DNA from: Haliotis rufescens
Taxonomy: Eukaryota
Direction: 5' to 3'
NCBI RefSeq assembly: GCF_023055435.1
Contig: NW_025963857.1
Location: forward strand, 1,116,001 to 1,180,000
Length of the DNA stretch: 64,000 bases
In this document: positions 1-64,000 of the stretch, piece after piece
Position numbering within the stretch: position 1 is the first letter of the stretch
Layout: every line of letters starts with the position of its first letter
Position numbers and translations under genes: made by a program
The notes under the pieces: generated by a model
Database searches by the model: none
What the model was told of the DNA's origin: nothing
Seen by the model: the letters and a program-made list of their open reading frames with translations, nothing else

Positions 1-1080
1 ATATAACTTTCACCGCTCGTTTGCCTTTCACTCTTAATGGAATCTGTTTCGGAGACTTGTAACCTATGGCACCGAGAACAATGGGGAGTCGGACAACTTG
101 GTACTTACAAGCGAGGTCCGCATATTTGCCGTGCTTTTCCTGACTCTTGTCAATCACATCAGTGTCAAAAGGGAGAGATAATTCAATGATATATCTGATT
201 TTATTGGATTTATGAAAAAGGACAAGATCAGGTTTTTTGGTCTGGATACGTCAGAGGATGTATACGGGCCTAATCCAAAGAATTTTGTGTTTATCATTTT
301 CCATGACGCCCTGAACATATTCGGGGTCGTACCATGGATGGACCTCTGTGTCAATACCACAAGCATGGCGAAGACGGTAATATAATGATCGAGCCACTCC
401 ATCATGTTGCTTTAGATATCCACTGCCAGCCGACTTCATCCAAGCGAAGGACTCCCCGGGTTGCTGATCTTTTCAACACACTTCACATAAACTCGATGCA
501 GAGGTCGTTCAGATTGTCTCTCCCTGAAAAAATGAGACTGGGCCGATTTGATATAGCACTTCGCTTGGTTGACACACGTATCTGTACCATCCAGCAGAAC
601 AGAACTAACGACAAATCAACATTGTCATTAAGATTATGTCCCTCCTCCTGTGCCCCCGTGGAATGCCTTGTTTGTATCATGAGTCTTGACATGCTTCACA
701 AGAGGATCATCAGACAAATAGATGTGTGCAAAAGTATATTGTTTCATGCTGTGATCTTGGGGATGTCTTCCGATGGCATTATCCCCTGCAGCAATGTTTC
801 AGTCCACGGTTCCTTCATCAAATCCAGTACGCTGTGAAGCTATGTAATTGTGGTCTCCTTCTATTCATCTGTAAAATGACCTACTCGTTTGAGCCAAAAT
901 CAATTTAAAGTGTATCTCACGGGCGAGCCAGCTATCATGGCACTCTTGGGGGGATTTCATAAAACATTCATCTTGCATGAATTTACAGTAAAAGACAAAA
1001 CACAGAATGTCTTGCCGCTCCTTGAATCTTAGGCCACACTGGAGCGAATATATTTCACGTACATGATAGCCCATTGATTT
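1..1080 (-). mobile_element. Decayed non-LTR retrotransposon 3' portion with restriction-like endonuclease (R2/R4/NeSL-type)
   Basis: Minus-strand frames, broken by frameshifts, give QHDGVARSLYYRL...WYDPEYVQGVMENDKHKILW, then KPDLVLFHK...IIELSLPFDTDVIDKSQEKHGKYADLA...PIVLGAIG. This matches the RHD / PD..(D/E) / EK..KY..L motifs of RLE-type elements. The right boundary is approximate. Confidence 0.75.
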
Positions 1081-1639
1081 TGTTATTATGCTTTCACGTT
1101 ACGTAGATTACCGTATTTAATTACAGCTCAGGATATGCATCACAGTCGTACATCTGGTGGAATAAGAATATCTTCCGCGGAGTTCTTATAAATCTATTGT
1201 TTCAGTCTACAAAAATTGCACCTGTGTCCCAAGCACAGTCTGGGTTTCTGTACTAAAAGGGTGACTTTACTATTCTGTGTGGTGCTCATTTTCAGCATAT
1301 ATGTACACTGTCTCCATGTGTAACCTTAACAATAAAGTTCATTGACAAGCAAAGTGGTATTTGAACCATTTAGATACTTAGTTTCTTATTTGATCAGCAA
1401 CTGATCAAATTTGGATTTGTTTGACAGTTGTTTTCCCTGGTCCATAACCTAATCCCTACCACAACCCTTACTCCTGATTACATAGACTAAGCCTGTGACC
1501 AGGTATATCTAATTAGAAGCGACAAAACCCTTTCCCTATTCATATGTGTCAGAAGCAGAGTCGACTGTACGATTCCGACTATATCATGAACATGCGTTTA
1601 TGGATCACTATCAGCTAGTGATGACACCAGGTGTTCGTG

Positions 1640-1830
1640 AAAAGGTGAGCGTATCCTGCCCCACCGGGGGCACCCTTCACAAACACATGTAAAGGCAAGT
1701 CAATTGTTCACCTAACAACACACGGGAACATATGGCACAAGTCAAAATAGGGAATTGCTGTCATCATATTGTCAACATCATAGTTGTCACTGATACTTCA
1801 AATTTGGAATGTCCTCCACATGTCTGTCAT
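1640..1830 (-). mobile_element. Short fragment of the same repeat family as the 3' end of the Penelope-like element at ~56.9-57.1 kb
   Basis: aaaggcaagtcaattgttcacctaacaacacgggaacat...tcaaatttggaatgtcct aligns with 56973-57085 (aaaggcaagtcaattgttcacataacaaacacgggaacat...tcaaatttggaaatgtcct). Confidence 0.55.
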
Positions 1831-2589
1831 AACACTTTTTGTGGACAGTTATATTCCAAAACTCAACCTGCCTTGTTCCGTATGACACCTGCATGAGGTT
1901 GTCCTGGCGATGTTGTGACACAGTCAACTTATGTTTGAATTCAGTACGAAAACCCGCACATGATGCAGCGGAATGTTGTAAATATTTAAAGCAAAAAAAA
2001 CCCCATAAAACATAAAACTAGAGAAATAGTCCCACTTCATGTTGTTGTCCTGATGGGAAATCAAAAACTCTTGTTCTCAAGATTAGAACGATAAACGGTT
2101 GTGCATGAAATTAGTGTGGGCAGCAGTATCAAATCACGTAGGCATGTAATCAATGTTTAATGTCCAAATGTATCGTAGGAAATGCCATGAACTGATTCCC
2201 ATTTAAAGAACGTTGGGTTAATGCTCTGACGCCATGACTGAGAATTAAGAACACTAAAGAATCTATTTTGGTTTTCAATATAAATAGGCAAGATAATTAT
2301 CATTAATTATTACACACGGGTTCAATATGGACAGCAATTAGTGGCCCCAGTGTACAGAGGCAAACTGATTAGAAAGGGCATAAGACTCCATTCCCTTCCT
2401 CATTTACACATTAACGGTAAATGTTTAAATATTGGTGACAAGATATCGTCCATGTGCCAACATGATTCTATGAAACTGTCGCTTAAATACATGTATAATG
2501 TGTATATTCCATGATAGCTTCGCCCTGACGGTGTTGCAATACCTGTAAATGTATACTAGTATTACATATTATATTTATATTATTTTCAG

Positions 2590-3958
2590 TTTCACTTCCG
2601 GTGCGCTAGTCCCGACCCTGGCATCGTGAGGATGAACACATCCTTCGTGAGGCTGGTCCTCAAACACAATAACAGAACAAACTTCCATTTCAAGATAACA
2701 TTCACGGCTCGGAAGCCTGGTAGGTTTTGACGTCACCTGTTATCACAAACACTTCATCATCTGCCAAACAAACATATAAACGCGGGTCTCAAGGACGAAT
2801 CGATACAATATTTGTAAATGAAATCCGTAGTGGCATGATTACCTTGCCGCGGATTACATCCTGTTTCAGCAAATTGGGCAATTATCTAAATGCTGCCTAC
2901 AGTCATAGAAAGGGTCAGACTTATAACCCCCAAAGCATATTTTCATGGCTATTTATATAGCTTTATTCTTTTGAAGGGTCGTAATTATTTAAAATCGTGA
3001 TTCACTTTAATCATTTCCAAGGTTTTTATTAAACTGTTGACGTCTTGCTTTACTGAACATGTTCACATCCCCCACAAGTGTGGTGCCGATGTTAAGGAGA
3101 TCAACACTGGCTAGGTGCCCGCTCTGCAAGTAATTGCAGTACTTGCGTGTCCGTTTGATATTTGCACTTAGAATCTGTTCCACCTGAGATGGTAATGATT
3201 AAAGCAATGCATTTGTCAAACTCCATCTTCTCCTTCCACTCCACCTAACAGGTCTTAAGTTAATTGCTGACTGATTTCAAACATATTTTTTTCAGCTCAT
3301 AAATGTGATGACTTTTTGTGCCAGAACAAGTATTGCATATCAAAGGATTTACTATGTGATGGGACAAATAATTGTTTTGATCGCTCCGATGAGTCAGAGA
3401 ATTCAACTGCTTATTGTATAAGTAAGTATGCTGATTGAGTTTGTGCCATGATATTGATCGTTCTGCTCTGTAAATAGTTCATCAGTCTGTGTATCCATCT
3501 TTCTAATAATGCATATCTTTGTCTGTGATCTAACCGGGGAGGTTCAAGATGCGAGGATTTAGAATATGAATTGCAGTCATGGTACAGAATGAGAAATAAT
3601 CATCTCTTCCTGAAACCGAAACCGACCCTTAGCCATTCTCAATTTATCGGAACAAGTGTAGAGCCATGGAAAATTTAAAGACAAGTTCAGATGTAAACAC
3701 TTCCTACGTATACTATTTACTTTACTAAGTACATATGCTAGTATTGCACAGGTTTTAAGGACTTCCAATTGGATTACTTTTCAGAATACGATCCCTTTCC
3801 GGGTGAAAACTTTGCAGTACTCATATCAGTTGTTGGGGGCAGTATTGTCATGGGTATCATTGCCTTTTGTTGTCGAATGCTGAGGCGGCGGAGACAGCAA
3901 CACTATCTGGAGGAAGATATGGATGATTTTGCAAATGGACCTTATGTAAAAAAATATG
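2590..3958 (+). CDS. Internal exons of a CUB-LDLa-single-pass transmembrane protein (NETO/LRP12/MIG-13-like architecture); exons 2590-2719, 3296-3421, 3785-3958
   Basis: AG/GT-bounded exons joined by phase-1 introns splice to FHFRCASPDPGIVRMNTSFVRLVLKHNNRTNFHFKITFTARKP (CUB-like C-terminal strands), AHKCDDFLCQNKYCISKDLLCDGTNNCFDRSDESENSTAYCI (6-Cys LDLa with D-x-SDE), and KYDPFPGENFAVLISVVGGSIVMGIIAFCCRMLRRRRQ (TM helix plus basic stop-transfer). The 5' exons were not identified. Confidence 0.82.
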
Positions 3959-4783
3959 GTGAGAACCTACGATTCGATTATAAATATAACAGTATACATG
4001 AAGTTGATCTCATATGCTTTGATGTCAAATTTGAAGCAATGTTTCAGATAAAGTCTGATATGTCAGTAGTCCTCGATCCGTGATCAAGTACCGCATTGAC
4101 TATTCCATGATGAATCATGAAACATAAGATTGTTACGATATTGATTCGGTGAAGTTGGATAAAAGAAATGATCAGTGATTGGTAAATTAAAACTAATGAG
4201 GTATCTGTAATAGTTTTATTTGTGTTCATTGTTATGTAGTTTAATTGTTAAATACCGTAGCGTATATGCACATCTCTATATGACACAGTGTGTTACTTTT
4301 CTAGAGCTCTTATTTCCTGTAAATATGTTTTGTTACATTTTCGCAGAAAACGCCTCATTCTTGTCTATGTGTTTTTGCAAATAGTTCTTTTTCCTTCTCC
4401 TAAAATACTTTGTTAGTCATTTTCCTTGACAATGCACACTATTCTCACTTCCTAAAACACAAGTTCCTACCCCAATACTTCTTGCATACATCCTCATCAC
4501 TGTCACCCCACGCACTTTCTCAACACGTGTGTTTCTCTCACACAAACCATCGAAAACAACCTCAGAATGCCTCTGATCCCCAGACTATTTCTTTGGAACA
4601 CTTTAGAACACCTTCCTTTTATCCTCTGATAAACAGTCTTCACTTTATACTTGATTATAGAATGGACCTTTATAGCTCTGGAACTATAGTCTGGGGGACT
4701 CTCTATAGGCATTGGATTGTGCTCTCACGAACAACGAATTACCACATCACAATATAATATCGTGCAGTATATGTCCACTCGTA

Positions 4784-6013
4784 CGAGGGGTGGCTACAAA
4801 GATCTGAGGCAGCATATTTCTGAATATTTCTGCAGGCATCAAATAGTCTCGGTATTCTCTGCTGATGAAAAGTGTGTAACTGCACTGTTATCAAAGATCT
4901 CCATCTGAAAGGGCTAACTTCAACAGCCATCCATGCGCACATTGTGTGAACTTTAAGGGATGCTGATTCTTCCTTTGCCACTGTTAAATGGTAGGCAGCG
5001 GAGATAAAGGCGGGAACAGAGAGCTTTGCAAATAATCCAAGATCAGGAATACTTCAACTGCCATAGCTAATGAAAGTGTTGAAAAAATCCATGATGTGGT
5101 TATGGAGGATCGAGGAATAACCACACGCCACATAGCCAAAACGGTAGGCATCTCCGATGAGAGAGTTGAGAACATTCTGGGGAAGAAACTGGGCATGACA
5201 AAGGTTTCTGCACACTGGGTTCCAAGGCTTCTGACTCCTGATCAGAAACACTCCAGGTTCATCTTCGTTCATGATTTGCGTCGTTTGGAAGCAGACCCTG
5301 CAGTACACACGGATGGGTCTTGGGTTCGCCACAACAGCAAGAAAACGAACAACAGTCAAAGTCTCCCCCTCTGTGCCTAGTGGTTAAATTGTTCGTCGTC
5401 ACGAGGGTTCGATTCCTCACATGGGTACAATGTGTGAAGCCCATTTGTGTCGTCCCCCGCCGTGATATATGCGAGGAGAAGTAAAACCATACTCACTCAA
5501 TCTTTCACTCTTTTCCTTCAAAGCAGGCAAAGCCTGTTCAATCAGCTAGGAAGGTGGCGGCTTCGGTTTTCAAAGGAATCCTTCTGATGGACTACCGCCC
5601 AAAAGGTCAGACCTTTAATGGCTGATATTATGCAAATCTGCGTGACAATATCGAAGCTAAACGCGCGTAAACAACTCACGAATACCCATGTGCACACATC
5701 TGTTGTTGCAATAGTTGCAATGAATGACTGTGGCTTTGAACTCATTGAAGATCCTCCGCACAGTCAGATCACAGCCTCTTCCCAAACGTTAAGAAAAATA
5801 TGTCCGGCGAGAATTATGCAAATGTCGTCATATTTCCTCTTGGGGACTTTTTACACCACCAAGGGGAGGTCTTCTACACAAGCGGGATCCAGACACTCCG
5901 TTGTCGTTGGTAGAAGCGTGTGGACGACGAAGGGGATTATGTTGAAAACTGGCAACCAACTCGACCAACGCCGTCCGTCACACTTAAACTCAGAACTTTC
6001 CAGCCACCCCTCA
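4784..6013 (+). mobile_element. Decayed mariner (Tc1/mariner) DNA transposon
   Basis: ~25-bp TIRs cgaggggtggctacaaagatctgag / ctcagaactttccagccacccctca flanked by TA at 4782-83 and 6014-15. Transposase remnants DRGITTRHIAKTVGISDERVENILGKKLGMTKVSAHWVPRLLT (HTH plus WVPHEL-like motif) and IEDPPHS (YSPDL region), with many stops and frameshifts. Confidence 0.9.
5370..5500 (+). mobile_element. Degenerate tRNA-derived SINE inserted in the mariner
   Basis: ggttcgattcc B-box, core catgggtacaatgtgtgaagcccattt shared with 13527-13696, and an actcactc tail. Confidence 0.7.
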
Positions 6014-6124
6014 TATTCATATCGACCCTTTGGAGGTACACTGTCATTTTCTTACACACCGAGTGCTGCAATCTCCTGTTACCTTGATTCGTAAATTCGT
6101 GATTCTTCTCCAAAATTCCAATGT

Positions 6125-6465
6125 GTTTCTACCTTCTCCAAAACTACCGCCTTCTGCACATCTACCTTCGCTCCAGCAATGCCCTATATATAAACGTTCT
6201 ACCTTCTCCAAAACTACCGCCTTTTATATCAACCTTCACATTAGCAATGCCCAATAGATAAAGATTATATCTGCTTCCAAAATACCACCTGCTACATATC
6301 TGCCTTCGCTTCAGCAATGCCCAATATATAAAAATTATATGTGCTCCCAAAATACCAAATTCTGCACATCTTTACTCGCTTCAGCAATGTCCAATAGATC
6401 AAATATATATCTGCTTCCCAAATACCACCTGCTGCATATCTACCTTTGCTTCAGCAATGTCCTAC
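6125..6465. repeat. Degenerate tandem repeat, ~62-bp unit, ~5 copies
   Basis: Recurrent ctgcttccaaaataccacctgctacatatctgccttcgcttcagcaatgcccaatatata-like units. Confidence 0.8.
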
Positions 6466-7481
6466 AGGCAACAGTGCTGGTTTGCTCACGACTACCCTCT
6501 ACCTACCTTCCGCTTCAGCAATTCGCAACAGGTCAAGGTCCTTCCGACCGTATGGTCAAGTCTCTCCCTGCATAGCCCATCAGCAATGAGCTGTTGATAA
6601 CTGTCTTCCCTCAATAACAGGAGCTGTCTGTTTGCTTCACTATTACCGTTCACATATACCCTTCACTATTACCGCCCAAACACCGTCTCTGCTTCACTCA
6701 TACCCTAAAGGTAGTAGTGTTACCCATCCCTGAAAGCACTGTTAACAATCTTGACCTCTTGTCTGGCCATACACCTCTTCTCTCTCTCTCTCTCTCTCTC
6801 TGAATAGTAATCGCCGCTAATACTCCTGATGACAATAGTTGCTGCAACTACAACCTGAACGTATATTTCAGCGTATATGTATGCTGTTATACGACCTCAG
6901 CAACGTACACGGAGGAATCAACATCGATCTCGGTCCAAACTGAGACACGTTGACCATTCTGGTGAGAGCAGACCATTGATAATGCAGACTTGCCTTCGTG
7001 TATAATATTCAAACAGACTGAGATACAAATTACCGTCTTTATCATCAAATTATGACTATGATATATAATAACTAAATTAGGCGTATAGTGTCTAGAATGA
7101 AAGAAAAACACGCAAAACCTGGTAGAGTCAGTGTAATATAATTTATTCTGTATATACGATTATATGCATTCACAAATAGGAACTATCACATTCACAACAA
7201 CCAATATATAAAACATTCATAATATACATAGTTTTATCTGATAGCGTTTTTGTTACTTTTGTTTTTCATTTGATACATATCTCATAACCTTTAACATCGA
7301 AAATATTATCGAAAAATGTATCTCTTCTACATTAAAATGCATGGCCTCTGAATCAGACGATGCCTACCTGTTGTCCGCTATGTTTGCAAGATATGATCAT
7401 GATACGCATCAGCAGATTCTATCGTTGCAGATAACTTTGCTTTTTTGCGCTGCGTCTCATAAACAATAACTTTTCTTGCAG

Positions 7482-7501
7482 TTGATGAGCCGGAGTTTTG
7501 A
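7482..7501 (+). CDS. Possible terminal coding exon of the CUB-LDLa-TM gene (VDEPEF*)
   Basis: Good acceptor (ttttcttgcag) and a phase-1-compatible frame ending in TGA. It is too short to confirm from sequence alone. Confidence 0.25.
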
Positions 7502-8428
7502 CGCCAGTGCATATCCACCTCTGCCAAATGGCTTGGCGTTTCTAGGAGAACTATTAAAGTCGTCTTGCCTTATTTGTGATCTACCTCGAATTCCAAGGAA
7601 GGAGCATTACGCTTTCTTATTCACATTTCCACACTTTCCATGACGGGCAACACTGTTTCGCTCATCTAAATTATTACCGTGGTTCATATAAGTTGGTTCA
7701 TTGTGATGCTCGGGTGCAGTCATTTCGAAATGCGATGAAGAAATTATAACGAGACTAACTTGCATTTGTTTTTTCATCGTTTTTAAAGAGCATGAAATAT
7801 GTAGATTCTCTCCTTCAAGTGGCTGTAGATGAGGACAGAAACATATTTACCGGAACTTTAACAAAGTAATACTTTTACCAACCGGCAATAATGTATAGCG
7901 TGTGTACTTCAATACATACTTTGCATAGGTATACGTTACAACCAATTGTCCTGTGTTTTGTATAGCATTAAGTCTTAAACAAACTTTAGAAAACTTGCAC
8001 AGTGTTGTATAAATATATGTGGTTCACTGGAAAATCGAAAAGCAGAAATGATAATGAAGTGTTCGTTTCCCGCGTCGAGGGCACAAAAAAACGGTAGCCA
8101 CATCTTTTAGGGAAGTCCTTAATCAATGAAGCATTGCATTTTTGCAATGACACATTGGTGGCTTTAGCTGTTCATTTATTTGCTATGGATTGAATAGGTT
8201 TGATTGCTTGTGAAATATTTGAACATACGGTCACAGTGTTGAGGGGCCCACACGTGAAGGCACCAGCATGCTTGTGATATCTCACCGAGATCCTGGTCAG
8301 GCATGTCAAGGCTTTACACTGTGATGTTAATTAATGGATCATTGAAAAGTGTCTGCATAACATAGGGATTGTCTATTCGTCGAAGTAAACATGTGTTATT
8401 GTTTCATTGATGTTTGAAGGAGTTCACG

Positions 8429-8700
8429 TGTTTGATGTTTCAAACATTGCATGCGTTTGATGTTTCAAACATTGCATACGTTTGATGTTTCAAACATTTC
8501 ATGCGTTTGATGTTTCAAACATTGCATACGTTTGATGTTTCAAACATTGCATACGTTTGATGTTTCAAACAGTACATGCTTGATGTTTCAAACGTTTAAC
8601 GTGTATAATGTTTCAAACATTTCACATGTGCTATCTCTCAGATTCTTCATGATTGATGTTTGATGTATCAAACATTTCATGTTAGGTGTTTCAAACATGG
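8429..8700. repeat. 25-bp minisatellite with an internal inverted repeat
   Basis: Unit gtttgatgtttcaaacattgcatRc; ~6 good copies plus degenerate ones. GTTTGA-tgtt-TCAAAC is a dyad. Confidence 0.9.
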
Positions 8701-9499
8701 CAATTTCTATTTGAACAATGTATTTACGATAGCAGCATAATGAGACCAACTTTACTATGTATGATCATCTCCAGATTTGCTGGCTCGTTGTTTTGTGTTA
8801 ATAATCATATGGGAATCACAATCATACATATGCAGTAATAAGCTGTCAGTGAACATTTAGCGAAAAGCAATAGTTGCCTGGAAATAGGTTAAATAACACA
8901 AACAGCACAATACAACAAATATTGAACTGTGCTGGTGTCATATGGTTAGCATTTCATTTACTTGGTAATAATCTTTTGAACAAATTGAAAAAAAATATCA
9001 TATTTTGAGACACAATGGCAAAACTTTATCCACTAGCCCAAAATTTCAAAATCCGTATTTTTCTGTTTTACTTATCCTTTAAAAGTATTTGTATCATGAG
9101 GCGAAATTTGACAAGCAAGATATATCTTGTTTTCTGTAAATAAGTGAAATGAGTATAGTTTTTTATATAATTATATTCTTTGTGCATCGTTTATCATGAA
9201 GTGCAGAACTATTATATGCTCGTGTCCCAAATGTGCTAAAAGTCTCCGTTCGGTAATGTATGAGTGATATATACAGTACATTGTATAAAGCGCACTGTAA
9301 TCTATAGGCACCTACCATTAACATCCATTAATAATGGCAAGATATATGTATAACAGCTTTTATAGGCAATATTTCTCTATTTTTATATAAATAAATGCTG
9401 GTATGAAAGTGGTGAAGGAATGGTTTGGATTTGTGAACTGTCATATTGTATTGTGTTTAGCATTGTCAGACATGCCCATCGTGACACGTAATGCTATGT

Positions 9500-10020
9500 T
9501 GATCACCTTTATCAGTATGTGATAAACCATTAAACGATAGAACCTTGAAACATTGATATACCACGTTGAACCTTCGTGTAATATACATGTTGAAACAATA
9601 TTATATCATACAAACATTGATCTTTGATATACCCTTATATGATATAAACATTGAATACCTTCTGACGCTGTTACATGTTTATCATATGGCCACTGTGTTA
9701 TATCATACAGTCATTTGACATTGATATGGTTTTGTAGCATACAAGTTATCTCTGCCACAGTGATCTACATATATGATATAAACATTGAACCTTGATCATT
9801 CACAAAATGTTACATGGCAGAAATATTAATCAGTGCTGGAATGCTGTATCACCCATTCGTTGAACCTTAATACATTGTATATCATACAACATTTAAACCA
9901 TGCTACAATGTTATGTCATATAAACCGTGAACCCTGATATAGCGTTACATGATAAAAACCTCAATCATTGATATGATGTTATATCATATATACTGTTAGC
10001 ATTGATATGATGGTTTATCA
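9500..10020. repeat. Highly degenerate tandem repeat (~35-bp periodicity)
   Basis: Recurrent tgttatatcata / tgatataaacattga / ttgaacctt motifs. Confidence 0.55.
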
Positions 10021-11218
10021 ACATAATGTATGTATATATATACAAGTACACGTCAAATGCGGTTTAATCATTTTTATTTCTACTGTCGCCAAATCATATG
10101 ATCCATGTTCTAGAAATACCAACTTCCAATGCCCAATCTTGCATTAGGTTATTCGTGTGTTTAGTCTCGGTGATTCCATTAAGCTGAGGGACAACAGATG
10201 CAGCAGAAGTATTCGTGGGATTCAGGGAGATTTATCTGTCGCAGAGTACCCAGTGTGTGTGTAATACAGTAACTACGGTAACTATATATTTAGTGATGGT
10301 CATGTGAGTGTGTGATTTTGTGGTGTATGTGAATCGTGTACAAGATACGTTAGTTTGGGAATATTGTGTTCCTTATGTTATCGCAAATAAATGACGATGA
10401 GCAAAGTCACAGTGTCGAGTAATGCTTTCTCTTTCTGCCAAGATGATCAGACTGTTTACATGGAACGGAAGACAAAGCTTTATATAGTGAACTGTTTCGG
10501 CGTCAAGTCAACAGGAATGATACTGGTTTTGGTGTTGCCGCCGTGTTACAGTTGACGGTCTCAAGGGAGTAAGTTGTGGGAGTTACTACACTGGTGTTAC
10601 GTCGCTCTGAAGATATTTCAGTCGTATCACGGCGTTGACGTCATCTACATGTAACACAGTACCTCCGTTTAACTAAGCATATACAACACAATTTGCGATG
10701 ACACTGTTAGTTATGCCAGGACGCTGGAATTCCTGTTGTTGCCTGATAGATTGCAACATTGCCACCTCTCCTTTAACATATATTTTACAAAAAAACATAT
10801 CGTCACGAAAAAGAACTTTCTTCCTGGCATAAATGATGGAACTCGTGTCTTCATTTGTCCAGATGTAACCTTGGAAAAAAAGTTGTTTACTCACTGGCAT
10901 CTTCCAACACGTTGCGCGGAGCTAAATCTCCTTTGATATTTAACATTCTGCGGAATATGAGGTGTTGGTTTTATAAAAAGGACATTATTTGAATTTCCAG
11001 CATTACCAATAAGCTCATTACATGCTACTTAAGCCTAGAATTCTCAGATGTCACTGGGATCCATTAGGAAATGAGACTACAGAGTGTAACGAAATGTGAC
11101 GTGAATCGTATTGACATTGCTTTGACAATATGTTATGTTCAACACCACATGGAAGGAAATGTGTAAAATTTATACAAAGAAAATACTTATGTGAAATTAA
11201 ATATCTGATATATAATCT

Positions 11219-11475
11219 AAAGTGTATGTGTCTGGTACTTCATGAATGTCCCTGTACATCAGTAAGGAGTCAATTCGAGATATTACGTCAGGCGTGTTAA
11301 GTCGCCCTACAATGGGTCTGTACAGGACTGGTCGCTCATTGGTCAATAATTTTTAACGACCCCCGCCGTTCGAAGAGGTTATCAATCATGTGAAAGCTCG
11401 TTCCACAGTATTGCACATCTAACTCTCACTTTAGACGGCTTTTAGTAGATCAATGGACGATCAATGGACGTAAAG
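11219..11475. repeat. ~240-bp direct repeat, copy 1
   Basis: Near-identical core ctggtcgctcattggtcaata...gacccccgccgttcga.gaggttatcaatcatgtgaaagctcgttc...cttttagtaga shared with 12984-13216. Confidence 0.9.
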
Positions 11476-11989
11476 GGGAAACAAATACGTATTTGAAATA
11501 TATAGGGATGTATGACTGTAACATGTATTTAACGGAATACATCTTGCTTCCCGGCGTAACATAACCGGATATAAACAGCTAAAAATGGAGATAAACAGGA
11601 ATTAACTCATCAGGAAAAAAATTGTTCTTCGCCAACTTAATAATCAATATGAAATCACTTTTCATCGTAAACGTTTCCCTCAATACCCCAGAACTGAAAA
11701 AAAACTATTACACATATCAATTACTCCATAATGCCATTTTGAATAAATATTGACTCGCCTTGCCAGATAGATCCCAATCGCAAATAATACTTTCAAAAAT
11801 AAACCTGCGAGACGTAAATATCTCGATTCTATACTGAAACTGAATTCATTTTATCCTCGTGTCATTCAATATAAATAGAAAACACTATACAAAAATGCAC
11901 AACGATGGAGCTACGTGTACTTTTTGTCTATCTACTATGACAGTCACCCAATAAGCAAACAACCTTGCTGCAGCCCCGTGTGTATAGAT

Positions 11990-12900
11990 AAAGTCCGCTG
12001 TACATGTACGCTTTGCCGCACCAGAAGGTTACCAAGTCGGCCCTATTCACAGTTTATTGATAACAGTGTGCGCTTGCAATCTCAGGCTTCTATCCAAATA
12101 AATTCAGCTCTACTTTGCTAGAGGGTGGATGAACTGTGTAAACTTTCTCAATGTTATCGACATTCTTGACAATATCTAAGACGCCATGTGTAATATGAGT
12201 TAATATGATTGATTTTGATCACATTTCATAAATAGTTCGCTCAATCGTGTAGTGTTACAAGCGGAGATCTTGCAACAGGGATGCAGATTTAATTACAGTC
12301 CGATTCATTGAACGGTTTGGTAATTTGCTTAAAGTATTTTTAAAACGATTCGTAATGAGGAAAGTTTGTTACATTTGGCAGTAACAAACATAATGTCCGT
12401 CGTCCTGGGAAACCCGGAGCTGATAGAAATGACAGAAATAAATAATGACAGTGCATTGATTACTTTTTCGAAGAAGGATTTAGTTGTTACAAAAAGCAGG
12501 CTCCCAACTATCAACAGCCATTGAAAAGAATGTAGTTATTAAGAAGAAATAAAGTAAACAGCAGACACTGAATTGGTTACTATCCTGAAAAAAAGGACTT
12601 AATTGTTACACTAAGTGCACATCATGCTATCCCAAGAGATGAAAAGTTTATAGTTGTTAAGGTGAAATAAAAGAACAGTCAGACATCCAATGGATATATA
12701 TTTTGAAAAAAAGGGTTTATTTGTAATATGAAACATTTGTCAATGACAGTCGTGCAGTTGAGTCTGCTTATAGCAGAGATTTCTTGTGGCTTCGGAAAGG
12801 GTTGTGTCACTTTTAGTTGCACTGTGACTTAGGAATAAAAGCATTCCATGAACAAATCAATCTAGATATTTATATTAGGCACACCTAGCGAACTGTAGCA
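11990..12900 (+). pseudogene. Possible decayed ankyrin-repeat coding sequence
   Basis: Frame-broken peptides KSAVHVRFAAPEGYQVGPIHSLLITVCACNLR, NSALL/ARGWMNCVNFL, FNYSPIH, NEESLLHLAVT and NNDSALITF, plus ~118-bp degenerate repeats at 12430-12740. These resemble the TPLHxA..G ankyrin consensus. Confidence 0.3.
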
Positions 12901-12983
12901 TTAGAAAAAATTAAAAAGAGAAATATATTGTAATAACATAATTCATAGGCTTTACTCTGCTGGCTATGCCAGATACATTATTC

Positions 12984-13216
12984 AAAGTGTATGTGCCTGG
13001 TACTTATGTCAATTCGCGGTATTACGTCAACCGTATTAAGCCGCCTTAAAATGGGTGTGTGCAGGTCTGGTCGCTCATTGGTCAATATTTTTTAACGACC
13101 CCCGCCGTTCGAGGAGGTTATCAATCATGTGAAAGCTCGTTCAACAGTATTGCACATCTAACTCTCACTTTAGACGGCTTTTAGTAGACGCAGTCCCACG
13201 ATCAATGGACGTAAAG
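12984..13216. repeat. ~240-bp direct repeat, copy 2
   Basis: Aligns with 11219-11475. Confidence 0.9.
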
Positions 13217-13526
13217 AAAGAAAAAAATCTAGCAAGGGATTATATTACAAAAATGACTGAAAGATTACGCAGATGAATATATTTAACCTAATATAGACAA
13301 CATGATTAGTAAGCGACGTTTTTTTTAAAGTATTTTGGAAACTGCTCTGGAAAACCTCCGATAGGTAAACTATTGATTCAAAATGTCCATGCAGTTTCAA
13401 GTAAATGGATAACAGCAAATTAAGTGCCTGGTCTATTTTTTTTTGTGGTGAAGACTTAAAAGAAAAGAAGATTTGCAGTGACAATTTTGATTTTATGACG
13501 AAGTACGTTGAGTTTCCTCCATATTA

Positions 13527-13696
13527 GGGGCGGCCGGGTAGCCCAGTGGTTAAAGCGTTCGCTCGTCACGCCGAAGACCCGGGCTCGATTCCCGACATGG
13601 GTACAATGTGTGAAGCCCATTTCTGGTGTCCCCCGCCGTGATATTGCTGGAATATTGCTAAAAACGGCGTAAAATCATACTTATTCACTCACTCAC
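13527..13696 (+). mobile_element. Full-length tRNA-derived SINE with 8-bp TSD
   Basis: A-box tagcccagtgg, B-box-like gggctcgattccc, (actc)n tail, and TSD ccatatta at 13519-13526 and 13697-13704. Confidence 0.9.
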
Positions 13697-14729
13697 CCAT
13701 ATTAACTTCAAACTGATTCGAAGAGGGTAATGCAATAAAAAGAAGCTGCACGGCTTAGTGATTGAAAAGGTGCAACATGAAGAGGTTGACAAGGAACAGA
13801 TAATCTCGAAGTGTTGTGAGTGAGTGTGTTGGGTTCACGACTCCTTAATAAATTTGCTAAATGCGAGAAGAAAGACCAAACTTGCATTGCCAAACCAAAT
13901 TGAACGAATCAACCCCCCGAACATGTATACGGTGCTGACAAAACAAGGATGATAATCAGGGAGAACCTGGGATTCGAACCTGGGATCGGCGGATCCTGGT
14001 GCAAATAAGGGGCGCGAGCACAGCAAATATCGGCAACACAGTCAATTCGGCCTGCCATCGCCCCGACTCAGAAGGTTTCTGTGTCATGTATATAATTATC
14101 CATAGTGTCATCTAGTGGATATAACGGTTTACGTATCAGATATAAATGCAACATTAACACACAAAGTCCTACAGTTAGTTGTTGCTGGTTTACTCTGATC
14201 TTGGTTGTCCCCTCACATATGAGTCCGGAACATGGGTACTATCAGATATTTTACGACTGATTCACACTGTTAGCGAATTACCGCTGGACACATGAGCAGG
14301 TTCTCTTAATGGCCAAATTATGAATCTTTTAGGGAAGTATTATCCCACTATTCACGGCAGTATACATTAGAATGTAGTGAGTGAGTTTAATTTAGTTTAC
14401 CGAACACCTGTTATTTGATGTTGAATCATGAACAAAGGCTCATGATATTGTTGTCATCAGACAATGGGCAATTCTTCTGATTATGGAAAGCGTTATGTTG
14501 CTTTTGTAAAGTGCGCCTTGAGCAATAGTTAAGCAATTTGAAGGTTTATCAGCTTTGTTTCAGAGAAAAAAGCGAAATCATTCATTACTTAGTTGGTTTA
14601 TTGCTGTGGTTACGGTGCTCACAAGAGAAAGGGCATACTCAGGGATAATCTGGAATTCGAACCCAAAATCAGCTGATAATGACATAACTAAGGGCCACAA
14701 CTCTGCATAACGAATTGTGTCGATAAATT

Positions 14730-15335
14730 GGTCCTGTATTGAACTTACATTAACATTAATATCGCAATATGCATACCTTCACATGACAAAGACCCAAAAT
14801 ATAACACATGCTTCACCATTCAAGGGACTTTTTGCGTGAACTTAAAACGAGAACGTGTAAATCATTGAAAAAAGGTACCAATTAGTTTCATAGAACTTAC
14901 AACTCATAACAAAACTCCCGCCCACTAGCAACCATCTCATGTGACAAATGTGTGAATTCAAATAACCACATGATCAATACAAATGTTATACTACAATAAA
15001 TATCGATCTACCAACATATGGTGACCACGTAGCTCGGCAGGTTGTTATGTACACGGTGTATTTAGTTGTGTAAGAGCGTTTATGTACACCCCCCAACTCT
15101 TACAATAACGGGACATACTAGCCAGAGACAGTCAGTCTGGCAGAATGGTTGGGAGAGATGGGTCCTGTATTGAACAAATAGTAACTTTAATATTGTATTA
15201 TACATACTTTCTCATGACAAAGGCGCAAATTACTACATGCGCTACAACATATCATTCCTTTGTTTCAGCATATTTGATAAAGCATTTAAACCCTGTCTTC
15301 CAATGCAATCGTGTGCATGATCTCGAAACTTGAAC
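14730..15335. repeat. Old ~430-bp tandem duplication at the left edge of the TRIM array
   Basis: ggtcctgtattgaac...catacYttc.catgacaaag occurs at ~14730 and ~15160. The segment caacatatggtgacca...gagcgtttatg recurs at ~17.5, ~30.6 and ~42.8 kb. Confidence 0.7.
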
Positions 15336-17348
15336 TTATTGATCTTTTTCACACTTTCGCCATCTTGGATCGAAAATGAGGCTGGGTGAGCACAGCTCCA
15401 TGCAGTGTGAGTCGCATCAGCTCATAGGGAACAGACAGCATGTTGTGTATTTCACTGATGGACATTTCAAACAAACAAAAAATGGTATCCTCTGTATCTA
15501 ATAATTTGGTAATCAAGACAAGATAAAATATATGTATCGGTTCAAATTATGTTGATGGAACAATCTGGATTTCTCATATTTAACAAAGAAAAACAAACCG
15601 AAATTTTCATGTCTATATTTCTCACAATATAAGTTTTCAAAACTTAACATGGACCGGGTGTCTTTGTCAGTCAAAAGCACCTAATTAAATTCCAGGAGAA
15701 AATAATTTTCTTGCTTGTAAACAAATGGTACAATGTGTTTTTTTAGTGTCTGATAAATATTGGCCATGTTGTTTTGTGAGTGAATAAGGCTTTTCACTTC
15801 CTCGTCCTATTTAAGTGAAATGTGACAGGAAGCACATTTGTTGATTGAATGACTATGGCTTTTCACTTCCTCGTCTTTGACAGGACGCACATTGTAACCA
15901 GTGTGTTACTGTCAGCAGAAAGCTCCTCCAGACATCCGTCACCGGATACTAGTACTTCATTGTGTTGACTCGCTGGCCTGAAATGAATAATTCAATAATA
16001 TTGTAATAATATTTCTACTTCAATAAAGAAAATGATAATCAATGCATATTCTCCTTCTCTCAAAATATTGCTTATTTAGAAAACAACTTTCTTGTGAAAT
16101 AGAGATATTTAATGAAAATTAATCACAGTGTGTAACATTACATGCTACATAAGAACAATCTTGAAGGCATCAATTCATCTGATATGTCTAAAATTGATAT
16201 GATTAATAATCAATAACACATGGCAATCGCTTGCACAAAAGAAATCATTTTGTTTTAAAAGTTTCAAAATATGTTTTTTATGAACATAAAACCAGATGGG
16301 TTTCACAATTAAACAAAGGGAATAAATGAGCTATGATTGCAATATGCATCAGAATTAAAAATAATTATGTTTATACTTTCAGTTAATAGTAATGTCAATG
16401 TCAGTTTATGCATTTGAAATATTGGAATACAAACTGTTAAAGAGTTATCTTTTTCTGTAAATTATATAAAGATCACATGTAGATTGAACATTTACTGGCC
16501 ATTAATTAGATGGGTTTTTGTTCATTTCATGACATGATAAATTTTGTACAGTAAAGTAAATGTCATTTTGTTAAAAAAATTGTTTACAAAATTGAAGATC
16601 AAACTGTACCTTACTTCAAATATTTACACACCCTTTATGTAATAATTCAGTTGAAATATTACACCTCACGCTATCGAATCTGTCAACATTGACAATTAAA
16701 ATAATAACTGTTCACAATCACAACAGCACAAGTAGATCTAGATGTCTAATATTTTATTGGAATGCATTTGAGTCCATTACAATTTACATCAAATACGCAA
16801 CTGATGCAAAATTCTGATTTGTTACAATTGTAAATTCTCAGTAGGTTACAATTTGATACATTATGTCAACATATCAATTGAGTTAGTTTCTGACATATAT
16901 CTAGATATGGTCAAAAGGTCAATATTTCGACTTCAAATACAACCCGCAAAGTTATTTAAACTCACAATAAATAGTTTGGTTTAAAGGTGTGTAAACAATG
17001 AATTATTCTTTACAAGATCTCAGTAGCATTTGTATCAAGTCTGTTCAACTACCATAAACTTCACTGGGAGTTACCAGGTGGTCATGGAGATTTTAAATTG
17101 AAATCACAACAGAACGGCCAGACTCAAATTTATATCGGTAAGGAGACCAGATAACAGTAGAATAGTCTGTTCAATAATGTTTAATACTAACGATAAATGT
17201 ACCGGAATGGTTAAATTGTCACAGTTTGTCCCGATTGCGGTGCCTTGTTGACATCTCCATGTGTTTCATTTGCTATCCAGCCTTCACCTGCTGCTCTCCA
17301 AGCCTCGCTTTCAAACCGGAAGTAGCGAAGTGTGAAAAAGGTCAATAA
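15336..17348. mobile_element. ~2.0-kb non-autonomous DNA transposon with ~60-bp imperfect TIRs (superfamily unresolved)
   Basis: Left end ttattgatctttttcacactttcgccatcttggatcgaaaatgaggctggg versus reverse complement of the right end ttattgacctttttcacacttcgctacttccggtttgaaagcgaggcttgg. It interrupts sequence that is contiguous (gttgaacttgtaaatactcagtttg) at ~30490 and ~42700. Very AT-rich, no ORF. Confidence 0.75.
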
Positions 17349-18019
17349 GACGTTTCTAAAAGTACTCAGTTTGATTGAATTCCCAATATATTACAACAAT
17401 TCCGCCCATCAAACATCGTCCCAGGTGCAATATGTGTGCAGACATTCACAGATATGCACGATACAAATGTTATACTGTATTAAATATCGATATTGCAACA
17501 TATGGTGACCAACTAGATCAGCAAGTTGTTATGTACACAATACACTTAGTTGTGTGAGAGCGTTTATGAGCAGCCTGTGTCAGTGTACAGCCCCGCCTCT
17601 TACAATACCGAGACAGACAGTAAGTCCAGCAGAATGGTTGGAGGAGACATCTGACGAAACTAAAGGTATTTTCTTGATTACTGAGCAAGTATGTTGTCTG
17701 GTGCTACATCATAGTGAAGTGGTATTTTCTTTGTTTCTGTGTCGAGGTATAATTACTGTTTGTTGTATTGTACATGGTGTTCCTATTGGACAGCATTTTC
17801 TGACATTACTATTAGTGACACAGGACTGAAACTGGATCATCAGGTTCATGGTTACAGTTCTTCTTGTAACATGTATCAATCAATACTTCAATTACAAACA
17901 TCTGACTGTCTTGCAAACCATCACAGGTGCCTTTCATTGACAATATCTAGGTACATATATTATTCTCATGACATTATCTCAATAATCATTGTTCATGTTT
18001 ATGTTTTCATAGCAACTGA

Positions 18020-18560
18020 GACTGTCTCCGTGGTCTAGTGGATAGAGCGACTGCCCAGACAGCAGAAGGTCTGTAGTCTGATCCCCAGCCACATCCTCGG
18101 CATTAAGGATCTAAGACAAGAACTGGTCGGCTTGGAGTCAGTATATTGTGTCGGAGTGTGGTATTCATGTTAAAGGGGCACGGGTGGCCCAGTCATCTAA
18201 GGCGCCGTGATTCGCTGTGCACAGTAACGTCCCTTGGGCACGTCCGAAACCTATGATTGTGGGTTCGAATCCCGGTTCGCCCAGATTATGTTTCTAGGAT
18301 TGTCACCACCAGACCCATGATCATGGGTTTTACCGAAGTGGTAAACGTCTGAGACCTGCATCACTTCGGGAATTCCTCCCACATTAAGCTGACACGCCTG
18401 ATATAACTGGAATACTGTTAAAAGCAGCGTTACACCCAACTCACTCACTCACTTTTCATGTTAAAATGCGGCCTGGTGTCTCAATGCAATATCGGCTGGC
18501 ACTATGAAACCGGCATTAATTAAGTACAAGCAACCACATACATAAACACACATACAGAAA
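18020..18560 (+). mobile_element. Older tRNA-derived SINE (Meta/MESC-like family) split by a younger SINE; also in units 2 and 3
   Basis: Head ctccgtggtctagtgg and body caagaactggtcggcttggagtcag match 55526-55695. It resumes after the insertion as tgcggcctggtgtctca...gcactatgaaaccggc...tacaagcaaccaca. Confidence 0.65.
18175..18454 (+). mobile_element. tRNA(Leu-like)-derived SINE with 11-bp TSD; orthologous copies at ~31326-31604 and ~43462-43740
   Basis: A-box tggcccagtcRtctaagg, B-box ggttcgaatcc, (actc)n tail, and TSD ttcatgttaaa at 18164-18174 and 18455-18465. Confidence 0.88.
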
Positions 18561-18587
18561 CACATTCACATCCAGTCTCTCTCTCTA

Positions 18588-18641
<54 letters not shown>

Positions 18642-19184
18642 AACACATGCATCCAATAAACACATGCATCCAATAAACACACACACACACATGTGTACCT
18701 TAAGGGATTCACGCAATAACGCAAAAACGCAATAACGCGTTCCAAAACATAACTTTCTCTTTGTATTGTGGAGTGATTATTTGGGAACTGTGAAATGACA
18801 CTGAGCTATTTTCAAGCATTAATGTTTTCATCCACAAAACTGTAACTCACGAACTGAGCTCTCACTTACTGACCGCTTTTATATGTTGTTCAACATTGTT
18901 GTAATTGATAGGCATTGGAACATGAACATGTGTCGGAGGCACATAACAAACTACTTCATGTCTTTAAAGATCGTAGGTCGCTATATAAGTGCAATAATCT
19001 TGGACGCGACGTTAAACCCAATTTCACCTCACCTTTAAAGATCGTTGTACCATTTCTACTCTCTGTGAGTTCATTATTGATAAAACTGCCCGTATATCAA
19101 TCAAAAACAAAAATGGGTTCTTATGGATGAAAAGGTGTATGAAGTTAAGTTGAGAATGCCAATATTGTTATTTTAACATTTTAG

Positions 19185-21323
19185 ATGGCAGTGCACCGAC
19201 AATTGACAGACAACTTCTTGACGTGCAGCATCTGCATGGACGTCTTTGATGTTCCCTGTACACTTGTGTGTTATCACACATTTTGTCGGAAATGTGTCGT
19301 TAGCTATACTAAAACCAGACCAGAAGCCATCAGTGCCAAGTCTCTCCTCTGTCCATTCTGTCGAAAGATGACCAAAGTAGCCAACTCAAACAGGCCAGTT
19401 GAAGAGTGGGCACAGGAAGTGAAACCCAGTTTTTTGATTCAGGGTCTCTTGGATTCATTTAATCCCAAGACAAAAGGTATTTCCGAATAGGCTACCAGTG
19501 TTGAACTCATCCTAACATAGCTACGTTGTTCATATCCCGGGTTTGTGAATTCCTCGTATGTACATTGAAAGGTTAAAGGTTATTTCGTAATATTATAGTT
19601 CTTGTGTTGAAAAATAACTGACACATTTGTATGTATACTTGCAGATACCCCGAAGTGCATCCTATGTAGTGATGAAGGAGCGGCACCTCCAGCCACTGCT
19701 TGGTGTGCTGACTGTGACATCAGTCTTTGTGAGGGATGCCAGAAGGCTCACAGACGTATTCCTGCCACTCGTCACCATGACGTATCTGACCTGTCCACAG
19801 AGGTCAAAATCAACCAAAGACGCAAACCATTCTGTAAGCAACATCCAGATCAAAGCATGCAGTTCTACTGCAAAGATTGTAAGAAACTGCAATGTCAATC
19901 CTGTTGCATCCTGTATCACAGAAAGTGTGAGGCAATTCTACCGTTTGAATCTGTTATGCCAGAACTGATCAGCTGTGTTACAGGAGTTAAGGAAAGACTA
20001 GCGTCTCATTTACAAGCAACAGACAGTTTGCTAACAGAATTAGAAACCAAACGGACTGAGGTAATAAAGAACAGAGTCACCGTTCAGTGTCAGATCCGAT
20101 CTACAATCCAGACAGTCACAGAAGCCATAAAGAAGAAGCAACGACAACTCTTGGACCAACTGGATGACGCCACTGAGAAACATATCGAGCGACTGAAAAC
20201 TGAAATGAAGTCTGAAGAGATGGCCAAGCAGATGATAAGTCATCACTCTGTGATGATAGACAGAGCTCTGGAGTCTGGAAGTGAAATGGACATCTATGAG
20301 ATATACCTTTGGTGTGAGTCAGAGGAGTTTCCTACAGTATATGACCCAGATTCAGATATAAAATATGAACTGAGGGAGAAAGTATGTTTTAAGCATGATT
20401 GTGAAGAGATGTGTAACAATATACACGAGGTAAGCTTTGGTGAAATTGATACCATATATGAAGATGTGTTTGATTCTACATCGACATCAGTTCTGCACGA
20501 CACAGTCGACACACAAACAGAAGATGAGACAAGTTTACCTCATGTTTATGACGTGGCAGTGTTCAATGAAGGCGGTACAGACACCATAGTTGTAACTGAT
20601 AATAACAACAAGTGCGTCAAATCCTTCTACACACGCAATACTCAACCCTGTCAGAGTAAGCTCTCTGTTCAGAGCCCCCCTCGGCGGATTGCAAAACTTA
20701 ATGCCCATCACATGGCTGTGACCCTTCCCGAGACAAGGGAGATAATACTAATTGAAGTGACCCCTGACCTTGTTCTCCAATCATACATTTCAACGAGGAA
20801 GAAGTACTTTGGTCTGACGGCCCTGACACCGACTACCCTGGCAGCAGGATCCGGGTCGCCTCCCTGTGTGGACATCCTGGACATGGCGGGGAATGTGTTG
20901 AGGACGCTGAATCGTGTCACAGATGGGGGAACCCTTGTATCAGATCCTTTATTCCTATCTACCACCAGTCAAGGTTACATCCTGGTGTCATGCAGTCATG
21001 CCCCAAGAAGTCATGTGCTATGTATGACACCAAACGGAGATGTTGTGTTTAATTATGTACCCACAGGACAACATCGAGCAATGAATCCATGCGGCATCAC
21101 TGGAACAAACACAGGCGACATGCTTGTTGTTGACGACATGTCAAACAAAGTGGTTCATTTGAGTAGTTCAGGCACATGGTTGAGAGACGTACTGACGTCA
21201 AGCGATGGCATCACTTTCCCTTATGGTCTGTACTTTGATAAGCGGAGGCGTCTGTATGTCACCAACCGCCACTGTGTGATGGTCTACAGGTTCATAACAC
21301 GCACCAAACCAAGATGTACATGA
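19185..21323 (+). CDS. TRIM-A1: intact RING-Bbox1-Bbox2-coiled coil-NHL-like E3 ligase, 656 aa; exons 19185-19476 and 19645-21323
   Basis: C3HC4 RING (CSIC...CYHTFCRKC...CPFC), phase-1 GT-AG intron, B-box1 CILCSDEG...WCADCDISLCEGCQKAHRRIPATRHH, B-box2 CKQHPDQSMQFYCKDCKKLQCQSCCILYH, heptad-rich segment, and propeller blades (PCGITGTNTGDMLVVD; FPYGLYFDKRRRLYVT). No internal stop. The ATG directly follows an acceptor AG, implying a non-coding 5' exon. Confidence 0.93.
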
Positions 21324-21899
21324 AGGTGAATGAACGACTGATGGTTTTGTATAGATCTCCCTTTGAATAGTGTTTCAGTTATATAACGAGATTGAGAAAC
21401 ACAACCAGTGTGAAGCCAATGTAGGCGTGTTTACTCCTACTTCCGGGGTCCGATGACTGACTGTGTTCGATCCTGATGATGAGATGATGATAGATGCACA
21501 GGGGCGCAAGCGCATTGTTATGAAACAATATGTTTACGAAAAAATACTTATTTCTAAGGAAAAATAAAATCATTTTGTTCTGCTGTGTCCCTTTTGTATT
21601 GACATGTGCATACAATCTATTGTATTTACAGTGTTGTTTAATTTTGCAATTTATCGTTCGGTTGTTATGAAGTTATTCGATTACTTCCATTTCTTTTATA
21701 AGGGGATAAAACGAGGCTGACAGGTTGGACGGTAGGTTGATTAACGTCGCACTCAACACTCTTCTAGCTACAAGACAAACAAATCACTAATACCTCACGG
21801 ATCTGTATCCAACGGAGTCAAACTGTCACGTCAAAATGAGAAAAGCTTCATTTCTTCATAACACCTTAATATATTTGTCACTTATTGCTACAGTTTACT

Positions 21900-22112
21900 G
21901 TTTGTTGGTTGGTTGGACGGTTGGTTCATTAACGCCGCACTCAACACTCTTTAAGCTACAAGACGGCGGTCCAGTGGTTAACATCGTGACCATCTATCGA
22001 TTGGAATACGGTGACATGCATCAACCAAGTCAGCAAGCCTGACCACCCGATCCCGTTTGTCGCCTCATACGACAAGCATTGGTTTCTGAAGATTCAAACA
22101 CGGATCTTCCTG
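21900..22112 (-). mobile_element. SINE-like interspersed repeat (also ~35018-35235; degenerate relative ~48255-48450)
   Basis: Minus strand reads gaagatccgtg...cttgtcgtatgaggcgacaaacgggatcgggtggtcaggcttgctgacttggttga...gagtgcggcgttaa with an (aacc)n tail. Confidence 0.65.
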
Positions 22113-24178
22113 AAGGCGCGGGTGGGGGTGGTCGTAAAGGAGGGGTAGACTAGTAGTTAAAGCTTGGCTTCTCACGCCAGAAGCATGGGTCTTAGTGCCC
22201 GCATGGATACAATGTATAAAGCCCATGTCTTACTCTGCCAAACATTCAAACAGTTGATGACGTCACTGTTGTTCCCGACAACGAAACACGGGTGAAAACT
22301 GAACCATAACACCTCGCATTGAGAGTCAAAACAGAATCTGAGAAGCAATAAACACAAATACCCCTGGTAAATCAAATGTGAAATTAAAGATTGGACATTG
22401 TCATATGTAATTGGTGACCTTTTTATTGAAACATAGCTGCCATTAGAGAAACTACAGCCTGCTTCTACGCGGATGTCGCACTTGCATCTATAGGTTTAGC
22501 AGTCTTAATCACAAGTCTATTCTGCGCCAAATAAACGGTTAAAAATAAGATATGGAAACATTTGCCATTTATATTTGTATGGCCTAGGCAGAATATTATT
22601 TCGAGAACAAAGACATATATGCTATGTAGGATTCTGTTGGCAATTCACGACACATCCGTAACCAACATATACCGTTTTACCGATTGAAACAAACTGATAA
22701 TTTAGAGAAATATCCTTTGGGCAACGAGGAAGTACGTGTTATCTGTCCCCAGTGGTATATAGTGAGTTCAGAGCCTTGGCGAGGTACTATTACTGTCCAT
22801 GAAACGGATGTATTTCTGTAAACTATTTTCTATATTTCTGATAGATAACCATGGCATTCACGACTGTTTCGTGAGATTATAAGTATGTCGGCAGTGTTGT
22901 GGTCGGTGTCGACGAACAGACATATTAGCTCAGATTTTCTAAACTTGTCCTTGGATGAATGAACAAAACAGCATCAATATATATGGAAACAATATGTATT
23001 TGTAAGTAACGGGGTCACATGAGATTTTAACCGCCATTTCTCCCTTTACATCACACAGCGTTAATTGATGTTTGTTATGAAGACATACGTCGTGTTCCAC
23101 GAAAAGAACCAAGCGCTGAAACGATCCCTTTTCACATCGTAGAACGGGTTCCATAGTGGTGTGGTGTGTTTTATGTATTCATTTAAATAAGAAAGACAAT
23201 CTGTACAAAGGTAGTGACAGCACTTTTATTATGACAGAAATGTAAACACACGGATATGCATGTACATGTTAACAAATACACTTAAACTGACAGGAAGTGG
23301 TTAATGGTTTAAATATCAGAGTTTTATTGTATTTAAAAAATATATAATTATATACTTCACGGGGCAATAAGGCTTTAGTTTTCAGCAGTCGCCCGAAATC
23401 CGCCCTCCCCTCCCCTCCCCGCTAACTTAAATATACACGTAATACATGCACATTCAATAACGGAATATTTGTTTGACGGGTGACAATTCCAGTTATGTGC
23501 ATTCATTGTTCACGTACACCACATTGATGTCTCCCAGCTCCACATCAATGTCAGACACAAACATCGCGAACACCTGGTGTGGGCACAATAAAACTGCGCA
23601 CCCCCCAACCACTGCCTCACATAATAGTTCTTAAACGTTCTTCTTTCTTTTAAGAAGCAGAATCGGTGCACTTAATTCGTAGGTTAAAATTAACGGGTGA
23701 CAATTCCAGTTCTGTGCTGGCAGAATCAGTGCCCTTAATTCGTAGGTTAAAATAAACGTATCGGTTTTATTAGTTTCAACAAAATCAGTTCATCCACTAA
23801 CGTGTCACTGGATATTCTGGTTCATCGATCACTTGATTGTCTGGTTTGTTTACAGGCCGCCGTCTCACGATACGAGTACAGCTGTGCCGCGTCAGGGACA
23901 AATACTTCCTTTGTCATGAAAATTGTGTGAATGGCGAGTGCTACCGATAGGGCCGGACATGCTTACCCTTTTCGCGAACACCTGGTGTCATCACTCAGTA
24001 TCAGTGGTCAATTTATATAAATTTCATAACTTTTTTGCACTTCACGTCAAATTTGTATCTGTTTCGGCGGACAGTCTAGACTGATTGTTCTCTTGTATTG
24101 GAAATTCATATTTACATAAACTATTGTCACTCAGATGGTGACGGATTCTATCATGAACAATCGTTATGCTTCCACATC

Positions 24179-27028
24179 TTAGGTGTTTCTTGTAAATCTG
24201 TACATCTTCACACAGTCATCATCGGTGACATACAGGTGCTGACTTTCACACAGGTAGAGACCTTGCGGATATGTAATACCATCACGTGACGTCAACACTT
24301 TCCTCACAAACGTCCCAGAAGCGCTGAGTTGAATCACACATTTTGCATTGTCATCTATAACCAGGATATGTCCTGTGTTGGTTTCAGTGATTCCAGCAAA
24401 GAAAGGCCACTGCTGTGTAGGATGATACCAGAACACAACATCTCCATGAGGAGTCAGACAGAGGACACTGCGAGCTCCGTTTACACAGCAAGACACGAGG
24501 ATGTTACCCTGCCTGGTGGTACTGAGGTAACAAGGATCTGATACAAGTTTCCTTCCATCTGTGACAGGAACTAGGATCTTCAACACATTCCCCGTCATGT
24601 CCAGGATGTCCACACAGGGAGGATCCACGGATCCTGCTGCCAGGGCTGTCGGTGTCAGGGATATCACACCGTGGTACCCCTTCCTTGTCGAGATGGTTGA
24701 GTGAAGAACCAGCTCAGGCTTCACTTCTACTATTATTATTTTCTTGTCAGGGAGAGTCACAGCCATTTTATTGTTGTTTATTTTCGCAATACGTCGAGGG
24801 GCGCTTTGTAACCCCAGCTTACTCTGACATGACTTCTTGCTTCTTTTGTAGAAGGATTTCACACAATTGTTGTAACAATCTGTGACAACTATAGTGTCTG
24901 TGTTGTCTATAACAAACACTGCCACGTCAAGAGCATTGGGTTTCTTCTCATCATCTTCTGCCTGTATGTCCACTGTGTCATACAGAACTGCTGTAGATAT
25001 AGAATCAAACACATCTTCAACAATGATATCAACCACACCAATGTGTAGATCGTTTAGTTCCTCACACATCAGCAGACGATTATGTAGAAAACAAGCCTTG
25101 CCCCCAGATACATCCTCCATACCTGACTCCGGGACACACACAGTGGCTGCCTCCTCCGACTCACTCCACAGATACATCTCACAGATGTCCACGTCACTCT
25201 CAGACTCCAGAGCTCTGCCCAGCAACTCCGAGTGTTGACGAATCATCTGCCTGGCCATCTCCTCACGCTTCATGTCCCCTTTCAGCTGTCCTATTTGTTT
25301 CTCTGTGACGTCATCTATTTGTTCCAGGAGTTGTCTTTCCTTCTTCTTTATCAAGTCAATGGCGGTGTGGGTTGCTGATCGGACCTGAGACTGAAGGCTT
25401 GACTTGTTCTTATTAATTTCAGTACATTGTGCTCCCTTCTTTGCAAGGCGAGTGTTTGATGTTGCTAAATCAGACTCTAGTTTCTGTTTTACAGATTGAA
25501 GAGTGTTTTGCATTTCAGGCAACACAGACTCAAGCGAGACAATGGACTCACATTTTCTGTGATACAAGGTGCAACACGATTGACATTGTAGTTTCTAACA
25601 GTCCTTGCAGTAGAACTGCATCCTCTGATCTGGATGTTCTTTACACATAGGTTTGCGTCTTTTCTTCACCTTGACATCCCTTGACAAGTCAGATACGTCA
25701 TGGTGACGGGTGGCAGGGATACGTCTATGTGCCTTCAGGCATCCATCACAGAGCTAGACATTACATTCGACGCACCAAGCATTGGCTGGAGTTGTCTCCC
25801 CGTCCTCATCACATAAGTTGCAGTTATTTGTTCCTGAAAAGAAATTTGCACATGTATTATGCTGACATAGATAATATCTAAGGTGGTGTACAGAGAAATA
25901 TAGGTTCTATTAGGATGCACTGAGAAAGTGCTTCACATGAATAGGAAATATGAATATAAGAGCACCTATTTGCGTCATCTTTATAAAGACATTTATCCTT
26001 TCCTTTATCAGTACCCATTTAAGGGGCACCAGTGATGCAGTCTTCTAAATCTGCATGCCTGCATCCCTCAAATCCCAGAGTCACCCTCATTATGTTTCAT
26101 GGTATGTCGGTACCATTCTTGTGCTCGTGGGTTTACCCAAAGTGACATTTGACATCGGATCAAGTTTTCCACACTCATCAAACTGACACGCGATGCTATA
26201 ACTGGAATACTCAAGTACACATTTCACGTTTAGGTTGGTTCATTTTGGAATTCCAACATAGAAAATACAGTACCTGTTAAAAAAATGTACCTTTCAACTG
26301 GCAATAAAAAAACCTACAAGCAGCACTCGTCTTTAAAAGCTTACAAGTTTTGCGAAGACATGTTAGAATGTCACTAAAAATATAATTCTATTAACTTGAA
26401 AATTACAAAATTAAGTTAATACAACAATAAATTGAAAAATGAATTTTTGTGTTCGCATGCAATATTAAAGGCGTTAATATTACAGTGTCATTGTGACTAG
26501 ACAAGGTCAATAACATTACTTCAAAATCATGAGAATCAATAATTTGTCTCAGAAGCAGGATTGACTGCGGGTCTAATAGTGTGTCACTGAAAGAAATGAC
26601 AGAGATATTCAAGTAATGTTAGGACAAAAACGAGTCTGTCATAGATGGGTAAATACTGTTGCCTGAGTTGAAGATGAATTAAAACTATATGGATTGAGTG
26701 GAAGTCCAACCACCATGGTCTGGTGTACACTTATACCTTGACTGCAGGGAGCGAAGGAATCCATGAGACCCTGAATCAAGAAGCTGGGTTTCACCTCCTG
26801 TGCCCACTCTTCAACTGGCCTGTTTGAGTCGGCTACTTTGGTCATCTTACGACAGAATGGACAGAGGAGAGACTTGGCACTGATAGCTTCTGGTCTGGTT
26901 TCAGTGTAGCTAACGACACATTTCTTACAAAATGTGTGATAACACAAAAGTGTACAGGGGTCATCAAAGACGTCCATGCAGATGCTGCACGTCAAGAAAT
27001 TGTTTGTCAATGTCTTGTGCATCGCCAT
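24179..27028 (-). pseudogene. TRIM-B1: RING-Bbox-Bbox-CC-NHL-like gene with two nonsense codons; exons 27028-26737 and 25833-24179
   Basis: Same 292-nt RING exon and phase-1 intron position as A. In-frame TAG at 25756-25754 (B-box1; TCG/TCA in B2/B3) and 25597-25595 (B-box2; GAG/AAG in B2/B3). The downstream 462 codons remain open. Confidence 0.88.
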
Positions 27029-28290
27029 CTGTAATAGTAAAACATATTTATGAACAAACAATTTTAGATTTTGACCCTTTTGTGAATTACATATTTTCAG
27101 TTGAGGTGAAGTGAAAGATTTATCATCATAATTTTAAGTAATGACTTGTCCAGCTCCAACAAAGCTACACTAACACTGAGACAGACCAATACATCGTCTT
27201 TGAAATATTTTATTACACATAAGATTTCTCTCTTCTTAAATAAAAACAATTAATTTTACTGATGCTGATGTCATAGGGATTGTTAGAGCTGTCTAGAACT
27301 GTTTTAATATAAAACTAGATAGGTTTGGCTTTTATAAAATGCATATATTCCACAGTAATTGTGCATATTCAAGACTACTTTAATAGTGGAACATTATCTT
27401 CTAATTGTAATTTGACATAAGTTTGCCATCTTTTTCTGGACTCCGTTATAGCTCACGTGATTTTTTTTATTGAAAGTGGCATTGTGCAAATATTTTAAGA
27501 GAACTTAGATTTTGTACAAGTTGATGTACAAATGATGTCAAAACGTATAATTAGAAAATAGTATCTAAATCACTAGTTTTACCACAATGGACATGTAAAC
27601 AAATTTTGCAAAATATTGCACAGAATCCATAATAATATATTTGTTCATTTGTTATGCTCTGAGAACTTGTAACAACCCGGCCTTTGGCCTCACCCGTATC
27701 ATGAAAACATACTGATTGATTTGTTTACTGATTGGTTGGTTGGTTGGTTGGTTGGTTTCAGGACATCGCAAGTTTATGACAAGTTTCAGTATTGTGTAAC
27801 ACCCCATGCATGAACCACCGCAAGCTCAATAATGTTAAAACGTTCGTAAAATGCTTATATATGGACATGACTCATTCCAGTACATTTGCATAACGAAAGT
27901 AGAATCTTTGATTCTGTTGGCTGACCCAGGGAGGGGTGGGGGGGTGTCAAAGGTCCCCCTCCTCTTTCTTTTAAAGACAAATTGTGTAGGCATTAAACTT
28001 ATCTGAACGAGGATTTGGATATGTTGGACCCCTCCCCGGAAATGGTTGATCCGCCCTTCTAGTCTAGGAATAGATGGACTCGTGTTGTGTAAATAACACT
28101 GACATCTGTTGCTTTAAATAAAAACAAGTTTTGACAATGGATCTGGATCTATATTGCTGACACTTTGCTGATGCAACGTTCAAAATAAACTATAACTAAA
28201 TCTTATAATAAAGCACACGCAGAGACTATACGACCATGTACAACCAGGAAGTATGAAGCTATTTTCACCCCTTCCATACACCTGTGGCAT

Positions 28291-28398
28291 GTCACACTCA
28301 TCAAGTATATACGGGACGTCGCACTGATCAAGTATATACGGGACGTCACACTCATCAAGTATATACGGGACGACACACTGATCAAGTATATGCGGGAC
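28291..28398. repeat. 27-bp VNTR upstream of TRIM-B: 4 copies here, 3 at 41415-41495, 2 at 53299-53352
   Basis: Unit gtcacactcatcaagtatatacgggac, counted directly in each unit. Confidence 0.92.
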
Positions 28399-28435
28399 GT
28401 CAAACAAACTTCCATGTTGCCAATGCTCCCATTAC

Positions 28436-28790
28436 CTTTACTTGTCAGTGGTTTAACCTCTCATTCTTCCAGTCTGCCTGACGCCATGTCGACTGTGTCC
28501 TGGCGTGTCGAGGGGCGGGTCGGTCAACTGCTATGCGTTATCTGATGCACACATACTGGTATCCAGCCTAGTCACTGCAGGTGAAACACTGATAGCGACT
28601 GACATGCAGGGACGCGTCCAGTGTATACTCCACAACAGTGTTTCGTTTTCCTGATGTTTGTTTTTGTCGTCTATTTATTGTTCATCAGTGTATCTGTAAT
28701 TTTTTGAACTATTTGAAAGAATTGACTTATTCGATTCCGATATGATCATCCTACATTTCCTATACATGAATCACATGAGTCAAAAGTAAT
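28436..28790 (-). promoter_or_regulatory. Candidate non-coding first exon and promoter of TRIM-B
   Basis: AG|GTAAT donor at 28436/28435, conserved in B1-B3. ISRE-like GAAAACGAAAC at 28650-28640 (one substitution each in B2 and B3). AP-1 TGAGTCA at 28776-28782, conserved in all three. Confidence 0.35.
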
Positions 28791-29522
28791 GTAAAGAATA
28801 TTTGATACCATTCAGTTTGGCTCAGTTCCCCACTGGGAGCACAGTTGTGTAAGGCGCGTAATAGACTGTGCAGAGTTGCTTCCCTTAGACCATGCCTGAT
28901 GTCGTTAGTTCGGATCACAGATTCGCCCTGATTGTTTCTAGGGTTGTCAGCACAATACCTGTGCACGTGGGTTTCACCACAGTTGCAAACGTCTATTAAC
29001 TACATCGGGTCTGACCACAAACACTCTGCCGGCGTGATGTAACTGAAATACTGTTAATTAAGCGCTGTTAAAGTCTTTCAGCGAGTGAGTTTTGGTAAAC
29101 TTTGAAAGCTGTTTCAGTTAAACAGGTGGGGAAACTACAGGCACGGGCATGGTGCGGGCAGCAAAAACATCATAATCAAGGCAAAGCTGGAATTCCGCAC
29201 AGCAACTCTGCACAGCTATCTTTTTGAGCCTTGGATCCTTTGGCAGCGTCATAGCACAACCAACACGTTAAAAGATAACACTTGTTGTTTCCCTGCCTGG
29301 CGCTCGATGTTTAGGGAATAAAACAAGGAGTGACTGGTTCGGTTTCATTACACTGCACGCGGGTATCCATTACAAACTGCAGTAAAGTGCTTCCCTTCCC
29401 CCCTCTCCCATCTACACCCCCCCCCCCCCCCCCCATTGTCATTTAATATGTGTTTACAGCAACAAATCTCGCAGTGCAGACTCTATGCGTCCCTCCTCTT
29501 CTCGGTACAGATTCCAAGACGC

Positions 29523-29659
29523 TCAGCACAAGTTGCAGAAGCAGGCACAGTTGGCGGACGCCCAGTCTTTGTACTCTGGCGCACACGAGTGAGGGTAGGA
29601 GTCACAGTTGCTCCACTTGTCGACACAGGTCGCCGGCAGCGCGTGACGTACTGTTGCCC
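29523..29659 (-). pseudogene. Orphan terminal exon encoding an ShKT domain
   Basis: Acceptor ctgccag, phase 1, then ATVRHALPATCVDKWSNCDSYPHSCAPEYKDWASANCACFCNLC*. ShK spacing is C-x6-C-x6-C-x11-C-x3-C-x2-C, with an extra Cys where the 55-kb copy has Arg. Upstream exons are absent here. Confidence 0.8.
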
Positions 29660-31685
29660 CTGGCAGTGAAACAGGATGACATTGAAACACTAGGATTACG
29701 AAATACTTGTAGACATTGTACTTGGTAAAACTCACCAGCACATTATATACACGCTATAAAGTATACACTACACCCCACACGTTATTTATTCTACATTAAA
29801 CAGTGATATAAACCTGCAGCCCAAACAAACTTTACAAATTTATAAATGAAATTGCAATAAATTAAAAACACAAGTTCAAACTAAATCAATGTAAACACAT
29901 CGTCCAAACAATGCTCTATGCAGAAAGTGATTCACGTCCACACGGGTTGTACTAGTATGTAAGGGCAGCTTGTGGTCACCTTGGTTTACAAGGGTTCATT
30001 TTTGTAAATTATTAACACATCTATGTCTTTCAATAATTGTACCCTCTTTGAGCTTACTATTGACGGCCGTAGGTTTTTTTATGAAACTGCATGTGGAGAT
30101 ATGAGCGACGCTCACGTTTTCGGTCACCAGAATGCATTACGTCATAAAAAATGTTGCAATTCTCATGATACCTGACGTAAACAATACAAATCAATATTTG
30201 AACCGATAGACAAGCAGCTACATCATAATGTCGTCATTAAGTTTTATTGACTGCTCTTTGAACAATAATTCAGGAATATAACTGCTAATCAGCTTATTGT
30301 CTGAGAATGGGCCCTGTTTGTAACTTATAGTAATTTTAATATTGAAATATACATACCTTCACACGATAGTCGCCCAAATTACAACATGCGCTTCAACATC
30401 CACTAGCATTCCTTTGTTTCAGGATATTTGGTAAAGCATTTAAACCCTTTCGCAAAATGGAATCGTTTGCATGAACTCAAAAGTTGAACTTGTAAATACT
30501 CAGTTTGATTGAATTCCCGACATATTACAACACTTCCGCCCACCAAACATCGCCTCAGGTGCAATATGTGTGCAGTCATACAAAAAACATGCACAATACA
30601 AATGTTATACTGCATTTATTATCGATATTGCAACATATGGTGACCAACTAGCTCAGAAAGTCGTTATGTACACAATACACTTAGTTGTGTGAGAGCGTTT
30701 ATGAGCAGCCTGTGTCAGTGAACAGCCTCGCCTCTTACAATACCGAGACAGACAGTCAGTCCAGCAGAATGGTTGGAGGAGACATCTGACGAAGCTAAAG
30801 GTATTTTCTTGATTACCGAGCAAGTATGTTGTCTGGTGCTACATCATAGTGAAGTGGTATTTTGTGGTAGTTTCTGTGTCGAGGTATAATTTCTGTTTGT
30901 TGTATTGTACATTGTCTTCCTATTGGACAGCATTTTCTGACATTACTATTAGTGACACAGGACTGAAACTGGATCATCAGGATCATGTTTACAGCTCTTC
31001 TTAACATGTATCAATCAATACTTCAATTACAAACATCTGACTGTCTTGCAAACCATGCCAGGTGCCTTTCATTGACAATATCTATGTACAAATATTATTT
31101 TCATAACATTATCTCAATAATCATTGGTCATGTTTATGTTTTCATAGCAACTGAGACTGTCTCCATGGTCTAGTTGATAGAGTGCCTGGCCAGACAGCAG
31201 AAGTTCTGTGGTCCGATCCCCGGCCACTTCATAAACAAGTCTGATCCTCGGCATTAAGGAGCTAAGACAAGAACTGGTCGGCTTGGAGTCAGCATATTGT
31301 GTCGGAGTGTAGTATTCATGTTAAAGGGGCACGGGTGGCCCAGTCGTCTAAGGCGCCGTGATTCGCTGTGCACAGTTGCGTCCCTTGGGCACGTCAGAAA
31401 CCTATGATTGTTGGTTCGAATCCCGGTTCGCCCAGATTATGTTTCTAGGATTGTCAGCACCATATCCATGCTGGTGGGTTTCACCGAAGTGGTAAACGTA
31501 TGAGACCTGCATCACTTCGGGCTTTCCTCCCACATTAAGCTGACACGCTGTGGTATAACTGTAATACTGTTAAAAGCGGCGTTAGACCCAACTCACTCAC
31601 TCACTTTTGATGTTAAACTGCGGCATGGTGTCTCAATGCATTATGGGCTAGCACCATGAAACCGTCATTAATTGAGTACAAGCAG

Positions 31686-31771
<86 letters not shown>

Positions 31772-32234
31772 TACACATGCATCCAATAAACACACAGACA
31801 CACACGTGCACCTTAAGGGATTCGCGCAATAACGCAATAACGCAATAACGCGTTCCAAAACATAACTTTGTCTTTGTATTGTGGAGTGATTATTTGGGAA
31901 CTGTGAAATGAAACTGAGCTATTTTCAAGCATTAATAGTTTCATCCACAAAACTGTAACTCACGAACTGAGCTCTCACTTACTGACCGCTTTTATATGTT
32001 GTTCAACATTGTTGTAATTGATAGGCATTGGAACATGAACATGTGTCGGAGGAACATGAGCACATAACAAACTACTTCATGTCTTTAAAGATCGTTGTAT
32101 CATATCTACTCTCTGTGAGTTCATTATTGATTAAACTGCCCGTATATCAATCAAAAACAAAAATGGGTTCTTATGGATGAAAAGGTGTATGATGTTAAGC
32201 TGAGAATGCCAATATTTTTATTTTAACATTTTAG

Positions 32235-34374
32235 ATGGCAGTGCACCGACAATTGACAGACAACTTCTTGACGTGCAGCATCTGCATTGACGTCTTTGAT
32301 GACCCCTGTACACTCGTGTGTTATCACACATTTTGTCGGAAATGTGTCGTTAGCTACACTAAAACCAGACCAGAAGCCATCAGTGCCAAGTCTCTCCTCT
32401 GTCCATTCTGTCGAAAGATGACCAAACTAGCCAACTCAAACAGGCCAGTTGAAGAGTGGGCACAGGAGGTGAAACCCAGCTTTTTGATTCAGGGTCTCTT
32501 GGATTCATTTAATCCCAAGACAGAAGGTATTTCCAAATAGGCTACCAGTGTTGAACTCATCCTAACATAGCTACGTTCTTCATATCCCTGGTTTGTGAAT
32601 TCCTCGTATGTACATTGAAAAGGTTAAAGGTTATTTCGTAATATTATAATTCTATTGTTGAAAAATAACTGACACATTTGTATGTATACTTGCAGATACC
32701 CCGAAGTGCATCCTATGTAGTGATGAAGGAGCGGCACCTCCAGCCACTGCTTGGTGTGCTGACTGTGACATCAGTCTTTGTGAGGGATGCCAGAAGGCTC
32801 ACAGACGTATTCCTGCCACTCGTCACCATGACGTATCTGACCTGTCCACAGAGGTCAAAATCAACCAAAGACGCAAACCATTCTGTAAGCAACATCCAGA
32901 TCAAAGCATGCAGTTCTACTGCAAAGATTGTAAGAAACTGCAATGTCAATCCTGTTGCATCCTGTATCACAGAAAGTGTGAGGCAATTCTACCGTTTGAA
33001 TAAGTTATGCCAGAACTGATCAGCTGTGTTACAGGAGTTAAGGAAAGACTAGCGTCTCATTTACAAGCAACAGACAGTTTGCTAACAGATTTAGAAACCA
33101 AACGGACTGAGGTAATAAAGAACAGAGTCACCGTTCAGTGTCAGATCCGATCCACAATCCAGACAGTCACAGAAGCCATAAAGAAGAAGGAACGACAACT
33201 CCTGGACCAACTGGATGACGCCACTGAGAAACACATCGAGCGACTGAAAACTGAAATGAAGTCTGAAGAGATGGCCAAGCAGATGATAAGTCATCACTCT
33301 GTGATGATAGACAGAGCTCTGGAGTCTGGAAGTGAAATGGACATCTATGAGATGTACCTGTGGTGTGAGTCAGAGGAGTTTCCTACAGTATACGACCCAG
33401 ATTCAGATATAAAATATAAACTGAGAGAGAAAGTATGTTTTAAGCATGATTGTGAAGAGATCTGTAACAATATACACGAGGTAAGCTTTGGTGAAATTGA
33501 TACCATATAGGAAGATGTGTTTGATTCTACATCGACATCAGTTCTGCACGACACAGTGGACGTACAAACAAAAGATGAGACAAGTTTACCTCATGTTTAT
33601 GACGTGGCAGTGTTCAATGAAGGCGGTACAGACACCATAGTTGTAACTGATAATAACAGCAAGTGCGTCAAATCCTTCTACACACGCAATACTCAACCCT
33701 GTCAGAGTAAGCTCTCTGTTCAGAGCCCCCCTCGGCGGATTGCAAAACTTAATGCCCATCACATGGCTGTGACCCTTCCCGAGACAAGGGAGATAATACT
33801 AATTGAAGTGAAACCTGACCTTGTTCTTCAATCATACATTTCAACAAGGAAGAAGTACTTTGGTCTGACGGCCCTGACACCGACTACCCTGGCAGCAGGA
33901 TCCGGGTCGCCTCCCTGTGTGGACATCCTGGACATGGCGGGGAATGTGTTGAGGACGCTGAATCGTGTCACAGATGGGGGAATCCTTGTATCAGATCCTT
34001 TATTCCTATCTACCATCAGTCAAGGTTACATCCTGGTGTCATGCAGTCATGCCCCAAGAAGTCATGTGCTATGTATGACACCAAACGGAGATGTTGTGTT
34101 TAATTATGTACCCACAGGACCACATCGAGCAATGAATCCATGTGGCATCACTTGAACAAACACAGGTGACATGCTTGTTGTTGACGACATGTCAAACAAA
34201 GTGGTTCATTTGAGTAGTTCAGGCACATGGTTGAGAGACGTACTGACGTCAAGGGATGGCATCACTTTCCCTTATGGTCTGTACTTTGATAAGCGAAGGC
34301 GTCTGTACGTCACCAGCCACCACTGTGTGATGGTCTACAGGTTCATAACACGCACCAAACCAAGATGTACATGA
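32235..34374 (+). pseudogene. TRIM-A2 with three in-frame nonsense codons; exons 32235-32526 and 32696-34374
   Basis: Colinear with A1, with identical exon lengths. TAA at 33001-33003 (TCT in A1), TAG at 33508-33510 (TAT), TGA at 34153-34155 (GGA). Confidence 0.9.
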
Positions 34375-37264
34375 AGGGTGATCTCGGTGAATGAACGAGT
34401 GAATGATTTTGTATAGGTCTCACTTTGAATAGTGTTTCAGTTATATAACGAGATTGAGAAACACAACCAGTGTGATGCCAATGTAGGTGTGTTTACTCCT
34501 ACTTCCGTGGTCCGATGACTGTGACTGTGTTCGATTCTGATGATATGATGATGATAGATGCACAGGGGGCGCAAGGACATTGTTATGAAACAATATGTTC
34601 ACGAAAAAATAATTTTTTTAAGGAAAAATAAAATCATTTTGTTCAGCTGTGTCCCCTTTTGTATTGACATGTGCATAAAAACTATAATATTTACAGTGTT
34701 GTTTAATTTTTCCATTTATCGCTCGGTTGTTATGACGTGATTCGATTACTTCCATTTCTTTTATAAGGGGATAAAACGAGGCTGACAGGTTGGACGGTAG
34801 GTTGATTAACGTCGCACTCAACACTCTTCCAGCTACAATACGGCCGTTTGTAGGTCCAGTGGGTGAGTGCGGCGATAAACAACAAACAAACAAACAAATC
34901 ACTAATACCTCACGAATCTGTATCCAACGGAGTCAAACTGTCACGTCAAAATGAGAAAGCTTCATTTCTTCATAACACCTTAATATATCAGTTACTTATT
35001 GCTACAGTTTACTGTTTGTTGGTTGGTTGGACGGTAGGTTCATTAACGCCGCACTCAACACTCTTCAAGCTACAAGACGGCGGTCTGAAGTTCCAGTGAT
35101 TAACATCATGACCATCAATCGATTGGAATACGGTGATATGCATCAACCAAGTCAGCGACCCTGACCAACCGATCCCGTTTGTCAACTCATACGACAAGCC
35201 TGGGTTTCTGAAGATTCAAACACAGATCTTCCTGAAAACGCGGGTGAGGGTGGTCGTAAAGGAGGGGTAGACTAGTAGTTAAAGCTTGGCTTGTCTCGCC
35301 AGAGGCATGGGTCCTAGTGCCCGCATGGATACAATGTATAAAGCCCATCTCTTTATCTGCCAAAGATTAAAACAGTTGATGACGTCACTGTTGTTCCCGA
35401 CAACGAAACACGGGTGAAAACTGAATCATAACATCTCGCATCGAGAGTCAAAACAGAATCGGAGACAAAGCAATAAACACAAATACCCCTGGTAAATCAA
35501 ATGTGAAATTACAGAATGGACATTTTCATATATAATTGGTGACCTTTTCATTGAAACAGAGCTGCCATTAGAGAAACTACAGCCTGCTTCTACGCGGATG
35601 TCGCACTTGCATCTATAGGTTTAGCAATCTTAATCACAAGTCTCTTCTGCGCCAAATAAACGATTAAAAATAAGATACGAAATCATTTGCCATTTACATT
35701 TGTATGATCTAGACATAATATTATTTCGAGAACAGAGACATATATGCTATGTAGGATTCTGTTGGCAATTCACGTTACATCCGTAACCAACAATTACTGT
35801 TTTACGGATTGAAACAAACTGATAATTTCGAGAAATAACCTTTGGGCAACGAGGAAGTACTGTTATCTGTCCCCAGTGGTATATAGTGAGTTCAGAGCCT
35901 TGGCGAGGTACCAATACTGTCCATGAAACGGATCTGTGAACTATTTTCCATATTTCTGATAGATAACCACGGCATTCACGACTGTTTCGTGAGATTATAA
36001 GTTTGTCGGCAGTGTTGTGGTCGCTCAGATTTTCTAAACTTGTCCTTGGATGAATGAACAAAACAGCATCAATATATATGGAAACCATATGCATTTGTAA
36101 GTAACGGGGTCACATGAGATTTTAACCGCCATTTCTCCCTTCACATCACACAGCGTTAACTGATGTTTGTTACAAAGACATGCGTCGCGTTCCACGAAAA
36201 CAACCAAGCGCTGAAACGATCCCTTTTCACATCGTAGAACGGGTTCCATAGTGTTGTGGTGTGTGTTATGTATTCATTTAAACAAGAAAGACAATCTGTA
36301 CAAAGGTAGTGACAGCATTTTTATTATGACAGAAATGTAAACACACGGATATGCATGTACATGTTAACAAATACACTTAAACTGACAGGAAGTGGTTAAT
36401 GTTTTAATTATCAGAGTTTTATTGTTTTTACAAATATATAATTATATACTTCACGGGGCAATAAGGCTTTAGTTTTCAGCAGTCGCCCGAAATCCGCCCT
36501 CCCCTCCCCTCCCTGCTAACTTAAATATACACGTAATACATGCACATTCAATAGCGGAATATTTGTTTGACGGGTGACAATTCCAGTTCTATGCATTCAT
36601 TGTTCACGTACACCACATTGATGTCTCCCAGCTCCACATCAATGTCAGACACAAACATCGCGAACACCTGGTGTGGGCACATTAAAACTGCGCACCCCCA
36701 ACCACTGTCTCACATAATAGTTCTTAAACGTTCTTCTTTCTTTTAAGAAGCAGAATCGGTGCACTTAATTCGTAGGTTAAAATTAACGGGTGACAATTCC
36801 AGTTCTGTGCTGGCAGAACAGGTGCACTTAATTCGTAGGTTAAAATTAACGTATCGGTTTTATTAGTTTCACGGAGCAGTTAATGCACTAAAGTGTCACT
36901 GGATATTCTGGTTCATCGATCTCTTGATTGTCTGGTTTGTTTACAGGCCGCCGTCTCATGATACGAGTACAGCTATGCCGCGTCAGGGACAAATACTGCT
37001 TTTGTCATGAAAATTGTGTGAATGGCGAGTGCTACCGATAGGGCCGGACATGCTTACCCGCGAACACCTGGTGTCATCACTCAATATCACTGGTCCATCC
37101 ATATAAATTTCATAACTATTTTGCACTTTACGTCAAATTTTAATCTGTTTCGGCGGACAGTCTAAACTGATTGTTCTCTTGTATTGGAAATTCACATTTA
37201 CATAAACAATAGTCAATCAGATGGTGACGGATTCTATCAGGTACAATCGTTATGCTTCCACATC

Positions 37265-40132
37265 TTAGGTGTTTCTTGCAAATCTGTAGATCTTCACACA
37301 GTGACCATTGGTGACATACAGGTGCTGACTTTCACACAGGCAGAGACTATACGGAGATGTAATACCATCACGTGACGTCAACACTTCCCTCACAAACGTC
37401 CCAAAAGCGCTGAGTTGAATCACACATTTTGCATTTTCATCTATAACCAGGATATGTCCTGTGTTGGTTTCAGTGATTCCATGAAGGAAATTCCACGTCT
37501 GTGTAGGCTGATACCTGAACACAACATCTCCGTGAGGAGTCAGACAGAGGACACTGCCAGCTCCGTATTCCCCGCAAGACACGAGGATGTTACCCTGCCT
37601 GGTGGTACTGAGGAACCAAGGATTTGATACAAGTCTCTCTCCATCTGTGACAGGATCCAGGGTCCTCAACACATTCCCCGCCATGTCCAGGATGTCCACA
37701 CAGGGAGGAAACACGAATCCTGCTGCCAGGGTTGTGGGTGTCAGGGATGTCAGACTGCAGTACCCCTTGCTTGTAGAGATGGATGATTGAAGAACCAGCT
37801 CAGGCTTCACTTCTACTATTATTATTTTCTTAGTGTCAGGGAGAGTCACAGCCATTTTATTGTTGTTTAATTTTGCAATGCGTCGAGGAGCGCTTTGTAC
37901 CCCCAGCTTACTCTGACATGACTTCTTGTTTCTTTCGTAGAAGGATTTCACACACTGGTTGCCATCATCTGTGACAACTATGGTGTCTGTGTTGTCGACA
38001 ACAAACACTGCCACTTCAAGAGCAATGGGTTTCTTCTCATCATCTTCTGCCTGTATGTCCACTGTGTCATACAGAACTGCTGTTGATGGAGAATCAAAAA
38101 CATCTTGAACAATGATATCAATCACACCCAAGTGTAGATCGTTTAGTTTCCCACACATCAGATGACGATCGTGTATGAAACAAGCCTTGCCCCCAGATAC
38201 ATCCTCCATAGCTGACTCCGGGACACACACAGTGGCTGCCTCCTCCGACTTACTCCACAGATACATCTCACAGATGTCCATGTCACTCTCAGACTCCAGA
38301 GCTCTGCCCAGCAACTCCGAGTGTTGACGAATCATCTGCCTGGCCATCTCCTCACGCTTCATGTCCCATTTCAGCTGTCCTATTTGTTTCCCTGTGACAT
38401 CATCTATTTGTTCCAGGAGTTGTCTTTCCTTCTTCTTTATCAAATCAATGGCGGTCTGGGCTGCTGATCGGACCTGAGACTGAAGGCTTGACTTGTTCTC
38501 GTTAATTTCAGTACATTGTGCTTCCTTCTTTGCAAGGCGAGTGTTTGATGTTGCTAAATCAGAGTCTAGTTTCTGTTTTAGAGATTGAAGAGTGTTTTGC
38601 ATCTCAGGCAACACAGATTCAAGTGAGACAATGGACTCACACTTTCTGTGATACAAGATGCAACACGATTGACATTGTAGTTTCTCACAGTCCTTGCAGT
38701 AGAACTGCATGCTTTGATCTGGATGTTCTTTACACATAGGTTTGCGTCTTTTCTTCACCTTGACATCCCTTGACAAGTCAGATACGTCATGGTGACGGGA
38801 GGCAGGATTACGAACATGGGCCTTAAGACATCCACCACACAGCGAGACGTCACAATCAGAACACCAAGATGTAGCCAGAGTTGCCTCCCCGTCATCATCA
38901 CACAAGTTGCAGTTATTTGTTCCTAACAAGACATATACATATGTATTATGTTGACATGGTTTATATCTAAGGTTGTTTACAGAGAAATATAGGTTCTATT
39001 AGGATGCACAGAAAGTGCTTCACATGAATAGGAAATATGAATATAAGAGCACCTATTTGCGTCATCTTTATAAAGACATTTATCCTTTCCTTTATCAGTA
39101 CCCATTTAAGGGGCACCAGTGACGCAGTCTTCTAAATCTGCATGTCTGCATCCCTCAAATCCCAGAGTCGCCCTCGTTATGTTTCATGGTATGTCGGTAC
39201 CATTCTTGTGCTCGTGGGTTTCACCAAAGTGACATTTGACATCGGATCGAGTTTTCCACACATATCAAACTGACACGCTATGCTATAACTGGAATAATCA
39301 AGTACGCATTTCACGTTTAGGTTGGTTCATTTTGGTTTTCCAACATAGAAAATACAGTACCTGTTAAAAAGAATGTACCCATGAACTGGTAATAAAAAAC
39401 CCTACAAGCAGCACTCGTCTTTAAAAGCTTAAAGGTCATTCTTGCGAAGACATGTTAGAATATCACTAAAAATATAATTGTATGAACTTGAAAATCACAA
39501 AATTAAGTTAATACAACAATGAACTGAAAATTGTGTTCGTATGCAATAATAAAGGCGTTAATATTACGTGGCATTGTGACTAGACAAGGTCAATAACATG
39601 ACTTCAAAATCATGAGAATCAATAATTTGTCTCAGAAGCAAACGTGAAAATATGTTAGAGGATTGACTGCAGGTCTAATGGTGTGCCACTGAAAGAAATG
39701 ACAGAGATATTCAAGTAATGTTAGGACAACAACGAGTCTGTCATAGATGGGTAAATACTGTTGTCTGTGTTGAAGATGAATTAAAACTATATGGATTGAG
39801 TGGAAGTCCAACCACCATGGTCTCTGGTGTATGCTTATACCTTGACTGCAGGAAGCGAAGGAATCCAAGAGACCCTGAATCAAGAAGCTGGGTTTCACCT
39901 CCTGTGCCCACTCTTCAACTGGCCTGTTTGAGTTGGCTACTTTGGTCATCTTACGACAGAATGGACAGAGGAGAGACTTGGCACTGATGGCTTCTGGTCT
40001 GGTTTCAGTGTAGCTAACGACACATTTCCGACAAAATGTGTGATAACACACAAGTGTACAGGGGTCATCAAAGACGTCCATGCAGATGCTGCAAGTCAGG
40101 AAATTGTCTGTCAATGTCTTGTGCATCGCCAT
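37265..40132 (-). CDS. TRIM-B2: intact RING-Bbox1-Bbox2-coiled coil-NHL-like E3 ligase, 649 aa; exons 40132-39841 and 38922-37265
   Basis: RING exon with G|GTATAA donor, acceptor ttgttag, and an uninterrupted exon-2 frame with both B-boxes, coiled coil and propeller blades ending RFARNT*. Confidence 0.92.

Positions 40133-64000: not shown

What the first reader, a model, noticed from the sequence alone, without database searches (positions are those of the whole stretch)
19185..40132. RING exon homogenised between inverted, otherwise diverged A and B paralogs
Seen: A1 and B2 differ at only 2 of 86 residues from L7 to F92 and share nearly all synonymous positions (e.g. ccatcagtgccaagtctctcctctgtccattctgtcg.aagatgaccaaagtagccaactcaaacaggccagttgaagagtgggcacagga). 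The exon ends (VHRQ/MHKT, NPKTK/ASCSQ), the introns (168 vs ~900-1000 nt, unalignable) and the coiled coils are strongly diverged. Smaller near-identical patches cover B-box2 (MQFYCKDCKKLQCQSCCILYHRKCE) and the blade segment LTPTTLAAGS..CVDILDMAGNVLRTL. The T-E-T variant is shared by A3/A4 and all B copies. Inference: ongoing inter-paralog gene conversion, possibly aided by fold-back pairing of inverted neighbours, keeps the E2-binding module identical while the ligand modules diverge.
Basis: partly seen in the sequence, partly recalled or inferred. Interest (0 to 1): 0.72.

Follow-up and report, generated by a model that had tools for sequence, protein, structure and literature searches.

The report
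Gene conversion homogenises abalone TRIM exon
In an abalone array of back-to-back pairs of two long-diverged ubiquitin-ligase-type genes, one exon is almost identical between the two types even at silent positions, likely because DNA repair repeatedly copies it from one gene to the other; this is a known process, seen here alongside a partner gene whose predicted binding surface varies rapidly.

Summary
The RING observation is real. The window starts a tandem array of inverted A/B TRIM-NHL gene pairs (A1 equals a Haliotis rufescens RefSeq protein). In codons 14-82, A and B differ at 0.073 of silent sites, like A versus A (0.086), against 0.47 in exon 2. Other paralogs predict about 12 silent differences; 1 is seen. 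A orthologues of H. rubra and H. asinina group with A in exon 2, yet their RING is further from A1 (76, 71 of 86) than B2's (84). Repeated transfer is indicated by staggered tract edges, an A-type segment inserted in B4, and a B-type N-terminus on H. cracherodii A. Not supported: the B-box2 patch (protein conservation only) and fold-back pairing of neighbours. The blade patch is borderline, and tree tests of intermingling are not decisive (p-AU 0.07, 0.21). Likely cause: the strongly conserved exon alone stayed similar enough to keep converting. Extra result: B's propeller has 28 hypervariable codons on one face; A has none. Domain-restricted conversion is known (SIGLEC11/16, zebrafish NLR-B30.2). 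Two look-ups found no earlier scan note of this.

The parts
19185..19476 (+). A1 RING exon (292 nt, starts exactly at ATG after an AG acceptor, phase-1 donor)
   Evidence: Pfam RING
19224..19430 (+). Homogenised core of A1 (codons 14-82), no fixed A/B difference among 14 A and 12 B copies
19477..19644 (+). A1 intron, 168 nt, not alignable to the B intron
19645..21323 (+). A1 exon 2: two B-boxes, coiled coil, NHL propeller; open frame; spliced product equals P0001
19833..19928 (+). B-box2 of A1: conserved as protein, silent sites diverged from B (not a conversion patch)
20835..20903 (+). Blade patch codons 495-517: borderline candidate for an older, short conversion tract
24179..25833 (-). B1 exon 2, stops at codons 124 and 177
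26737..27028 (-). B1 RING exon; A-type letters at nt 34 and 39 (tract reaches further 5' than in B2 and B3)
27694..27719 (-). 3' end of a B 5'-UTR exon (GT donor follows), spliced onto the ATG exon in a transcript contig; also at 40813-40838 and 52710-52735
32235..32526 (+). A2 RING exon
32696..34374 (+). A2 exon 2, stops at codons 200, 369, 584
37265..38922 (-). B2 exon 2, open frame; NHL propeller 37295-38032 whose DA/BC-loop face is hypervariable among B copies
39841..40132 (-). B2 RING exon; core 39887-40093
44284..44575 (+). A3 RING exon; carries B-type letters at nt 30 and 180
44740..46424 (+). A3 exon 2, one-base frameshift
49176..50833 (-). B3 exon 2, stop at codon 573
51739..52030 (-). 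B3 RING exon
58384..58675 (+). A4 RING exon
58843..59889 (+). A4 exon 2, 630-nt deletion, frameshift and stop
63661..64000 (-). 3' end of B4 exon 2; B4's RING exon lies just beyond the window (G000:C79 about 1182230-1182886) and holds the inserted A-type segment

Best explanation
The core of the RING exon is nearly identical, silent sites included, between two old, inverted TRIM-NHL paralogs, likely because recombinational repair has repeatedly copied it between A and B without exchanging the flanks (interlocus gene conversion). Shown: the tract, its sharp limits, silent-site identity, the older age of the A/B split, mosaic exons. Inferred: strong purifying selection kept this one exon similar enough to pair while introns and most of exon 2 drifted too far apart, so conversion is self-sustaining there; the unalignable introns on both sides confine tracts to the exon and make its first and last 15-20 bases the least often converted; unequal exchange among the 13-14 kb units then spreads the converted exons through the array. 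Transfer went both ways, with more A-to-B cases visible here. Any copy can likely serve as donor; no preference for the neighbour is seen.
For: Silent divergence A-B 0.073 in codons 14-82, A-A 0.086, exon 2 0.470, coiled coil 0.410. No fixed difference in codons 14-82. Class majorities differ silently at 1 of 66 codons against 104 of 326 in exon 2 (Fisher p 5e-9). Control: in 78 of 120 pairs of 16 other paralogs the core/exon-2 ratio has median 0.58, predicting 12.2 differences, P(1 or fewer) 7e-5; with the lowest control ratio 6.0, p 0.018. Exon-2 tree: A groups with H. rubra and H. asinina proteins 100/100; A+B as a clade rejected, p-AU 6e-6. RING: A1-B2 2 differences, A1-orthologue 10 and 15, against 221 versus 127 and 147 in exon 2 (Fisher p 0.0015, 0.00015). 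Recurrence: four 5' edge patterns among 12 B exons at nt 30/34/39; B4 holds A-type intron from -333, A-type ATG and exon, then returns to B, with B flanks on both sides and 14 mismatches plus 3 gaps to the closest of 14 A copies; H. cracherodii A (P0123; 119 of 125 coiled-coil residues as A1) begins with B-type MAMHKT, and its RING is 84 of 86 identical to its B; all 5 core sites variable in both classes share both alleles, against 17 of 47 in exon 2 (p 0.01).
Against: AU tests do not reject separate A and B RING clades (DNA core p 0.073; protein, A orthologues together, p 0.207). The number of core sites variable in both classes is not itself in excess (p 0.16). nt 180 is T in 12 of 12 B and 3 of 14 A, which one donation from an A3-like copy would also give. 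Extremes of the A-B ratio (max 0.41 of 168 pairs) overlap the control minimum 0.28. No listed contig of 8 public runs bridged the B4 junction (piece tables were cut). No B orthologue from H. rubra or H. asinina was listed, so the four-way species test is missing. The H. cracherodii evidence is an annotated protein; its DNA was not seen. Non-reciprocity is not observable from one assembly; close double crossovers give the same picture.
Confidence: 0.8

Rival explanations
1. One old event replaced B's RING exon core with A's before the A-B unit was amplified; nothing is ongoing.
For: A-B core divergence is about that among units; AU tests do not reject an A|B split; nt 180 is nearly diagnostic; both species with A and B show the tract.
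Against: Staggered edges at linked sites in B1, cB3, cB4, cB6, the A-type insert confined to B4 and the B-type start of H. cracherodii A each need a further transfer after amplification or speciation.
Confidence: 0.1
2. Conversion is real and is favoured by selection, because A and B work together and need interchangeable RING domains (shared E2, mixed RING dimers), with A as constant partner and B as variable sensor.
For: A and B stay paired in all 7 units of C79; both are spliced in one transcript run; NHL amino-acid to silent change 215:58 in B, 54:45 in A (p 1e-5); TRIM2/TRIM3 RING heterodimers are active (PMC9732051, passages read).
Against: Positions 3-6, aligned to the start of TRIM2's dimer helix alpha1, stay class-specific in this species; A orthologues exist in two species with no listed B; pairing can follow from the duplication unit alone; only 4 of 14 A and 3 of 13 B copies have an unbroken frame (my reading). 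This adds to, and does not replace, the best explanation.
Confidence: 0.2
3. Purifying selection alone keeps the RING exon alike.
For: The exon is the most conserved part family-wide and its silent rate is about 0.5-0.6 of exon 2 in controls. This does explain B-box2.
Against: A versus other paralogs differs at 0.58 of core silent sites; expected 12, seen 1; orthologues are further than the paralog.
Confidence: 0.03
4. Assembly chimerism or collapse produced the shared exon.
For: Repetitive array; B4 junction not seen in 8 runs; whether C5 is a second locus or another haplotype is unresolved.
Against: Each exon has its own variants; H. cracherodii proteins show the same pattern; transcript contigs join RING exons to A-type and B-type exon 2.
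Confidence: 0.02

Closest known systems
SIGLEC11/SIGLEC16 (PMC5701461; abstract start and 3 passages read)
   Same: Oppositely oriented neighbours about 9 kb apart; conversion limited to part of the gene; conversions reported in each primate lineage.
   Different: There a ~2 kb tract with upstream DNA homogenises the ligand-binding exon of one gene pair. Here a ~0.2-0.27 kb tract inside one exon homogenises the catalytic module while the ligand domain diverges, in an amplified array of pairs.
Zebrafish NLR-B30.2 family (PMC4852459; 12 passages read)
   Same: Large immune-type family; conversion acts differently on domains, inferred from silent divergence and discordant trees; positive selection in the recognition domain.
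   Different: Cross-group conversion there affects the recognition domain (B30.2), not the effector domain; no fixed inverted pairs are described in the passages read.
Conversion confined to constrained coding DNA in yeast duplicates (Fawcett and Innan 2011, PMC3924837; 8 passages read)
   Same: States the mechanism adopted here: purifying selection keeps similarity, which likely raises conversion efficiency, while non-coding DNA escapes.
   Different: There whole coding regions; here a single exon of a 650-residue gene.
TRIM clusters with recombination: rodent Trim5 (PMC6677749, 5 passages) and zebrafish btr (PMC3137616, 8 passages)
   Same: TRIM arrays with species-specific clustering or recombination breakpoints.
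   Different: Conversion is offered as one option for whole genes, or breakpoints lie in B30.2; no RING-restricted tract in the passages read.
TRIM-NHL proteins TRIM2, TRIM3, TRIM32, TRIM56-like
   Same: RING best matches TRIM2/TRIM3/TRIM56 structures; propeller matches TRIM2 NHL, TM 0.81.
   Different: Two B-boxes, no filamin hit, 18-19% identity in the propeller; abalone-specific expansion (all named rows are Haliotis).

Membership tests
Domain-restricted interlocus gene conversion | Silent sites homogenised in a bounded tract, beyond what constraint explains | tested here: met
   1 of 66 vs 104 of 326; control expects 12.2
Domain-restricted interlocus gene conversion | Paralogs within a species closer than orthologues between species, only in the tract | tested here: met
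   protein level only: 2 vs 10 and 15 differences; exon-2 tree p-AU 6e-6
Domain-restricted interlocus gene conversion | Flanks not exchanged | tested here: met
   all 26 ordinary exons and B4 keep class-specific flanks on both sides
Domain-restricted interlocus gene conversion | Repeated events (mosaic edges, shared variants) | tested here: met
   edge patterns, B4 insert, H. cracherodii A start; shared alleles 5 of 5 vs 17 of 47, modest
Domain-restricted interlocus gene conversion | Tree of the tract significantly rejects separate paralog clades | tested here: inconclusive
   p-AU 0.073 and 0.207
Domain-restricted interlocus gene conversion | Non-reciprocal transfer | not testable with these tools
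   needs products of single meioses or pedigrees
Fold-back (intrachromatid) conversion between inverted neighbours | Adjacent A-B pairs more alike than non-adjacent ones | tested here: not met
   23 adjacent pairs 0.0361, 61 others 0.0358; 6642 of 10000; shuffling of units could erase a signal
TRIM-NHL proteins | C3HC4 RING followed by B-box(es) | tested here: met
   Pfam PF00097, PF00643
TRIM-NHL proteins | Coiled coil after the B-boxes | tested here: inconclusive
   only a sub-threshold PML_CC hit in B2 (E 0.0025); assigned by position
TRIM-NHL proteins | C-terminal six-bladed NHL propeller | tested here: met
   model pLDDT 93; best match TRIM2 NHL E 1.4e-12, TM 0.81
TRIM-NHL proteins | Filamin domain as in TRIM2/3/71 (recalled; not in all members) | tested here: not met
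   no filamin hit at E 0.01
TRIM-NHL proteins | E3 ligase activity | not testable with these tools
   inferred from the RING only
Paired sensor/partner genes (plant NLR pairs, recalled) | Fixed head-to-head linkage and asymmetric variability | tested here: met
   B to next A 4.2-6.4 kb; 28 hypervariable B codons, none in A's propeller
Paired sensor/partner genes (plant NLR pairs, recalled) | Physical and functional dependence of the two proteins | not tested
   no complex prediction or assay was run

The most novel reading that the evidence does not exclude
The A-B unit is an animal paired-sensor system: a constant TRIM-NHL (A) and a rapidly diversifying one (B, variable on one propeller face) that co-assemble, with recurrent conversion selected to keep their RING domains interchangeable, so that the pair, not the gene, is the unit of amplification and function.
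Probability: 0.15. Interest if true: 0.78.

Novelty: new member of a known kind. Interest (0 to 1): 0.5.

Why it matters
It is an unusually clean natural case of conversion confined to one short exon between genes that are otherwise about 30% diverged, with dozens of copies, visible tract edges and one transfer caught with a non-homologous end. It offers a test bed for how constraint sustains conversion, warns that RING-based trees and short-read mapping mislead in invertebrate TRIM arrays, and points to B's propeller face as a candidate fast-evolving recognition surface in abalone. If A and B act as an obligate pair, it would be a paired-receptor design not found for TRIMs in my searches.

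Tried and rejected
B-box2 as a conversion patch: rejected. Neighbour preference: no signal. Blade patch: four window sizes gave 4914, 675, 953 and 989 of 20000; 5 residues in 489-518 are shared by A and B against both A orthologues, but such sites occur throughout exon 2; left as borderline. Shared-derived-residue counting across species did not discriminate, because the rubra/asinina branch is longer. Bootstrap labels may have shifted on re-rooting, so only topology and lengths are used. B4 junction in public runs: no listed contig bridges it in 8 of 8 runs laid; short contigs and cut tables make this uninformative. No holder on record as RNA was listed; two runs guessed as RNA, of one study, showed spliced joins. 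C5 as haplotype of C79: the upstream unique flank has one hit in the genome and flanks do not match C5:560001-720000 apart from repeats and one block inside the array; unresolved. B orthologues outside two species: none among 10 hits. No complex prediction was run: A and B RINGs are nearly the same sequence and TRIM coiled-coil dimers would tend to pass by likeness. Rows dropped: L036 of 17 paralog loci (incomplete exon match); B4's exon from class counts; cA4 from the AU test and one polymorphism count; unalignable tails of cA3, cA5, cA6, B5, cB5 masked. Literature: 10 searches listed no paper on this array or on RING-restricted conversion; subscription papers and supplements were not seen.
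Full report
Setting. Self-comparison shows a 12-14 kb unit repeated from about 17 kb onward. Each unit holds two genes in opposite orientation, A (+) and B (-), tail to tail, with B head to head with the next A at 4.2-6.4 kb. The array has 7 A and 7 B on contig C79 and 7 A and 6 B RING exons on contig C5, plus one B exon 2 without a RING match. Both genes have a RING exon of 292 nt that begins exactly at the ATG, a phase-1 intron, and one large exon with two B-boxes, a presumed coiled coil and NHL repeats. The spliced A1 product equals P0001, labelled Haliotis rufescens. A model of the B2 C-terminal domain (pLDDT 93) matches the TRIM2 NHL propeller (TM 0.81). By my reading, only 4 of 14 A and 3 of 13 B copies have an unbroken frame; inside the finding A1 and B2 are open, B1 and A2 carry stops. 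Contigs of two runs guessed as RNA (one study) show A-type and B-type exon 1-exon 2 joins, read by eye, and joins to upstream UTR exons that end at GT donors.

Observation. A1 and B2 match at 84 of 86 residues from L7 to F92, 60 of 125 in the coiled coil and 157 of 249 in the propeller. Over 14 A and 12-13 B copies, codons 14-82 hold no fixed difference, while 20-codon windows of exon 2 hold up to 23. Silent divergence in the core is 0.073 between classes, 0.086 within A and 0.037 within B; in exon 2 it is 0.470 between classes. Class majorities differ silently at 1 of 66 comparable core codons and 104 of 326 in exon 2; the 45-codon identical run was matched by 0 of 20000 shuffles. B-box2 differs silently at 7 of 29 codons (p 0.41 against the rest), so it is protein conservation. 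The blade run (495-517) is borderline (678 of 20000).

Is it selection alone? The RING exon is the most conserved part across the family (69-78% protein identity to 17 other paralog loci, against about 42% for exon 2), so a control was needed. In 78 of 120 pairs among 16 of these paralogs (exon-2 silent difference above 0.25) the core/exon-2 ratio has median 0.58 and minimum 0.28; A-B pairs have median 0.10 and maximum 0.41 of 168. The median predicts 12.2 silent differences where 1 is seen (p 7e-5); the minimum predicts 6.0 (p 0.018). A differs from the other paralogs at 0.58 of core silent sites, so these sites are free to change.

Age of the split. H. rubra P0002 and H. asinina P0003 group with A in the exon-2 tree (100/100), and forcing A and B together is rejected (p-AU 6e-6). 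Yet in the RING A1 differs from B2 at 2 residues and from these orthologues at 10 and 15, the reverse of exon 2 (221 against 127 and 147; p 0.0015 and 0.00015). The exon was therefore homogenised after those species split. The RING protein tree alone does not reject an orthologue clade (p-AU 0.207), and no B orthologue was listed for these two species.

Once or repeatedly? At the 5' edge the 12 ordinary B exons show four patterns at nt 30, 34 and 39: fully B-type in 8, A-type at 34 in cB3, at 34 and 39 in B1 and cB4, at all three in cB6; A3 has the B letter at 30, and A3, cA4 and cA6 the B letter at 180. All 5 core sites variable in both classes share both alleles, against 17 of 47 in exon 2 (p 0.01), though 5 such sites is not itself an excess (p 0.16). 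B4, just beyond the window, reads B intron, 67 nt of B exon, then A intron from position -333, an A-type start and exon with a 7-nt deletion, then the B exon end and B intron; the left junction has 2 nt in common, the right lies in the shared core, and the insert has 14 mismatches and 3 gaps to the closest A copy. This fits one-sided strand invasion with end joining at the other side (inference from general knowledge of repair). It was not seen in 8 public runs, which is uninformative. In H. cracherodii the A protein starts with the B-type MAMHKT and matches its B at 84 of 86 RING residues but 61 of 125 coiled-coil residues, a transfer in the other direction, in an independent assembly. A and B mix in the best core tree and separate by long branches in the coiled-coil tree, but an A|B split is not rejected (p-AU 0.073). 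Adjacent pairs are no more alike than others, so fold-back pairing is unsupported.

Mechanism. Shown: a bounded tract, silent identity, older paralog split, mosaics in both directions. Inferred: conversion persists only where constraint kept similarity high, as proposed for yeast duplicates (PMC3924837, passages read), and the unalignable introns confine it. A selective need for identical RINGs is possible but unproven: positions 3-6 align with the start of TRIM2's dimer helix and stay class-specific here.

Among B copies the propeller has 215 amino-acid and 58 silent minimum changes, among A copies 54 and 45 (p 1e-5). Seven B codons have 5 or more amino-acid changes where 0.29 are expected if neutral (simple count, no codon model, recombination not modelled). 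The 28 B codons with 4 or more residues all lie in or next to the DA and BC loops (89 of 246 residues; boundary drawn after seeing the data); strictly, 22 of 28 lie in those loops and none in the 39 AB/CD loop residues. That this face binds ligand is recalled from NHL structures, not tested.

Comparison and verdict. Partial conversion between oppositely oriented neighbours is known from SIGLEC11/16, and domain-differential conversion from zebrafish NLR-B30.2 genes; there the ligand or recognition domain is shared across types, here the catalytic one. Ten literature searches listed no account of this array or of RING-restricted conversion in TRIMs; two look-ups of earlier scan notes found nothing on it. 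Verdict: real, a new and unusually well-resolved member of a known kind; interest 0.5.

Noticed in passing
L001:2230-2886 (G000:C79 about 1182230-1182886), just past the window end: B4 RING exon carries about 300 nt of A-type intron plus an A-type exon start: an A-to-B transfer with one non-homologous junction.
   Followed up: yes
B copies, propeller (window 37295-38032 for B2): 28 hypervariable codons on the DA/BC-loop face in B; none in A's propeller; suggests diversifying selection on B only.
   Followed up: partly
B copies, codons 113-140 (B-box1): Two deep haplotypes (7 and 6 copies, 0.245 apart over 101-140, 0.04 apart downstream), each closer to A in different sub-stretches; possibly older exchanges.
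   Followed up: partly
G000:C5:600000-688000: Second array of the same unit (92-97% alike), no matching unique flank found; second locus or divergent haplotype.
   Followed up: partly
L021-L037 (other clusters on C79 and C101): Some distant paralog pairs also have low RING silent divergence relative to exon 2 (for example L031-L037 0.107 vs 0.249); weaker exon exchange may be family-wide.
   Followed up: no
whole array: Most copies are broken (10 of 14 A, 10 of 13 B by my reading); several A deletions remove the coiled coil, some in frame.
   Followed up: no
window:53390-53417: A second B 5'-UTR exon end, found only upstream of B3 at up to 3 mismatches, is spliced to the ATG exon in one run: alternative first exons.
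   Followed up: partly
window:5036-5380 and 5588-6094: ORF fragments that look like a mariner-type transposase remnant (recalled likeness, not searched).
   Followed up: no
window:56488-56736 (-): Short Cys-rich ORF after a Thr-rich run, resembling an ShK-like domain exon (recalled pattern); similar DNA at 1674-1841.
   Followed up: no
window:3742-4083: Single-copy exon with a predicted membrane-spanning stretch, flanking the array.
   Followed up: no
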